From Trueperaceae bacterium (lineage in GTDB: Bacteria; Deinococcota; Deinococci; Deinococcales; Trueperaceae), in assembly GCA_034520945.1 (NCBI GenBank), contig JAXHNB010000001.1:96001-160000 (forward strand): a stretch of 64,000 nt of DNA, written 5' to 3'. The notes below the pieces were generated by a model that worked only from the letters and a program-made list of their open reading frames with translations, did not search any database and had not been told where the DNA came from. Made by a program: the position numbers and the translations under genes. Positions 1 to 64,000 of the stretch are shown here, one piece after another (the stretch's first letter is position 1; each line of letters begins with the position of its first letter).

Positions 1-302
1 TCGATCGGCTTGAAGAACGAGGCGATGGGGCCGTCGTGCACCACGCCCATCTCGATGGTGCCGAGCTGCAGGCCCTCGAGGACGGTGGCGGCGTCGCCCA
101 GCTGGCTGGCGGGGTAGATCTCGACCTCGAGCTCACCCCCGGTGGCGCCCTCGACGTACGACTTGAAGGCCATGGCGGCTGCGTGCTTGGGTTGGTCCAT
201 GGAGCCGGGCTGGAAGTGGGCGTACTTGATGACGGTCTGGGCCTGGGCGAGCCCGAAGGCCAGGGCGGCGCCTAGAAGGAGCGTGCGGATGAAGGTGCGC
301 AT
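1..302 (-). CDS. dctP: TRAP transporter substrate-binding protein DctP (partial, runs off the window)
   Basis: Own translation from CAT 300-302: MRTFIRTLLLGAALAFGLAQAQTVIKYAHFQP...ELEVEIYPASQLG...EGLQLGTIEM. Signal peptide and DctP motifs; follows dctQM. Confidence 0.9.
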   Translation of the reverse strand, partial: MRTFIRTLLLGAALAFGLAQAQTVIKYAHFQPGSMDQPKHAAAMAFKSYVEGATGGELEVEIYPASQLGDAATVLEGLQLGTIEMGVVHDGPIASFFKPI

Positions 303-386
303 TTGGAACGTCCTTTCACGAGAGGCGGAAGGGTCGGGGCGGGCAGGGGCCGGCCGGGGGTGCCCGTGCCGGCGACACGAGGCCGC

Positions 387-1676
387 TCATGACGTGAACC
401 CGAAGAAGCGGGGCACGGCGAGGGCCAACTCGGGGAACGCGATCACCAACGACAGCACGACCAACTCCGCCAGCAGCAACGGCAGCACGGCCCGGGTCAC
501 GCCCTCCAGGCGTAGCTTGCCGACCGTGGCGATCACGAACAGCACCGGGCCGATCGGGGGTGTGATCATGCCGATCGCCAGGTTGAGGATGAGGATCAAC
601 GCGAAGTGGAGCGGGTCCACGCCGGCGTTCGCGGCGACCGGCGCCAGGATCGGCGTCAGGATGATCACGGCCGGCAAGGTGTCGATCACCAGGCCGCACA
701 GGAGGATGAACACCGCCAGCAGCACCAGGATCAGGGCGCGGCTGTCGGTGAGGCCGCCCAGCCATGTGGCCAGCATCTGGGGTACCCGCAGGACGGTGAG
801 GAGCCAGCTGAACGCGGACGCCATCGACACGATGAGCAGCACGGCGGAGGTCAGCAGGCCGCTGCGAAGGAACACGCCGGGGACGTCGCGCAGCTTCAGG
901 GAGCGGGTCACGAACATGCTGACGAACAGCGCGTAGAACGCCGCCACCGCGGCCGCCTCCGTCGCCGTGAAGATGCCGCCCAGGATCCCGCCCAGGATAA
1001 TCACCGGCATCAACAGCCCAGGAAGGGCCGGGAAGAAACTGCCCGCGATCTGACGCAGCGAGGCGCCGCGCGTGCCGGCCTGGAATCCCGCGCGGGTCAC
1101 GATGACGTGATTCACGATGGCGAGGGCGACGGCCAACATGAGGCCGGGCACCACCCCCGCCAGGAACAACCCCGCTACGCTCACGCTGCTTTCGCTGACG
1201 GCGTAGATCACTGCGATGATCGACGGCGGAATGATCGGCCCGATGGTGGCGGTGGCAGCGGTCAGGGCGCCCGCGTAGTAGCGGGGGTAGCCCGCGCCAC
1301 GCATCATCTTCATGATCACGGCGCCGGGGCCCGCTGCGTCGGCCAGGGCCGAGCCCGAGATGCCGGCGAACAGCATGCTGGTCAGGATGTTGACGTGGCC
1401 CAGGCCGCCGCGCACGTGCCCGACCAGCAACTGCGTGTGCCGCAGAAGCGCTTCGGTCAGGCGGCCGGCGGTCATCAGGTCGGCCGCCAGGATGAACAAC
1501 GGCACCGCCATCAAGGGGAACGAGTTGATGCCGCCGAACAGGCGCTGCGGCAGCACCAGCAACGGGTAGGTCCCTCCGGCTTCGATGGCGACCAGCGACG
1601 CGACCCCCATCGACAGCGACACCGGCAGGCCGACCGCCAGCGCCACCACGAACGCGACCAGCAGCGCCGTGGTCAT
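387..1676 (-). CDS. dctM: TRAP transporter large permease DctM
   Basis: FAGISGSALADAA, GPIIPPS, GGIFTATEAA and GMITPPIG motifs; start MTTALL overlaps the dctQ stop. Confidence 0.93.
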   Translation of the reverse strand: MTTALLVAFVVALAVGLPVSLSMGVASLVAIEAGGTYPLLVLPQRLFGGINSFPLMAVPLFILAADLMTAGRLTEALLRHTQLLVGHVRGGLGHVNILTSMLFAGISGSALADAAGPGAVIMKMMRGAGYPRYYAGALTAATATIGPIIPPSIIAVIYAVSESSVSVAGLFLAGVVPGLMLAVALAIVNHVIVTRAGFQAGTRGASLRQIAGSFFPALPGLLMPVIILGGILGGIFTATEAAAVAAFYALFVSMFVTRSLKLRDVPGVFLRSGLLTSAVLLIVSMASAFSWLLTVLRVPQMLATWLGGLTDSRALILVLLAVFILLCGLVIDTLPAVIILTPILAPVAANAGVDPLHFALILILNLAIGMITPPIGPVLFVIATVGKLRLEGVTRAVLPLLLAELVVLSLVIAFPELALAVPRFFGFTS

Positions 1677-2227
1677 GTGCTCGCCTCCCCGGGCTCGGGG
1701 GCACCTTCGTCGTGGGCGCCCTCCTCGGGCTCCTCGAAGCCCGGCACGGCGGTGATCCATTCGCGGATCATGGCCAAGAAGTGCAGCGCGAACAGCAGCG
1801 CGCCGATGGGAATGGCCAAGTAGACCGCGCCCATGGGCCACTGCATCACGGGCGAGCGTTGCCGCCACGCGAACTCGCTGAACTGCACTCCGACCACCAT
1901 CAGCACGCCCATGAAGCCGAGGATCACCAGCGCCACCAGGCCTCGGAACCAGGGTTGCAGCCGCCTCGGCAGCAGGCCCTGGCCGTACTCGATGGCGACG
2001 TGTTTCCCTTCCCGCATGGCCAGGCCGGCGCCGAGGTAGGTCACCCAGATCATCAGGTAGCGCGAGACCTCTTCGCTCCAGTTCAGGGAGTCGCCGAAGA
2101 CGTAGCGGGAGACGACGTTGACGAACACCAGCGTCGCCATCACCATCATCATCAGCGCCAGCGCGGCCTGGTTGGTGACCACGAGGCCACGTTCCAAGAT
2201 GGCCAGCGCGCGGGCGACGCCCCTCAC
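1673..2227 (-). CDS. dctQ: TRAP transporter small permease DctQ
   Basis: 4 TM segments; VVSRYVFGDSLNWSEEVSRYLMIW motif. Confidence 0.92.
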   Translation of the reverse strand: MRGVARALAILERGLVVTNQAALALMMMVMATLVFVNVVSRYVFGDSLNWSEEVSRYLMIWVTYLGAGLAMREGKHVAIEYGQGLLPRRLQPWFRGLVALVILGFMGVLMVVGVQFSEFAWRQRSPVMQWPMGAVYLAIPIGALLFALHFLAMIREWITAVPGFEEPEEGAHDEGAPEPGEAST

Positions 2228-3096
2228 GATCGGCTCCTCGCCGGCGGGAGGCGCTCGGCGGCCAGCGCCTCCTTGATGCGCTTCAGCCGCGTCGCGTTCT
2301 GCTCATTGCCCCGCAACGCCACGCCCAGGGCCAGCACGTCCACCACCACCAGGTGGGCCAGGCGCGACACCATCGGCGTGAACACGTCGGTGTCCTCGGC
2401 CGAGTCGACGTCCACGTGCAGGTCGCACGCCTGCGCCAGGTGCGAGGCGCTGGCCGTGATCGCCAGCGTGGTGGCACCGGATCGCCGCGCCAGCGTCATG
2501 CTCTCGATCAGCACCCGGGAGCGACCGGTGTTCGAGAACGCCACCGCCACGTCGCCCGGGCCGAGCACGGCGGCCGCCATGCGCTGCATGTGCGTGTCGC
2601 GGTGGGCGGTCGTGGGCGTCGACAGACGGAAGAACTTGTGCTGCGCGTCGAGGGCCACCACGCCGGAGGCGCCCACGCCGTAGAACTCGATTCGCCTCGC
2701 GCCGGCCAAGGCATCGACGGCCGTCTCGACCTGCTCCGGCGCCAGCCCGCTCCGTAGGCGCATCAGCGCGGCGAGCGAGGCATCCACCACCTTGGCGGCG
2801 TACTCCGCGGCGGAGGAGTCGGGGGTGAGGGAGAGCTCGACCGATGCGAAGCGGGCGGGGATGCTGGCGGCCAGCCGCACCTTGAAGTCGGCGAACCCGT
2901 CGCAGCCCACCGCGCGGCAGAAGCGGATCACGGTGGGTTCGCTCACCCCGCAGTCGCGCGCCAACGCCGCCAGCGTCGTGCGGGGCACGCTGTCCGGCTC
3001 GCGCAGCACGCGGTCGGCCACACGCCGCCCCGCCGGGCTCAACGAGGGGTATGCCTCCTCGATGGCCTGAAGGGCGTCATGGTGCGCCGCGATCAT
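2224..3096 (-). CDS. RpiR/HexR-family transcriptional regulator (HTH + SIS)
   Basis: VSEPTVIRFCRAVGCDGFADFK HTH; FYGVGASGVVALDAQHKFFRL; FTPMVSRLAHL, which is HexR-like. Confidence 0.9.
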   Translation of the reverse strand: MIAAHHDALQAIEEAYPSLSPAGRRVADRVLREPDSVPRTTLAALARDCGVSEPTVIRFCRAVGCDGFADFKVRLAASIPARFASVELSLTPDSSAAEYAAKVVDASLAALMRLRSGLAPEQVETAVDALAGARRIEFYGVGASGVVALDAQHKFFRLSTPTTAHRDTHMQRMAAAVLGPGDVAVAFSNTGRSRVLIESMTLARRSGATTLAITASASHLAQACDLHVDVDSAEDTDVFTPMVSRLAHLVVVDVLALGVALRGNEQNATRLKRIKEALAAERLPPARSRS

Positions 3097-3119
3097 ACGT
3101 GGGGTCGACCTCCTCGCCG

Positions 3120-3134
3120 TGTAGTCGAGCTACA
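3120..3134. promoter_or_regulatory. Putative HexR-type operator 1 (TGTAG-N5-CTACA)
   Basis: Inverted repeat TGTAGTCGAGCTACA just upstream of the regulator start. Confidence 0.65.
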
Positions 3135-3182
3135 GGAATGTGGGCGTCTCCGTTGCCTGCGCCGCCGTATGCTAGGACTTTT

Positions 3183-3197
3183 TGTAGTTCTACTACG
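3183..3197. promoter_or_regulatory. Putative HexR-type operator 2 (TGTAG-N5-CTACG)
   Basis: TGTAGTTCTACTACG; lies over the -35 position of a minus-strand TAGCAT -10 box at 3169-3174. Confidence 0.6.
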
Positions 3198-3254
3198 CGC
3201 TCGGGTCGTTCGTCAACCGCGGACCACGCCGCGTGAGGGGCGGGCGCACCTTGT

Positions 3255-4379
3255 CTAGGACGTGTCTTTGCCGACCTCCAGCATACGCACCCGCACCGTC
3301 CGCTCTGCCAACCACGCCCGGTCCAACGTCACGCCCAATCCCGGCCCCTCCGCAGGAACGCGCTGCACCCCGTCCTCGGCCTCCAGCGGCTGTTCCACCA
3401 GGTCGCGGGCGTAGTAGCGGCTGGCGCTGCTGGTGTCGCCCGGCAGCACGAACCCGTCCAGGGTGGAGAGGTGCAGGTTGGCGGCCCGCCCCACCCCCGT
3501 CTCCAGCATCCCGCCGCACCACACCGGCGCGCCGAAGGCGCGCGCCACGTCGTGCACCTCCCGGGCGCGACGGAATCCCCGCACGCGGCCGACCTTGACG
3601 TTCACCACCCGGCCCGCCTCCAGCTGCAGCGCCTTGCGGGCGTCCTCGGGCCCGTGGATCGACTCGTCCAAACAGATCGGCGTGGCCAGCTGCCGCTGCA
3701 ACGCCGCGTGGTCCAGCAGGTCGTCGTGCGCCAAGGGTTGCTCGACGTAGTCCAACGCCAGCGCGTCCAGCTCACGCAGTCGGCGCGCGTCCGTCAACCG
3801 ATAGGCGCTGTTCGCGTCCACCGTGAGCGGCACCTCCGGCAGCGCCTCCCGCACCGCGCGCACCACGTCCACGTCCCAGCCGGGCCGAATCTTTAGTTTC
3901 ACGCGCCGGTACCCCTCGGCCACGGCCCGCCGTGCCGCGGTGACCGTCGCCGCCACGTCGTCCTGGATCCCGAGCGACACGCCGACCGGCACGGGCCGGT
4001 CCCGCCCGCCCAGCAGCACCCACAACGGCACGTTCAGCGCCTTCGCCTGCAGGTCCCAGAACGCCATCTCGACCGCGGCGACCGCCATGTCGTGGCCCCG
4101 GACGCCGGACAGGGCGTGCAGCAGCTCATCGGGCGTGGCGAAGGCGCGCCCCACCAGCTGCGGCGCAATGAAGCGCTCGATTACCGTCCAGCAGGTATCG
4201 ACCGTCTCGGACGAATAGCCCGGCGAAGCACCCGCCACGCACTCCGCGATCCCCTCGAACCCCTCGCCGTGCAGGTGCAGCAACAGGATGCGGCGGTCCC
4301 GCTCCGCCCCGAAGCTGGTCCGGAACGTGAACTCGAGGCGCATGCCCACCTCGCGCAGTTCGATGCGATCGATCCTCAT
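3255..4379 (-). CDS. menC: o-succinylbenzoate synthase / N-acylamino acid racemase (enolase superfamily)
   Basis: RVKLKI, VDANSAY, EQPL, CLDESI, NVKVGRVRG, WCGGMLETG, PGDTS. Real start is MRIDRIEL at 4379; the ORF track is over-extended. Confidence 0.85.
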   Translation of the reverse strand: MRIDRIELREVGMRLEFTFRTSFGAERDRRILLLHLHGEGFEGIAECVAGASPGYSSETVDTCWTVIERFIAPQLVGRAFATPDELLHALSGVRGHDMAVAAVEMAFWDLQAKALNVPLWVLLGGRDRPVPVGVSLGIQDDVAATVTAARRAVAEGYRRVKLKIRPGWDVDVVRAVREALPEVPLTVDANSAYRLTDARRLRELDALALDYVEQPLAHDDLLDHAALQRQLATPICLDESIHGPEDARKALQLEAGRVVNVKVGRVRGFRRAREVHDVARAFGAPVWCGGMLETGVGRAANLHLSTLDGFVLPGDTSSASRYYARDLVEQPLEAEDGVQRVPAEGPGLGVTLDRAWLAERTVRVRMLEVGKDTS

Positions 4380-4529
4380 CACGCCTCCCGTGGGCGGGCA
4401 CCTCCGCGCCTCTGCCCGACGCACCCAAGCATGCCACGCCCGCACCGCGCCGCGCCCCTTCGCGGGCCGCCCGAGGGTACGATGGCCCATCCCGGAACGC
4501 GGCACGACGGGGGAGGAGCAGGATGCAGG

Positions 4530-4856
4530 ATGTGGATTCGTAGCCTCGACGAGAAGTTGGTCAACCTCGCCGTCACCGAGGCCGTGGAGGTGGTGGACGT
4601 ATTCCCGGACGACGCCTCCGCCGAGGCGATCGACGCCGGCGCCGTCCCGCCCGTCGCCTTCGAGGTGGTCGCCTACCTCCCCGGCGGCTGGGAGGTGCCG
4701 CTGTACGGCTCCGAGCACGGCGACGACGCCGAGCGGGCCCTGTCCTTCCTGGCGGGACTTCTGGCGACCGACGGCGTGTCCGCCACCCTGGGCGGCGGTC
4801 GCGTGCGCGCCCTCGAAGAGTTGATGGAGCGAGGCCAGGGCGCCGGCCGCAACTGA
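4530..4856 (+). CDS. Hypothetical protein (108 aa)
   Basis: GGAGGAG upstream, ATG 4530 (MWIRSLDEKLVNL...), host-like codon usage. Confidence 0.7.
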   Translation: MWIRSLDEKLVNLAVTEAVEVVDVFPDDASAEAIDAGAVPPVAFEVVAYLPGGWEVPLYGSEHGDDAERALSFLAGLLATDGVSATLGGGRVRALEELMERGQGAGRN

Positions 4857-4999
4857 GCGGACGGGCCCGCGTCGGCCCGGGGCCGGCACGAAGCGGACGC
4901 TCGCAGCATGCCCGCTCGAAGGCGTTTCGGTCGTCCGCTGGTGCTAGGCTCGCAGGCGATTCCCCTCGCGTCCCGACGCGGACGCCTCCCGGAGGTCCC

Positions 5000-6370
5000 G
5001 TGATGCACACAGGCGACGCGCCCCCGAAGGACACGCGCGACCCCGCGGCCGGCGCCGCGTACCGCCTGCCCGGCGAGGCGACCCGCGCCCTGGCCGAGCG
5101 CCAGGCCCGCGCCCTGTTCCCCATCCAGTCCCGCATGGCGTACTACGGCGACGCCCCCCTCGCCGTCGCCCGCGGGGAGGGCTCCTGGTTGTGGGACGTC
5201 GAAGGCAACCGTTACCTCGACTTCTTCGGCGGCATCCTCACCGTCAGCGTCGGCCACGCCAACCCCGAGGTCGCAGACGCGGTCGAGCGGCAGCTCCGCA
5301 CCGTGCAGCACACCAGCACCCTCTACCTGAACGAGATCACCATCGACGCCGCCGAGCGCATCGCCAGGATCGCCCCCGGCCGGCTGCAGCACTGCTTCTT
5401 CACCAGCAGCGGCAGCGAAGCTGACGAGACCGCGGTGATGGCCGCCCGCATGTACACCGGCCACAGCGACGTGATCGCGCTGCGCCACGCCTACGCCGGC
5501 CGGACCGCCACCGCCATGAGCCTCACCGCTCACGCCAACTGGCGCCTGGGCGGGGTGTTCGACGGCGGCATCAAGCACGTCCGCAGCCCCTACGTCTACC
5601 GCGCGCCGGCCGGCCTGGACGAAGCCGGCCTGCTGGACCTGTGCGTGCAGGACCTGGAGGAGACGATCCAGACCTGCACCGATGGCCGCATCGCCGCGTT
5701 CATGGCCGAACCGATCCAGGGCGTCGGCGGGTTCGTGGTCGCGCCCCAGGACTACTTTCGCCGCATCGAACCGGTCGTGCGGGAGGCCGGCGGCGTGATG
5801 ATCATCGACGAGGTCCAGACCGGCTGGGGCCGCACCGGTCGCCACTGGTGCGGCATCGAGCACTGGGGGATCGAACCGGACGTCATGACCTTCGCCAAGG
5901 GCATCGCGAACGGATTCCCCGTCGGCTGCACCATCACCACGCCCGAGATCGCCGAAGCGGTCGACGGGCCCACGCTGTCCACCTTCGGCGGCAACCCGCT
6001 GGCGATGGCGGCGACGGTCGCCACGCTGGAGGTGATCGAACGTCACGACCTGCCCGCCAACGCAGAAGCGCGCGGAGCGCAGCTCCGCGAGCGGCTGGAC
6101 GCCCTTGCCCGCGTCACCCCCTGGATCGGCGAGGTGCGCGGCATGGGCCTGATGCAGGCGCTGGAGCTGGTGGAGGCCGGCGGCGGCAAGGCGCCCGACC
6201 CCGAACGGACGAACGCTCTGCTGGCCGCCGCGCGCCGTCACGGTTTGCTGATCGGAAAGGGCGGCCTGTACGGCAACGTGCTCCGCATCGCCCCGATGCT
6301 GAATGCCACCGAGGACGAGATCACGCAGGGCGCGGACCGCCTGGACGCCGCCGTGCGAGAGGTCGGGTAA
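5000..6370 (+). CDS. Class III PLP aminotransferase (AGXT2/GabT-like), copy 1
   Basis: YLDFFGGI, AEPIQGVGG, IDEVQTGWGRTG, FAKGIANG (PLP lysine), STFGGNP. Confidence 0.92.
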   Translation: MMHTGDAPPKDTRDPAAGAAYRLPGEATRALAERQARALFPIQSRMAYYGDAPLAVARGEGSWLWDVEGNRYLDFFGGILTVSVGHANPEVADAVERQLRTVQHTSTLYLNEITIDAAERIARIAPGRLQHCFFTSSGSEADETAVMAARMYTGHSDVIALRHAYAGRTATAMSLTAHANWRLGGVFDGGIKHVRSPYVYRAPAGLDEAGLLDLCVQDLEETIQTCTDGRIAAFMAEPIQGVGGFVVAPQDYFRRIEPVVREAGGVMIIDEVQTGWGRTGRHWCGIEHWGIEPDVMTFAKGIANGFPVGCTITTPEIAEAVDGPTLSTFGGNPLAMAATVATLEVIERHDLPANAEARGAQLRERLDALARVTPWIGEVRGMGLMQALELVEAGGGKAPDPERTNALLAAARRHGLLIGKGGLYGNVLRIAPMLNATEDEITQGADRLDAAVREVG

Positions 6371-6393
6371 GGGTTTCGTTGGCGGCCCTTGCC

Positions 6394-6399
6394 TAGCGT
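6394..6399 (+). promoter_or_regulatory. -10 box of a probable leaderless promoter (TAGCGT-N6-ATG)
   Basis: TANNNT 6 nt before ATG 6406, no SD; the paralog has the same geometry at 17076. Confidence 0.55.
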
Positions 6400-6405
6400 A
6401 CAGCC

Positions 6406-8085
6406 ATGAACGCCTGGATCGTTCGGATCCCCGTCGCCCTGTTCGCCGCGCTGCTGGCGGTGGCGGCGGCGTTTCCCGCCACGCCCGTTCCGGTGCTGGG
6501 GCTGTCCGCGCTGTTGTTCGCGGCCGCCACCGCGCGGGCGTTCGGGCTGGGGGTGGCGTTGCTGGCGCTGCCGGTGGCCGCCACGGTGGTGGCCCGCCCC
6601 TGGAACGAAGCCGGCGGCGCGCTGAGTGTCGAACCGATGTTCCTCGCCGCCCTACCGGCGTTCGCGCTGGCCGGCCTCTGGATCGGCCGATTGGAGCGCC
6701 ACCTGGGCGCGCAACGCCAGGTGAGCAAACAGGCGCAGTTCGACCCCCTCACCGGCCTGCTGAACCGCACCGCCTTCGAGCGCATCGCGGGCGAGGCGAT
6801 GCTGGAGGCCCGCGAGCGCAACGGCATGGTCGCGATGTTGTTCATCGACCTGGACCGCTTCAAGGTCGTCAACGACACCTACGGGCACGAACTCGGCGAC
6901 GCCGTCCTGCGGCGCGTTGCCGACCTCCTCCGCGAGCACGTGCGGCAGGCCGACCTGGTCGGCCGCCTCGGCGGCGACGAGTTCACCGTCGCGCTCCGCA
7001 ACCTGCGCGAACCCGACAGCGCCGCCTCCGTCGCCCGCAAGCTGCTGAAGTTGCTCAACGAACCCCAGGAGGTCGCCGGCCGCCGCATCGAGGTCGGCGC
7101 CAGCATCGGCATCGCCATGTACCCCCGCGACGGCCAGGACGTCACCGAGCTGCTCAAGAACGCCGATCACGCCATGTACCAGATCAAGGACCGCGGCCGC
7201 AACGGCATCAGCTTCTCCAGCCACGAGACGCAGATCCGCAACGACCGCCGCATCGAGGTCGAGCGGCAACTGCGCGGCGCCCTCCACGAGGACGAGTTCG
7301 AGCTGCACTACCAACCCAAGGTCGACTTCCGCAGCGGCGGCCTGGCCGGCGTGGAGATGCTGCTCCGCTGGCGCAACCGTGACCTGGGCCTGGTGTCGCC
7401 TGATGAGTTCATCCCCATGGCGGAAGAGACCGGCATGATCCTGCCGCTGGGCCGCTGGCTGCTGCGCCAGGCCTGCTTCCAGCTGCGCGACTGGGACGAG
7501 GCCGGCCTGCCCCCCATCACCCTCGCCGTGAACGTCTCTACCCTGCAGTTCCGCCAACCCGACTTCGTCCACGCCGTCGAGGAGGCACTCCGCGACTCCG
7601 GGATCGCCCCCGCCCGCCTGGAGCTCGAGATCACCGAGTCCGTCCTGATGAAGGAATACGCCGCCTCCCTGCGCCAGCTCGAACGTCTCGCCGCCCTCGG
7701 CGTCGGCATCGCCCTGGACGACTTCGGCACCGGCTACTCCTCCCTCGCCTACCTGCAGAACCTGCCCATCCGCACCCTCAAGATCGACCGCTCGTTCGTG
7801 TCCGGCCTGACCCTGCGCGGCGGCGGCGAACCGGGCGGCACCGCCCCCATTGTCGAGACCATCCTCACCCTCGGCCAAAAACTCGGCAAGGAGATCGTTG
7901 CCGAAGGGGTCGAGACCCGCGGCCAGGCCCGCTGGCTGGCGCAATCCGGCTGCACCTACGGGCAGGGCTTCCTGTACGCCCGCCCGCAACCCGCCAGCCG
8001 CATCGCCAAGCTGCTGGAGCGGGCCGTGCCGGCGCCGACGCGCGCGGACGTGCGGGGGGAGCGGTTGTTGATGTCGGGGGCGTGA
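6406..8085 (+). CDS. Membrane-anchored GGDEF-EAL (diguanylate cyclase/phosphodiesterase) protein, copy 1
   Basis: N-terminal TMs; DPLTGLLNR, DLDRFK, GGDEF; EML, ELEITES, DDFGTGYSSL, EGVE. Confidence 0.93.
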   Translation: MNAWIVRIPVALFAALLAVAAAFPATPVPVLGLSALLFAAATARAFGLGVALLALPVAATVVARPWNEAGGALSVEPMFLAALPAFALAGLWIGRLERHLGAQRQVSKQAQFDPLTGLLNRTAFERIAGEAMLEARERNGMVAMLFIDLDRFKVVNDTYGHELGDAVLRRVADLLREHVRQADLVGRLGGDEFTVALRNLREPDSAASVARKLLKLLNEPQEVAGRRIEVGASIGIAMYPRDGQDVTELLKNADHAMYQIKDRGRNGISFSSHETQIRNDRRIEVERQLRGALHEDEFELHYQPKVDFRSGGLAGVEMLLRWRNRDLGLVSPDEFIPMAEETGMILPLGRWLLRQACFQLRDWDEAGLPPITLAVNVSTLQFRQPDFVHAVEEALRDSGIAPARLELEITESVLMKEYAASLRQLERLAALGVGIALDDFGTGYSSLAYLQNLPIRTLKIDRSFVSGLTLRGGGEPGGTAPIVETILTLGQKLGKEIVAEGVETRGQARWLAQSGCTYGQGFLYARPQPASRIAKLLERAVPAPTRADVRGERLLMSGA

Positions 8086-8374
8086 GGCTCTACCGTGCCA
8101 CGGTGCACGCCCGTGTCGCGCACTTTGCAGTCGGAAGGCGATCGTTTCGGCCAGAATCGAAGGCGTAACGACATTGAGCGGAACCGTCGCGCGTGAGGCC
8201 ATTGGGATCGACGCCGGTGGGGTCCGGCGCGGGCGCCGCATCCGCTGCCCGAAAGGGGGATGGAATGCCCTAGGTGCGGAGATCGAAGGCGAAACTTCGT
8301 CCTCGGAACGTGGTCTGGCACGCACGTGTTCGGAGGACGGCCGCGTTGCTCGACTCGCGAAGGAGAGATCGTCC

Positions 8375-10003
8375 ATGTCCAACGAAACGCCAGTCCCTAC
8401 GAACCTGAACCGCCGCCGTTTCCTGAAGCTGCTCGGCGCCGTAGGCGGCACCGGCATGGTGTTCAGCGCCCTCGATTCCTTCGGACTGGGGATGGCCTCG
8501 GCCCAAGACGCGCCCCCCGACCTGAGGGGACGCCGCGACGGCACCCGCGTGATCGTCCTCGGGGCCGGCGTGGCCGGGATGACCGCGGCGTACGAACTCC
8601 AGAAGCTGGGGTACGACACGCCCATCCTCGAGGCGCGTGATTTTGCTGGGGGCCGTGCCCAAACGGCTCGCAGAGGCTTCACGCTCACCGAAGCCAACGG
8701 CGTCACCCAGCGCTGCAGGTTCGACGAGGGGGAGTACATCAACCACGGCCCGTGGCGCATCCCCTTCCACCACCGGTCCGTGCTGCACTACGCCAAGCAG
8801 TTCCAGGTGCCCCTCGAGATCATGGTGAACCAGAACGACGCGGCGTACGCGTTGTTCGAGGACGTGGAGGGTCCGCTCTCCGGGCAGCGCTTGCGCCAGA
8901 TGGAGATCAAGGCCGACATGCGCGGGTACACGTCCGAGCTTCTCGCCAAGGCAGCTCAGCAGGACGAGCTCGACCGCGAGCTCACCCAGGAGGACAAGGA
9001 GAAGCTCATCGAGTACCTCGTGCGCGAAGGGTATCTCGACAGCGAGGATCTCGCGTACCGGGGCATGGGCGCGCGCGGCTACGAAGAGCCCCCAAGCGCG
9101 GGGCTCAACCCGGGCGTCCCGTCCGACCCACACGGCTTCCTGGACCTGCTTCGCCCGGAGCTCGGCAACCTCTACCGGTCGGTGTCTTCGTACTCCCAGC
9201 AACCCACGATGCTGCAACCCGTCGGCGGTATGGACCAAATCGCGAAGGCGTTCGAGCAGCAGGTGGGGGACGACATCCATTACGGGATCGAGGTCACCCA
9301 GATCCGTCAGGGCGAAGACGGCGTGCGGATCGTGTATCGCGATACCCGGACCGACGAGATGGGCGAGATGACGGGTGACTACGTCGTCTGCACCATCCCG
9401 CTGTCCGTGCTGAACGGCATCGACGGCGACTTCTCCGAGGACTTCAGGCAGGCGATGTCGGGCGTGTCGTACGCCTCGACCGGCAAGATCGGCCTGCAGT
9501 TCGCCCGGCGCTTCTGGGAGGAGGACGACTGGATCTACGGAGGCCACTCCGAGACCAACTTCTTCGGCAGCATCTCGTATCCCTCCTACAACTTCCACAA
9601 GCAGAAGGGCGTCATCCTCGGCTACTACAACTTCGGCGGCGAGGCGGTACGCGTCAGCAACATGACGCCTGAAGAGCGCACCGAGTTCGCCCTCGAGAAC
9701 GGCGAGAAAATCCACCCCGGCCAGTACCGCGACAACTTCGAGGAGTCCTTCAGCGTCGCCTGGCACCTGGTGCCGTACAGCCTTGGCGGCTGGGCCTCGT
9801 GGTCCTCGGACGCGCGCGAGAACGCCTATCCCCTCCTCAACGAGCCCGACGGCCGCGTCTACCTGGCAGGGGAGCACCTCAGCTACCTGACGGGATGGCA
9901 GGCCGGAGGGATCGAGTCCGCGTGGCTTCAGATCGAGAAGCTGCACCGCCGCGCCGCCCAGGACGAGGCCAATGCTGCGATGGCGGCGGCCGGGAACGCC
10001 TGA
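8375..10003 (+). CDS. Tat-exported flavin monoamine / L-amino-acid oxidase-family protein
   Basis: SD AAGGAG then ATG 8375; twin-arginine NRRRFLK; FAD motif GAGVAG...EAR..GGR; C-terminal AGEHLSYLTGWQAG. Confidence 0.9.
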   Translation: MSNETPVPTNLNRRRFLKLLGAVGGTGMVFSALDSFGLGMASAQDAPPDLRGRRDGTRVIVLGAGVAGMTAAYELQKLGYDTPILEARDFAGGRAQTARRGFTLTEANGVTQRCRFDEGEYINHGPWRIPFHHRSVLHYAKQFQVPLEIMVNQNDAAYALFEDVEGPLSGQRLRQMEIKADMRGYTSELLAKAAQQDELDRELTQEDKEKLIEYLVREGYLDSEDLAYRGMGARGYEEPPSAGLNPGVPSDPHGFLDLLRPELGNLYRSVSSYSQQPTMLQPVGGMDQIAKAFEQQVGDDIHYGIEVTQIRQGEDGVRIVYRDTRTDEMGEMTGDYVVCTIPLSVLNGIDGDFSEDFRQAMSGVSYASTGKIGLQFARRFWEEDDWIYGGHSETNFFGSISYPSYNFHKQKGVILGYYNFGGEAVRVSNMTPEERTEFALENGEKIHPGQYRDNFEESFSVAWHLVPYSLGGWASWSSDARENAYPLLNEPDGRVYLAGEHLSYLTGWQAGGIESAWLQIEKLHRRAAQDEANAAMAAAGNA

Positions 10004-10004
10004 G

Positions 10005-10808
10005 GTGACCGAGTTCGGACGCTTTGCCGCCCGCGTGGCGGTCGCCCTCGGGCTCATTGCGGGGATCGTCGGCGCCGCCATGGCGCAGGACGATCCCCAC
10101 CCGGGGCAGGCGGTGTTCGAGCAGCACTGCACCACCTGCCACCAGTCCGACGGCCAGGGAATACCCCCTACCTTTCCGGCGCTGGCGGGGAACGACTTCG
10201 TCACAAGCGAGCCCGCCGCGGTCGTGCGCAAGCCGCTGGAGGGGCCGGGCGCGATGCCGTCATTCGCGGGCACGCTCACCGACCAGCAGATCGCCGACGT
10301 GCTCAGTTACGTACGGTCGACGTGGGGCAACGACGCACCGCCGGTGAGCGCCGAGCTGGTCGCCGAGGTGCGGGCCGAAATCGGGGCGGACCCGGCGCCC
10401 GCGGCCGAGGACGACGCGTCCGACGGCGACTCGGACAAAGAGGCATTCGCGTGGCAGGAACTCGGCGCCGACGTCTTCGCCAGAAACTGCGCAGCATGCC
10501 ACCAGGCGGACGGCGGCGGCATCGAGGGCATCTACCCCGCCCTCGCGGGCAACCCGTTCGTCCAGTCCGGCGCCGAGGACGTCGCGCGCGTGCCGCTGAA
10601 CGGCCGCGCGGGCATGCCCTCTTTCGGTGGCGAGCTCTCGAACGAGGAGCTCGCTGCGGTGGTGTCGTACATCCGCAATAGCTGGGATAACGAGGCTTCG
10701 GTGGTAACGCCGAATCAGGTCGCGCAGCTGCGAAGCGGTGCGGACGGCGACGAAGAGGAGGAGGAAGAGCCGCGCGATCCCCGGGAACGGCCGGGCGCTG
10801 CGAACTGA
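10005..10808 (+). CDS. Diheme cytochrome c with signal peptide
   Basis: CTTCH and CAACH, each followed by P-A-L and MPSF; GTG start 1 nt after the oxidase stop. Confidence 0.9.
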   Translation: MTEFGRFAARVAVALGLIAGIVGAAMAQDDPHPGQAVFEQHCTTCHQSDGQGIPPTFPALAGNDFVTSEPAAVVRKPLEGPGAMPSFAGTLTDQQIADVLSYVRSTWGNDAPPVSAELVAEVRAEIGADPAPAAEDDASDGDSDKEAFAWQELGADVFARNCAACHQADGGGIEGIYPALAGNPFVQSGAEDVARVPLNGRAGMPSFGGELSNEELAAVVSYIRNSWDNEASVVTPNQVAQLRSGADGDEEEEEEPRDPRERPGAAN

Positions 10809-11121
10809 ACACGGTGGGCCCGCGGTGCCTGGACGGGGCTGCAGCCGACCGGTTGCGGCCCCGCCATGTTGTCGCGGCCTCGCCCCCGCAGGTGGTTGCC
10901 GTGCCACACGGGCTTGCAATAGTTCTCACGAGGCAGGGGGCGCGAGCTCGTGCGCATCGCGAAGCATCGCGTCTAGCAGCGCGCAAAATTCGTTGTGGAC
11001 GCGCCTTGTGCCGCCTGGCCGGCGAGAGATCATCCAACCTTGTGTAAGTGGACACTACAGACCTACCGGGCTGGCATGCTAATGTGAAACCAAGTCTCGG
11101 AGAAGTTGGGAGGTGAAGACT

Positions 11122-11193
11122 ATGTGGACCAAGCCCACGTTCAAGGAGATCTCTACCTGTGCGGAGATCACTGCTTACGCGTACGTCAAGTGA
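11122..11193 (+). CDS. pqqA: PQQ precursor peptide PqqA, copy 1 (MWTKPTFKEISTCAEITAYAYVK)
   Basis: Absent from the ORF track. SD GGAGGTG; MWTKP start and E-x-x-x-Y core; upstream of pqqBCDE. Confidence 0.93.
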   Translation: MWTKPTFKEISTCAEITAYAYVK

Positions 11194-11263
11194 TTGACCG
11201 CGCCGTCCGGTGAGGCGGCATTAGTGTGACACCAAGTCTCGGAGAGAAGGGAGGTGAACCACA

Positions 11264-11335
11264 ATGTGGACGAAGCCTACGTTCAAGGAAATTTCCACCT
11301 GCGCCGAAATTACGGCGTACGCCTACATGAAGTAA
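11264..11335 (+). CDS. pqqA: PQQ precursor peptide PqqA, copy 2 (MWTKPTFKEISTCAEITAYAYMK)
   Basis: Absent from the ORF track. SD GGAGGTG; tandem paralog 142 bp downstream of copy 1. Confidence 0.93.
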   Translation: MWTKPTFKEISTCAEITAYAYMK

Positions 11336-11376
11336 GGCGGTTACTCATCACGCGTGAGAACCGCGTACAAACCTCA

Positions 11377-11410
11377 GGGGTCGAGCCACGGGTTCGGCCC
11401 CGGGTCTTTT
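11377..11410 (+). terminator. Stem-loop / probable leaky terminator between pqqA2 and pqqB
   Basis: GGGGTCGAGCC-ACG-GGTTCGGCCCC followed by GGGTCTTTT. A second hairpin (GCGGTT.CTCA...TGAGAACCGC) lies at 11337-11364. Confidence 0.6.
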
Positions 11411-11464
11411 GGCGCGCCGCCGCCTCCCAGCGCTGCGCACGCCCACCGCAGAGGAGCCTAGACC

Positions 11465-12367
11465 ATTCACGTCCGCATCCTCGGAACCGCCGCCGGCGGC
11501 GGGCTCCCCCAATGGAACTGCCGCTGCCGCTACTGCGAAGCGACCCGCCGCGGCCTGCTCGCGCCGCGCCTGCAGGCCTCGCTGGCGTTCTCGCCCGGCG
11601 GCGAGGATTGGTACCTGGTCAACGCCACCCCCGACGTGACCACCCAGATGCTGCACGCCGCGTCGCTGTACCCCCAGGAAGGCATCCGGCACACGCCGCT
11701 CCAGGGCGTGTTGCTGACCGACGCGGAGTTGGACCACACGCTCGGGCTGCTGCACTTGCGTGAAGGAGCACGCTGGTCGCTGCACGCGACACGGGGGATG
11801 CTGGACTGCATGGCGCGCGGCTTCGACGTGGTGCCTTCGCTCAGGCGCTATGCCGACATCGACGTGCAGGAGGTCCCCCTGGACGCGCCCCGCACGTTCC
11901 GCGAAGGGGACGAAGCGATCCGTGTGCGCTGGCTGGAAACGGACCGCGACCCGCCCCTGTACACCGGCGCCAACGACGAAGTCGGCGGCGCGGGCTGCGC
12001 ACTGGTCCTCGAGGACGAAGGCGATGGCGGCAAACTCGTGTACGCGCCGGGCGTGGCGTTCGTGTCGGACGCGTTGCGCGCCGCGTGCGAGGACGCGGAT
12101 GCGGTGCTGTTCGACGGCACCTTCTGGACCGGCGACGAGATGCAGCACGTGACCGGCGGTACGCGCGATGCACGCGCCATGGGCCATTTGGCCATCGACG
12201 GGCCCGACGGCTCGGCCGCGTTCCTGGCCGAGCTGCCCGCGGCCACCAAGCGCTACGTCCACATCAACAACACCAACCCGGTGCTCGATGCGAGCTCCTG
12301 GCAGCGCGCGCGCCTGCGCCAGCAGGGCCTCGACGTGGCCGAGGACGGGGAGGAGCTGATCCTGTGA
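11465..12367 (+). CDS. pqqB: PQQ biosynthesis protein PqqB (apparent ATT start)
   Basis: In frame with ORF 11636: (M)HVRILGTAAGGGLPQWNCRCRYC...NATPD...LTDAELDHTLGLLHLRE...FDGTFW...MGHL...HINNTNP. SD GAGGAG 8 nt before ATT; in-frame TAG at 11459. Confidence 0.9.
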   Translation: MHVRILGTAAGGGLPQWNCRCRYCEATRRGLLAPRLQASLAFSPGGEDWYLVNATPDVTTQMLHAASLYPQEGIRHTPLQGVLLTDAELDHTLGLLHLREGARWSLHATRGMLDCMARGFDVVPSLRRYADIDVQEVPLDAPRTFREGDEAIRVRWLETDRDPPLYTGANDEVGGAGCALVLEDEGDGGKLVYAPGVAFVSDALRAACEDADAVLFDGTFWTGDEMQHVTGGTRDARAMGHLAIDGPDGSAAFLAELPAATKRYVHINNTNPVLDASSWQRARLRQQGLDVAEDGEELIL

Positions 12368-13068
12368 CGGACACACCCACGAAGGGCGGCCTCGAGGCGC
12401 GCCTGCACGACGTGCTGGAGCGGCGCTACCACCACCTGCACCCGTTCAACCAGGCGATGCACGCCGGCAGGCTCACACCGGAGCAGCTGCGCCAATGGGT
12501 TGCGAACCGTTTCTACTACCAGCAGAACATCCCCGTCAAGGACGCGCTGCTGCTGTCCAAGCTACCGACCGAGTACCGGCGCGAGTGGATCGGCCGCATC
12601 CACACCCACGACGGGCGCAGCGCCGAGGAGGGCGGCCTCGAGACGTGGCTACGCCTGGCCGAGGCGACCGGCCTGGACCGGAAGCCGGTGCTCGACAATT
12701 CCATGGTCTTCCCCGGCGTCCGCTTCGCCGTGGACGCCTACGTGGGCTTCGTGCGGGACCAGCCGTGGCTGGACGGCGTCGCCTCTTCGCTGACCGAACT
12801 GTTCGCGCCACGCATCATGAAGACCCGCACCGGCGCGTTCCTGGAGCACTACGACTGGATCGAGTCGGACGGCCTGCAGTACTTCCGGGACCGGCAAACG
12901 CAGGCGCCGCGCGAGGCGGAGCAGGCGCTCGCGATCGTCCAGCGGCACGCCACCACGCCCGAGCTGCAGGAGCGCATGGTGGCCGCGCTGCACTTCAAGT
13001 GCGACGTGCTGTGGGCGCTGCTGGACGCGCTGGACTACAACGTGCCCGGCAGTGATGTGCTGTCATGA
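12364..13068 (+). CDS. pqqC: PQQ synthase PqqC
   Basis: RYHHLHPF, WVANRFYYQQNIPVKDA, RFAVDAYV, SSLTELFAP, FKCDVLWALLDAL; GTG overlaps the pqqB stop. Confidence 0.95.
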   Translation: MTDTPTKGGLEARLHDVLERRYHHLHPFNQAMHAGRLTPEQLRQWVANRFYYQQNIPVKDALLLSKLPTEYRREWIGRIHTHDGRSAEEGGLETWLRLAEATGLDRKPVLDNSMVFPGVRFAVDAYVGFVRDQPWLDGVASSLTELFAPRIMKTRTGAFLEHYDWIESDGLQYFRDRQTQAPREAEQALAIVQRHATTPELQERMVAALHFKCDVLWALLDALDYNVPGSDVLS

Positions 13069-13343
13069 CCCACGTGCCCGAACGCCCTCGCATGGCGCGG
13101 CGCGCCCGCATGCGCTACGACGACACGCGGGAGAGCCACGTCCTGCTGCTGCCCGAACGCGTGGTGATGCTCAGCGAGAGCGGCGCCGAGATCCTCGGCC
13201 TGTGCGACGGGGAGAGGACGAAGGACGACATCGTCCAGGAGCTTAAGCGACGTTACCCCGACGCCGACCTCGAAGGTGACGTGCAGGAGTTCCTGAAGGA
13301 GGCGTTGGAGAGACAATGGTTGGAACCGCCCCCCAAGACGTGA
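13065..13343 (+). CDS. pqqD: PqqA-binding chaperone PqqD
   Basis: VLLLPERVVMLSESGAEILGLCDG; position between pqqC and pqqE. Confidence 0.93.
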   Translation: MTHVPERPRMARRARMRYDDTRESHVLLLPERVVMLSESGAEILGLCDGERTKDDIVQELKRRYPDADLEGDVQEFLKEALERQWLEPPPKT

Positions 13344-14452
13344 AGCCCGCGAGCGGCGTCAAGGCGCCGTTCAGCCTGATGGTCGAGCTGACGCACCGCT
13401 GCCCGTTGCACTGCGTCTACTGCTCGAACCCGCTGCAGATGGACCAGGTCGAGAACGAGCTCTCCACCGAGGCGTGGCTGAGCGTGATCGACCAGGCCGC
13501 CGACATGGGGGTGCTGCAACTGCACTTTTCCGGCGGAGAGCCCATCATGCGGCGCGACTTCCTGACGTTGCTGGAACGCGCGAACGAGCGCGAGCTGTTC
13601 ACCAACCTGATCACCAGCGGCATCGGCGTGACCGACGCGATGCTGGAGCGGCTGGTGGAGTTGAACCTCGGCTCGTTCCAGCTCAGCTTCCAGGGAAGCG
13701 ACGAGGCGATGGTGCAGGAGGTCGCCGGTGGACCGTTCTGGAAGAAGAAGATGGAGATCGGCCGCAAGGTCCGCGACGCCGACCTGTCCCTGTCGATCAA
13801 CACCGTGCTGCACCGCAAGAACCTGCACCAGGTGGGCGACCTGATCGAGCTGTCCGCCGAGCTGGGTGCGGAACGCCTGGAGCTGGCCAACACGCAGTAC
13901 GCCGGGTGGGCGCTGTTGAACCGCGATCAGCTGCTGCCGACCCGCGCCCAGTTGGAGCAGGCGTCGGCCGAGGTCGAGGCCAAGCGGGAACGCTACGGCG
14001 ACCGGATGGAGATCATCTGGGTGGTGCCCGACTACTTCGACGACTTCCCCAAACCCTGCATGGGTGGGTGGGGCGATTCGCTGTTCAGCCTGTCGCCCGA
14101 CGGCACCATCATGCCGTGCCTCTCCGCACGCGTGATCCCCGGCTTGGAGCTCCCCAACGCGCGTCAGCACGACCTGCGTTGGGCCTGGTACGAGTCGCCG
14201 GCGTTCAACGCCTTCCGCGGTCACGACTGGATGCAGGAGCCGTGCAGCAGTTGCCCCATGCGCTTCCAGGATCACGGCGGCTGCCGCTGCCAGGCGATGA
14301 TGATGACTGGCGACCCGAATGCCACCGACCCCGCCTGCATCTACTCGCCGCATCGACACGAGATCGACGAGGCCCGGGCGAAGGCCGAAGCGCAGGAGGC
14401 GCCGGCCGGCGAGGCGCAGTACCGCCGCCTCGAGGGTCCGGCGGGTGACTGA
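13340..14452 (+). CDS. pqqE: Radical SAM/SPASM protein PqqE
   Basis: ELTHRCPLHCVYCSNP, ELANTQYAGWA, PKPCMGGWG, GGCRCQA. Start may be GTG 13340 or ATG 13316. Confidence 0.95.
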   Translation: MKPASGVKAPFSLMVELTHRCPLHCVYCSNPLQMDQVENELSTEAWLSVIDQAADMGVLQLHFSGGEPIMRRDFLTLLERANERELFTNLITSGIGVTDAMLERLVELNLGSFQLSFQGSDEAMVQEVAGGPFWKKKMEIGRKVRDADLSLSINTVLHRKNLHQVGDLIELSAELGAERLELANTQYAGWALLNRDQLLPTRAQLEQASAEVEAKRERYGDRMEIIWVVPDYFDDFPKPCMGGWGDSLFSLSPDGTIMPCLSARVIPGLELPNARQHDLRWAWYESPAFNAFRGHDWMQEPCSSCPMRFQDHGGCRCQAMMMTGDPNATDPACIYSPHRHEIDEARAKAEAQEAPAGEAQYRRLEGPAGD

Positions 14453-15546
14453 GCCTGCGCCGGGTCGCTCCGGCGCGACGAGCGAGGAGCCCGATTCGGC
14501 GGGCGCGCAGGTCCTGATCGACGGGCACCTGGACCTCGCCTTCAACGCGATCACCAAAGGCCGCGACCTGACGCTGCCGCTGGACGAGCTGCGGCGGCGC
14601 GAAGGGCTCAGAGCCGCGAAGGAGGCGATGGTCACCCTCCCCGAGCTGCGCATTGGCGGGAGGGATGGACGTCGTGGTCGCCACGATCTTCGTGCTGCCC
14701 AGCCGGCATGCGGACCGGCCCGGCCCGAAAACCGCCGACGACGACGCCGAGGCCGGGGCGCTGGCCTGGGAGCAACTGGAACTGTACGAGCGCTGGGAGG
14801 AGGAGGGCTGGCTCCGCCTCCTGCGGAGCCGGAAGGACCTCGACACGCACCTTGCGCGCCCGCGCGCCGAGCGCCTGCCCGGCGCGGTCGTCCTGATGGA
14901 GGGCGCGGCGCCCATGCGCGACCCCGCGGACGTGGCGTACTGGTTCGCGCGCGGCGTCCGCGCGCTCGGCCTCGCCTGGAAGCGCACGCGCTACGCCGGC
15001 GGGACGGGCGAACCCGGCGGACTCTCGGCGGAGGGCGAGGAGCTGATCGACGCCATGACGCATCACGGCGTGGCCCTGGACGTCAGCCACCTGGCGGAGG
15101 AGGCGTTCTGGCAGGCGATCGAGCGGCATCGTGGGCCCGCGCTGGCCAGTCACAGCAACGCGCGGGCGTTGGTGGACACCGACCGGCAGCTCTCCGACGC
15201 GATGCTCAAGGCCATCGGCGCACGCGACGGGGTCGTCGGCCTGGTCCTGGCGGACAAGTTCCTGCGCGCGGGCGGAAACCGCGCCCTCGGTCCGGGCGAA
15301 GCGCCGGTCTCCCTGGACGACGTGGCGCGCCAGGCGCAGCACCTGGCGGGGCGCGTCGGCTGGCCTCGTCTGGGCGTGGGCAGCGACTTCGACGGCGGCT
15401 TCGGGCGCCAGGAGACGCCGGTCGAGCTCGACCGGGGCGCGGACTTCACGCGCCTCGGCGATGCCGTGCCGGCCGAGCACCGCGAGGGCTTCCTGGGCGG
15501 GAACTGGGCGCGCTTCCTGCGGCGCGCGCTGCCCGCCGCGCGCTGA
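14445..15546 (+). CDS. Membrane (renal-type, M19) dipeptidase, frameshifted near 14652
   Basis: IDGHLDLAFN...VTLPEL in one frame; AGGMDVVVATIF...MEGA...DVSHL...SHSN...GSDFDG in the next. Could be a pseudogene or a sequencing error. Confidence 0.8.
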
Positions 15547-15654
15547 CCCCGCGACCGCGAATTGGGCCCGCCCGCACGCGTGCTGGACTCGCCGCCAACG
15601 CCGCCGCGGCGGGGCCTTCGTCGGCCCCGAGCCCGCCCGGCCCAGGAGGTACGC

Positions 15655-16972
15655 ATGAGCGCGATGGAGACCCGCAGCCGCATGGCGGAGCTACGCGAAC
15701 GCCAGAAGCAGGCACTGTTCCCGATCCAGTCGAAGATGCTGCTCTACGGCGAGAAGCCCCTTGCCGTCGACCGCGCCGAGGGATCGACCGTGTGGGACGT
15801 CGAGGGCAACGAGTACCTCGACTTCTTCGGAGGCATCCTCATGGTGAGCGTGGGGCACGCCAACCCCGAGGTCGTCGAGGCCACGCATCAGCAACTCCAA
15901 CGCGTCCAGCACACCAGCGCGCTGTTCATCAACGAGAAGACCATCGAGGCCGCCGAGCGCATCGCGGAGGTCACGCCCGGGCGGCTGCGCAGCTGCTTCT
16001 TCACCAACTCCGGCAGCGAGGCCGATGAGACGGCCGTGATGGTCGCCCGCATGTACACCGGCAACACGGACGTGATCGCGCTGCGCCACGCCTACTCGGG
16101 ACGCACGGGCACCGCGATGAGCCTCACCGCGCAGAGCAATTGGCGCCTGGGCGGCGTCTTCGACGGCTCCATCAAGCACGTCCGCAACCCGTACCACTAC
16201 CGCGCGCCCCTTGATCTGGACGAGGACGAGTTCCTGGAGCTGTGCGCCCAGGACCTCGAGGAGACGATCGCGACCTGCACCAACGGCCGTATCGCCGCGT
16301 TCATGGCGGAGCCGATCCAGGGCGTGGGCGGCTTCGTGGTGGCGCCCCAGAAGTACTTCAAGCGCATCGAGCCGATCGTCAAGGACGCCGGCGGCCTTAT
16401 GATCATCGACGAGGTGCAGACCGGCTGGGGCCGGACCGGCACCCACTGGTGCGGCATCGAGCACTGGGGCATCGAGCCGGACGTGATGACCTTCGCGAAG
16501 GGCATCGCCAACGGCTTCCCCGTCGGTTGCACCATCACCACGCCCGAGGTCGCCGCTGCCGTCGACGGGCCCTCGCTGTCGACCTTCGGTGGCAACCCCG
16601 TGGCGATGGCCGCGACGCTGGCGACGCTCGACGTGATCGAGAAGAACGACCTGCCCGGCAACGCCGCCCGGCAGGGCGCGCGCCTCCGCGAGCGGCTCGA
16701 CGGCTTGCAGGCGCGCTACCCGTTCATCGGGGAGGTGCGCAGCATGGGCCTCATGCAGGGGCTGGAGCTCGTCGTGCCGGACAGCAGCAAGACGCCCGCA
16801 TCCCGCGCGCACGCAGGCGCTCACCGTCGCCGCGCGCAAGCACGGCCTGATCATCGGAAAGGGCGGGCTGTACGGCAACGTCATCCGCATGGCGCCGATG
16901 CTCAACAGCGACGCCGACGAGATCGACCGCGGCGTGGGCCTGCTGGAGGCGGCCCTCGGCGACGTGGCGTGA
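15655..16972 (+). CDS. Class III aminotransferase, copy 2, with a +1 frameshift near 16799
   Basis: SD AGGAGG; close paralog of 5000-6370. Removing one C at CCCGCATCCC restores KTPDPART...KGGLYGNVIRMAPMLN up to TGA 16970-16972. Confidence 0.85.
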
Positions 16973-17075
16973 TCCCCGCGCGTCCTCCTCGCGACGGGCG
17001 CGCTGGATACCGTACCCGACGCACGCGTCAGGATTCTGTGACGAACGCGTAAGTACGCCGTTGCGCGCCCTTCCG

Positions 17076-17090
17076 TAGGCTCCGACCATG
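17076..17090 (+). promoter_or_regulatory. Probable leaderless promoter -10 (TAGGCT) and original ATG (17088-17090) of GGDEF-EAL copy 2
   Basis: TAGGCT-CCGACC-ATG mirrors TAGCGT-ACAGCC-ATG of the paralog. Confidence 0.6.
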
Positions 17091-17982
17091 GTGCGTCGTG
17101 ACGAAGCTACGTTGTCTTCCCGGTTGGGGAGTGCGCTTGCTTCTTGCTGCACGTCTCTTGCGGGTGTGAGTCCCGTCCCGGTAGGTGTCGGAGCGCCGGG
17201 TAGCAGGCCCCAGGTGTTTGGGGGAGACCCCTTCGCCCGAGCGGGGTGTCGAAAGCCTGTGAGGCGACTTCGGTCGTTGAGTGGGGAGCAAGCGCGCGGG
17301 CCGCAACATGAAGTGAATCCTGCAGCCTCGTTAGAGTCACAATCCGGAAGCCGAGCCGCTCATGTCACGGTGAAGGCCACGTCTGGCACGCTTGTTCCGA
17401 AGCGCGTGTTGGGTTCCGGCGGGGTACGGGGAGCAGCACGCGTGCATAGAGGGGTGTGGAACTCGAGAGGCCCGTCTCGGTTGCCGTTGCCGCGGCAAGG
17501 CGTTTCGTATAAGTCAAGGACGAAGTCGAGCGCTGCCGAGCGGGAGTCCGAGGGGACCGTAGTACTGTTGTCTGCCTTGTGTGGGTGGGCGCGATGGTCG
17601 TGTGGCAGAACGCGGCTGGAGGGAAGGGTCCCTGCGGTGGTTGGTGTCGTTGATGTGGGTAAGCGCGAGGGCATGGCCGGCTGGACCGGTTCTAACTACC
17701 CCCTGGGGCTCTGGTCTCATGGTGAAAGCGCGAGATCTGCGGAGGCGACTGTGGGTTGGGGCCAACTGGCCGTTCCAGGCGTGCGTTCATGCTGTTGTGC
17801 CAACTTCTTGGGGTGGCGCCCTGGGGAGGGTGTGAAGGCGTGTTTCTGGGCGGGTTGGGTAAAGCCTCGACTTGAGCGGCCACCGGAAAGCCGTGTGCGG
17901 GAAATCCGCACGCACGGTTTGAACGGGGGTCTTGACTACCATGCCCGCCGTAAGGCGCGGAAGGAGTAAGGATCTACCAATG
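17091..17982 (+). ncRNA. Group II intron lacking an intact RT ORF, inserted immediately after a start codon
   Basis: 5' GTGCG at 17091; domain V AAAGCCGTGTGCGGGAAATCCGCACGCACGGTTT (17887-17920, AGC triad); domain VI with bulged A17976; domain III AGTA/GAA motif; J2/3 CGA 17549-17551; decayed IEP N-terminus at 17673-17800. Confidence 0.9.
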
Positions 17983-19247
17983 GCCGCGTGGACCCGAATG
18001 CTCCTGACGCTCCTGGTGTGGGCGATCCTCGTGGTCGTGGCGGTGAGCGGCTGGCTGGACGCCGCCGCCGTGGCCGCACTGGCCCTGCCGGCCGCGTTCG
18101 TGGCCGGCAGGACGTTTCGCTGAACGGGTGGGATCGTCGGCGCCGTGGTCGCCTGGGCCCTGCTGCGTGCCGCCCAGGTCGAGGCCGGTGGGTCCTGGGT
18201 GCCGGCTGCATTCTCCCCAGGGCTCATGGAGCCCATGGCGCTCGTCGCCATGGGGTCGGCGGCGCCTGGGTGTCGTACCTGCAGGCACAGCTCGACTCGC
18301 AGCGGATTGCCTCGGCGAAAGCCCAGTACGATCCCCTCACCGGGCTCCTCAATCGCGCCGCCTTCGAAGCCAAGGTTCACGACGCGATGTCCGAGACCTA
18401 CGAGCGCGGCTCGATCCTCGCGCTCCTGTTCGTGGACCTCGACCGCTTCAAGTTCGTCAACGACACCTATGGCCACGAGGTCGGCGACAGGCTTCTGCGG
18501 CGTGTGGCCAAGATCCTGGGCGAGCATGTCCGCGAGCACGACCTGGTCGGGCGCCTGGGCGGCGACGAGTTCACCGTCGCCGTACCCGGCTCCGCGAGGA
18601 GGATTCCGCGCGGGCGGTGGCCCGCAAACTGGTGTCCGTGCTCAACGAGCCCCACCACATCGACGGCCGGATGGTGCACGTCAGCGCCAGCATCGGCGTC
18701 TCCATCTACCCGCGTGACGGCACCACCGTCGACGCCCTGCTCAAGAACGCCGATCACGCCATGTACCTGGTCAAGGAGGGCGGCAAGAACGGCGTCTTCG
18801 TGACCACGCTCGAATCGCAGCGTGTCAACGGTCGCCGGCTGGACCTCGAGAAGCAGCTGCGCGCGGCGCTCCAGGAGGACGAGTTCGAGCTTTACTACCA
18901 ACCGAAGGTCGACCTCCGCACCGGCGCGCCCGTCGGGGTCGAGATGCTGCTGCGCTGGCGCAACCGGGAGCTGGGTCTGGTCTCGCCGGAGGAGTTCATC
19001 CCCATGGCGGAGGAGACGGGACTCATCGTGCCCCTCGGGCAGTGGTTGATGCGGCAGGCCTGCCACCAGCTGCGCGACTGGGACCGGGCCGGGCTCCCGC
19101 CCGTGGAGTTGGCGGTCAACGTGTCCACGCTGCAGTTCCGCCAACCGGACTTTGTCGCCGCCGTCGAGGGCGCGCTGGACGACAGCGGCCTGCCGCCCGA
19201 CCGGTTGGAGATCGAGGTCACCGAGAGCGTGTTGATGCGCGAGCTAG
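17980..19247 (+). pseudogene. GGDEF-EAL protein copy 2: in-frame TGA at 18121, frameshifts near 18255 and 18588, EAL truncated by IS1380
   Basis: MAAWTRML TMs; YDPLTGLLNR, GGDEF; EML, LEIEVTESVLMRE, then the IS begins. The DDFGTGYSS half is missing. Confidence 0.85.
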
Positions 19248-20963
19248 CCCGCTTTATTCATGAGAGGCGCTGTTGGGCGGGTTTCGGGTGGGGTTGGGCG
19301 GCGTGAGCGGGGGGTCACGCTCGTCGGTGGGCGTGTCGGGGTTTCGTTGGTGGCATTGTGGGTGGTTCGGACGTCGTGAACGAGGTTCACGAGGCCTGAA
19401 GGGCCGCGTTGGGGCGTAGGGGGCCCTTCGGCGCCAGGGGTTGGCGTCGATCGTGGGGTCGAGGTTCGTTATTGGGGCTTCGGGGGTCGTTCAGGCGGTG
19501 CTGGTGGCTTGCAGGGCTCTGGCGACGTGCCGCCATTCCTGTTGCCAGGGGGCGTCCTGGGGGAGGTGCAGGACGATGCGGCGGGCGGAGGTCTTGATCC
19601 ACGCGCCGAGCTTGATGAGGCGCTCGCGGAGGGTGCCCGCGTACGCGCGGGCCAAGCTCGTGCCGGCCGCGTGCAGCCGGAGTTCCTGGTACAAGGCGTA
19701 CGCGGCGGTGTGCAGCAGCAGGCGGGCTTGGTTGGCGAGGAACCGCGTGCAACTGAGCCGGTCTGCGGCCAGGTGCTCCTGCAGTTCTTTCAGGCGGTTC
19801 TCCATGTCGCCGCGCTTGGCGTACATGCGGCGGTAGATCACTTCCGGATCGGCGCCTACGTTGGTGATGAGGAAGCGGGGGTTGTCCCGCGCCTCCCGCC
19901 CGGGATGCTGGGTGACTTCGGACTTGTACACGACCGTTCGTTCGTGCGGCCAGCTGCGCGTCTGGTAGGGGGGCGTGCCCGTAGCGGCGTTCGCTCTGCC
20001 CGCTCGCCGCGCTGGCCTGACGGGCGTCACGCATGCGGGGTTCCGCCAGGCGTTCCAACACCGGGTTCTTGGAAATCCCGACCACGTACTCCACGCCCTC
20101 TTCCTCGAGGAACGAGAAGATCTCGGGGAGGCGAACCCGCCGTCCAACCGCACCCGCAAGCGCGCCTTGGGGAACGCACCTCGGAGGCGCGCCAGGATGC
20201 GGCGCAACAACCCCGTCGCGCCCAGGGCGGGTGGCGCGTTGCCCTTCCGCAGGAGGCTCGTCAAGACGTACTGATCCCGTTCTTGCTCGAACTGCATGGA
20301 GGCAACCAACGGCAAGTAGCAGTGCTCCCCGTAAAACCCGTTGAACAACGCGCCCTGCTGCGCCCCGTGCGTGGGGTCGTCCGTGCCGTCCACATCGACC
20401 GTGATGCGTTTCGCCCGGCCCCGACGGTGGGCCCGGTGCCGTTCGATCACACCCTCGGCGAGGGCGACGCCCATCTCGAACACCTCCCGGCGCGTCACGC
20501 CGTTCTCGAACCGTGACAGCGTCGGTTGCGACGCGAGATCTGCTCCCCGTTCGGGGTCCCGGTCGACCACCAGCTTGTGCATGGGGTCGTGCCGCAACCT
20601 TGCGGCGTCGTTGCCGTCCTCGTACCCGCAGGCGATCCCGACCACCCGCTGGCGAAGCACGTCCCCAAACGAGTGCTGCACGCGCTCCGGGTCCCGCCGG
20701 TCCCTCAACACCGACGCCATCGCGGTCGTCAAGCCCAGCCGGTCGTCCGCGCCGCGAAGCAACACCGCCCCACCATCGCTGGTGCCGAGCGGCTGATCGA
20801 ACATCGCCACCAACGGCTTCGTGAACCACCCCTCGAACAACACAGGCTGTTGCGTGCTATCCTCGCGCATTAGAAGGCCTCCAACGTGTAGGAAGTTCGT
20901 GCCTCACACCCTTTCTACCACGTTCGAGGCCTTCACGTTTCCAACCCTCACGAATAATTCAGG
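19248..20963 (-). mobile_element. IS1380-family insertion sequence (1716 bp) flanked by CTAG on both sides
   Basis: Imperfect terminal IRs CCCGCTTTATTCATGAG / CCTGAATTATTCGTGAG (13 of 17 match); CTAG at 19244-19247 and 20964-20967. Confidence 0.88.
19491..20870 (-). CDS. IS1380-family DDE transposase with two compensating frameshifts (~20127 and ~19970)
   Basis: TSDGG, GYEDGNDA..LRHDP, LASQPTLSRFEN, DVDGTDDPTHGAQQ, RLDGGF, YAKRGDMENRLKE. The intervening segment PEIFSFLEEEGVEYVVG is in another frame. Confidence 0.88.
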   Translation of the reverse strand: MREDSTQQPVLFEGWFTKPLVAMFDQPLGTSDGGAVLLRGADDRLGLTTAMASVLRDRRDPERVQHSFGDVLRQRVVGIACGYEDGNDAARLRHDPMHKLVVDRDPERGADLASQPTLSRFENGVTRREVFEMGVALAEGVIERHRAHRRGRAKRITVDVDGTDDPTHGAQQGALFNGFYGEHCYLPLVASMQFEQERDQYVLTSLLRKGNAPPALGATGLLRRILARLRGAFPKARLRVRLDGGFASPRSSRSSRKRAWSTWSGFPRTRCWNAWRNPACVTPVRPARRAGRANAATGTPPYQTRSWPHERTVVYKSEVTQHPGREARDNPRFLITNVGADPEVIYRRMYAKRGDMENRLKELQEHLAADRLSCTRFLANQARLLLHTAAYALYQELRLHAAGTSLARAYAGTLRERLIKLGAWIKTSARRIVLHLPQDAPWQQEWRHVARALQATSTA

Positions 20964-21377
20964 CTAGGTGACGTGCCGAAGAGCGAGATCGTCGGATCCC
21001 GCCTCTTCACACGTGGGGATCACCAGTTCTCAAATTACCTCGCTACGCTCCCGGAGGACGAGCGCTGGCGGCGCTTCCCTTACAACACGACGGAACATCT
21101 GCTGAGGCACGTCCGCAACGACGTGATAGCGGCAGGGCTCGTGTGGCGCCCGGAATTCGATCACTACGTGGCGGAGAACGAGGCCACGGACCTTCGCGCC
21201 ATCGCCATGGATCCGCTTGCATCCGTGCAGCGCGACATCGGATTCGTGGTCCGTGAAGACGAACAGTACCTACGAACACTGCTCGACGAAGCGATCGTGA
21301 ACGTCATCGAGGCGGGCGTGATGGAGGAGCTTGTTGCAGAGCATGGCCCGCCTGGGGAGCCGGGAGCGCTCGAATGA
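20964..21377 (+). pseudogene. C-terminal fragment of a family-3 (MxaJ-like) substrate-binding protein; 5' part lost at the IS
   Basis: LGDVPKSEIVGSRLFTRGDHQF...WRRFPY...LRTLLDEAI aligns by eye with the C-half of 29643-30530 (VGTRMLSQGDLEF...LRRIPY...LRASVDEAL). Confidence 0.75.
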
Positions 21378-21465
21378 CGTCCGCGAGACGCGTCCAGGCA
21401 GGCGCGGCGGCACCCAGCACACGTCGCGTGGCGACGTGGGGCCGAAAAGGTAAACTGGCGCCACC

Positions 21466-22074
21466 ATGTTCTTCCTGAGTCTCCAGCAGGTCCTCCTCAA
21501 TATCGTGGCGGCCGGCGTAGTCGGTAGCGTTTACGGTTTCACGGCGGCAGCCATGGCGGCGGCGCTCGGAGACTACGGACCGAAGCGGGACGGGCGCAGG
21601 ACGGTGAGCCCTATTAGCCACTTCGGTGCCCTCGGCTTCCTCGCCATGATGTTGTTCCGAATGGGCTGGATCCGGCCGGTCGACGTGCGCCCAAAGGAGG
21701 CTCGCGCAGGCCGTTGGGCGCCCGTGGGTGTTGTCGCCGGCGGCATGGCCGCCTTGTTGCTACTGGCGTTCGCGGCCAACGCGCTGCGGCCGGTGGCGTT
21801 GCAGCTTCTCTCTGGCAACGCGGGACTCACGGTCTCGGCGGCGCTGAACACCATCGTCATGACCTCGCTGGGGACCGCGGTACTGAACCTCTTGCCGCTG
21901 CCGCCGCTGGCCGGCGGGTTGCTTTGGCGTACGGTGCACACCACAACTGCACAGCGGCTCGAGTCTATCGCGCGTTACATCGCCATTGCCGTCTTCGTGG
22001 TCCTCGTTACGAGCGGTGCTGTGGGCGTCCTGAACGAGTGGCGGACCGCGTTGCGCGCGTGGTTGGGAATGTAG
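21466..22074 (+). CDS. Site-2 protease (M50)-like membrane protein with degenerate catalytic motifs
   Basis: ALGD.GPK.DGR.T.SP..H and NLLPLPPLAGG (canonical NLLPxPPLDG); no HExxH. Confidence 0.7.
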   Translation: MFFLSLQQVLLNIVAAGVVGSVYGFTAAAMAAALGDYGPKRDGRRTVSPISHFGALGFLAMMLFRMGWIRPVDVRPKEARAGRWAPVGVVAGGMAALLLLAFAANALRPVALQLLSGNAGLTVSAALNTIVMTSLGTAVLNLLPLPPLAGGLLWRTVHTTTAQRLESIARYIAIAVFVVLVTSGAVGVLNEWRTALRAWLGM

Positions 22075-25000
22075 GTCTCCGGAACGGTCGCGCCCACCAA
22101 CGTGGTGCGTAGCGCTCGGCCAAGGCGGAAAGCAGTGCAGCCAATGCCAATAGAGCCCAAGGTATAACGCTGGGCGACCAGCGCCACGTCGTGTCGCCCA
22201 GCGCAGGAACGGTCGGCGTTTCCCCTTCGGCGAGACGCCGACCGCCCGTGGCGTCTGCCACTGCCGTCAGTAGCGGGGAAGTGCGATCAAAGCTCGCCGG
22301 TGCAGCCAGGGACGCCACGACGTAGCGGGCGGACGTGCCAAGTCGTTCGCCACGATCGGAAAACGCGAGTTGATAATCGCCGGGCGGCGCCAGAACATCG
22401 GCCTGGTACTCGCCGGGCGCCGTTCGGTGCATGGGCGCTGCCTGGCTCTGGCCGGGACCAGCCACGTTCACGACGGGGTCCTGGAGTCCCCCAGAAGCTT
22501 GCGCGTCCCGGGCGACCAGGGTGACGCGCAGACGATCCCCGTGGCGTTCCACGCGAGCGTCCAGGGGCGTCGGGGAGCTGGCACGCGTGGTCCAGCGTGA
22601 AGCCTGCGTCCACCAGCGCGGGTAGGCCCCTCGGGCTTGCCACTGGGTGGCCCAGGGGCCGACCGCCTCGCTCGTGAACGCCACGACGTGGCCGAGGCCG
22701 TGGCGCCAACTCGCCAGCACGGGCGCATCGTCGGGCCCACGGAGGTGCACATTGGCCTCGTCCTTGGCGGTCGTTTCCACGTATCCCCCGAGCGTGGGCG
22801 GCGGGTCGGGCCACCCCTCGAGGAAGGACGCCTCACGATCAGCCCAGCGAGGTTCGAAGGGCTCGTCGTGGACGGGCGACTGCGACAGGAGCAGCGCCTC
22901 CTGCGCGAGGATGCCTGGAAGGGCGCGAAAGTCGGAACTTGCGTGCGCCGTGCCGCTCCCCATCTCTGCGAGTCGCGCTAACCGGCTGGTATCCGCGCCG
23001 CGGCCGATGGCGACGGTACTCACGGTGATGTCGTCGTTGGCGGCACGTGCCAGCAGGTCGTCGAACGGGCCGGGCTGGGACAGACCGTCACTGAGGACCA
23101 CCATGTGGCGTGCTGCGGAGTCAGACTGCTGGAGCAGCTCCATGCCCAATTCGACGCCAGGATAGATGGCCGTGCCACCTCCGGGCGTAAGGGGAGCGAG
23201 GCTAGCGCGTATCGCTTCGAGGTTCTCGACACGGCGCAAGGGGCTAACGACAGCGGCCTCGGCGTCAAATGCCACGATGCCCGCTAGGCTTTCTTCGCCG
23301 AGGAGGGAGATCGCGGACAACGTGGCATCCTTCGCCAATGCCAAGCGGGACCCATCCCCGACTGTCTGTTGCATGCTCCCGGAGCGGTCCAACACGAAAA
23401 CGATCGACACCTCGGGTGCGTCGCGCTCGATTCGGCTCGACAGAGGCGAAACGCGATCCAGGGCCGTTTCGTAATACCCGCCGGGCCCAAAGCTCGTCCG
23501 TCCGCCGAGCATCAAGGCGCCGCCTCCCTGGTCCTGTACGAACGTTTCGATGGCGATGCGTTGGTCGGGCTGGAGGGCGCCGGCGGGCAGATTGAGAAGG
23601 ATGACCCCGTCCCACGCCTGCCACTCGGCGGCGTCAAAGGGAGTGCGATGGGGCGGGGTTACCGTCGTATCGATGCCCTGCAGCTCGAGGGCGTCCGCGA
23701 GCGTGGCGCCGGATTCCGGCAGCGTCGTGACGATGCGTATCCGCGGCGCCGCGGATACGTTGACCGTCGAGGCGGCCACATTGTTGGCCGCGTTCACGTC
23801 TTCCTCCGCGACAAGGCGCAGGTGGTAGGTGACACCCCCCGTTTCTTCCTCGTAGACCGGGACGGTCACCATGCTCCGTCCGTCGGGGAGGTCGATCGTG
23901 CGCTCCATGGCGACTTCGCCCTCGCGTTCCAGGCGCAAGGTGGCCGTTGTGGCTTGGCGGGACCATACGTGCGCGGTGAGCTGCGCTGGGGCTCCGGCGC
24001 GCACACGCGAAGGCGCCAATAGGCGTTGGACCGCCACGTCGGCCGAATCTGGTATTGCGGGCTGGCGGAAGAAGACGGGAAGCGGTGCGGCGGTCGACGC
24101 CGACGACGCGCTAGCCACGAGGACCCTCCCCGTCGTCGGCGGGGAAGCATCTTCGAGGACGATTGCGCCCGATCGGTGCGGTGGCACGGCCGCAGCAGCG
24201 AACCGCAAGGCTTCGGGCACGTCGTTCACGCCCGGAGGGGCAAACGTATCCGCAGGCAGGTTCACAACTCGCGCCCCGTCATCGGTGGTGCCGGCGTCCC
24301 CTGCGATGTCACCGTCGTTGCCGGTGACGCGGACCAGGTAGCGTTCGTCGAGCGGGCCCGGCAGGGGGGCGTCGACCAGGGCCAGCACGGTGCCTGCCAG
24401 CGCCAGCACGGTGAGGCTCGCGATCCAGGCGCCCCGCATCCGCTGTCCCGGTGGAACGCGTTGCCCGGTCTGAGCGCGATGGCGACGCCACGCCGCATAG
24501 GCGAGGAGCGCCTCCACGGCCACGACAACTGCCGCCATCGACCATAACCACGTAGACGGGGCAGCGGCGGAAGCGATCGCCGGGGCGTCGTCGACGACGT
24601 CCGACGCGGGTAGCGTCTCGAGGTGGGTGCCCGAGAGGACGGGAACGAAGCGTTCACTCGTTCCCTCCGCGGACACCGTGTGCACCCCCGCGCGGACCGG
24701 GACGAAGGCCGGTGGCTCGGGTGCGAACGCCTCGGTTGATCCCGGGATGCGCAGCGGAATTCCTGTCGGGTCCACAACGGTTTCGCCCGGTCGGTCGAGG
24801 ACGCACGCGACGCCGACGGTACAGGCTGTGAACGACTCCGTGGGGGGGGCCAGCCAATCCAGGACGGCGGCGGTGAACGCTGGCAGGGCAGCACTCGACG
24901 GACCCTCCAGGGCACTACCCGCGAACGAGGTGACAAGTTGCCGGCCGCTCGTACCGCCATGGCGTACTTGCAGGACGGGACCACGTCCGCCATGTACCAG

Positions 25001-26335
25001 CGTCTGGGCCCCCTCGAGTTGCGCAACTGCTTCACCTTCGAATTCGCCGAGGTCATGCCACGCCACGGGGCGTGTAAGGGCATGCACGGGCTCCCAGGCG
25101 GTAATCCGATCGACGACACGCTGGCCTTCGCTATCAGGAGGTGCCGTGCCCGCGAACCAGGTGGGAACACTGGGCATGCGGTCCAAGGGCCGCAGCGCGA
25201 GGACGGCATCGACGCCGTCGAGATCTGCGGGAAGAGTTTCGCTCCGGCGAAGATTTGTGTCCTGCAATGCCTCTAGGGCACGTGCGAACGACGGTTCGGG
25301 CGTGCCCACAACTAGGAGGCGGCGTTGCGGTGGATCGTGGTGCAGGCGAGCGATGGCCTCGTCGTCGCTGTTCCACCCGGGCAGTCCCACGCCATCGTCC
25401 GGAGGCACGAGGCGGCTCCTGAGCAAGCCCGGTCCGGGGAGGCGCAACTCGGCTTCGATGGTTGTGACGCCGTCGTCGTCGAGCCTCACCGTGCGGCGCT
25501 CCCAATCCAGGAACGAACCCGTTCCCTCCGGCTGGAACGCGAAGGCGAGGGCCGACTCCTCAGGAACGTCCCCGCGCGCATCGACGCTCACCGTCACGTT
25601 CCACGGCTGACCGTCAGCTTGTGGCTCCGCGGCGTTGCGTGGTCCTTCCGGACCCGCGGCGGGCCGCGCCTCGAAGCGCGCGATGCCCAAGTTGCTGTCG
25701 TGACCGTCGAACGACGTGTAGGCCGCGTCCATGTCGTGCGCGGCCAAGGCCTCCCGTGCGGCGTCGGCGTCGTCGGTAAGGACCCATACGCGCGTCTCCT
25801 GGTCGCTCTTCAGCCTCCGGGCGGCGAGTGCCGACGCGGCGTCCCAGTCGGATCGCTGGGCGTACGGAGCCGACAGGGCCGTATCCAAGCGGTCGCGCAC
25901 GTCGCGCCAATCAGAGAAGGACATTGCAAGTGGCGTGGGCTCAGCACCGACCGCCACGACGGTCCATGTGCCGCCGTTCCCCACGGCGTCCAAGAGGCGT
26001 TCCCGTGCCTTCTGGAGGTTGGCTTCGCCGGTGCTTCCGGCCCCCATGCTCGCGGATACGTCCATCAGGACGAGGGTGGCGGGATCGGTCTCCTCGGTCA
26101 TGCGGGGCTCCGCCAAGGCGAGTGCGATCAGTGCTACCGCCAGGAGTTGGAGCAGGAGGGGTACGGTGGGCCGGGGTGGCCGCCAGTTCGCGGCCGGCGC
26201 CGTGCCCTCGGCCACGCGTCGCCACAGGACGAGGCTGGGGACGGGCATCGTGTGTCGCCGACGCATGTGCAGTGCGAGGACGACGGCTGCCGCGACTGCG
26301 CCGGCCAACAGCCACCAGGGTTGCGCCAGGATCAC
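22007..26335 (-). CDS. Large membrane-anchored BatA/VWA-domain protein (1442 aa)
   Basis: N-terminal BatA-like segment (LLLQLLAVALIALALAEP); MIDAS motifs DVSASM and DRSGSM, LSDG; internal and C-terminal TMs. Confidence 0.85.
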   Translation of the reverse strand: MILAQPWWLLAGAVAAAVVLALHMRRRHTMPVPSLVLWRRVAEGTAPAANWRPPRPTVPLLLQLLAVALIALALAEPRMTEETDPATLVLMDVSASMGAGSTGEANLQKARERLLDAVGNGGTWTVVAVGAEPTPLAMSFSDWRDVRDRLDTALSAPYAQRSDWDAASALAARRLKSDQETRVWVLTDDADAAREALAAHDMDAAYTSFDGHDSNLGIARFEARPAAGPEGPRNAAEPQADGQPWNVTVSVDARGDVPEESALAFAFQPEGTGSFLDWERRTVRLDDDGVTTIEAELRLPGPGLLRSRLVPPDDGVGLPGWNSDDEAIARLHHDPPQRRLLVVGTPEPSFARALEALQDTNLRRSETLPADLDGVDAVLALRPLDRMPSVPTWFAGTAPPDSEGQRVVDRITAWEPVHALTRPVAWHDLGEFEGEAVAQLEGAQTLVHGGRGPVLQVRHGGTSGRQLVTSFAGSALEGPSSAALPAFTAAVLDWLAPPTESFTACTVGVACVLDRPGETVVDPTGIPLRIPGSTEAFAPEPPAFVPVRAGVHTVSAEGTSERFVPVLSGTHLETLPASDVVDDAPAIASAAAPSTWLWSMAAVVVAVEALLAYAAWRRHRAQTGQRVPPGQRMRGAWIASLTVLALAGTVLALVDAPLPGPLDERYLVRVTGNDGDIAGDAGTTDDGARVVNLPADTFAPPGVNDVPEALRFAAAAVPPHRSGAIVLEDASPPTTGRVLVASASSASTAAPLPVFFRQPAIPDSADVAVQRLLAPSRVRAGAPAQLTAHVWSRQATTATLRLEREGEVAMERTIDLPDGRSMVTVPVYEEETGGVTYHLRLVAEEDVNAANNVAASTVNVSAAPRIRIVTTLPESGATLADALELQGIDTTVTPPHRTPFDAAEWQAWDGVILLNLPAGALQPDQRIAIETFVQDQGGGALMLGGRTSFGPGGYYETALDRVSPLSSRIERDAPEVSIVFVLDRSGSMQQTVGDGSRLALAKDATLSAISLLGEESLAGIVAFDAEAAVVSPLRRVENLEAIRASLAPLTPGGGTAIYPGVELGMELLQQSDSAARHMVVLSDGLSQPGPFDDLLARAANDDITVSTVAIGRGADTSRLARLAEMGSGTAHASSDFRALPGILAQEALLLSQSPVHDEPFEPRWADREASFLEGWPDPPPTLGGYVETTAKDEANVHLRGPDDAPVLASWRHGLGHVVAFTSEAVGPWATQWQARGAYPRWWTQASRWTTRASSPTPLDARVERHGDRLRVTLVARDAQASGGLQDPVVNVAGPGQSQAAPMHRTAPGEYQADVLAPPGDYQLAFSDRGERLGTSARYVVASLAAPASFDRTSPLLTAVADATGGRRLAEGETPTVPALGDTTWRWSPSVIPWALLALAALLSALAERYAPRWWARPFRRPTFPTTRATRSATRSGRPQHRS

Positions 26336-27207
26336 CGCAGGAGCCCCTCCCGGACGAAGTCGTGTAGGAACACGGAGCGCAGCGACGCGTCGGAGCGGAG
26401 GGGGACGAAGTGGTTGCCGAAGGAGGCTAGACTTTCGCGCAACTCCCGTTGGAAGCGGTCCAGTTCCTCGCGATAGCGTTGAAGGACGTCGTCCCGGACC
26501 GCGAGTTCGAGCATCGATCCGCTCTCGCTGTCCACCATGCGTACGTCACCCTCACGCAGGTCGGGGTCGATCTCGCCGGTATCGAGGACCTGGATTGCGA
26601 CGACCTGCGGCCCATGGGCTGCCAGGGTGGCGAGACCGGCATCGGAGCGTTCGCTCAGGAAGTCGCTCACGATGATGAGGAGGCCCTCGGTGGGGAGTTG
26701 GGGGAGGGCTACCTCGAGGGCCTCCTCGAGGTCGAGGTGCCCCGATGGCTCGCGTTCCTCGAGCCAGGCCGAGAGCTCGTGGAAGCGGTGCGTGCCACTG
26801 AATCGTCGCGACGCTTGCAGGGACCCCGACCCGACGACGCCAACCGTCACGCGATCTGAACCTGCGAGCCCGGCACATGCGAGCCCGGCCGCGACGCGCG
26901 TGGCGAACACGAACTTGTTGGGCGTCCCGAAGTCCATGGATGCGGTGCCATCGACGAGGAGGACCACGTCCAACTGTCGTTCCGGATGGAACTGACGGAC
27001 GACGGGCTGCCGCAGGCGGCTGTAGACCGACACGTCCAGGTGCCGCATGTCGTCACCCGGTTGGTAGCCACGGTGGTCCGCGAACTCGAGGCCGGCGCCT
27101 TTGTCGCGTGAGACACGCTCCCCGATCCCATGGATCGACCGTGCGCCCAGGGCGTTGAGCCGTGCTTGCGTCAATGCCTCGCGCAGGTCGGCGGGCAACA
27201 GGCTCAC
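26332..27207 (-). CDS. DUF58 family protein (MoxR-associated)
   Basis: GLEFADHRGYQPGDDMRHLD, DGTASMDFG, IVSDFL. Confidence 0.9.
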   Translation of the reverse strand: MSLLPADLREALTQARLNALGARSIHGIGERVSRDKGAGLEFADHRGYQPGDDMRHLDVSVYSRLRQPVVRQFHPERQLDVVLLVDGTASMDFGTPNKFVFATRVAAGLACAGLAGSDRVTVGVVGSGSLQASRRFSGTHRFHELSAWLEEREPSGHLDLEEALEVALPQLPTEGLLIIVSDFLSERSDAGLATLAAHGPQVVAIQVLDTGEIDPDLREGDVRMVDSESGSMLELAVRDDVLQRYREELDRFQRELRESLASFGNHFVPLRSDASLRSVFLHDFVREGLLR

Positions 27208-28229
27208 GCTGCCTGAACCTCCTTCATGACTCGCGCCAGGAGGTTGTCGATGATGTTGTCGACCGTCAAGCCCTCGGCGGCGCCCATGTAGTTGAGGTGC
27301 ACGCGGTGGCGTAGCGTCGGAAGCGCCATCGCTTGGAGATCGTCGAACGCGACGTTGAAGCGGCCCTCCAACATCGCACGGGCTTTGGCGGCCAGTAGCA
27401 GGCTCTGGGCGCCACGCGGGCTGATACCGAACCGCACGAACCGTCCCACCTCGTCGGAGACGGCATCGAGCTGTGGTTGACTGGAACGCGCCATCCGGGC
27501 CACGGTCCGAGCGACCGCCGCGGGGACGTGCACGCTACGGGCCAGCGTCTGCAGTCGCAGGATGTGGTCGGACGACACCACCGACGCGACGGCCTCTTCC
27601 GGAGCCCCGGTCGTTTGTTGCAGGATGCGGACGACGGAGTCCTCGCTCGGGTAGGTGATGAGCACCTTGAGTAGGAAGCGGTCGATCTGCGCTTCGGGAA
27701 GGTCGTAGGTGCCCTCCATCTCGATCGGGTTTTGGGTCGCGAGGACGAAGAATGGGTCCGGTAGCACGTGTTCCGCGCCGCCTGCGGTCACGGTGTGCTC
27801 CTGCATGGCCTCCAGCAGCGCAGATTGCGTCTTGGGTGTGGCGCGGTTGATCTCATCGGTCAGCACAAGCTGTCCGAAGATCGGACCCGCCTCAAAGCGT
27901 GTGGCGGCATGACCTGCCTCGTCGTGGTACAGCACGTTGGCGCCCGTGATGTCCGCCGGCATGAGGTCGGGCGTGAATTGGACACGGGAGAAATCCAGAC
28001 CACATACGCGCGCAAGGGTGCGGACCAACAGCGTCTTGCCGAGCCCTGGTGCTCCCTCGATGAGGACGTGGCCGCCGGCGATGAGGGCGATCAGCAGCTG
28101 ATCGACCACCTGTTCCTGCCCGACGATCACGCGGTTGACGGTGTCGCGACCCTCTTGGAGGGCGCGGACGAGCGTGTCGACGTCGCCGGTGTCGACTGGG
28201 GTCGCGTTGCGCTCCTTGTGTTCGGTCAT
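27204..28229 (-). CDS. moxR: MoxR-family AAA+ ATPase
   Basis: GAPGLGKT, RVQFTPDLMPADITG, DEINRATPKTQSALLEAMQE, ATQNPIEMEGTYDLPEAQIDRF. Confidence 0.95.
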   Translation of the reverse strand: MTEHKERNATPVDTGDVDTLVRALQEGRDTVNRVIVGQEQVVDQLLIALIAGGHVLIEGAPGLGKTLLVRTLARVCGLDFSRVQFTPDLMPADITGANVLYHDEAGHAATRFEAGPIFGQLVLTDEINRATPKTQSALLEAMQEHTVTAGGAEHVLPDPFFVLATQNPIEMEGTYDLPEAQIDRFLLKVLITYPSEDSVVRILQQTTGAPEEAVASVVSSDHILRLQTLARSVHVPAAVARTVARMARSSQPQLDAVSDEVGRFVRFGISPRGAQSLLLAAKARAMLEGRFNVAFDDLQAMALPTLRHRVHLNYMGAAEGLTVDNIIDNLLARVMKEVQAA

Positions 28230-28239
28230 GGGTTGTGGA

Positions 28240-29637
28240 TTACCTCCCCGAATTCGCGTCGTCCGACGGTGTGAAGTATTGGCGCACCACGTTGCGGACG
28301 GCAGCGTCGACGGGCGCCTCGTTGGAAGTCGCTTCGTCGACGCGTTGCCAGTCTCCAGTCTGACCCGGCGTGTCCGTGGCTCCCTCCTGGGAGACTTCGG
28401 GTGGAAGTTCGATGTCGATGCGACGTCCTTCCCCACGGTCCGCCGTGGGCAGCGAGACGTCCTCGTCCGGCGTCCGGGGGGTGGCGCCTTGGGGTTCTCC
28501 GTCCATGGGCTGCTCGCCGCCCCCCGCGAGTTCACTGGCTCCGCGGTTGCTGCGTTGCGCGGCTCCAATCACTTCGCCTGCGGCTTCACTGCTTTCCTGC
28601 TCACGCGCTCGTTGTATCGCCTCTTGCTCGGGAGGCCGTTCACCGTACATCACGTCGGTAGGTCCCGCCTCCTGTGGAGCACCCTGACGGATCTCGGCTG
28701 ATGTCGTGTCTACGCCTGAGTCGTCATCCGACGGAGAATCGGACGTTCCTTCGGCCTGCTCCGTCGTTGCCTCGTCCGCCGCTGTCGATGGTGTGAGTCG
28801 AGGCTGGGGCAGCATCTCGAGGTCGTTCGGGGCCTCGGTTGCCTGTGCATCGGGGGCGGCGCCACTCCCCCCGCTGAACGATTGCGTGGGATCAGGAAGA
28901 CCGGCTTCCTCGTAGGCGCGCTGAACGTGTTCCAGCGAGCGTTGGAACCGGCGCTCGGCCTCCTCCTCCGAGAGGTTGCCACCTTCGTTGTCCTCACTGA
29001 GCCGACGCAAGGACTCGCGAGCGGCGCGGACATACGGGTCGTCTTCGCCCCGCCCCTCCTCGTTGAGGTGTTCACGAAACGCCTCGAGGTCGTCGATACC
29101 GACGGTGTCGGCGGTCTGGCTTGGCGTTCCAGTGTCGGGCGTCGGAGCCGACGGCATGGGCCAAGCCATTGCGGCAAAGGTAAGTGGTATGGCCCACCAG
29201 AGGCTGACGTGCACTCCGAGCGGTGCGACCCGCGCGGGTTCCACCTCCTTGGCGTGGCTGCCCGCGTCACGGATGACGGCTTCGTCGAAGGCGCCCCTGT
29301 AGCGACCCGACAGCACCTCCACGGCACTGACGAAACGTTCGTTGGTGCCGTGGCGCAGGTCGATGGCCAAGGCCGTCGCCAACAAGGATTCGGGCCACAT
29401 GACCAATCCCACCAGTTCCAAGGCAACACCAACCGCTACCGACGCCGTGAGTACCGCCATTAGCTCGACCGAGCCCCATCCGAGCAACATCCGCAGGACA
29501 AGGGCGATGCCGGCACCTCCAAGAGCGCCAAAGCTTGCGCCACGGAGAAGGCGCACGGCGACCCTGCGGCGTCGTACCGCGTGGATGGTTCTCCAAAATG
29601 CGCGGACGGTTGGGATCGAAAGGAACTCGTGTCGCAT
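28240..29637 (-). CDS. Hypothetical membrane protein with a long acidic C-terminal region (MoxR-operon accessory)
   Basis: 3 N-terminal TMs, IDLRHGTNERFVSAVE, C-terminal VRNVVRQYF; co-oriented with moxR. Confidence 0.75.
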   Translation of the reverse strand: MRHEFLSIPTVRAFWRTIHAVRRRRVAVRLLRGASFGALGGAGIALVLRMLLGWGSVELMAVLTASVAVGVALELVGLVMWPESLLATALAIDLRHGTNERFVSAVEVLSGRYRGAFDEAVIRDAGSHAKEVEPARVAPLGVHVSLWWAIPLTFAAMAWPMPSAPTPDTGTPSQTADTVGIDDLEAFREHLNEEGRGEDDPYVRAARESLRRLSEDNEGGNLSEEEAERRFQRSLEHVQRAYEEAGLPDPTQSFSGGSGAAPDAQATEAPNDLEMLPQPRLTPSTAADEATTEQAEGTSDSPSDDDSGVDTTSAEIRQGAPQEAGPTDVMYGERPPEQEAIQRAREQESSEAAGEVIGAAQRSNRGASELAGGGEQPMDGEPQGATPRTPDEDVSLPTADRGEGRRIDIELPPEVSQEGATDTPGQTGDWQRVDEATSNEAPVDAAVRNVVRQYFTPSDDANSGR

Positions 29638-29642
29638 GGCGT

Positions 29643-30530
29643 TCAGGGACGTGGGACCGTTCCGGCCACGTTGAAGCGTTCGAGGAGATCGGCGATGACC
29701 CCGTCCTCGATGAGGAACGTTAGTGCCTCGTCTACCGAGGCACGCAGAAACTCGTCTCTGCTACGCATGCCGATTGCGAAGCGTAGCGTAGGGGGTTCGA
29801 AATCGGGATCGTTCCATACCGTCAATGCCGGGGCGCCATCGCGTTCCTCCCACGCCTGGCGGATGCCGGGTTTCCATGCGAGCGCTGCGTCGAGCGTGCC
29901 ATCGGCCAACCGCTCGAACAGTAGTTCGTTGCCCGGGTAGGGGATGCGCCGCAGTTGCTCGCCCTCGGGCCGGGCTCCGTTGTAGGCCGTGAATTCGAGG
30001 TCGCCCTGGCTCAGCATGCGGGTGCCCACCTTCGCGCCGCTGGACAGCCCATCGGTAGTGATGGCGTCGTCGGTCGTCGCAAACACGAATGACGTCTCCA
30101 GGTAGGCGCGAGACACGATCAACCAATCGGGGTAGTTGCGCTCGCCCAGCAAGAAACCTGGGAAGGCCACGCAGTCGTTGGTGAGAAGCACGAAGAGCTC
30201 CTGTTGGTCCACGGGGAAACGATACGAGTAGGCGGGCGTGGGGCGCGTAGCCCGCACCTCCGTGAACTCCGCCTCCAGTAGGAGCGCGTCCGCGACTGCG
30301 GTACCGACGGCGCGTTCGAAATCCTTCAAGGCGCCTTCTTCGTTCAAGCAGAAGCGGATCGTATCGCCCTCGATCTGTCGCCCACGGTTTTCCAGGAACT
30401 CGGGTGGGATGAAGTCGGGTGTGGCGAAGTTGAACTGAGCCGTGGCGTGGGCATTCAATAGGGCTACGCACATGGCGATGAACATGGCAAGAAAAAACCG
30501 TGCGCGACGCGATCTGTAGATGGCAATCAT
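29643..30530 (-). CDS. Family-3 periplasmic binding protein, MxaJ/XoxJ-like
   Basis: Signal peptide; IRFC, FERAVGTAVADAL, SRAYLETSFV, GTLDAALAW; adjacent to the PQQ dehydrogenase. Confidence 0.75.
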   Translation of the reverse strand: MIAIYRSRRARFFLAMFIAMCVALLNAHATAQFNFATPDFIPPEFLENRGRQIEGDTIRFCLNEEGALKDFERAVGTAVADALLLEAEFTEVRATRPTPAYSYRFPVDQQELFVLLTNDCVAFPGFLLGERNYPDWLIVSRAYLETSFVFATTDDAITTDGLSSGAKVGTRMLSQGDLEFTAYNGARPEGEQLRRIPYPGNELLFERLADGTLDAALAWKPGIRQAWEERDGAPALTVWNDPDFEPPTLRFAIGMRSRDEFLRASVDEALTFLIEDGVIADLLERFNVAGTVPRP

Positions 30531-30628
30531 CAAGATATTCCTTCGGTGGGGGCCGATGGGCCCAAAACGGGAACGCTTTGGGCGATCCTCCTCGTGGATC
30601 GCCCAAAGCGCCTCGTGACGTGTGGCCC

Positions 30629-32380
30629 TCACGGCAGCTTGAACACGTAGAGGGTGTTGCCGGTGTTGGGCACGCTGACCTCGGGCGTCAGCGCGAGGTA
30701 GCCACCCACGACGGCGGCGTTACCGCTGCCGGCAGGAATGGCGATGTACTGCTCGCCATCGACGGAGTAGCTGATGGGATCGCCGGAGACGGAACCGCTG
30801 AGGCGGGTTTCCCATTCCACTTCGCCGGTCTCCGCGTTAAGGGCACGGAAGTTGCGGGCGGAATCGCCACCGAAGATGAGGTTGCCACCGGTGGACAACA
30901 GGGGCATGGTGCCCGTGCGCGTCTCAAACGTCCACAGCGTCTCACCGGTTTCGACGGAGACCGCCTGGACCGTGCCGACGTTCTCCTCGCCGGGGGCGAT
31001 CATGGTATTGAAGCTCAGCCCATACAGATCGGCCGGCGTCCATTCGGCGACACTGATCTCGGGCTCCATACACATGTTCTGCAGCGGCATGTAGATGGCG
31101 TTGGTGTTGGGGTTGTAGGCGCCCGGCATCCAGTTCTTGCCACCCAGCATCGTGGGGCAGACCAGGCCGTAGGGGTCGTCGATGCTGTCGGGGATGACGT
31201 CCTCGTTGACCGTTACTTCACCGCTGCCCGAGACGCTCTCGATGACGTTCTGGCGGACGGTCTCCTTGGCCCACAGGAATTCGCCGGTTTCACGGTCGAG
31301 CGTCCATACGACGCCGGTCTTGCCCGGAATTCCGGTCATGACCTTGTACTCGGTGCCCGGCTCGACGTCCGGGTTCATGGACAGGACGTCGTCCTCGGAC
31401 GGGGCGATCGCGCTATCGACCAGGATGCGCTCGAACGGGTGGTCCATGTCCCAATTGTCGCGGGGCAGGTGCTGGAAGTACCACTCGATCTCGCCGGTGT
31501 CGGCGTTGATGGCGAGGGTGGAGTTGGAGTACAGCACGTCCTCGCCCTCGGTGCCGCGAAGGATCTCCGGGGAGGGGGCGGGCACGGAGGTGCCCCAGTA
31601 GATGAGGTTCAATTCCGGATCAAAGGCGCCGGCTTGGCCCCAGGCGCCGACGTGCAGCCGGCTCTCCAGCGGCAGGTCGCCCCAGGTTTCGCTGCCGGGC
31701 TCGCCGGGACGCGGGATGGTGTGCGTGCGCCACAATTCTTCGCCACTTTCCACGTCATGGGCGGTGATGAAACAGCCGCCGGGCAGCGCCGGGTCGCAGG
31801 CGCGACCGTTCACGACCTTGCCGTCGAGGATGATCGGGCCCGTGGTCTGCGCGATGACGCGGGGGTCGCCCACCGGGGTTTCCCACTCGAGCTGGCCCGT
31901 CTGCGCGTCCAAGGCGATGATGTGCGCATCGTACGTGGCATGGAAAATCTTGTCTTCGTAGATGGCAATGTTACGGGTGATGTTGCCGAGGCCAGCGATG
32001 GTGGTGCGGTCGAGGTCCTCGGGAAGGTCGCGCCGGTACTCCCAGATGAGGTCGCCCGTGGCGGCGTCGAATGCCTGGATCACGTCGTTGGGATTCGGGA
32101 GATACATGATGCCGTCATAGACGAGCGGCTCGGCTTCGTTAGGGCCGGGCTCCATGCCGCTCGCCCATGCCAGGGTGAGCTGGTCGACGTTCTCGGGCGT
32201 AATCTGGTCCAAGGCGCTATGGCCCCAGGAGGCGTAGTTGTTGCGCGCCATGAGCCAATCGCCAGGAGCAGGGTTCTCCAGCGTCTCCTGGCTGACGGGT
32301 TGGAAGTTCTCGATCGTGGCTTGGCTGAGGGCGGTCCCCAGCCATAGCGTCACAGCGAGAACCGCGAAGAGCTTACGCAT
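30629..32380 (-). CDS. PQQ-dependent dehydrogenase (beta-propeller, alcohol/sugar dehydrogenase type)
   Basis: Signal peptide; GDWLM, SALDQIT, repeated A.DA.TG...W Trp-docking motifs, FDPELNLIYWGT, QHLPRDNWDMD, GGKNW. Confidence 0.92.
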   Translation of the reverse strand: MRKLFAVLAVTLWLGTALSQATIENFQPVSQETLENPAPGDWLMARNNYASWGHSALDQITPENVDQLTLAWASGMEPGPNEAEPLVYDGIMYLPNPNDVIQAFDAATGDLIWEYRRDLPEDLDRTTIAGLGNITRNIAIYEDKIFHATYDAHIIALDAQTGQLEWETPVGDPRVIAQTTGPIILDGKVVNGRACDPALPGGCFITAHDVESGEELWRTHTIPRPGEPGSETWGDLPLESRLHVGAWGQAGAFDPELNLIYWGTSVPAPSPEILRGTEGEDVLYSNSTLAINADTGEIEWYFQHLPRDNWDMDHPFERILVDSAIAPSEDDVLSMNPDVEPGTEYKVMTGIPGKTGVVWTLDRETGEFLWAKETVRQNVIESVSGSGEVTVNEDVIPDSIDDPYGLVCPTMLGGKNWMPGAYNPNTNAIYMPLQNMCMEPEISVAEWTPADLYGLSFNTMIAPGEENVGTVQAVSVETGETLWTFETRTGTMPLLSTGGNLIFGGDSARNFRALNAETGEVEWETRLSGSVSGDPISYSVDGEQYIAIPAGSGNAAVVGGYLALTPEVSVPNTGNTLYVFKLP

Positions 32381-32571
32381 AGAATTTCTCGTCCTTTCGT
32401 ACGTGTGGAGCAATGGGTTCGTGTGGACGTGCAATGCGACACCGGTGGTGCACGGTGTAATACGTCACGACGCACATCGTGCGCTCTCGTATCGCCCCCT
32501 TCCTTGAATGTCCCGGTTAGGATAACACCGGTAGGTGGAGCCCTCCAAATTGGAAGGGCGTACGTAGAGGC

Positions 32572-33399
32572 TCATGGGACCGCATCGGTCGATGGGCAGA
32601 CGTCGCACGTCGGTGTAATCGGCGTCAGGTCGTAGGCGTCGACGATCTCCTCTATGGCCCCGGTACGTAAGAGCGCTTGCAGTTCCGCTACGAGCGCGCG
32701 CTTGAGGGTGAGATCACCCTTCCAGAGCCCGAATCCCAAGGGGTAGCGTCCGAGCGATTCAGGTAGATACTGCGCTTCCCAACCGGTTTCTCCGGCGAGT
32801 TGGCGCGCACGCAACGCTTCGGTAGCGATGGCGTCGACCTCGCCTCCCTCGATCGCTCGTAGAGCCTCGTCATACGACTGCAGAATGGTCGTCTCAACGG
32901 CGATCTCTCGCAGGAAGCGACTAAGGCGAATGCGATCCAGTCCCGACGCCCCGGAGAGAAAACCGACCCGCGCGCTCGTCAGACTGTCGAGGTCGGTGGG
33001 CACGGCGATGGCCCACCCCGTTTCCAAGTGGGATGGTGTGGTCTCCAAAAACGATTCGGTGACACCGGTCGTGACCACACCGCCACCGATCACTTCGCAT
33101 TGGGCGCGTGTGATGCGCCAGTTTCGAGGATTGAAGTCGCGGCCGATGGCACGGTTCGTGATCGTCTGCAAACGAAGGCCAAGGTTATCGGCGACCGCCT
33201 GCATGATCTCTACGTCGACGCCGGGCGTGGCGGGACCATCCGTGACGAGCGGCGGGTAGGACTCGGGAATGCACAGGCGTAGTGATCCGCGTTCCTGCAC
33301 CAACCGCAAGGACGTATCCGTGGGCACCACGTTTGCGAGCGCCATGATTGCCAGGACGACGACGATGGCCACGAGGTCGCGACGTGCACGGGCACTCAT
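32572..33399 (-). CDS. Family-3 periplasmic binding protein, MxaJ-like
   Basis: LRLCIPESYPPL, PGVDVEIMQAVA, CEVIGGG, GLWKGDLTLKRA; C-terminal CDVC. Confidence 0.75.
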   Translation of the reverse strand: MSARARRDLVAIVVVLAIMALANVVPTDTSLRLVQERGSLRLCIPESYPPLVTDGPATPGVDVEIMQAVADNLGLRLQTITNRAIGRDFNPRNWRITRAQCEVIGGGVVTTGVTESFLETTPSHLETGWAIAVPTDLDSLTSARVGFLSGASGLDRIRLSRFLREIAVETTILQSYDEALRAIEGGEVDAIATEALRARQLAGETGWEAQYLPESLGRYPLGFGLWKGDLTLKRALVAELQALLRTGAIEEIVDAYDLTPITPTCDVCPSTDAVP

Positions 33400-33410
33400 G
33401 GGCAGCGTCC

Positions 33411-34217
33411 TCAGCGGGCCGATCGCCGGAAGTCCCACATGGCGATTCCAAAGAACAGAATGGCCATCGCGACCAGGACCGCCGGCCCGATTCGAGGGTC
33501 GAACTGATTGAAGTCGATGAACACGCCGCGTAGGGCATCAATGGCGTAGGTGATGGGGTTGAGGCGCACGACGGTGACGAGCCACTCCGGGTACACGACC
33601 GACGTTTGGGCGCCCGTGAGCGAGGGGGAAAGGGGAAAGATGGAGCTGGAGGTGAAGTACAAGGGAAGGATGACGGCGTTCGAGAAGACGCCGAAGCCCT
33701 CGAAGCTGGGCATACGGTTCGCTATCACGACGCCGAGTGATGTGAGGGCGAAGCCCAGCAGGAGCATGATGCCCAGCCCCGAGACCACGCGGGGCAGGGT
33801 GATCACGACATCGGTGAAGCGGGCAAGCACCAGCACGATGATGCCGTGTGCCAGGGCGATGGTGGTGCCGCCCAAGACCTTGCCCAAGAGGACAGCCCAG
33901 CGCGGCATGGGAGACACGAGCACTTCCCTCAGGAAGCCGAATTCACGGTCCCAGATCACCGATACGGCCGACTGCACGGAGGTATACATCATGTTGAGGG
34001 CGATGACCGCAGGGAAGATGAATTGAAGGTAGGTGTACGGGATGACGAACTGGACTTCCCCGTACACCTCCCCTCGAAAGTAGGGATTCAGGCCGATCCC
34101 CAGGATCAGCACCCACAACAACGGTCGACTGACGCCCCCAACGAGCTGGCCGCGATCACGAATGGCCCGCTTGACCTCTCGCAGCCAAATTGCGTAGATG
34201 CCGTTGAGGGTCGCCAT
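33411..34217 (-). CDS. ABC-2 type permease
   Basis: IWLRE, SVIWDREFGFLREVLVSP, NPITYAIDALR. Confidence 0.9.
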   Translation of the reverse strand: MATLNGIYAIWLREVKRAIRDRGQLVGGVSRPLLWVLILGIGLNPYFRGEVYGEVQFVIPYTYLQFIFPAVIALNMMYTSVQSAVSVIWDREFGFLREVLVSPMPRWAVLLGKVLGGTTIALAHGIIVLVLARFTDVVITLPRVVSGLGIMLLLGFALTSLGVVIANRMPSFEGFGVFSNAVILPLYFTSSSIFPLSPSLTGAQTSVVYPEWLVTVVRLNPITYAIDALRGVFIDFNQFDPRIGPAVLVAMAILFFGIAMWDFRRSAR

Positions 34218-34221
34218 AAGA

Positions 34222-35166
34222 TCAGCGGTTCTCGATGGTGATCTGATTCATGTCTTCGGGAATGAGGGGAGTGCTTCCGGCGGGGTACTCGTTTTCGCTG
34301 AGCCAATAGGCCATGATGCGCACGTACGTGCGGTCGGACAGGGTCCCCGGCGAAGCCGGAGGCATTCTGGAGGACACGTAGCCGTGCAAACTGCTCATTG
34401 GCTGGCCGCCGTAATCACGGAAGAAACCGAGGCTTGTCAGGGCCGGGGCGTGGAAGCCGCCACGAAGACCTTGGCCGTGACACTCGGCGCAGTGCTCCGC
34501 GTAGGCCTCGGCCCCCTGCGCGGCCTGTTGTTCCGTGAAATACCCCGTGTCGTCACTGTAGGAAATCTCGGACGGATCGATCTCGTCGGGATCCTGCGCT
34601 TCGCCACTGTCCGCCCCACGGGCGTCGGCGCCTTCCGGTTCAGGTTGCGCTAGCCCAATGCGGTAGCGCTCCTGGTAGACGTCCGATGCAGTGAGGTCGG
34701 CTTCGCGTGCCGAAGCCACGTCGTCGGGTCCGTACCAGGCGAAGTCTTCGGGCAGGGACGCCTCGTTGCCCCAGGCGGATGCCACGTAGTTCAGAGCAGC
34801 CGCCAGGTCCTCGTCGCCCAAGTAGCCCCAGGCGGGCATGTTGCCGTCGTAGGACTGCCCGCTGACCTCGATCTGGCCGTTGAGGCCGTACAGCACGGTG
34901 TGGCTCAGGTGGTCGCGACCGCCGCCCTGAGCGAGGATGTCGGGTACGTGACCCGCCAGCGGCGGAAACGTTCCGGGAACCCCTTCACCGTTCGATTGGT
35001 GGCACGATGCGCAGGTCACCGTGTAGGTCTGTTCACCGAGGTCACGCCATTCGAAATCGTCCTGGGCGTAGGCTTGCCCGGCAAGCAAAAACGCCACTGT
35101 GACCGCCAATGCCAGCGAACGCCAAGAGCACTTCTCGACCGATCGGGGACGAACACTGTTCATCAA
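34222..35166 (-). CDS. Diheme cytochrome c: c552-like domain fused to a second class I domain
   Basis: CASCHQSNGEGVPGTFPPLAGHV...GLNGQIEV; second heme motif CAECH...MPPASPGTLS. Confidence 0.9.
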   Translation of the reverse strand: MMNSVRPRSVEKCSWRSLALAVTVAFLLAGQAYAQDDFEWRDLGEQTYTVTCASCHQSNGEGVPGTFPPLAGHVPDILAQGGGRDHLSHTVLYGLNGQIEVSGQSYDGNMPAWGYLGDEDLAAALNYVASAWGNEASLPEDFAWYGPDDVASAREADLTASDVYQERYRIGLAQPEPEGADARGADSGEAQDPDEIDPSEISYSDDTGYFTEQQAAQGAEAYAEHCAECHGQGLRGGFHAPALTSLGFFRDYGGQPMSSLHGYVSSRMPPASPGTLSDRTYVRIMAYWLSENEYPAGSTPLIPEDMNQITIENR

Positions 35167-35264
35167 GATTCCTTCCGAGATGGGAGCACGACTTCAAGGG
35201 CGGGCTCCACGAAGCATGAACTCATTGCGTGTGCTCGCCCCCTTGACGGGCGAACGTGTACATC

Positions 35265-36215
35265 CTATCGCGGGCTCCGGCTGCCTGGTCGCGGAGTCCC
35301 CTGACCAGTGAGGGACAGAAAAACCGTCTCCAGGCTGGGCTTCTCCACCGTCAGGGTGCGGGCGTACGTGCCCCATGCCTCCACGAAACGCTCCGCTTCG
35401 GCATCGGTACCGACTTCGACCACGAGCCCCCCGGCGCCAGGGGCGACACGTTCGGGATAGGCCTCACGGATACCCTTTTCGGCGTCGGCATCGTCGGGTT
35501 CGACCCGCACGATCACAGCGCCGTGATCTTGTTTGAGGCGCTCAGGCGTGTCCAAGGCCAATACCTCGCCATGGTCGACGATGCAGATGCGGTCGCACAC
35601 CTCGACCTCGTCGATGTAGTGGGTGGTCACCAAGACCGTGAGGTCGCGTTCTCGCCGCAATCGTTGCAGGTAGACCCACATTCGCTCACGGGTTTGTGCG
35701 TCTAGGCCGACCGTAGGTTCGTCAAGAATCAAGAGTTTCGAATCGTGGACGAGCGCTCGCGCGATCTCCAGGCGGCGCTTCATGCCGGTCGAAAGTTGGC
35801 TTACCAAATGGTCGCGCCACTCGGCTAATTCGACGAGCTCGAGGAGTTCGGGAATGCGCTGTCGGCGTAGGGCGCCGGGCACGCCATAGATACGGCCATG
35901 GAAGTCGAGGTTCTCGGCCACGGTCAGGCGCCCGTCGAGGCTCGGTTCCTGGAACACCACACCAAGGTGGCGTCGCGCACGCCGAGGATGCTTTGCCGTG
36001 TCGACGCCAAAGATCTCCGTTCGCCCCTCGTCGGATCCATGGATGGTGCACAGGATGTGGATCAGGGTCGTCTTCCCAGCTCCGTTGGGACCTAGGAGGG
36101 CAAACAACTCGCCGCTGCGGACCTCGAAATTGACGTCGTTCAAGGCGATTACCCGACCGTAACGCTTGGTCGTATTGCTCACGCGCACGGCGGGTACGTC
36201 AGAGGTGACTGGCAT
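35265..36215 (-). CDS. ABC-2 type ATP-binding protein
   Basis: GPNGAGKTT, LSTGMKRRLEIAR, LDEPT, TTHY. Confidence 0.9.
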   Translation of the reverse strand: MPVTSDVPAVRVSNTTKRYGRVIALNDVNFEVRSGELFALLGPNGAGKTTLIHILCTIHGSDEGRTEIFGVDTAKHPRRARRHLGVVFQEPSLDGRLTVAENLDFHGRIYGVPGALRRQRIPELLELVELAEWRDHLVSQLSTGMKRRLEIARALVHDSKLLILDEPTVGLDAQTRERMWVYLQRLRRERDLTVLVTTHYIDEVEVCDRICIVDHGEVLALDTPERLKQDHGAVIVRVEPDDADAEKGIREAYPERVAPGAGGLVVEVGTDAEAERFVEAWGTYARTLTVEKPSLETVFLSLTGQGTPRPGSRSPR

Positions 36216-36960
36216 GCGTATCTCCTCGCAGGCGGCGGACGGCATCGCGCGACGTGCGCCAAAGCTTGGCGTCATCGGCGTTTCGGGGACGCGGCAACTC
36301 GGAGGTGAGCTCCAGTACGTCGGCCACGCGCCCTGGGCCAGGCGACATGATGAGAATGCGGTCTGCGAGCAGCGTCGCCTCCATGGGATTATGCGTCACG
36401 AACACTACCGTGCATCTTAACTGCTGCCACAGCGCAAGCAGCTCTTCGCGCATGGTCATGGCCGTTAGCTCGTCGAGAGAGCTGAAGGGCTCGTCCATGA
36501 ACAGTACGTCCGGTTGCACGATGAGCGCCCGTGCGACCGCTACCCGTTGCTGCATACCGATGGACAGCTGACGCGGAAAATAGTCACCGAACTCTCGTAA
36601 GCCTACGCGGGAGAGCCAGTCGTCGATGCGCCCTCTCGTCCTTGCCGACCGACCATCGAGGACGAACGCCAAGTTCTCCGTCACCGTCATCCATGGCAGA
36701 AGCCTGGATTCCTGGAACATGTAGCTGATGACCGGTGTGTGCCCGTCCGACTCGTCTCGAATGGTCACCGAGCCTGCGTCGTGTCGTTCGAGGCCGGCCA
36801 TGATGTTGAGCAGGGTGGTCTTGCCGCAACCCGACGGTCCCAGGAGGCACATGAACTCGCCGTCCGCCACGCGGACGTGGATGTCGCGCAGGGCATCGAC
36901 GGCCGCACCTCCGGGCCCTCGAAAGGTCTTCGTGACGCCCTCCACGACGATCTGTGCCAT
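36199..36960 (-). CDS. NitT/TauT-type ABC ATP-binding protein
   Basis: GPSGCGKTT, FQESRLLPW, LSIGMQQRVAVAR, MDEPF, FVTH. Confidence 0.9.
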   Translation of the reverse strand: MAQIVVEGVTKTFRGPGGAAVDALRDIHVRVADGEFMCLLGPSGCGKTTLLNIMAGLERHDAGSVTIRDESDGHTPVISYMFQESRLLPWMTVTENLAFVLDGRSARTRGRIDDWLSRVGLREFGDYFPRQLSIGMQQRVAVARALIVQPDVLFMDEPFSSLDELTAMTMREELLALWQQLRCTVVFVTHNPMEATLLADRILIMSPGPGRVADVLELTSELPRPRNADDAKLWRTSRDAVRRLRGDTHASHL

Positions 36961-37787
36961 CAGCCTACCTCCGCGGCCGGCTTGCGCCACTTGAACGCCG
37001 AACGCTGCACGGCGCCCAGCAGTACCAGGTCGATGAACGCCAGGATGATCATCATCGTCAGGCCGTACGCCAGAATCCCGGTCATGTTGAACATCTGAAA
37101 ATAAAAGGAGATCTGGTAGCCGACGCCGTTGGTGCGGCCCAGCAGTTCCGCCAGCACCACCATCTTCCAGGCCAGCGACAGCGACGAGCGCGCCACGCCG
37201 ATGATGTAGGGCATCAGCTGCGGCAGGATCACCTTGCGCCAGATGGTGACGCGTGGCCGCCGGTAGGCGCGGGCCATCTCGACCAGCTTGTCGTCGATGG
37301 CGCGCGTGCCTTCGCGGACCTGCACCACGATGGTGGGCAGGATGGTGACGATCAGGGCGTTGATGGCGGCGCTGTCGGAGAGCCCGAAGATCAGGTACGC
37401 CATCACGAACAGGATGATGCGGGGGATGGTCAGGCCGGCGATGAGCCAGCCCTGCAGCAGCCGGTCGATCCACCACGAGATGCCCATGGCCGCGCCGACG
37501 GCCACGCCGATGATCATGCCGGCCCCGAACGCGATGACCACCCGCCGGGCGGTGGCCCACAGGTGGTTCAGCATGGTGCCGCGTTCGAACTCCCGGGCGA
37601 TGAACTCGACCGTGGCGACGGGACCGGGCATCAACTCGGAGGGCAGGGCGGTGGCGGCGACGATCCAGGCCACCAGGATGGAGGCGTAGCCCGCCCCTAC
37701 CAACCACGCTGGATTCGCTTCGAGTCGGGCCGTAATCGTCCGCCTCGACCGGGTCGAGGCGGACGGCCTGGTTTGCGCGTCGGCGAT
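36960..37787 (-). CDS. NitT/TauT-type ABC permease (apparent ATC start at 37787; ORF track uses TTG 37703)
   Basis: EMARAY, LAWKMVVLAELLG..NGVG; SD AGGAGG (37799-37794) 6 nt before an in-frame ATC. Confidence 0.85.
   Translation of the reverse strand: MADAQTRPSASTRSRRTITARLEANPAWLVGAGYASILVAWIVAATALPSELMPGPVATVEFIAREFERGTMLNHLWATARRVVIAFGAGMIIGVAVGAAMGISWWIDRLLQGWLIAGLTIPRIILFVMAYLIFGLSDSAAINALIVTILPTIVVQVREGTRAIDDKLVEMARAYRRPRVTIWRKVILPQLMPYIIGVARSSLSLAWKMVVLAELLGRTNGVGYQISFYFQMFNMTGILAYGLTMMIILAFIDLVLLGAVQRSAFKWRKPAAEVG
37737..37765. repeat. Perfect 14-bp inverted repeat (CGTCCGCCTCGACC-G-GGTCGAGGCGGACG)
   Basis: Read directly; lies downstream of the binding-protein gene. Confidence 0.8.
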
Positions 37788-37828
37788 GGGACGCCTCCTG
37801 TCGGACGCCGCTGCGGATCAGGACGCGA

Positions 37829-38830
37829 TCAGCGCAGGTTTTCGGGCACGAACTCGGTGGTGTACGCGTCGCGCGGAAGGCCCTCGACGCCGACGACGTC
37901 CGAGCCGGCGATGTCGACGAGCTGGTCGACGAGGGTGATCAGCCCATCGATCTGCGCCTCGTTCCAGCCGTCCGGAAGGCCGGCCTCCCAGCGCTCCCGC
38001 ACGTCGGGGAACGCCTCGGGGTTGGGCAGCGAGTAGAGCTCCTCGTCGAGGATGTCCTGCCAGATGCCGTCCATGGCGTCGTTGCTCATGCGCTCGAAGG
38101 TCTCGTCCATGGCGGCGATGAAGGCGGTCTTGGCTTCGGCGGAGAGCCCTTCGCGGCCGACCACGACGAGGATCGGAAGGTCGTTGCGCAGGCCGAGCTG
38201 ATCGAGCATCTCGGTAACCATCATGATGTCCTTGTTCTCGCCGTCGTAGGTCAAGCGCGACACGAAGTGCCAGTAGGGGATGCCGGCGTCGATCTCACCG
38301 TCGGCCAAAAGCTCGGACATCAGCCAGGGCGCGGCCTGCAGCGTCTCGCCGTCCTCCTGTGGGTCGAAGCCGTACTGGCTGGTGGTCAGCGCCCGCAGGA
38401 TCAGGAGGCTCTTGTCGTCGAGGCTGGCGGCGGCGACCGTCTTGCCTTCGAGATCCGCGATCGTGTCGATGCCGCTGTCGCTGCGTACGACGACGCCGCC
38501 CACGGCCTTGCCGTAGGGGTAGATCGCCTGCACGGGCACGTCGCGTTGACGCATCAGCACCACGCCGATGAAGTCGTCGACGGTGACGTCGACCTCTTCG
38601 CCGCGGAGCGCCAGTTCGGTCGCCTGCTTGGTGCCGTACGTGGTCGGCTGGATGTCCAGGTTGTATTCCTCGTCCACGCCGAAGTACTGCATGGCGTGGA
38701 TCACCCACGAGAAGGTGCCGACGGCCTGCATGCCGACGCGGACCGTCATGGGTTCTTCGTCTTGGGCGAACGCCGTGGTGGTCGCGAGGACCAACGACGT
38801 GAGGGCGAGCATGCGGACGAGACGACGCAT
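37829..38830 (-). CDS. ABC substrate-binding protein, PqqT-like (candidate PQQ binding)
   Basis: Signal peptide; GTFSW, PYGKAVGG, ADLEGK, DKSLLILRA, YWHF resemble the PqqT family; PQQ gene context. Confidence 0.7.
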   Translation of the reverse strand: MRRLVRMLALTSLVLATTTAFAQDEEPMTVRVGMQAVGTFSWVIHAMQYFGVDEEYNLDIQPTTYGTKQATELALRGEEVDVTVDDFIGVVLMRQRDVPVQAIYPYGKAVGGVVVRSDSGIDTIADLEGKTVAAASLDDKSLLILRALTTSQYGFDPQEDGETLQAAPWLMSELLADGEIDAGIPYWHFVSRLTYDGENKDIMMVTEMLDQLGLRNDLPILVVVGREGLSAEAKTAFIAAMDETFERMSNDAMDGIWQDILDEELYSLPNPEAFPDVRERWEAGLPDGWNEAQIDGLITLVDQLVDIAGSDVVGVEGLPRDAYTTEFVPENLR

Positions 38831-38884
38831 GAAAGGCTCCTTTCGAACGAACGAGTTCGGGGGTTTCCTCTTGCGGACAAAAAT

Positions 38885-38893
38885 ATAGTAGCA
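38885..38893 (-). promoter_or_regulatory. Extended -10 (TGCTACTAT) for the quinoprotein/ABC operon
   Basis: AT-rich patch ~55 nt upstream of the 38830 start. Confidence 0.5.
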
Positions 38894-39164
38894 CTCCTGC
38901 GCCCATGGTGTATGTCAAGTGTCGTGCACGGCGCGATGCGGGCGCCGCCACGCGTACGAGACCGCCATGCACGGCCGCGCGGAAAACATCGTCGGCCCCG
39001 GCGCGCGCCCGGTCCGTGCCCCTGGTGCGCCCGCCCCCTTCGGTCCCACATGCCCGTGGTATCCTTTGCGCCCGGACGCGCGACAGCCCTTCATCCCCCC
39101 GGGCGACTCGTGGTGGTCACGGTTCCCGCAAGCATGGACGGCGCTCCATGGCGGAGGAGGCAGC

Positions 39165-40435
<1,271 letters not shown>

Positions 40436-40439
<4 letters not shown>

Positions 40440-41422
40440 GTCGCCCCGCGCAGCCTGCCGGCGCGCGCGTCGCGTGGAACCACGGCGCGCGGGCCACCGT
40501 CGTGCGCGCCTTGGCGTTGGCCGCCGTGCTGTTGATCCTCGCCTACCTCGCCGCAACCTGGTCCGCCCGGATCGCCAGCGAGGCCCACCCGACGTTGGCC
40601 ACGGCCTGGCCCGAGCCGCCGCTGGTGATGGCGCACCAGGGCGGCGACGGCCTGTGGCCCTCCAGCACCCGGTACGCCTTCGACCGTGCGGTGACGCTGG
40701 GGGTGGACGTGCTGGAGATGGACGTGCACCTGAGCCAGGACGGGCGATTGGTGGTCATCCACGACGACACGGTCGACCGCACCACCGACGCCTCCGGCGC
40801 GGTGGCGGACCACGACGCCGAAACGCTGGCGGCGATGGACGCGGGCTGGTCCTGGTCGCCGGGCCCGGCGACGGGCCGCGTGCCCTACCGCGGCTTCGGG
40901 TACGGCGTCCCGGCGCTGGCGGACGTCCTGAACGACCACCCGGACGCGCCCGTGGCGATCGAGATCAAGCCCGAGGGGCCCGAGGCCGCCACGGCCCTGT
41001 GCCGACGGCTGCGGGAGGAGGGCCGGACCGCAGGTGCGCTGGTCGCCAGCTTCCACCAGGACGCCATGGACGCGTTCCGAAACGCCTGCCCGGACGTGGC
41101 CACCTCGGCGACGCGGGCGGAGGCCCGCACCTTCGTGATCCTGTCGCGCCTGCGCTTGGCGGGACCGCTCCGCCCGCGCTTCGACGCGCTGCAGGTGCCG
41201 GTCGAACAGGGCGGCCTCACGGTGGCGACGCCGTCGCTGCTGGGCGCGGCGCACGCCAAGGGCGTCCAAGTGCACGTGTGGACGATCAATGATCCGGACG
41301 CGATGCAGCGCCTGCTCCGGATGGGCGTGGACGGCCTGATCACCGACCGGCCCGACCGGGCGTTGCGGGCCACGGGGCGGGAGGTCGACGAGGCCCTGCT
41401 CCCGCCGTTCGTGACGCCGTAG
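40436..41422 (+). CDS. Glycerophosphodiester phosphodiesterase
   Basis: [37 protein letters not shown]. Confidence 0.9.
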
Positions 41423-41512
41423 CCGGCGTCCGGTCGGGCACACACGACGTCACCGTCGGGTGCTTCCCGGACCTGTACGGCGCGCTGGAGGGCAGCGGCC
41501 TGGATCAGGTCA

Positions 41513-42844
41513 TTACGCTCTGAGGCGCTCCAGCAGCCGCGCGACCGTCATGGTGCCGTGCTCGAAGTCTTCGAGCCGCATGTGCTCATTCGGCCCGTGG
41601 ATGCGGCTGCCGGGGTAGCCGCATCCCAGCCCCACCACGGGTAGGCCCAGGCCCGCCACGAACGGGTGGATCGGGCCCGAGCCGGGGCTGTTGGGCATCA
41701 CCACCGGCTCGGCGTCGTGCACGTCGCGCAGGGCCCCCACCGCCGCCCGCACGAACGGGTGGTTCACGTCGGAGCGGGCGGCGCGCTCGGCGTGCGGAAG
41801 CGGCACCACCTCCACGTCGCTGAACCCCGCGGCGCGGAGGTGCGCCCGCAGCGCGTCCAGCACCTGCTGAGGGTCCTGGTCCGGCACCAGCCGCAGGTCC
41901 AGCTTGGCGGTCGCGTGGTGCGGGATGACGGTCTTGGCGCCTTCGCCGCCGTAGCCGGCGTGGACGCCGTTCACGTTCAGCGTCGGCTCGAAGTAGAGGG
42001 CGTGGCGCCAGGCGGCGCCGCGCAGACCCCCCAGGTAGCGGTCCACGCCGAACGTCTCCGCCAGGGCGGCGTCCTCGTCGGGCAGTTCGTCGACCAACGC
42101 CCGCGCCGCCGCGTCCGGGGGGTGGACGCCGTCGCGGAAGCCGGCGATCGTCACGTTGCCGTCGGCGTCCCGTAGCGTCGCGAGGGCAGCGGCCAGCCGG
42201 GCGGCGGCGTTGTCGACCACCACGCCGTAGCTGGAGTGCAGGTCGCGTCCGGCGGTGCGGGTGTGCAGCTCCAGCGTCAGGATGCCCTTCATGCCGCAGT
42301 ACGTCATCGGACGCCCGGCGGCGTCGACGCCGCCGAACTCCCACACGCACCCATCGGCGGCGAGGGCGCCTGCGTGCGCCGCGACGTAGTCGGCCAGGTG
42401 GGGGCTGCCGATCTCCTCCTCGCCCTCGATCACGAACTTCACGCCCACGGGGAGCTCGCCGTGGCGTTGCCGGTAGAGGCGCAGCGCGGTCAGGCGGGAG
42501 ACCAGCTCGCCCTTGTCGTCCGCTGCGCCGCGGCCGTACACAGCGCCGTCGCGCTCGGTCAGCGTGAACGGGTCGCTGCTCCAGGCCTCCCGCGGGTCCT
42601 CCGGTTGCACGTCGTAGTGGTTGTAGAACAGCACCGTCGGCGCGCCAGGCACCAGGCGCTCGGCGTACACCACCGGCGCGCCGCCGGTGTGGTGCAGCGC
42701 CGCGTCGAAGCCGTCCTCCCGCAGCATCGCGGCGATCAGCTCGGCGGTCTCGGGGATGGCGCGACCATCGGCCGCCACCGACGGCAAAGCGACCAGGCGT
42801 CGGAGCCGCGCCAGCGCCTGGTCGCGAAGGTCGGGGGGCAGCAC
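41513..42844 (-). CDS. M20/M25/M40 metallopeptidase
   Basis: YNHYDVQP, GRGAADDKG, EGEEEIGS, DLHS, HGPNE. Confidence 0.9.
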   Translation of the reverse strand: MLPPDLRDQALARLRRLVALPSVAADGRAIPETAELIAAMLREDGFDAALHHTGGAPVVYAERLVPGAPTVLFYNHYDVQPEDPREAWSSDPFTLTERDGAVYGRGAADDKGELVSRLTALRLYRQRHGELPVGVKFVIEGEEEIGSPHLADYVAAHAGALAADGCVWEFGGVDAAGRPMTYCGMKGILTLELHTRTAGRDLHSSYGVVVDNAAARLAAALATLRDADGNVTIAGFRDGVHPPDAAARALVDELPDEDAALAETFGVDRYLGGLRGAAWRHALYFEPTLNVNGVHAGYGGEGAKTVIPHHATAKLDLRLVPDQDPQQVLDALRAHLRAAGFSDVEVVPLPHAERAARSDVNHPFVRAAVGALRDVHDAEPVVMPNSPGSGPIHPFVAGLGLPVVGLGCGYPGSRIHGPNEHMRLEDFEHGTMTVARLLERLRA

Positions 42845-42845
42845 G

Positions 42846-44342
42846 TCAGTCCAGCTCGGCGGCGTACAGCCAGATACGCTCGTCGGTGCGCGGCGTCCAG
42901 TCCAGCCGGTCGCTGACGCCGTAGAGGTCCTGCGGCTTGTAGAGCTCGATGACCGGCGCCAGTTCGTGGATCCGTTCCGTCGCGGTGCGGTACGCCTCCA
43001 GTCGCGCCTCGCGGTCGACGGTGCTGCGGCCCCGGTCCAGCGCCCGGTCGAGCGTCTCGTCGCTGAAGTAGGACAGCAGCTCATCGGTGTAGAGCAGCGA
43101 GTAGTACACGAAATCGGCGTCCTGGGGCGCGTTGCCCCAGCCGATCAGGTACAGGTCCGGCGCGGCGCCGGAGAACAGGTCGCCGACGTAGGCGCCATAC
43201 TCCCGCACGTCCAAGGTCACGTCGACGCCCGCCTGCTGCAGCTGCTCCGCCACCGCCTGCGCCACCTGCACGTCGTTGACGTAACGGCCGTTGGGCGCCT
43301 CCAGCGTCAGCGGCAGGTCGCTGGCACCGGCCTCGGCCAGCAGCTCCCGTGCCGCCTCGGGGTCGTGGCCGTACGGCTCCAGCTCAGGGTTGAAGCCAAA
43401 GTCGAGCTCGGTCAGCATCGCCGTGGTCGGCGTGGCGCGCCCCCCGAAGATCCCCTCGATGATCCCGCCTACGTCCACCGCCAGGTTCAGTGCCCGGCGC
43501 ACCCGCGGATCCTGCAGGGCGGGGTTGGCGCTCACGGTATTGATGCCGACGTAGATGACGCGTGCACCGTCCACCGCCTCCAGCGAGGCGTTCCGCGTCG
43601 ACGCCACCGACTCGGCCAGGTTCGGCGGCACCTGGTTGATCAGGTCGGCCTCCCCGGCCGAGAGGCTGGCGAAGCGCGTGGTGGCCTCAGGCACCGGCCG
43701 GAACACCAGCTCCTCGATGTCGGGCGCGCCGCGCCAGTAGTGTTCAAAGGCGCGCATGCGGAGCTCCACGTCCCGCCGCCAGTTCTCGACTTCGAACGGC
43801 CCCGTGCCGACCGGCGCTTCGGCGAAGGCGTCCTCGCCCATCTCCTGGAAGGTGTCCGACGGGACGATCATCAGCTCGGACAGGTAGTGCTCCGCCAGCG
43901 GGGTGGGCGCCGTGGTGGTGATGCGCACGCCGTGGTCCCCCGTCGCCTCCACCGATTCGATGAAGTCGAAGCCGCCCGCGATCGGCGACTCGGTCTCCTC
44001 GTCCAGGATGCGCTGAATGGTGAACACCACGTCCTCGGGCCCGAAGGACGTGCCGTCGTGGAAGGTGACGTCCTCGCGGAGGTCGAAGGTCCACACCGTA
44101 TCCGACTCGGCGCGCCAGTCGGTGGCCAGCGCCGGCGTGTAGGAGCCGTCCGCTTCCTTGTGGATGAGCGCGTCGAAGACGTTGATGACCGCGTTGAAGG
44201 TGGACGTCTCGCGGTTCATGGTCGGATCGAGCGTGCTGGCGTCGGCGGATTGCATCACCACGACCGGCTGCTGCGCGGCCGCCAAGCCGGCCAAGCCGGC
44301 GGCGATGAGCGACGACAGGACAATGCGACGAATGAGCGACAT
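42846..44342 (-). CDS. Peptide ABC transporter substrate-binding protein (family 5)
   Basis: Signal peptide; LREDVTFHDG, PVGTGPF, VRRALNLAVD. Confidence 0.92.
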   Translation of the reverse strand: MSLIRRIVLSSLIAAGLAGLAAAQQPVVVMQSADASTLDPTMNRETSTFNAVINVFDALIHKEADGSYTPALATDWRAESDTVWTFDLREDVTFHDGTSFGPEDVVFTIQRILDEETESPIAGGFDFIESVEATGDHGVRITTTAPTPLAEHYLSELMIVPSDTFQEMGEDAFAEAPVGTGPFEVENWRRDVELRMRAFEHYWRGAPDIEELVFRPVPEATTRFASLSAGEADLINQVPPNLAESVASTRNASLEAVDGARVIYVGINTVSANPALQDPRVRRALNLAVDVGGIIEGIFGGRATPTTAMLTELDFGFNPELEPYGHDPEAARELLAEAGASDLPLTLEAPNGRYVNDVQVAQAVAEQLQQAGVDVTLDVREYGAYVGDLFSGAAPDLYLIGWGNAPQDADFVYYSLLYTDELLSYFSDETLDRALDRGRSTVDREARLEAYRTATERIHELAPVIELYKPQDLYGVSDRLDWTPRTDERIWLYAAELD

Positions 44343-44462
44343 CGAGGACCTCCAGAAGGATCGAGGGCGGTGGGCGCATCCCCAGCCGGGGCGCCGTCCG
44401 CCGGCATCATACCGGCGCGGCTTGGCGGGGCGGCGGCGCCGGCAGGGGGTAGGCTCTGGGCC

Positions 44463-45380
44463 ATGCTGCGCTACCTGCTTCGCCGGCTCGTGCTCAGCGT
44501 GGTGGTCCTGTTCGCCCTGACGGTGCTGGTGTTCGCGATGGTGAACCTGTCCGGCGATCCGGTCCGCCTGCTGTTGCCCCCCGACGCCAGCGCAGAGCGG
44601 GTGGAGAACTTCCGTGCCAACCTCGGCCTGGACGACCCGTTGCCCGTGCGCTACGGGCGGTTCCTGGCGCATGCCGTCCGGCTGGATTTCGGCGATTCCA
44701 TCCAGCTGCGCGACGCCGCCCTGGGCTTGGTGCTGGACCGCCTGCCGGCCACGTTGTCGCTGGCGGGCCTGGCGGTCGGCTTCGCGGTGCTGCTGGGGCT
44801 ACCGTTGGGCGTGCTGACGGCGGTGCGGCGCGACACGCCGTGGGACACGCTCATCACCTCGTTGGCGGTGTTCGGGCAGTCCACGCCGATCTTCTGGGTG
44901 GGGGTGATGAGCATCCTGCTGTTCTCGGTGCGGCTGGGGTGGCTGCCGGCTTCCGGCATCGGGACGCCGGCGCACTACGTGTTGCCGACCCTCACGCTGA
45001 CGCTGTTCCTGTTGGGGGGCCTGGTGCGGGTAACGCGCACCTCCATGCTGGAGGTGCTGGACAAGCAATACGTCCGCACCGCCACCGCCAAGGGGCAGCG
45101 CCGGCCGGTGGTGGTGTGGCGGCACGCGTTTCGGAACGCCACCATCCCGGTGGTGACGCAGATCGGGCTGCAGATGCGCTTCGTGATCGGCGGCAGCGTG
45201 ATCACCGAGACCATCTTCGCGTGGCCCGGCCTGGGCCGGCTATTGGTGCAGGCTGTCTACGCCCGTGACTACCCGGTGGTGGAGGCGGGCGTGTTCGTGG
45301 TGGCGTTGCTGCTGATCGTGATCAACACGCTGGTGGACCTGTCGTACGCGCGCCTGAACCCGCGCGTGGAGCTGGCGTGA
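44463..45380 (+). CDS. Peptide ABC permease (DppB-like)
   Basis: RLPATL, YVRTATAKG, ETIFAWPGLG, RDYPVV; leaderless-type TAGGCT at 44450. Confidence 0.92.
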   Translation: MLRYLLRRLVLSVVVLFALTVLVFAMVNLSGDPVRLLLPPDASAERVENFRANLGLDDPLPVRYGRFLAHAVRLDFGDSIQLRDAALGLVLDRLPATLSLAGLAVGFAVLLGLPLGVLTAVRRDTPWDTLITSLAVFGQSTPIFWVGVMSILLFSVRLGWLPASGIGTPAHYVLPTLTLTLFLLGGLVRVTRTSMLEVLDKQYVRTATAKGQRRPVVVWRHAFRNATIPVVTQIGLQMRFVIGGSVITETIFAWPGLGRLLVQAVYARDYPVVEAGVFVVALLLIVINTLVDLSYARLNPRVELA

Positions 45381-46219
45381 CGGGGCGCGCCTGGCGGCGC
45401 TGGCTGCGGCGGCCCCGCACCTGGACGGCCGGCCTGGTGCTGCTGCCGATCGTGCTGGCGGCGTTGGCGGCGCCGCTCTACCCGCGTAGCCCCACCGATC
45501 AGGACCTGCGGGTCACCCTGGCCGCGCCGGGCACGGTCACGGAGGCAGGGACGATGTACCCCTTGGGCACGGACCAGCTGGGCCGGGACCTGGCGGCGCG
45601 CATCCTGCACGGCATCCGCGCCTCAGTGCTGATCGGGGGCGCGGCGTTGGCCCTCGCCGTGGTGGTGGGCACGGTGCTGGGGCTCCTGGCCGGGTACTTT
45701 GGCGGGCTGGTCGACGGCGTCGTGACCGGCCTGACCGAGACCCTGATGACGCTGCCGTTCATCCTGCTGGCGATCGCCGTGATCGCCGCCGTGGGGGCGT
45801 CCGCGAGCGTCTTAATCCTCACGCTCGGCCTGACCGGCTGGGTCAGCTTCGCGAAGCTGGTGCGGGCCAAGACCTTCGAGCTGCGGGGCGAAGAGTTCGT
45901 GCTGGCCGCGCGAGCGCTGGGGGTGCGCACGCCGGGGGCGCTAGGCCGGCACGTGTTGCCGAACGTGGCGCCCCTCATCCTGGTGGACGGCACCCTGCAG
46001 TTCGGCGCGCTGGTGCTGGCGGAGGCGGGGCTCAGCTTCCTGGGGTTGGGCCTGCGGCCGCCGACGCCCACGCTCGGCGGCATCCTGGCGGAGGGGCAGG
46101 TGTACCTCGCCAACGCCTGGTGGATTTCGACGCTGCCAGGGGTCGTGCTGCTGCTGATGGTGCTGTCGGTGAACGTTCTGGGCGACACGCTTCGGGACGC
46201 GGCCGCGCCGGGTGGGTGA
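45377..46219 (+). CDS. Peptide ABC permease (DppC-like)
   Basis: LGTDQLGRD, EFVLAARALG, HVLPN, LSFLGLG. Confidence 0.92.
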   Translation: MTGRAWRRWLRRPRTWTAGLVLLPIVLAALAAPLYPRSPTDQDLRVTLAAPGTVTEAGTMYPLGTDQLGRDLAARILHGIRASVLIGGAALALAVVVGTVLGLLAGYFGGLVDGVVTGLTETLMTLPFILLAIAVIAAVGASASVLILTLGLTGWVSFAKLVRAKTFELRGEEFVLAARALGVRTPGALGRHVLPNVAPLILVDGTLQFGALVLAEAGLSFLGLGLRPPTPTLGGILAEGQVYLANAWWISTLPGVVLLLMVLSVNVLGDTLRDAAAPGG

Positions 46220-46344
46220 GCGCCTGGGACGTTTGCCGAAAGGGGAGCATCGGATGCGTGGGCCGCCTTCCCCGAGGACCTATCACCCCATGCGACCATG
46301 GGCGGCGAAGCCCGATTCCGTCATTCGCTGTGAAGGAGGCCGCC

Positions 46345-46590
46345 ATGAAATGCCCGATCTGCAAGGACGTCGATCTCGTTATGAGCGAGCGGCAGTCCAT
46401 CGAAATCGATTACTGCCCCGAGTGCCGCGGCGTGTGGCTCGATCGCGGCGAGTTGGACAAGATCATCGAGCGCAGCGACGCCGGCCCGCCCCCGGAGCGT
46501 CGCGAGGCAGGTCCGCGTCGCGACGACGACCGGGGCGGCTACGGGGGCAAGAGGAAGCGCAAGTCGTTCCTGCACGAGCTGTTCGACTGA
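46345..46590 (+). CDS. zf-TFIIB zinc-ribbon small protein
   Basis: SD AAGGAGG; MKCPIC...IDYCPECRGVWLDRGELDKII...KSFLHELFD. Confidence 0.9.
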   Translation: MKCPICKDVDLVMSERQSIEIDYCPECRGVWLDRGELDKIIERSDAGPPPERREAGPRRDDDRGGYGGKRKRKSFLHELFD

Positions 46591-46629
46591 AGGCCGGTGT
46601 TTTGCGGCGCGTTGCGCCGAGAGCCCGGT

Positions 46630-47115
46630 TCACGCGGGGACGTCCCCCGCGTCGAGGTCGGCGAGCACGTCCGACACGGCCCGTTCCAGTGCCTCCCGCC
46701 GGGCGGGTCGTACCCCTGCCAGCATCTCCTCCAGGGCGGCGGCCGCGCGTGCGTGGCTGAGCGCCACCAGCGCGCGGCCCGCCTCGTCCAGGGCGATGCG
46801 CTTGCGGCGCCGGTCCCGTGGGTCCTCGCTGCGGGTGACGAGGCCTTTCGACACCAGGCGCTGCACCAGGTGGCTGGTGGCGGTGAGCGACAGGTTCAGG
46901 TGCCGCGACAGGTCGGAGACCGGTGCGGGCCCGGTAGCGTGGAGGTGATGCAACGTCGCCATCTGGGGGAGCGAGAGGCCGTTCTCGTGCAGGGTGTGCG
47001 CCATGATCGGGACGTGCCTGCGCACGTGCCAGCGCAACAGCTGCAGGACGGCGGTGGCCGCCTCGTCGCCCCCTTGGTCCCGTGGCGCTACCGTGGGGTC
47101 GTCCGCACCTTTCAT
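46630..47115 (-). CDS. MarR-family regulator
   Basis: LSLPQ..L, SHLVQRLVSKGLVTRSEDPRDRR. Confidence 0.85.
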   Translation of the reverse strand: MKGADDPTVAPRDQGGDEAATAVLQLLRWHVRRHVPIMAHTLHENGLSLPQMATLHHLHATGPAPVSDLSRHLNLSLTATSHLVQRLVSKGLVTRSEDPRDRRRKRIALDEAGRALVALSHARAAAALEEMLAGVRPARREALERAVSDVLADLDAGDVPA

Positions 47116-47123
47116 CGCCGGCT

Positions 47124-47930
47124 TCACACGCTGCGCCGGTACTGGCGGATCGAGAGCGGCACGAACAGCGCCAGGATCCCCGCCATCCAGGCGAGGGTGG
47201 GCAGCAGAGAATCCAGTGGCCGGCCGAGGAACAGGGCGCGCACCGTGTCGACGGTCACCGAGATCGGCTGTACGTCGGCGAACGCCTGCAACCAACCCGG
47301 CATGGTCTCGACCGGCACGAAGGCGCTGCTGGCGAACACCAGCGGAAACACCCAGATGAAGCCGGCCACCTGCGCCGTCTCGGGGTCGCGCGTGACCAGG
47401 CCGATGAAGGCGCTGATCCAGGAGAACGCGAAGCCGAAGGCGACGACCAGCACCACGGCCAAGGCCGCGGCCAGAAGCCCGTCGTGGACACGGAACCCGA
47501 TGATCGCGCCGACACCCAGCATCAGCAGCACCACGAACACGTTGCGGAGGCTGTCCGCCAGGGTACGGCCCGCCATCACCGCGGCGCGGCCCATCGGCAG
47601 CGAGCGGAAGCGGTCCACCATGCCCTTCGACAGGTCCTCCGCCAGCCCGACCGTGGTCTGGGTGGCGCCGAACAGCACGGTCTGGACCAGGATGCCGGGC
47701 ATGAGGAAGTCGATGTAGGCGTCCACGTCGGGAGGCAGGAACAGCGCCCCGCCGAAGACGAAGTTGAACAGCAGCACGAACATGATCGGCTGGATCGTGG
47801 AGAACACCAGCAGTTGGGGCAGCCGCACGTAGCGCATCAGGTTGCGCTGCGCGATCACGATGGCGTCGTGGGCGTTGCGCCGCACGCGCCCCCACGGTCC
47901 CGTGGGGACGGGCGGGATGGCGGTGCTCAT
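47124..47930 (-). CDS. ABC-2 permease (DrrB-like)
   Basis: QPIMFVLLF, DRFRSLPM, SSAFVP..TMPGWLQ. Confidence 0.9.
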   Translation of the reverse strand: MSTAIPPVPTGPWGRVRRNAHDAIVIAQRNLMRYVRLPQLLVFSTIQPIMFVLLFNFVFGGALFLPPDVDAYIDFLMPGILVQTVLFGATQTTVGLAEDLSKGMVDRFRSLPMGRAAVMAGRTLADSLRNVFVVLLMLGVGAIIGFRVHDGLLAAALAVVLVVAFGFAFSWISAFIGLVTRDPETAQVAGFIWVFPLVFASSAFVPVETMPGWLQAFADVQPISVTVDTVRALFLGRPLDSLLPTLAWMAGILALFVPLSIRQYRRSV

Positions 47931-48916
47931 GCGGCCCGCCCCCCTTCCGGCACGGCCGCGTCTTCGTCCAGCCCGCTGCCGGTGAGGGCAAGGAAGGCGT
48001 CGTCGAGGGTGGCGCGGTGCAGGTCGATGTCGGCGAGCTCGATGCCGGCAGCGTCGACGGCGCGGACGACGCGTAGCAGGCCCTGGGCGCCGTCCGCGAC
48101 GGGCAGATGGATCCAGCGGCCTTCGGCGTCGAACGTGATCTCGGCGGCCGCCAGGGGCGCCAGGGCGTCTCGGGCGGCCTCGAACTGCTCGCGGCGCGCC
48201 ACCTCGAGGCGCACCACGTCGGTGCCCACGCGGCGCTTCAGCTCCGCGGAGGTGCCCTCGGCGATCACGCGACCGTGGTCGATCACCGCAATGCGGTCGG
48301 CCAGGCGGTCGGCCTCCTCCAGGTACTGCGTGGTGAGCAGGAGGGTCGTACCGCCCGCGACGAGCTCCTCGATGATGTTCCACATCTCCAGGCGGGTGCG
48401 GGGGTCCAGGCCGGTGGTGGGCTCGTCGAGGAACAGCACCTCGGCCTGGCCCACCAGGCTGGCGCCGAGGTCCAGGCGGCGGCGCATGCCGCCGGAGTAG
48501 GTCTTGACCGGGCGGTCGGCGGCGTCGGTCAGCTCGAGCCGCGCCAGGACCTCGTCGGCGCGGCGGCGCGCCTCGCGGCGCGGGAGGTGGTAGAGGAGCC
48601 CCACCATGCGCAGGTTCTCGCGTCCGGTGAGGTTCTCGTCGACCGCGGCGTACTGCCCGGCCAGGCCGATGCGCGGCCGCAGTGCCTCCGCCTCCCGGGC
48701 GACGTCGAGGCCCAGCACGCGGACCGTGCCTCGGTCGGGTTTCAGGAGGGTGGTGAGCAGGCGCACCAGCGTCGTCTTGCCTGCGCCGTTGGGGCCCAGC
48801 AGGCCGAACACGCGGCCGGCGGGGGCCTCGAGGGTCACGCCGGCGAGGGCGCGAATGGAGCCGAACGACTTGTGGACGTCGTCGACGATGATGGCAGGGG
48901 AATCGCTGCGAACCAT
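47927..48916 (-). CDS. ABC ATP-binding protein (DrrA-like)
   Basis: GPNGAGKTT, YSGGMRRRLDL, LDEPTTGLDP, TTQYLEEAD; leaderless-type TAGGAT-N6-ATG. Confidence 0.92.
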   Translation of the reverse strand: MVRSDSPAIIVDDVHKSFGSIRALAGVTLEAPAGRVFGLLGPNGAGKTTLVRLLTTLLKPDRGTVRVLGLDVAREAEALRPRIGLAGQYAAVDENLTGRENLRMVGLLYHLPRREARRRADEVLARLELTDAADRPVKTYSGGMRRRLDLGASLVGQAEVLFLDEPTTGLDPRTRLEMWNIIEELVAGGTTLLLTTQYLEEADRLADRIAVIDHGRVIAEGTSAELKRRVGTDVVRLEVARREQFEAARDALAPLAAAEITFDAEGRWIHLPVADGAQGLLRVVRAVDAAGIELADIDLHRATLDDAFLALTGSGLDEDAAVPEGGRAA

Positions 48917-49025
48917 GCGATGATCCTAACCATCGCAGCAAATGGCGGGTGTCGTACGCGTTCGGGTCCGCGGCCTCGTGTCCGGCCCGTCGCTCGAGGC
49001 CGTCACGGTCCCGCCTAGGCCTCGT

Positions 49026-49913
49026 TCAGGCCCGCTCCTCCTCGCGGATCTTGACGTCGAAGGCGTCGCGCAGCGACTCCGCGAAGAAGGTGAAGCCGAG
49101 CGTGGCGATCACCAGGAAGCCGCTCCCGAACACGATCGGCCAGGGCGAAATGCGCACGTAGGAGTAGCCCTGCCGCAGGATGCTGCCCCAACTCGGGGTG
49201 GGGGGTGGGACGCCCAGGCCGAGGAAGCTGAGCCCCGCCTCGAAGGTGATCACGACGGGAATGTCCATCGCCGCCTGGATGAACAGCGGCGCGATCACGT
49301 TGGGCAGCAGGTGGCGCACCATGATGCGGGGCGCCCCCACGCCCAGCGCCTTCGAGGCCGTCACGTACTCCTCTTCGCGCGCCTTCATCGTCTGGGCCCG
49401 GATCAGGCGGCCGTACGACGGGAAGTTCACCACCCCGATGATCACCACCAGCATCGTCAGGTTCGGGCCCGTCAGCGCGATCAGCGCGATGGCCAGCAGC
49501 AGGTCGGGGAACGAGCGCACCACGTCGAACACCATTACGGTGACGTGGTCGACCATGCCGCCGAAGTACCCGGCGATCAGCCCGAAGGTCAGGCCCAGCA
49601 GCACGGCCAGGCCGGTGGCCGGCAACGCCACCATCAACGCGATGCGCGCGCCGTACAACAGGCGCGTGAATATGTCGCGCCCCAGTTGATCGGTGCCCAT
49701 CCAGTGATCGGCGTTCGGGCCGCCCAGGCGGTTCGCCACGTCGATCTCGTCGGGGGCGTAGGGCGTCAGCCAGGGCGCGAAGACCGCCAAGACCACGATC
49801 AATGTGACGAACGTCAGGCCCATCAGGCCCGTGAAGTCGGAGAACACCTTGAACAGGCGCATGCGGCGGATGCGCGTCAACAGGCCGGCGTCGCTGGGCA
49901 GGACCTCGCTCAC
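49026..49913 (-). CDS. Peptide ABC permease (DppC-like)
   Basis: MGTDQLGRD, HLLPN, LSFLGLG..PPTPSWG. Confidence 0.92.
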   Translation of the reverse strand: MSEVLPSDAGLLTRIRRMRLFKVFSDFTGLMGLTFVTLIVVLAVFAPWLTPYAPDEIDVANRLGGPNADHWMGTDQLGRDIFTRLLYGARIALMVALPATGLAVLLGLTFGLIAGYFGGMVDHVTVMVFDVVRSFPDLLLAIALIALTGPNLTMLVVIIGVVNFPSYGRLIRAQTMKAREEEYVTASKALGVGAPRIMVRHLLPNVIAPLFIQAAMDIPVVITFEAGLSFLGLGVPPPTPSWGSILRQGYSYVRISPWPIVFGSGFLVIATLGFTFFAESLRDAFDVKIREEERA

Positions 49914-49914
49914 G

Positions 49915-50856
49915 TCACTCCGTCCGAATCCGCGGGTCGATGAACCCGTACGACAGGTCGGCCAAAAGGTTGGCGATGGCGTAGAGGAACACCGCCACGA
50001 TCAGCCCGCCCTGCACGACCGGGTAGTTGCGCGACTCGATGGCGTTCAGGATCAGGAAGCCGATGCCGGGCCGGTTGAAGATGATCTCGGTCAGCACCGT
50101 GCCGCCCAGCAGATTGCCGAACCCCACGCCGAGCACGGCGATGACGGGGATGAGCGCGCCGCGGAGCGTGTGGCGGTACAACACCACCATGCTGTGCAGG
50201 CCCTTGCTGTGCGCGGTGCGCACGTGATCCTTGCCGAGCTCCTCCAGCACGGAACTTCGGACCAGCCGCGAGATGTAGCCGATCCAGGGGATCGCCAACG
50301 CCATCACCGGCAGCACCAGGTGCCATGCCTGGCTGGCGAGGTTGCCTTCCTCTCCAGCGCCGCTGACGGGGAACCAGCCGAGCTGCACCGCGAAGATCAG
50401 CAGCAGCAACAGGCCCGCCACGAACGGCGGGGTGGTGATGAACGCCACCGAGATGAAGGCGGTGATGCGGTCGATCACCGAGTTGCGGAAGCCGGCGGAA
50501 TAGGTGCCGAGTGGAATGCCGACCAGGGCGGCCGTGCCGATACCGAGAAGGGCAAGCGCCACCGTGTGAGGTAGGGCGCCGAAGACGAGCGTGCTGACCG
50601 GAAGCTGGTTCAGTACGTCTTGGCCCATGTTGCCGCGCAAAATATTGCCGAGATAGGCGAACAGTTGAATCAAGAACGGCTCGTCCAACATCATCCGCTC
50701 GCGGAACGAGGCGATCATCCCCTCGGTCGCGCGCGGCCCCAGCATGACCCGTGCAGCGTCGCCGGGGATCAGGCGCAGGATGACGAACAGCAGCGCCATC
50801 GCCACCGTCACGGTGAAGACCGTGGTCAGCAGTCGCCGGAGCGTGAAGCGAAACAC
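49915..50856 (-). CDS. Peptide ABC permease (DppB-like)
   Basis: IPGDAA, RTAHSKGL, TEIIFNRPGIG, DPRIR. Confidence 0.92.
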   Translation of the reverse strand: MFRFTLRRLLTTVFTVTVAMALLFVILRLIPGDAARVMLGPRATEGMIASFRERMMLDEPFLIQLFAYLGNILRGNMGQDVLNQLPVSTLVFGALPHTVALALLGIGTAALVGIPLGTYSAGFRNSVIDRITAFISVAFITTPPFVAGLLLLLIFAVQLGWFPVSGAGEEGNLASQAWHLVLPVMALAIPWIGYISRLVRSSVLEELGKDHVRTAHSKGLHSMVVLYRHTLRGALIPVIAVLGVGFGNLLGGTVLTEIIFNRPGIGFLILNAIESRNYPVVQGGLIVAVFLYAIANLLADLSYGFIDPRIRTE

Positions 50857-50988
50857 GGTTCGATATCCCTCCCAGGGACGCGGCGAGAATCGAGATCGGC
50901 CACCTGGAACGGCGCAGAAACGCTTCGCTGCGCCGTCGTGCCAGGGGCGTCCGGCCCGCGCTCATGGCGGGTTCGGTTTCACGGCGAG

Positions 50989-51016
50989 GTGCCGGGGCCC
51001 GCGCGGGCCCCGGCAC
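50989..51016. repeat. Perfect 28-bp palindrome GTGCCGGGGCCCGCGCGGGCCCCGGCAC directly after the binding-protein stop
   Basis: Read directly; likely an mRNA-stabilising hairpin or attenuator. Confidence 0.75.
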
Positions 51017-51025
51017 GAACGTCGT

Positions 51026-52585
51026 TCAGTCGGTGGCCAGGTTCTCCCAGTACTGGTACTGCGCGTACATGGCGAGGAACACCGGGTCGATCTGGTCGGG
51101 GCGGTAGACGTACACGCTGGCGCCGTTGGTGACCCAGATGGCGCTCACGTCCTCGTCGATGATCTGCTGCAGCTGCACGTACAGCTCGGCCCGCTCTTGG
51201 GGGTCGGCCGTGCGCGAGGCCTGCGCGTGGATCTCGTCGTACTCCTCGTTGCACCAGCCCCAGTAGTTCCACTGGCCCATCTGGTCGCACTTGAACCACT
51301 CGAACCAGTAGCCCGGGTCGATGATGGCGGAGAAGCTGGCGTAGTGCAGGCCGGGCGTGTTGTTCTCACTGACCGTCACGTACATGTCCTGCACGATGTC
51401 GATCTCGGCCTCGATCCCGACGCGGCGCAGCTGCTGCTGCACGATGGTGGCGGACTGCTGGTGCACCGTCACGTTGTCGGTGCTGATCGTCGTCGAGAAG
51501 CCGTCCGGGTAGCCGGCCTCGGCCAGCAGTTCGCGGGCGCGCTCCAGGTCGGGCTCGTAGCGCGGGGCGTCCTCCCAGTGGCCCAGGATCGACGGTGCCA
51601 GCATGGTGTCGGCCCGGTTCGGCACGCCGTTGTAGGCGCCCTGCAGGATCTCGTCCACGTCGACGGCGTAGCGCACCGCTTCGCGCACGCGCACGTCGTC
51701 GAACGGCTCGTGACGCTGGTTGAAGCCGAGCCAGTGGTAGCGCAGCGTGTCCAGCACCTCGACCGCGACGCCTTCCTGGTCGTCGTAGCGATCCAGCGAC
51801 TCGAGCGAGATCTCGGTCGCGTCCAGCTCGCGCGTGTCGAACGAGAACTCCGCGATCTGCGCGTCGGTGATCGGCTCGACCACGATGCGCTCGAAGTCCG
51901 GCGCTTCGCCGAAGTACTCACTGAAGCGCTCCAGCACGATCTCCTGGTTGGGGTTCCAGTCGGACCACACGTACGGGCCCGAGCCGACCGGCTGGGTGGC
52001 GATGGCCTCGCCGCGGTCCTCGAACGCCGCCTGGCTGAGGATGCTGCCGGGCGTCCAGGGGAGGGTCGCGGTCAGGAGCGGCGCGTACGCCTCGTCCAGA
52101 ATGATGCGCCCGCTGTAGCGTCCGGTGACCTCGACGCGGTCCAGGGTGCCCCAGTCGCTGGCGTAGGGCGAATCCAGATCCTCGTCGAGATAGCGCTCGT
52201 ACGAGAACTTGACGTCCTCGGCGGTCATCTCGCCGTAGCCGTGATGGAACTGGATCCCCTCACGGAGCTTGAACTCGACCACCGTGCCATCGTCGCTGAT
52301 CTCGAACTCCTCGGCGGCGTCCAGCACGTACTCCGGTTCGCCGGGGGCGTAGCGGATCAGCTTGCTGAACACGATCTGGTCCAGGTTGTACTCTTCGTTG
52401 CCCGAGTAGAAGGCGGGGTCCATCGTTTCGATGTCGGCGCCGCTTCGGGCCCGGACGGTCAGCGTGTCGTCGGCCTGGGCGAATGCGCCGGACAGGGCCA
52501 GCGCCAGCAGCAGCAACAAGGCGACGGCCAGAGGGCGTGTGGGTGAGATGGCGGACGTGTGTCTAGCGTGATGTTCGCTGTTCAC
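51026..52585 (-). CDS. Peptide ABC substrate-binding protein (family 5)
   Basis: SD AAGGAGG plus GTG 52585; LREGIQFH, PVGSGPY, VREAVRYAVD. Confidence 0.9.
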   Translation of the reverse strand: MNSEHHARHTSAISPTRPLAVALLLLLALALSGAFAQADDTLTVRARSGADIETMDPAFYSGNEEYNLDQIVFSKLIRYAPGEPEYVLDAAEEFEISDDGTVVEFKLREGIQFHHGYGEMTAEDVKFSYERYLDEDLDSPYASDWGTLDRVEVTGRYSGRIILDEAYAPLLTATLPWTPGSILSQAAFEDRGEAIATQPVGSGPYVWSDWNPNQEIVLERFSEYFGEAPDFERIVVEPITDAQIAEFSFDTRELDATEISLESLDRYDDQEGVAVEVLDTLRYHWLGFNQRHEPFDDVRVREAVRYAVDVDEILQGAYNGVPNRADTMLAPSILGHWEDAPRYEPDLERARELLAEAGYPDGFSTTISTDNVTVHQQSATIVQQQLRRVGIEAEIDIVQDMYVTVSENNTPGLHYASFSAIIDPGYWFEWFKCDQMGQWNYWGWCNEEYDEIHAQASRTADPQERAELYVQLQQIIDEDVSAIWVTNGASVYVYRPDQIDPVFLAMYAQYQYWENLATD

Positions 52586-52668
52586 GAATGCCTCCTTCAA
52601 GGCGAGAACTTGTAAGGTCCGGCAACCATTATACACGCCGGTCCTCATGCAGCCGGCGCAGCGCCGGA

Positions 52669-54702
52669 TCACACGTGGTCGCGGGCGATGCTGCGCCTCC
52701 AGGTTCGCGAGGCGACGCGGGTCTCGCCCTCGTACGCCTCGAGCTCGGCGTAGCTGTGGAACGCCTCCTCGTCGGACGTCAGGCGGGTGTAGGCGCTGAT
52801 GCGCGTCTCCCACGCCCCCCGGCGCATGGTCGCGACCTGCGTCATCTCGGCGTGCGCCGTGCCGGGATCATCGCCGTCGTTGGCGTAGCGCTCCAACGAA
52901 TGGAAGCGGGTCTCCAGGTCGATCTCCTCGATGCGGACCGTGCCGGTGTCGCGCACCACCTCGTGCACCGCGCCGTCGTTGGCGACGTCGCGCACCACGC
53001 GGCGCTCGTTGGCCGCGGGCGTCAGTTGCGTCGCCCCGAGCGGCGGTGCGCCGTCGGCCGGCATCGCCACCGCCACCTGCTCGTCCGCGGCGCGGGGGGC
53101 GCGCACCGGCAGCTGCAGGCTGGAGGCGGCGGCGTGCACGCCCAACGTCGCCGGCCGCGGCGACGGCCAGGACAGCGGCCAGTAGTCGCTGGACAACGCC
53201 AAGCGAATCCGGTGCCCCGCCGGGAACGCCTGCGCGACGTGCTTCAGGTCCACGCGCACGCGGTATGTCCGGCCCGGCTCCAACGGAGTCGGCGCCTCGT
53301 GCCCGTCGTGGTGGGTGAGGTTGAGGAGCCCGTAGGTGACGCGGGTCGCCACCCCGCCCTCGTCGACGTCCAGCAGCCGCACGGCCAGCTGCGCCACCGG
53401 CTGGTCGCTCTCGATCTCCAGCTCCAGCTCCGGGGCACCCAGAATCTCGAGACGTTCCGTCAGGGGCGGGGTGTCGAACGTCAACGAGGCGCCGTCGGCC
53501 GCCTCCTGCCGACCGGGCAGGTCCGGTTCGGTCGCGTAGGGGAACCAGCGGCCGGCCTCCTGCCCCACGCCCATGGGGCTGCGGATGCGAAGCGGGTCCT
53601 CGCCCACGGCGTCGCCGGTGTCGCCGCCCTCGCTGCGCTTCAGCGCGCCGGACGCCAGCGCGTAACGGACCGGCGTCACGCCGGGCCCGGGCCAGGTCTC
53701 CTCGCCCACCCACCGGCCGGGGCGGTGCTCGTACTGTGCGGCCGGCGGGGCGGGCTCCTGCATCCAGGCGCGCACCATCGGCTCGTCCATGATGCCGGTG
53801 TCGATCCCCTTCAACCACTGGTCCCAGAACCGCAACGCCTCCGTGAGGTAGCCCACCGCCGGCCCGGGATCGCCGGTGTTGGGGTGCGTGTGGCTCCACG
53901 GCCCCACCAGGCCCAGGCGCGGCACCTCGAGGTTCTCCAGCAGCCGGAACACGGCACGGGTGTAGCCGTCGGCCCACCCGCCGATGGTGAACACGGGGCA
54001 CTGGATGGCGCCGTAGTCCTCGCACACCGAGCCGTGCTTCCAGAAGTCGTCGCGGCGCTGGTGCGCCAACCACTCCTCCAGCCAGAAGCCCGCGCCGTTC
54101 AGGCGCTCCAGCCACGCCTCGCGCCAGCCGTCCCCGACCGTGGCCGGGTCGGGCGGCAGCGCGTCGTTCGACAGCATGCTGGACGCCCACACGAAGTTTT
54201 CGACCAGGTTGCAGCCCCCCATGTAGTGGATGTCGTCCTCGTAGCGGTCGTCGGTCGAGCAGATGGTGATGATCGCCTTCAGCTCGGGCGGGGCCAGCGC
54301 GGCCATCTGCAGGCCGTTGAAGCCGCCCCAGGAGATGCCCACCATGCCGACGTTGCCGTCGCACCACGGCTGCGCCGCGATCCAACGCAGGATCTCCAGC
54401 CCGTCCTGCTGCTCGAGAGGAAGGTACTCGTCCTCCAGCACGCCGGTCGCGTCGCCCGTGCCCCGCATGTCGACCCGCACGCTGGCGTAGCCGTGCTCCG
54501 CGAACCACGGGTGATTGCGGGTGTCCCGCTCGCGCGTGCCGTCCCGGCGGCGGTACGGCAGGTACTCCAAGATGGCGGGCACCGGCTCGGCCTCGGCGTC
54601 TGCGGGCATCCACACCCGCGCCGCCAGCCGCGCCCCGTCGGACATCTCGATCCAGAGGTGCTCGTGTTCCTTTACCGTGCGTGGTTGCGTGTCACTGGCC
54701 AT
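52669..54702 (-). CDS. CocE/NonD family hydrolase (S15-like)
   Basis: LEYLPYR, GISWGG nucleophile elbow, DDRY, GWADGY, GPWSH. Confidence 0.92.
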   Translation of the reverse strand: MASDTQPRTVKEHEHLWIEMSDGARLAARVWMPADAEAEPVPAILEYLPYRRRDGTRERDTRNHPWFAEHGYASVRVDMRGTGDATGVLEDEYLPLEQQDGLEILRWIAAQPWCDGNVGMVGISWGGFNGLQMAALAPPELKAIITICSTDDRYEDDIHYMGGCNLVENFVWASSMLSNDALPPDPATVGDGWREAWLERLNGAGFWLEEWLAHQRRDDFWKHGSVCEDYGAIQCPVFTIGGWADGYTRAVFRLLENLEVPRLGLVGPWSHTHPNTGDPGPAVGYLTEALRFWDQWLKGIDTGIMDEPMVRAWMQEPAPPAAQYEHRPGRWVGEETWPGPGVTPVRYALASGALKRSEGGDTGDAVGEDPLRIRSPMGVGQEAGRWFPYATEPDLPGRQEAADGASLTFDTPPLTERLEILGAPELELEIESDQPVAQLAVRLLDVDEGGVATRVTYGLLNLTHHDGHEAPTPLEPGRTYRVRVDLKHVAQAFPAGHRIRLALSSDYWPLSWPSPRPATLGVHAAASSLQLPVRAPRAADEQVAVAMPADGAPPLGATQLTPAANERRVVRDVANDGAVHEVVRDTGTVRIEEIDLETRFHSLERYANDGDDPGTAHAEMTQVATMRRGAWETRISAYTRLTSDEEAFHSYAELEAYEGETRVASRTWRRSIARDHV

Positions 54703-54822
54703 GATGCCTCGTTTCTCGTCGTCGAATCGTCAGGGGACGGTCGCCGTCCCTTCGTGTAGGAAATCGCAGGGCGGCGACCGCTCGGGCCGCGCACCTCACG
54801 TCGGGGATGCGTGCCGCGCGTC

Positions 54823-56889
54823 TCACATCAGCGTGCGGGGGATGGAACGGTCCCAGCGCCGCGTGAAGAACGGCCGGCCGTTCAGGGTCACCTCCAGCTC
54901 GATGCCGACGTGAAACGCGCGCGTGTCCCCGCGCATGTCGGCGCGCGCCACGGTGCGGATCTCGTGCCCGAAATCGTTCAGCACGATGGTGTTGCTGCCC
55001 CGCACGCGCGCCCCGGCGGGATCGTCCGGCGCGACGCGCCCCTCCACCTCCTTCGACAGCCGCAGCACCGTCTCGCGGATCAGGGAGGAGAGCCCCTGCT
55101 CCTTGGCGACCTCCACGATCGAGGCGTCGTCCAACCGGTCCCGCGTCACCCGCCAGGCGTCGGCGCCGGCCTTGGACTCCACGACGGGCGTCAACGCTTC
55201 CGGGCGCGCTACCTGCAGCGTCTCGCCGCCGTCCCGGACGCGCGGCAGCCACACCTTTGCGCCCTGCGGCCCGCCCCAGTGCAGCTGGTGCCGCGCGGGG
55301 TACGGCGTGGGCCAAACGTTGGGCCAATCCGCGCCGGCGAACGCCAGGCGGATGCGGTGGCCGGCCCGGAACCGCCACGCGGTGGCGTCCAGCGGCACCC
55401 GCAGCCGGTACACCCGGCCGGGCGTCAACGCCTCCGGATCGCTCATCGAATCGCGGCGCGTGGCGTTCAGGTAGCCCTTGGACACCAGCACCGAGGTGCC
55501 GTACGGATCGACGTCCTCCAAACGGACCGCCAGCCCCGCCACCTCCGCGTCCGAAGCGAAGCCCACCTCGACGAAGCCCCGCCCGATGATCTCGAGCGGC
55601 GCCTCCAGGGCGGCGGCGTCGTAGGTCACGGACCGGCCGTCGTCGTCGCCCTGCGCGACCGGCGTGGCCCAGCACCAGATGCCGCCGGTCGTGCCGACCG
55701 TGGGGTCGTACGCGAAGGCGTCGATGCCCTCCCGCGCGACCGGCTCGGGGGCGAGCCGCCCGCCGTCGTCGAGGTGCAGTTCGAAGCCGGCCGGATCGGC
55801 GGGCAGCGAGGCGTCGCCGCGCCAGCGGCCGGGCCAATCGCCCGGAATGGCGGACGGGGGGCCGTGCTCCTGCACGTACACCCGCAAGGGCGGCTCGTCC
55901 ATCACCCCGTTGTCGACGCCCTTCAGCCAGTGGTCGTAGAAGCGGACCGCCTCCTCGAAGAAGTCCGCCTGCGGGCCGGGGAAGCTCTCGTGCGGGAGCG
56001 TGTGCGTCCACGGTCCGACCCACGCCTTCTTGGGCGCCTCCAGGTGTTCGTAGGTGCGCAACGGGGCGTTGGGGTAGCCGTCGCGCCAGCCGCCGATCAG
56101 GAAGGTGGCGCACTCGATCGCGCCGTAGTCCCGGTTCAGGGAGCCGTTGGCCCAGTACGCGCCGTCGGTCTGGTGCTCCAGCCAGGGGAGCACCCACGGT
56201 TCCTGCCGCTCCAACCGCGCGCGCCAGGTCTCGAGCCACGGCCCCTCGACCGCGTCGGGGTGCGGGGGCAGCGCGTTCAGCGCCACCATCATTAGCGGGT
56301 AGTCGCTCCAGGTGTACAGCCCGCGCACGCTGCCGCCCTTGAAGTGGCACTCCTCCTCGTAGCGGTCGTCGGTGAACATGACCGGCACGATCGCCTTCAG
56401 GGCCGGCGGGCGGTGCATCGCCACCTGCAGCGCGTTGAACCCGCCGTAGGAGATGCCCCACATGCCGACGTTGCCGTTGCACCATGGCTGCGCCGCCAGC
56501 CAGGCGATGGCGTCGCAGCCGTCGAGCTGCTCGGTGACGGTGTACTCGTCGTTCAGCACGTCCTCGGAGGAGCCGGTGCCGCGCACGTCCAGGCGGCAGC
56601 CCACGTAGCCGCGACGGGCCAACTCGGCCTGCAGGTTCTGACGCGCGTGCGAACGGTCGTCCTTGCGGTAGGGCAGGTACTCCAGCACCACCGGGTAACG
56701 CCCCTCGGCCTCCGGCATGTACAGATCGGCGGAGAGGTGCACCCCGTCGCGCATGGGGATGCGGACGTGCCGGCGCAGTCGGACCCCCTCGAGCGCGGCC
56801 TCGCCCTCGTCGGGGGGTGCGCCGGATCCGGCGCCTTCGCCGGCGGGCATCGTGGGGTCGGGAACGGGCGTATCGCCGTCGGGGCACAT
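54823..56889 (-). CDS. CocE/NonD family hydrolase, second paralog
   Basis: SD AAGGAGG; LEYLPYRK, GISYGG, GWRDGY, GPWTH. Confidence 0.92.
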   Translation of the reverse strand: MCPDGDTPVPDPTMPAGEGAGSGAPPDEGEAALEGVRLRRHVRIPMRDGVHLSADLYMPEAEGRYPVVLEYLPYRKDDRSHARQNLQAELARRGYVGCRLDVRGTGSSEDVLNDEYTVTEQLDGCDAIAWLAAQPWCNGNVGMWGISYGGFNALQVAMHRPPALKAIVPVMFTDDRYEEECHFKGGSVRGLYTWSDYPLMMVALNALPPHPDAVEGPWLETWRARLERQEPWVLPWLEHQTDGAYWANGSLNRDYGAIECATFLIGGWRDGYPNAPLRTYEHLEAPKKAWVGPWTHTLPHESFPGPQADFFEEAVRFYDHWLKGVDNGVMDEPPLRVYVQEHGPPSAIPGDWPGRWRGDASLPADPAGFELHLDDGGRLAPEPVAREGIDAFAYDPTVGTTGGIWCWATPVAQGDDDGRSVTYDAAALEAPLEIIGRGFVEVGFASDAEVAGLAVRLEDVDPYGTSVLVSKGYLNATRRDSMSDPEALTPGRVYRLRVPLDATAWRFRAGHRIRLAFAGADWPNVWPTPYPARHQLHWGGPQGAKVWLPRVRDGGETLQVARPEALTPVVESKAGADAWRVTRDRLDDASIVEVAKEQGLSSLIRETVLRLSKEVEGRVAPDDPAGARVRGSNTIVLNDFGHEIRTVARADMRGDTRAFHVGIELEVTLNGRPFFTRRWDRSIPRTLM

Positions 56890-57189
56890 GGGCTTCCTCC
56901 TTGGTGAACGGGGGTGTGGCGCGGCCACGGGCTGCGCGCCGGATCGGTGCCGGCCGTGACGCGCGGGACCGGGCGCAGAATCGCCGGGAGGCTACCACGG
57001 GGCCGCGGGGTCGTCCGCCCCGGGTGTGCCCCCGTCACGCCGGGGCGCGGTGCCGCGGGCGCGCGCGCCGTTCCCCTGTACGAACGCGCCAAGCTGCATA
57101 CTTGCATGCAGGTCGTGCAACTGGGGTCGTACGTGGCGGGAACGCCGTTCAGGACGGGGTCGCGGGCCGAGGCGACCGTGGGCTCGGGT

Positions 57190-59271
57190 CTAGGCGACCG
57201 CCAGCGCCTCCCGACGGTGGCGCATCAAGTTGACGATGAACACCAGGACGATGGCGGCCAGCCCGGCGACCTCGATCGGCAGCGAGGGCCAGAAGATCGC
57301 GACGGTCCCCGCGCTGGCGATCAGGCGCGAGGGAAGGAGCATCCGCGTGAACATGAACCCTTCCAGGGCGGCGGCGAAGGCGCCCAGGGCGGCGAAGGCG
57401 GTCAGGATGCTCCAGCCCACCACCAGCCAGGGCCCGCCCAGGATGATTTCGGGGTTGAACACCATGAACAGGGGGATCAAGTAGAGGCCCTTGGCGAACT
57501 TCCAGGCCGCGAAGCCGGTCCGCATCGGGTTGGAGCCGGCGATCGCCGCGCCTGCGAAGGCGGCCAGGGCGACGGGCGGCGTCACGTTCGAATCCTGGGA
57601 GTACCAGAACACCAGCAGGTGCGCGATGATCAGCGGGATCCCGAACTCCTGCGTCAGGGCCGGCCCGGTCAGCACGATCAGCACGATGTAGCTGGCCGTG
57701 ACCGGCAGGCCCATGCCGAGGATCAGGCTGGCCACCATCACCAGGACCAGGGCGGCGATGATGTTGCCGCCCGAGAACGACAGCATCAACGAGGAAAACT
57801 TCAGCCCCAGGCCGGTCAGGCCCACCACCCCCACCACGATGCCGGCCACGGCGCATGCGACCGAGACGGGGATGGCGTTGCGGGCCCCGATCTCCAGCGC
57901 TTCGATCGTCTTGACTAGGCCGCGCGCCGCGGCCCGGCCCCAGCCCTCCTCGGGTCGCACCTCGGGGGCGGTGAGCGTCTCGGCGGCGACGGTGTCGGGG
58001 ACACCTGCTTCGACCGCGACGATCGACGTCTTGTGGGGGACCGGCGCGTGACCGAGCCACAGGCGGCGCACGATGTAGCGCGCCAGGCTGACGGCGAGGA
58101 TGCCTACGATGGAGATGAAGCCGACGCGGGCCGGCGAGATGTTCTGCAGCAAGAAGTAGACCAGCACCACGATCGGCACCAGGAACTGCCAGCCGCGGGC
58201 GAACACCTCGCGGATCTTCGGGAGCTCGGCCTCGGTCATGCCGCGCATGCCGCGTTTGGCGGCGATGATGTCGACGAACAGGTACACGGTGGCGAAGTAG
58301 AGGATGGCCGGCAGGACCGAGATCTTGACGATCTCGACGTAGGGGATGCGGGTGTACTCGGCGATGAGGAAGGCGCCCGCCCCCATGATGGGCGGCATCA
58401 CCTGTCCGCCGGTGGAGGCGGCCGCCTCCACCCCGGCCGCCTCCTCGGGCTCGTAGCCGAGCTTCTTCATCAACGGGATGGTGAACGCGCCGGTGGTGAC
58501 GACGTTGGCGATGGCGCTGCCCGAGATCGAGCCCATCATCCCGGACGCGATCACCGAGGCTTTGGCGGGCCCGCCCCGCTGGCGCCCGGCGGCGGCGTAG
58601 GCCAGATCGATGAAGAACTGGCCGGCGCCGGTGATCTCCAGGAAGGCGCCGAACAGTACGAAGATGTACACGAAGGTGGCGGCGACGCCCAGGGGGAGGC
58701 CGTAGATGCCTTCCTGGCCGAGGTACAGCTGCGACACGATGCGCCCGACGTCGTAGCCGCGGTGCTCCAGGATGCCGGGCAGCGCGAACATCGACAGCAG
58801 GCCGCGCGGCCCGACCATGGCGTAGCCGATGAAGACCAGCCCGATGATCGCGATGGTCGGGCCGATGACCCGGCGCGACGCCTCCAGCACGACCAGCGTC
58901 GCCAGGATGCCCATGCGGATGTCGGTGTCGGTCCAGAAGCCGGCGCGGTCGATGATGGCGTCCAGCCCCAGCACCAGGTACGCGCCGGTGCCCACGGCGG
59001 CGGCGAGGAACGCCAGGTCGACGGGCCAGCGGATCCAGGCCCGCTTGGCGGCGGGGAACAGCAGGAACGCCAGCACCAGGATCAGCGTCAGGTGGATGCC
59101 ACGCTGGTAGAACAGGTTCAGCGTCTGGACGCCCGAGGTGTACAACTGGAACAGCGACAGCGTGATGCCGGTGAGGGCCACCACGGCCGCCACGATCTTC
59201 TCGGTGCTGCCGACCCGCGGCGAGGCGACGTTCTTGGCGGCGTTCTCCTCGCCGCGCGGGGGGCGCGTCAC
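57190..59271 (-). CDS. TAXI-TRAP fused permease (4TM/12TM)
   Basis: GGPAKASV, SGSAIANVVTTG, STGGQVMPPIMGAGAF, TPPVALAAFA. Confidence 0.92.
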   Translation of the reverse strand: MTRPPRGEENAAKNVASPRVGSTEKIVAAVVALTGITLSLFQLYTSGVQTLNLFYQRGIHLTLILVLAFLLFPAAKRAWIRWPVDLAFLAAAVGTGAYLVLGLDAIIDRAGFWTDTDIRMGILATLVVLEASRRVIGPTIAIIGLVFIGYAMVGPRGLLSMFALPGILEHRGYDVGRIVSQLYLGQEGIYGLPLGVAATFVYIFVLFGAFLEITGAGQFFIDLAYAAAGRQRGGPAKASVIASGMMGSISGSAIANVVTTGAFTIPLMKKLGYEPEEAAGVEAAASTGGQVMPPIMGAGAFLIAEYTRIPYVEIVKISVLPAILYFATVYLFVDIIAAKRGMRGMTEAELPKIREVFARGWQFLVPIVVLVYFLLQNISPARVGFISIVGILAVSLARYIVRRLWLGHAPVPHKTSIVAVEAGVPDTVAAETLTAPEVRPEEGWGRAAARGLVKTIEALEIGARNAIPVSVACAVAGIVVGVVGLTGLGLKFSSLMLSFSGGNIIAALVLVMVASLILGMGLPVTASYIVLIVLTGPALTQEFGIPLIIAHLLVFWYSQDSNVTPPVALAAFAGAAIAGSNPMRTGFAAWKFAKGLYLIPLFMVFNPEIILGGPWLVVGWSILTAFAALGAFAAALEGFMFTRMLLPSRLIASAGTVAIFWPSLPIEVAGLAAIVLVFIVNLMRHRREALAVA

Positions 59272-59801
59272 GGGGTCACCACCGCGATGCGGACCCGCTG
59301 GCCGGCAACCATGTCGGACAGGTCTAGCCGCGCGTCAGGGTGGACCAGCGTGTGCGCCACCTCCGGAGAGCCGACGCGCAGCCAGTAGGCGTTGCCGGGC
59401 ACGGGCTCGTCCAGGCCCAAGATCCAGTAGCCGTGCGCGTCGTCGCTCCGGACGCGGCCGCGTCCGGGAATATGGCCCAGGCCGGCGTCGAAGGAGGGGG
59501 TATGGCTGTGCGTCAGCGTCATCGTGCCGTCCTCGAGGGCGTAGAAATCGCGCACCCGTACGCCCGTGACCGAGTGACGCCAGGACAGGTACCAGGTCGC
59601 ATGGTGCGCCAGCGAAATGCGGGCCAGCTCGTGCCCAGCCGCGTCGGACACGACGAGATAGGGGTCCGGGTCGTGCGCGGGCGGACCGGACTGCGCGAGC
59701 GTGGCGGGGGCCAGCAGCGCGCAGCAGAGGATCGTCAAATAGGCCAGCGTGAGGGGAGAGGCCCGAACGGGCCCCTCCCTACTGGATCGCGTGGGGTCCA
59801 C
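59268..59801 (-). CDS. DUF1850-like protein
   Basis: WRHSV, FDAGLG, LRVG; typical position between TAXI SBP and permease. Confidence 0.7.
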   Translation of the reverse strand: MDPTRSSREGPVRASPLTLAYLTILCCALLAPATLAQSGPPAHDPDPYLVVSDAAGHELARISLAHHATWYLSWRHSVTGVRVRDFYALEDGTMTLTHSHTPSFDAGLGHIPGRGRVRSDDAHGYWILGLDEPVPGNAYWLRVGSPEVAHTLVHPDARLDLSDMVAGQRVRIAVVTP

Positions 59802-59818
59802 GGATCCGTCGCGTCCGC

Positions 59819-60802
59819 TTACTCCGGCGGCAGGAGCCGCTCGGGAACCTCGTACCCCTGGTCCTGGTAGTAGGACACCGCGCCGCGGTGCAGCGGGATC
59901 GGCGAGGCCGACAGCGCCAGTTCGGGGGTGGTGTCGTTGGCCGAGGGGTGGACGGCGATGACGTCGTCGATGTTCGAGTACAACGCGTCCAGGAAGTCGT
60001 AGGCGAGCTCAGGGTCCATTTCGGCGGCGACCAGGATCACGTTGGGGGTGCCGATGGTCTGGACGTCCTCGTCCACGCCGGGGTAGGTGCCGGCCGAGAT
60101 GGTGTAGGGCGCGAACACGTCGCTGGCGCCGAGTGCGTTCTCCAACTCGTCGCCCTCCAGCGACACGATCGAGATGTCGCGCGTGCTGGCCAGGTCGAGG
60201 ATCGAGCTGGTGGGCGGGCCGACCGACCAGAAGCCGGCGTCGATGTCGCCGTCGCGCAGCGCCGCGGCGGTCTCGTTGAAGTTGAGGCGCTGCTCATCGA
60301 AGTCGTCGTAGGTGACGCCGTTGGCTTCGAGGATGGAGACGGCGGACACTTCGGTGCCGCTGCCGGGGGCGCCGGTGGACACGCGCTTGCCGACCAGGTC
60401 GGCCAGCGTTTCGATGCCGGAGCCTTCCAGGGTGACCAACTGCACGGCGTTGGGGTAGGCGACGCCCAGGGCGCGCAGGTTGGGCAGCTGCGGCGGCTGG
60501 CCGTCGCCGCCGAAGTTCACGGTGCCGGTGTAGGCCTGGTACACGGTGTCGGCCAACGCCAGCGCGATGTCGCTGTCGCCGCGGGCGATCAGCCCCGAGT
60601 TCTCGACCGATGCGCCGGTCACTTCGGCGGCCGCGGTGTAGCCGTCGAGATACTCGTTCACGATTTCGGCGTAGGCGCCGCCGGTCGGGTAGTACACCCC
60701 GCCGGTGCCGCCGGTGGCGATCGATAGGCTCTGTTGCCCCAGCGCGATGCCGAGCGCGAACAGCGTGGTGGCCAAGGTGGCCATGAACGTGCGAATACGC
60801 AT
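59819..60802 (-). CDS. TAXI-family TRAP substrate-binding protein
   Basis: IATGGTGGVYYP, TGASVEN, GAPGSGTE, IPLHRGA; SD GAGGAGG. Confidence 0.93.
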   Translation of the reverse strand: MRIRTFMATLATTLFALGIALGQQSLSIATGGTGGVYYPTGGAYAEIVNEYLDGYTAAAEVTGASVENSGLIARGDSDIALALADTVYQAYTGTVNFGGDGQPPQLPNLRALGVAYPNAVQLVTLEGSGIETLADLVGKRVSTGAPGSGTEVSAVSILEANGVTYDDFDEQRLNFNETAAALRDGDIDAGFWSVGPPTSSILDLASTRDISIVSLEGDELENALGASDVFAPYTISAGTYPGVDEDVQTIGTPNVILVAAEMDPELAYDFLDALYSNIDDVIAVHPSANDTTPELALSASPIPLHRGAVSYYQDQGYEVPERLLPPE

Positions 60803-60974
60803 GGATATCGCCTCCTCATTGAGTTCGTGCGTACGGTGCGATGATAAACGTGCGACCGGCAGGGGGAGGCTGGGTACGCCTCTTTGCACGACAACACCCA
60901 GGGACACAGCGCGCCGGGGGCGCAGCACGCGAGGCGCAACGCGCCGCGGGGGTCGCGGTGGTAGAACGGGACCG

Positions 60975-62210
60975 ATGCTCCAAGGCGTGAACGTGCTCGA
61001 CCTCTCCCGCGTCCTGGCAGGGCCGTACTGCACGCAGGTCCTGGCCGACCTGGGCGCGCGGGTGGTGAAGATCGAGCCGCCGCGCGGGGACGACACCCGC
61101 GACTGGGGCCCGCCGTTCGCCGGCGATCAGAGCGGCTACTTCCTGTCCGTCAACCGCGGCAAGGAGAGCGTCGCGGTGGACCTGAAGCACCCCGACGGGC
61201 GCCGCATCGTGCGGCGGTTGGCGGCCCGGGCGGACGTGCTGGTCGAGAACTTCAAGGTCGGCGACCTGGCGCGCTACGACTTGGCGTATGACGATCTCGT
61301 CGGCGATGCGCCGGGGCTGATCTACGCCTCGATCACGGCGTACGGCAGCGACGGGCCACGGGCGCGGGAGCCGGGGTACGACGCGGCGCTTCAGGCGGTG
61401 ACGGGATTGATGGCCATGACGGGCGAGCCCGGTGGGGGGCCCGTCAAGCTCGGCGTCGCCTGGATCGACGTGCTGACGGGGCTCCATGCCGCCGTCGCCA
61501 TCCTGGCGGCGCTGCACGACCGGGACGCCGGCGGCGGGGGGCGGCACCTGCAGCTGTCGTTGTTCGAGACGGGGTTGGCCAGCCTGGTGAACCAGGCGCA
61601 GGGGGCGCTGCTGACGGGCGCGCCGCCGGTGCGGCTCGGCAGCGCCCACCCCAGCATCGTGCCCTACCAGGCGTTCGACACGGCCGATCGGCCGCTGATG
61701 CTGGCGGTCGGCAACGACGCGCAGTTCGCGCGGCTGTGCGCCGTGCTGGAGCGCGAGGCGTGGGCGAATGAGGCGCGCTTCGCGACCAACGCCGCGCGGG
61801 TGCAGAACCGCGAGGCGTTGGTGCCGGCGGTGCAGGAACGGCTCCGGGCCGGGACGCGCGATGATTGGCTCACGCGGCTTCACGCCGCCGGCGTGTCGTG
61901 CGCACCGGTGAACGACCTGCCCGAGGCGTTGGACGATCCCCAGGCGCGGGCGATGGGGACGGTGGGCCGCTACGTGCACCCGACGGCGGGGGAGGTGCCC
62001 TACGTGCGGAGCCCCTTGCGGCACGGCGCGGACGGGCCCGACGCGGCGCCGCCGCCGCGCTTGGGGGCGGATACGCGCGCCGTGCTGGAGGGCGAGCTGG
62101 GCTTGGGGGCCGACGAGGTGACGGCGTTGGCGGAGGCGGGCGCGGTCGCGCTCTTGGACGACGAAGCGCCGGCGGGCGACCCGGCGCGGGGCCGAGGCGG
62201 AGGTTCCTAG
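60975..62210 (+). CDS. CaiB/BaiF family (class III) CoA-transferase
   Basis: LDLSRVLAGP, LADLGARVVKIE, GDDTR.WGPP, NRGKES, PGYD. Confidence 0.92.
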   Translation: MLQGVNVLDLSRVLAGPYCTQVLADLGARVVKIEPPRGDDTRDWGPPFAGDQSGYFLSVNRGKESVAVDLKHPDGRRIVRRLAARADVLVENFKVGDLARYDLAYDDLVGDAPGLIYASITAYGSDGPRAREPGYDAALQAVTGLMAMTGEPGGGPVKLGVAWIDVLTGLHAAVAILAALHDRDAGGGGRHLQLSLFETGLASLVNQAQGALLTGAPPVRLGSAHPSIVPYQAFDTADRPLMLAVGNDAQFARLCAVLEREAWANEARFATNAARVQNREALVPAVQERLRAGTRDDWLTRLHAAGVSCAPVNDLPEALDDPQARAMGTVGRYVHPTAGEVPYVRSPLRHGADGPDAAPPPRLGADTRAVLEGELGLGADEVTALAEAGAVALLDDEAPAGDPARGRGGGS

Positions 62211-63658
62211 CCTGGCCACCTGGCGAACACGCGCCGAAGGCGCTCCAGGTCCGGCCGGTGTCGGTGCGGCGGGTCCTGGGCCAGCGTGCGCGCCAGTTCG
62301 TTCGGGTCCTGTGTATAGAGGTGCACGGTCCACAGGTCCGTGTCCTGGTGTACCCAGCCGGACGCGTCGTTGACGGGCCGCGACGGGTCCAGCGCGCGCG
62401 TCAGTGCAGCCGCGTCGCGGACGAGGCGGCGGTGTTCCGGGCCCACCACCTGGTCCTCGGTCTCGTTCAGCGGCGTCCATACGAGGATGGAGGGGTGGTC
62501 GCGATCGCGGATCACCAGCTCGCGCCACTCGCTCAGTAGGTTGCGGCCGGCCCGTGGGTCGTTCTCGTCGATCCCCCACCAGGGCATCTCGGCCCAGGTC
62601 AGCCAGCCGAGGCGGTCGGCGTGCCAGTGATAGCGCGGCTCGAACGCCTTCTGGTGCAGGCGCGCGCCGTTGAACCCGGCGCTGCGCGCCAGCTCGATGT
62701 CGCGCACCAGGGCGGCGTCGCTCGGCGCGGTCCAGATCCCGTCCGGCCAGTAGCCCTGGTCGAGGATCATCCGTAGGTAGCGCGGCTCGCCGTTGAGCAG
62801 CAGCTGGTCGCCCTCGACGCGCACTTCGCGCAGGCCCACGTAGCTGTCCACGCGGTCGACGGTTCGGCCGTCCGCGTCGATGACCTCGAGCTCGAGGCCG
62901 TGCAGGAACGGGTCGTGCGGCGTCCACGGCCGTGGATCGGCCAGCGGCACCACCAGCGGCACCCCGCTGCTCGCCGGCCCCTCTCTCCTCGTGGTGCGGT
63001 CGCCGCTGCGGGCGGTGCAGCGCAGTCGCGTTCCGGGCGCGTGGCCCAGGAAGGTGGGCACCAGCACCGCCTGGCCGCCGGCCAGGTCGGGCAGCACCCG
63101 CAGCGCGTCGAGCCCCAGCGGGTGGACCGCCTCGAGCCACACGGTCTGCCAGATCCCGCTGACACGGGCGTACCAGCAGCCGTGCGAGGCCCGCTGGTGG
63201 CTCTGCTTGCCGCCGGGCTGCAGGCCGGATCGGATGTCGTCGACGGCGTGCACCACCAGTTCGTGGTCCTCGCCGGGGCGGACCGCGTCGGTCAGGTCGA
63301 TCCGGAACGGGGCGCTGCCGCCGACGTGCTCGCCGAGGCGCGCCTCGTTCACGAACACCGCCGCGCGATGGTCGCAGGCGCCGACGTGAAGGAAGAGCCG
63401 GTGCCCCTCCCAGCCGCGCGGCACACGGACGGTGCGTCGGTACCAGAGCGAGGTGTGGAAGCTCGGGTCGCCGATGCCGGACAGGCGACTCTCCGGGGGG
63501 AACGGCACCACGATCTCGCGGTCGTAGGCCGCGTGCGGGGGCGGCGCCGCGTCGAGGTCCGCGCGGTCGTCACGCGCGAACGACCAGATGCCGTTCAAGG
63601 ATCGCCAGGCGGATCGCAGCAGGTGGGGGCGTGGGTGTTCGGGGCGGGGCGTCGGCAT
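62207..63658 (-). CDS. Glycoside hydrolase family 2, apparently missing the nucleophile-bearing part of the TIM barrel
   Basis: RPEHPRP, PFPPES.LSG, GKQ, SGIWQTVWLE, LDQGYWPDG, HPSI..W..LNE; no SEYGG-type or YTQ motifs. Confidence 0.8.
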   Translation of the reverse strand: MPTPRPEHPRPHLLRSAWRSLNGIWSFARDDRADLDAAPPPHAAYDREIVVPFPPESRLSGIGDPSFHTSLWYRRTVRVPRGWEGHRLFLHVGACDHRAAVFVNEARLGEHVGGSAPFRIDLTDAVRPGEDHELVVHAVDDIRSGLQPGGKQSHQRASHGCWYARVSGIWQTVWLEAVHPLGLDALRVLPDLAGGQAVLVPTFLGHAPGTRLRCTARSGDRTTRREGPASSGVPLVVPLADPRPWTPHDPFLHGLELEVIDADGRTVDRVDSYVGLREVRVEGDQLLLNGEPRYLRMILDQGYWPDGIWTAPSDAALVRDIELARSAGFNGARLHQKAFEPRYHWHADRLGWLTWAEMPWWGIDENDPRAGRNLLSEWRELVIRDRDHPSILVWTPLNETEDQVVGPEHRRLVRDAAALTRALDPSRPVNDASGWVHQDTDLWTVHLYTQDPNELARTLAQDPPHRHRPDLERLRRVFARWPG

Positions 63659-63740
63659 GGGTCTCCCGTGGCTGCGCGTGTCGGCGAAGGTCGGCCCCGC
63701 CGGTGGAACGGCGGGGCCGCGACGATGGAGGGATCGAGGG

Positions 63741-64000
63741 TCAGTCGAGCAGGGCCTGGACTTCGCCGTCGGCGGCGGACAGGGCCGACTCGATCTCTTC
63801 GCCGGTCAGCCAGATCGACTGCAGGCGGCGGTTGAGGACGTCCTGGATCGCGGAGAAGGCAGCGTTACGCTCGACGTCGCGGGCGATGTCGACGGTGCTG
63901 GCGTATTCACTGCGGTGCGGCAGCGAGCGGTAGGCCTCGCTCTCCAGCACGCTCTCGCGCACGGAGAGGTGGCCGGTGCGCGCCCAGTGGATGGAGGCGT
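63741..64000 (-). CDS. C-terminus of a probable sugar ABC substrate-binding protein (partial)
   Basis: WARTGHLSVRESVLESEAYRSLPHRSEYA...ALSAADGEVQALLD; co-oriented upstream of the GH2. Confidence 0.7.
   Translation of the reverse strand, partial: ASIHWARTGHLSVRESVLESEAYRSLPHRSEYASTVDIARDVERNAAFSAIQDVLNRRLQSIWLTGEEIESALSAADGEVQALLD

Follow-up and report, generated by a model that had tools for sequence, protein, structure and literature searches.

The 892-nt segment at 17091–17982 of the window, the 64,000-nucleotide stretch of Trueperaceae bacterium DNA analysed here, is confirmed as a protein-less copy of a widespread mobile group II intron family found at leaderless start codons. Its junction layout is far beyond chance and is family-wide. 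Our preferred reading, to which we assign a probability of about 0.8, is that the segment is an RT-deleted, non-autonomous member of an endonuclease-less lineage that inserts after leaderless start codons and supplies its own terminal AUG as the replacement.

Boundaries and fold of the window intron

The ORF-less intron, GUGCG...CUACCAAUG, was recognized by Rfam matches, and its boundaries were placed by conservation in relatives (+ strand, as are all features below unless stated). Upstream of it, TAGGCT (17076–17081) reads as a −10-type box (TANNNT) of the host promoter and is separated by the 6-nt spacer CCGACC from the ATG at 17088–17090. This ATG is the 5′ exon and probably the original leaderless-type start codon; together with C17087 it forms IBS1 (CAUG). 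The intron begins directly 3′ of it with GTGCG (17091–17095), in agreement with the group II 5′ consensus GUGYG. At the other end, ACCAATG (17976–17982, written ...CTACCAATG) is followed by GCC GCG TGG, and the intron-terminal AUG (17980–17982), whose last base G17982 is gamma′, is in frame with the host ORF. The initial annotation had proposed these two ends and an ATG-GCC-GCG-TGG restored by excision, all of which are present in the sequence. The intron-free paralog that it cited at 6406 has the same promoter and start geometry (TAGCGT, ACAGCC, ATG AAC GCC TGG), as does an intron-free homolog from the same genus (TAGGCT, 7 nt, ATG). A consensus error at one junction G, which would have made the boundaries canonical, is ruled out, since contigs from two runs of one sample (X1 and X2) cover both junctions with 0 differences over 16519–17197 and 17894–18744 (17894–18766 in X2). 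These runs may be the source sample of the window assembly and thus do not count as independent support.

The conserved CCAAUG end departs from the group II consensus, not from the fold: the window intron and its relatives lack the AY 3′ end, and gamma is changed to C. A basal domain I helix, read from the alignment by eye, pairs UCGUG (17096–17100) with CUCGA (17462–17466) with one U-U mismatch; in the alignment and 5′ ends of relatives, also read by eye and with pairs uncounted, it is UCGUG/CACGA in one clade and UCCUG/CAGGA in others. A domain I segment (17158–17311) matches the Rfam group II D1 family RF02003 (group-II-D1D4-4) at 73 bits, for a gathering score of 49. The EBS1 hairpin (17355–17371), read as GCCG-CTCATGTCA-CGGT, presents the loop CUCAUGUCA, in which CAUG (17361–17364) pairs with the exon CAUG (17087–17090). 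Domain II (17471–17544) has the core helix CCCGUCUCGG ... CCGAGCGGG, and its pairs (columns 112–122/184–193) change on both sides in an RNAalifold analysis of 22 sequences. J2/3 (17549–17551) is C-G-A, with C17549 as gamma. The domain III/IV part (17581–17765) retains, according to the ORF list, a remnant of the RT frame (ATG 17710, MVKARDLRRRLW...), the rest of the RT being deleted, and is 91% identical to an RT-bearing copy at C5:835794–835973. Domain V (17888–17921) is identical to the family consensus over a 32-nt regex match (17888–17919), and the Rfam domain V/VI model RF00029 matches 17886–17953 with 44.5 bits (gathering score 40). Domain VI (17925–17978), assigned from a predicted fold and pair counts, would have a 2-bp basal helix (G17925-C17978 and G17926-C17977), a GUAA tetraloop (17950–17953), and the bulged A17976.

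The CAUG loop, previously only a candidate EBS1, covaries with the exon. Its fourth base pairs with exon position −4 in 53 of 57 introns, a result equaled by none of 20,000 shuffles, and in 40 of 41 metagenome replicate loci; covariation is also seen at exon −3, and EBS1-IBS1 comprises four pairs. EBS1 is CAC in four of the six introns with a GTG exon and in none of the 51 with an ATG exon, and a 3′-terminal GUG is confined to introns with a CAC EBS1 (3/8 versus 0/74 with CAU). At J2/3, whose earlier reading as C-G-A is reinforced by its place between the covarying domain II helix and domain III, GAGUC-C-GA occurs in 48 of 50 strict matches; a looser scan adds 20 more as well as one with AAGUC-C-GA, and 56 of 58 metagenome matches have C as gamma. 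The proposed match of gamma C with the terminal G is upheld by gamma/gamma′ covariation, as outgroups combine gamma A with terminal U (L077 and L079) and gamma G with terminal C (L075), these outgroups being three loci of two types. The bulged A expected of a group II domain V/VI, assigned earlier to A17976, is present in all 55 distinct domain VI sequences of relatives, three of which change pair 4 from G-C to A-U. The spacer from branch to end is 6 nt in the lineage, in L077/L079, and in L075 alike.

An open frame of 293 codons runs from the exon ATG through the whole intron (17088–17969; ORF list and stop counts), with 1 stop versus 11 and 12 in the other frames, and is homologous to the N-terminal extension of the fused RT proteins of relatives. 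Its UAA stop (17967–17969) overlaps an SD-like AAGGA (17968–17972; stop and AAGGA together span 17967–17972) located 7 nt upstream of ATG 17980–17982. In the predicted fold AAGGA is paired inside domain VI, as had been suggested.

Relatives, their insertion sites, and their reverse transcriptases

A second copy in this genome, itself truncated, supplied the RT used as the query for relatives, and all family loci were found through intact RT genes, so that the sample is biased toward successful copies. A 5′-end HMM recovered one clade only; the other was placed by a regex with the J2/3 anchor. The hosts belong to Actinomycetota, Myxococcota, Acidobacteriota, Planctomycetota, and other phyla, with cultured carriers of full-length members including isolates of Polyangium, Streptomyces, Dactylosporangium, and Saccharopolyspora, and full-length relatives measure ∼1.9–2.0 kb, including a 1.3-kb RT gene.

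In genome contigs, 5′ junctions were determined for 64 of 81 sources. These introns start with GTGCG (34), TTGCG (28), or GTGTG (2), and in 28 of the 64 the first intron base would be U, not the near-universal G. The 5′ exons of relatives had been predicted to end in ATG, and they end in ATG or GTG at 59 of the 60 genome loci with at least 3 nt of exon (ATG 53, GTG 6, ACG 1) and at 42 of 42 loci (ATG 36, GTG 6) in a metagenome replicate in which 43 of 80 loci had a determined 5′ junction. TANNNT is found 6–8 nt upstream in 52 of the 53 genome-contig junctions whose flank is 20 nt or longer (spacers of 6, 7, and 8 nt in 33, 14, and 5) and at the same spacing in 31 of 38 metagenome junctions; the background is 191 of 22,661 ATG/GTG, or 0.84%. 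This arrangement of exon and −10 box appears to be that of leaderless promoters, with the TANNNT geometry taken from an excerpt of PMC3898074 and transcription starts placed by promoter geometry alone. Only 9 of 90 exon start codons have an SD-like 4-mer before them. The targets are leaderless-type promoters, and the original gene had no SD to rebuild. A sigma-70 promoter and terminator scan of 16900–18200, which requires a −35 box, returned 0 of each.

The 3′ end ...CTACCAATG recurs in 53 of 61 genome loci and 45 of 54 metagenome loci, and the sequence 3′ of the terminal G is unrelated between loci. At least 100 codons are open from the terminal ATG in 37 of 48 loci, compared with 6 and 15 in the other two frames. 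Of 38 such ORFs, 30 match diverse Pfam families, and 11 of these matches begin at profile position 1–6 within the first 12 residues (for example SRAP, M-C-G-R). The expectation that relatives would end in ACCAATG in frame with a gene is thus met by a conserved ...CCAATG in frame with unrelated host genes. At ∼5 of the 48 loci (L013, L031, L038, L068, and L074) the long ORF is out of frame with the terminal ATG, which is not the start codon of the gene there; a search with the 3′ flank of L031 in 61 genomes of another genus gave no ortholog. A simple 3-bp target-site duplication was considered and rejected because 7 of 10 GTG-exon introns terminate in ATG.

Within the sub-clade of the window intron itself, the RT (437 aa; P0001 and P0002) is not fused to the exon ATG. 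It contains RVT_1 and GIIM only, with no domain matched past residue 395, and the RT of the lineage appears to lack an endonuclease (D/En) domain. A D/En region is a feature of CL1 RTs. Scores of the nearest solved RTs are all ∼1e-50, which is uninformative for classification. In the wider clade of the window intron, the RT frame is fused to the captured start codon. This is seen at 16 of 42 metagenome junctions and in 14 of 59 full-length loci; of 15 clade members, 14 have 0 stops in frame 0 versus 3–9 in the other frames, and database proteins of the fused type, 641 and 679 aa long, begin with MVRRD.

The idea that the intron rebuilds an SD for its host is not supported for the family. AAGGA does stand 7 nt before the AUG, but it is no family feature, being found in 20 of the 54 introns of GTGCG type and in none of the 30 of TTGCG type, and the leaderless targets had lacked an SD. 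Judged by these sequences, the SD is specific to one sub-clade and absent from most of the family.

Mode of insertion and state of the window copy

Comparison of the loci shows that the lineage inserts in the sense strand, immediately 3′ of an (A/G)TG lying 6–8 nt downstream of a TANNNT −10 box; by promoter geometry, leaderless-type genes have their first three transcribed bases here. Only four base pairs, between EBS1 CAUN and exon NAUG, recognise the 5′ exon, and the intron ends in ...A-CC-AAUG, its branch A lying 6 nt before the end and its terminal G matching the gamma C of J2/3. Because the site follows (A/G)TG and the intron has a terminal AUG of its own, the start codon is duplicated on insertion, and exact excision gives back one ATG. 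We further propose that the promoter would transcribe the intron from a three-base 5′ exon, and splicing would regenerate the original leaderless mRNA. Translation of the RT in the wider clade would begin at the captured start codon and continue across domains I–III; in the sub-clade that includes this copy, AAGGA and the stop before the terminal AUG could together let the host gene be translated from unspliced RNA. Several points count against this reading: the UG end breaks the AY rule, and 28 of 64 introns would start with U; the sigma-70 scan gave no promoter call; no spliced joint or lariat read was seen; the long ORF is out of frame at ∼5 of 48 loci; most of the family lacks the SD; the RT of the sub-clade is unfused; the gamma covariation draws on three outgroup loci; and efficient ligation of the exons may need more than a three-base 5′ exon.

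How the site is found can be addressed only tentatively. It is possible, if doubtful, that the RNA polymerase open complex at leaderless promoters serves as the landing pad, with EBS1 reading the single-stranded non-template bases +1 to +3, which would account for the strict −10 box at 6–8 nt. The inserted intron would then take over promoter and start codon, the RT of one clade would be made by leaderless initiation at the captured AUG and continue through the ribozyme, and the terminal AUG would repay the host and may double as an IBS1 mimic. Alternatively, there may be no promoter targeting, with insertion occurring after any NATG and only copies at leaderless starts surviving because they are transcribed and leave the host unharmed. 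That EBS1 reads four bases only and that the loci were collected through intact RT genes would fit such a filter, which we nevertheless consider unlikely. Neutral intergenic copies after NATG should persist, yet the −10 box stands at the proper spacing in 52/53 and 31/38 junctions. The ∼5 of 48 loci at which the ATG is not a gene start still lie behind a −10 box, which points to the promoter rather than to translation, and exon −4, which is outside the leaderless transcript, covaries with EBS1, which points to recognition on DNA. Mobility by way of the leaderless RNA and recombination was also considered and rejected, as only three bases of upstream homology would exist.

The boundaries themselves can be drawn in other ways. 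With a three-base repeat, all rotations are equivalent at the DNA level and leave one ATG after excision, so the intron could run from the G of the exon ATG (G-GUGCG or G-UUGCG) to ...CCAAU, keeping the usual initial G, penultimate A, and final Y; both clades would then have G...AU, even the 28 of 64 introns whose first base is otherwise U. This shift by one base is improbable given that gamma is C, not A, in all scored members and that the outgroup gamma-gamma′ pairs are Watson-Crick. It would also shorten the branch-to-end spacer to 5 nt, versus the norm of 6 or 7 nt stated in the part of PMC4748821 consulted. In the usual register, the exon G has the C of EBS1 CAU as its partner. Far less credible still is a canonical 3′ end at CUAC (17977) or AU (17981), with the ATG or its G being exon sequence common to all targets. 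The AY rule would be obeyed, and both CUAC and AAU are found just upstream of the end, but ...CCAATG is conserved before unrelated genes, and a gamma C misfits a terminal C or U. Ending at CUAC would place the bulged A only 1 nt from the splice site. Ending at AU with an exon ATG would create a frameshift, whereas at most loci the terminal ATG and the ORF share a frame, and ORFs begin with the first profile position of SRAP, EVE, Pkinase, and others.

Insertion after a leaderless start codon remains our preferred account of how the window copy arose; its present condition is a separate matter. What is left of the host gene (17980–19249; ORF list and domain matches) is a GGDEF/EAL paralog of 6406–8085. 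Its first frame stops at 18123, GGDEF falls in 18249–18611, the end of GGDEF and EAL follow in another frame (18596–19249), and the last ∼140 codons are absent; a DDE transposase gene (Pfam DDE_Tnp_1_4; 19491–20870, − strand) adjoins the breakpoint. The host gene is thus a frameshifted, IS-truncated pseudogene. Since the RT is lost and the host gene is a pseudogene, the earlier suggestion of a translationally silent element, with the host made with or without splicing, is moot for this copy. The only other copy in the genome, on contig C5, bears an RT and is truncated at both ends; its RT/maturase gene (437 aa) is intact, and its flanking RNA parts are 91–93% identical to the window intron. 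The window copy could be helped only in trans, by this intact RT. Lodged in a dead GGDEF/EAL pseudogene, the copy is most likely a passenger in decay.

We lean slightly toward the stronger statement that the window copy is an inert relic, having lost splicing and mobility, and that its open frame and SD have no present role. Its RT is deleted, its host gene is frameshifted and cut by an IS, and the sole other genomic copy lacks both ends. A DNA-level search of 60 relatives' genomes did not recover the intron, its single match being 23 nt long, which leaves no close copies for comparison. No contig joins 17090 to 17983 and no lariat read was seen, although contigs are unable to prove absence. 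Against a relic, domain V, J2/3, EBS1, and domain VI fit the family consensus, and the C5 RT/maturase gene, with its closely similar flanking RNA parts, is available in trans. RNA-library contigs (X20 and X21) match intron parts only, with 3–12 differences per piece, and so derive from relatives. In the search for an empty site, the same-genus intron-free homolog was only 76% identical and is therefore not an exact empty site. Separately, weak joints occur among the contigs, for example 16966 to 18555 (side 21).

Overall, group II introns would include a second lineage specialised for start codons, unrelated to the published one, with a promoter and the first transcribed ATG as target and no long sequence. 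It makes site-finding by endonuclease-less introns directly testable and offers a clear natural exception to the AY 3′-end rule, with a matching change in gamma; because of the UG end and this change, boundary-finding pipelines fail on such introns. Annotation is affected as well: host start codons fall within intron RNA, and called RT genes acquire N-terminal extensions of 200 residues. If true, an RT fused to and read from a leaderless AUG would be a new translation route for a bacterial retroelement, and an intron requiring only NATG beside a promoter could serve as a gene-targeting scaffold.

Comparison with known group II introns

Full-text literature searching found no description of this lineage's habit; Michel et al. 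2007, Simon et al. 2008, and the Toro 2013 supplements lay outside the search and could bear on novelty. The endonuclease-less varieties g1–g4/class F have many actinobacterial and myxobacterial members, and for some of the new varieties boundaries could not be predicted (Toro and Martinez-Abarca 2013, PMC3552965); the main text of that paper is silent on ATG, start codons, and promoters. Like these varieties, the lineage has an RT/maturase without a D/En region. Its YADD motif argues against g2, which has FADD.

Introns at initiation and termination codons are known from the IIB1 (CL1) lineage of Avi.groEL and EcKTE56.groEL (Michel et al. 2007, as summarised in Gomes et al. 2025, PMC12584367). 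According to the passages of that summary consulted, they occupy housekeeping genes of proteobacteria and always carry a 300–700 nt insertion near the 5′ end of domain I; EcKTE56.groEL totals 3228 nt. The lineage described here likewise specialises in start or stop codons, being inserted in or next to the initiation codon, replacing the codon by an equivalent, and keeping the host signal. Unlike the IIB1 introns as described there, it has no large 5′ insertion, the Rfam D1 segment beginning 67 nt from the 5′ end, and its ∼1.9–2.0-kb members occupy promoter-proximal ATGs of unrelated genes in hosts of several phyla. Set against the description in PMC12584367, the lineage is outside the published IIB1 start/stop-codon lineage, and the kinship with the Azotobacter groEL intron suggested in the initial annotation is not upheld.

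Class C (IIC) introns insert after intrinsic terminators (excerpts of PMC12584367 and PMC4028801) and have the boundary consensus 5′ GUNYGCCNRGCAUGG and 3′ CCUACYCGAU (PMC4028801). From these excerpts, the two groups share an endonuclease-less RT, a very short EBS1-IBS1 pairing, and a site that is a functional genomic signal. However, IIC reads a DNA hairpin downstream of genes, whereas the new lineage sits behind a −10 box at gene starts and, unlike IIC as described there, has a IIB-like domain VI with a 2-bp basal helix and a UG end. In place of a terminator hairpin and the IIC boundary consensus, the window intron has a −10 box and ATG as its flank and the ends GUGCGUCGUGA... and ...CUACCAAUG.

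Bacterial RT genes are normally located wholly inside domain IV. In the yeast mitochondrial introns aI1 and aI2, the RT frame is continuous with the upstream exon. Like aI1 and aI2, one clade of the new lineage has an RT frame that begins at the exon start codon and runs uninterrupted and in phase across domains I–III. Unlike them, these introns are bacterial, and the "exon" part is only the start codon of a leaderless gene.

Boundaries of the intron and its second copy

In the window, a −10-type box, TAGGCT (17076–17081), is followed by CCGACC, an ATG (17088–17090), and the GTGCG that opens the intron; by the same reading of the sequence, the intron ends 892 nt on, at 17982 (...GGAGTAAGGATCTACCAATG), ahead of GCC GCG TGG. 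Rfam recognizes part of a group II domain I (RF02003, 17158–17311, 73 bits) and domain V/VI (RF00029, 17886–17953), and a scan of the whole 64 kb gave no other matches. The reverse transcriptase (RT) gene is absent from this intron, with only its first codons left (ATG 17710, MVKARDLRRRLW). Contigs from X1 and X2, two sequencing runs of one sample that is possibly the source of the assembly itself, span both junctions with 0 differences (16519–17197 and 17894–18744), so the junction Gs are not consensus errors, a possibility that the initial annotation had raised against itself and that is now excluded. The observation of an intron lying directly after ATG and ending in AUG is confirmed, and the core interpretation placed on it is supported, and extended, by relatives.

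The source genome (3.47 Mb) holds one further intron piece (C5:835794–837315; loci L002/L003 at C5:835794–837340), which is missing domains I–II as well as domain VI in its 3′ half and encodes an intact RT/maturase, P0001 (437 aa; Pfam matches to RVT_1 and GIIM only). TAGACT lies upstream of this copy and a pilT-like gene directly after it, the N terminus of which was seemingly stripped of its ATG by the same deletion (...GACT/G AAC TTC AGT GAA ATG). The residual flanks are compatible with a past insertion that may have lain behind the ATG of the pilT-like gene. A 1751-nt contig in X1/X2 matches window 17343–17762 (domains II–IV, then a jump to domain V), is 8% divergent, and has a depth ∼3–4x that of the window's own contigs; the sample contains a more abundant related intron, probably of full length.

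Start codons at both ends of the intron

A search with P0001 yielded 80 loci on genome contigs and 80 on metagenome contigs, with hosts labelled as Actinomycetota, Myxococcota, Planctomycetota, Acidobacteriota, Gemmatimonadota, and others. The 5′ ends were placed by homology without use of the flank, by an HMM in one clade and, in the other, by a regular expression anchored on J2/3. Placement succeeded in 64 of 81 genome-contig sources, the remainder being outgroups or contig run-offs, and in 43 of the 80 metagenome loci (1 ambiguous). As had been expected of relatives, the introns sit at initiation codons: the exon ends in ATG or GTG in 59/60 genome loci that retain 3 nt or more of the exon (ATG 53, GTG 6, ACG 1) and in 42/42 metagenome loci (ATG 36, GTG 6). 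A TANNNT box precedes it in 52 of the 53 genome loci whose flank reaches 20 nt or more, at a spacing of 6 nt (33 loci), 7 nt (14), or 8 nt (5), the single exception being L048 with GAAGAT; at such spacing the box precedes 191 of 22,661 (0.84%) other ATG/GTG triplets of the same loci. The metagenome set gave 31/38, and 2 of the 7 misses show a 9-nt spacer by eye.

An SD-like 4-mer lies ahead of the exon start codon in just 9 of 90 introns. In the available text of a study of Mycobacterium tuberculosis (PMC3898074), TANNNT is centred 7–12 bp upstream at 73% of primary start sites, for which a −35 motif was not found. The similar spacing here would be that of a transcript beginning at the start codon, and the introns thus probably target leaderless-type genes. 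At about five loci (L013, L031, L038, L068, and L074), a long ORF lies off the terminal-ATG frame with its apparent start slightly downstream, and the ATG appears to be merely the first transcribed triplet. These loci, where the ATG is not the gene start, suggest that what is targeted is the promoter rather than translation.

At the 3′ side, conservation ends exactly at ...CTACCAATG in 53/61 genome and 45/54 metagenome loci (L006, outside the former tally, ends likewise), with the variants TTACCAATG, CTACCTATG, CTACTAATG, CTACCAGTG, and CTACCCATG. The first base after the intron is variable (22 G, 17 A, 16 C, and 2 T). In 48 genome-contig loci, 300 nt or more are available past the intron; the terminal-ATG frame stays open for 100 codons or more in 37 of them, compared with 6 and 15 for the other two frames, which bears out the prediction that the terminal ATG of relatives would be in frame with a gene. 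Pfam families of many kinds match 30 of 38 ORFs read from the terminal ATG, and in 11 the match starts at profile position 1–6 within the first 12 residues. In SRAP proteins, Cys2 must directly follow the initiator Met, and the SRAP ORF begins M-C-G-R from the terminal ATG. These open frames and N-terminal matches indicate that the last three bases of the intron are the host start codon. Because exon and intron both end in a start codon, exact removal of GTGCG...CCAATG leaves one ATG.

Three loci (L017, L137, and L144) have a terminal GUG, found only where EBS1 is CAC and the exon ends in GTG (3/8 versus 0/74). This pattern suggests a link between the terminal triplet and EBS1, in which the triplet may mimic IBS1. 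In L028 (1900–1960), the 16-nt 5′ flank (−10 box TAAGCT, spacer, and ATG) is repeated after ...CTACCA, and the host gene thereby has its own leaderless promoter again, immediately 3′ of the intron.

Tertiary contacts and the position of the 3′ end

The hairpin at 17355–17371, proposed as EBS1 for its CAUG, has a conserved loop, (C/G)UCAUNUC(A/G), and its role is upheld by covariation. Between the fourth EBS1 base and exon position −4, a pair can form in 53/57 loci (G:C 39, U:G 8, A:U 5, U:A 1), a level matched by 0 of 20,000 shuffles, and in 40/41 metagenome loci; EBS1 is CAC in 4/6 GTG-exon introns and 0/51 ATG-exon introns. As position −4 lies outside a leaderless transcript, the pairing is an argument that DNA is what the intron recognizes. 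The same intron with EBS1 CAUA occurs twice in one genome, with T at −4 in one case (match) and G in the other (mismatch; L068 and L074), so the pair is preferred, not obligatory.

In an RNAalifold model of 22 sequences, a domain II helix rich in double changes ends before AGUC-CGA-GGGG. We read CGA as the putative J2/3, between two D2 closing pairs and the first D3 pairs, which covary (L013, L078). All lineage members scored have GAGUC-C-GA (48 of the 50 strict matches, and 56/58 in metagenomes); a looser scan added 20 loci, and one with AAGUC-C-GA. The exceptions to gamma C are outgroups: L077 and L079 (49% RT identity) have GAGUC-A-GA and end in ...A-CUC-UAU, and L075 (55%), in which EBS1/IBS1 is of a normal 6 bp, has GAGUC-G-GA and ends in ...A-CCC-UAC. 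Gamma and the terminal base thus occur in three Watson–Crick states, C:G, A:U, and G:C, as the claim that gamma C calls for a terminal G implies. In all three, the branch A is followed by six bases. All 55 distinct D6 sequences share the bulged A, and 52 of them have the tail AAUG; G-C pairs form both basal positions (with one G-U), and the next are G-U and G-C, the latter becoming A-U in 3 sequences. The available text of PMC4748821 states a branch-to-end spacer of 6 or 7 nt as the norm. Boundaries rotated by one base (G-GUGCG...CCAAU) are less probable, as the EBS1, gamma, and branch A features all favour an end at G17982.

Reading frames, locus decay, and known introns

In closer relatives (66–77% RT identity to P0001), the exon-ATG frame lacks stops over the first 570 nt in 14/15 cases (3–9 stops in other frames) and continues into the RT, for a total of 630–680 codons; proteins in the database (641 and 679 aa) start MVRRD, that is, ATG + GUGCGUCGUGA, and 16/42 metagenome junctions share this frame. 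Six relatives have a frame that passes domains V–VI and stops 9–12 nt ahead of the terminal AUG. The window frame (17088–17969; 293 codons), with 1 stop where the other two frames have 11 and 12, belongs to this type and encodes a peptide homologous to the N-terminal extensions of fused RTs. In the sub-clade to which the window's intron belongs, the RT (437 aa) is not fused to the exon ATG. In L012 the frame runs unbroken through intron and RT into the host gene (965 codons, no stop). The SD proposed within domain VI is indeed paired in the predicted D6 fold, but it is not a family trait: an SD-like motif precedes the terminal AUG in 20/54 GTGCG-type and 0/30 TTGCG-type introns.

The GGDEF/EAL host gene, a paralog of 6406–8085, is dead. 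Its first frame stops at 18123, its GGDEF and EAL portions are each read in a different further frame, and its final ∼140 codons are missing at a breakpoint in the EAL domain beside a DDE_Tnp_1_4 transposase gene (19491–20870, minus strand); frameshifts up to 18744 recur in X1/X2 contigs. The upstream class III aminotransferase gene (15562–17052) is frameshifted near 16790, and its true C terminus (...GLLEAALGDVA*) is in another frame (16790–16973). The 15.5–19.3 kb block is therefore a decaying duplicate of the ∼5–8 kb block, leaving no host gene to protect, and the idea that the element is translationally silent is moot for this copy.

En-less varieties, some with unpredictable boundaries, were described by Toro and Martinez-Abarca in 2013 (PMC3552965), who make no mention of ATG, start codons, or promoters; the terms "ATG" and "start codon" did not occur in the available text of a 2015 review (PMC4424553). 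We found no description of the start-codon, AUG-terminal habit in full-text searches of the available literature. A start/stop-codon intron lineage (Michel et al. 2007) is summarised by Gomes et al. 2025 (PMC12584367). As far as the available text of that summary describes it, the present lineage differs in lacking the 300–700 nt insertion that those introns carry towards the 5′ end of domain I, in its short, En-less RT, and in its hosts, and on these grounds it is not a member of that lineage.
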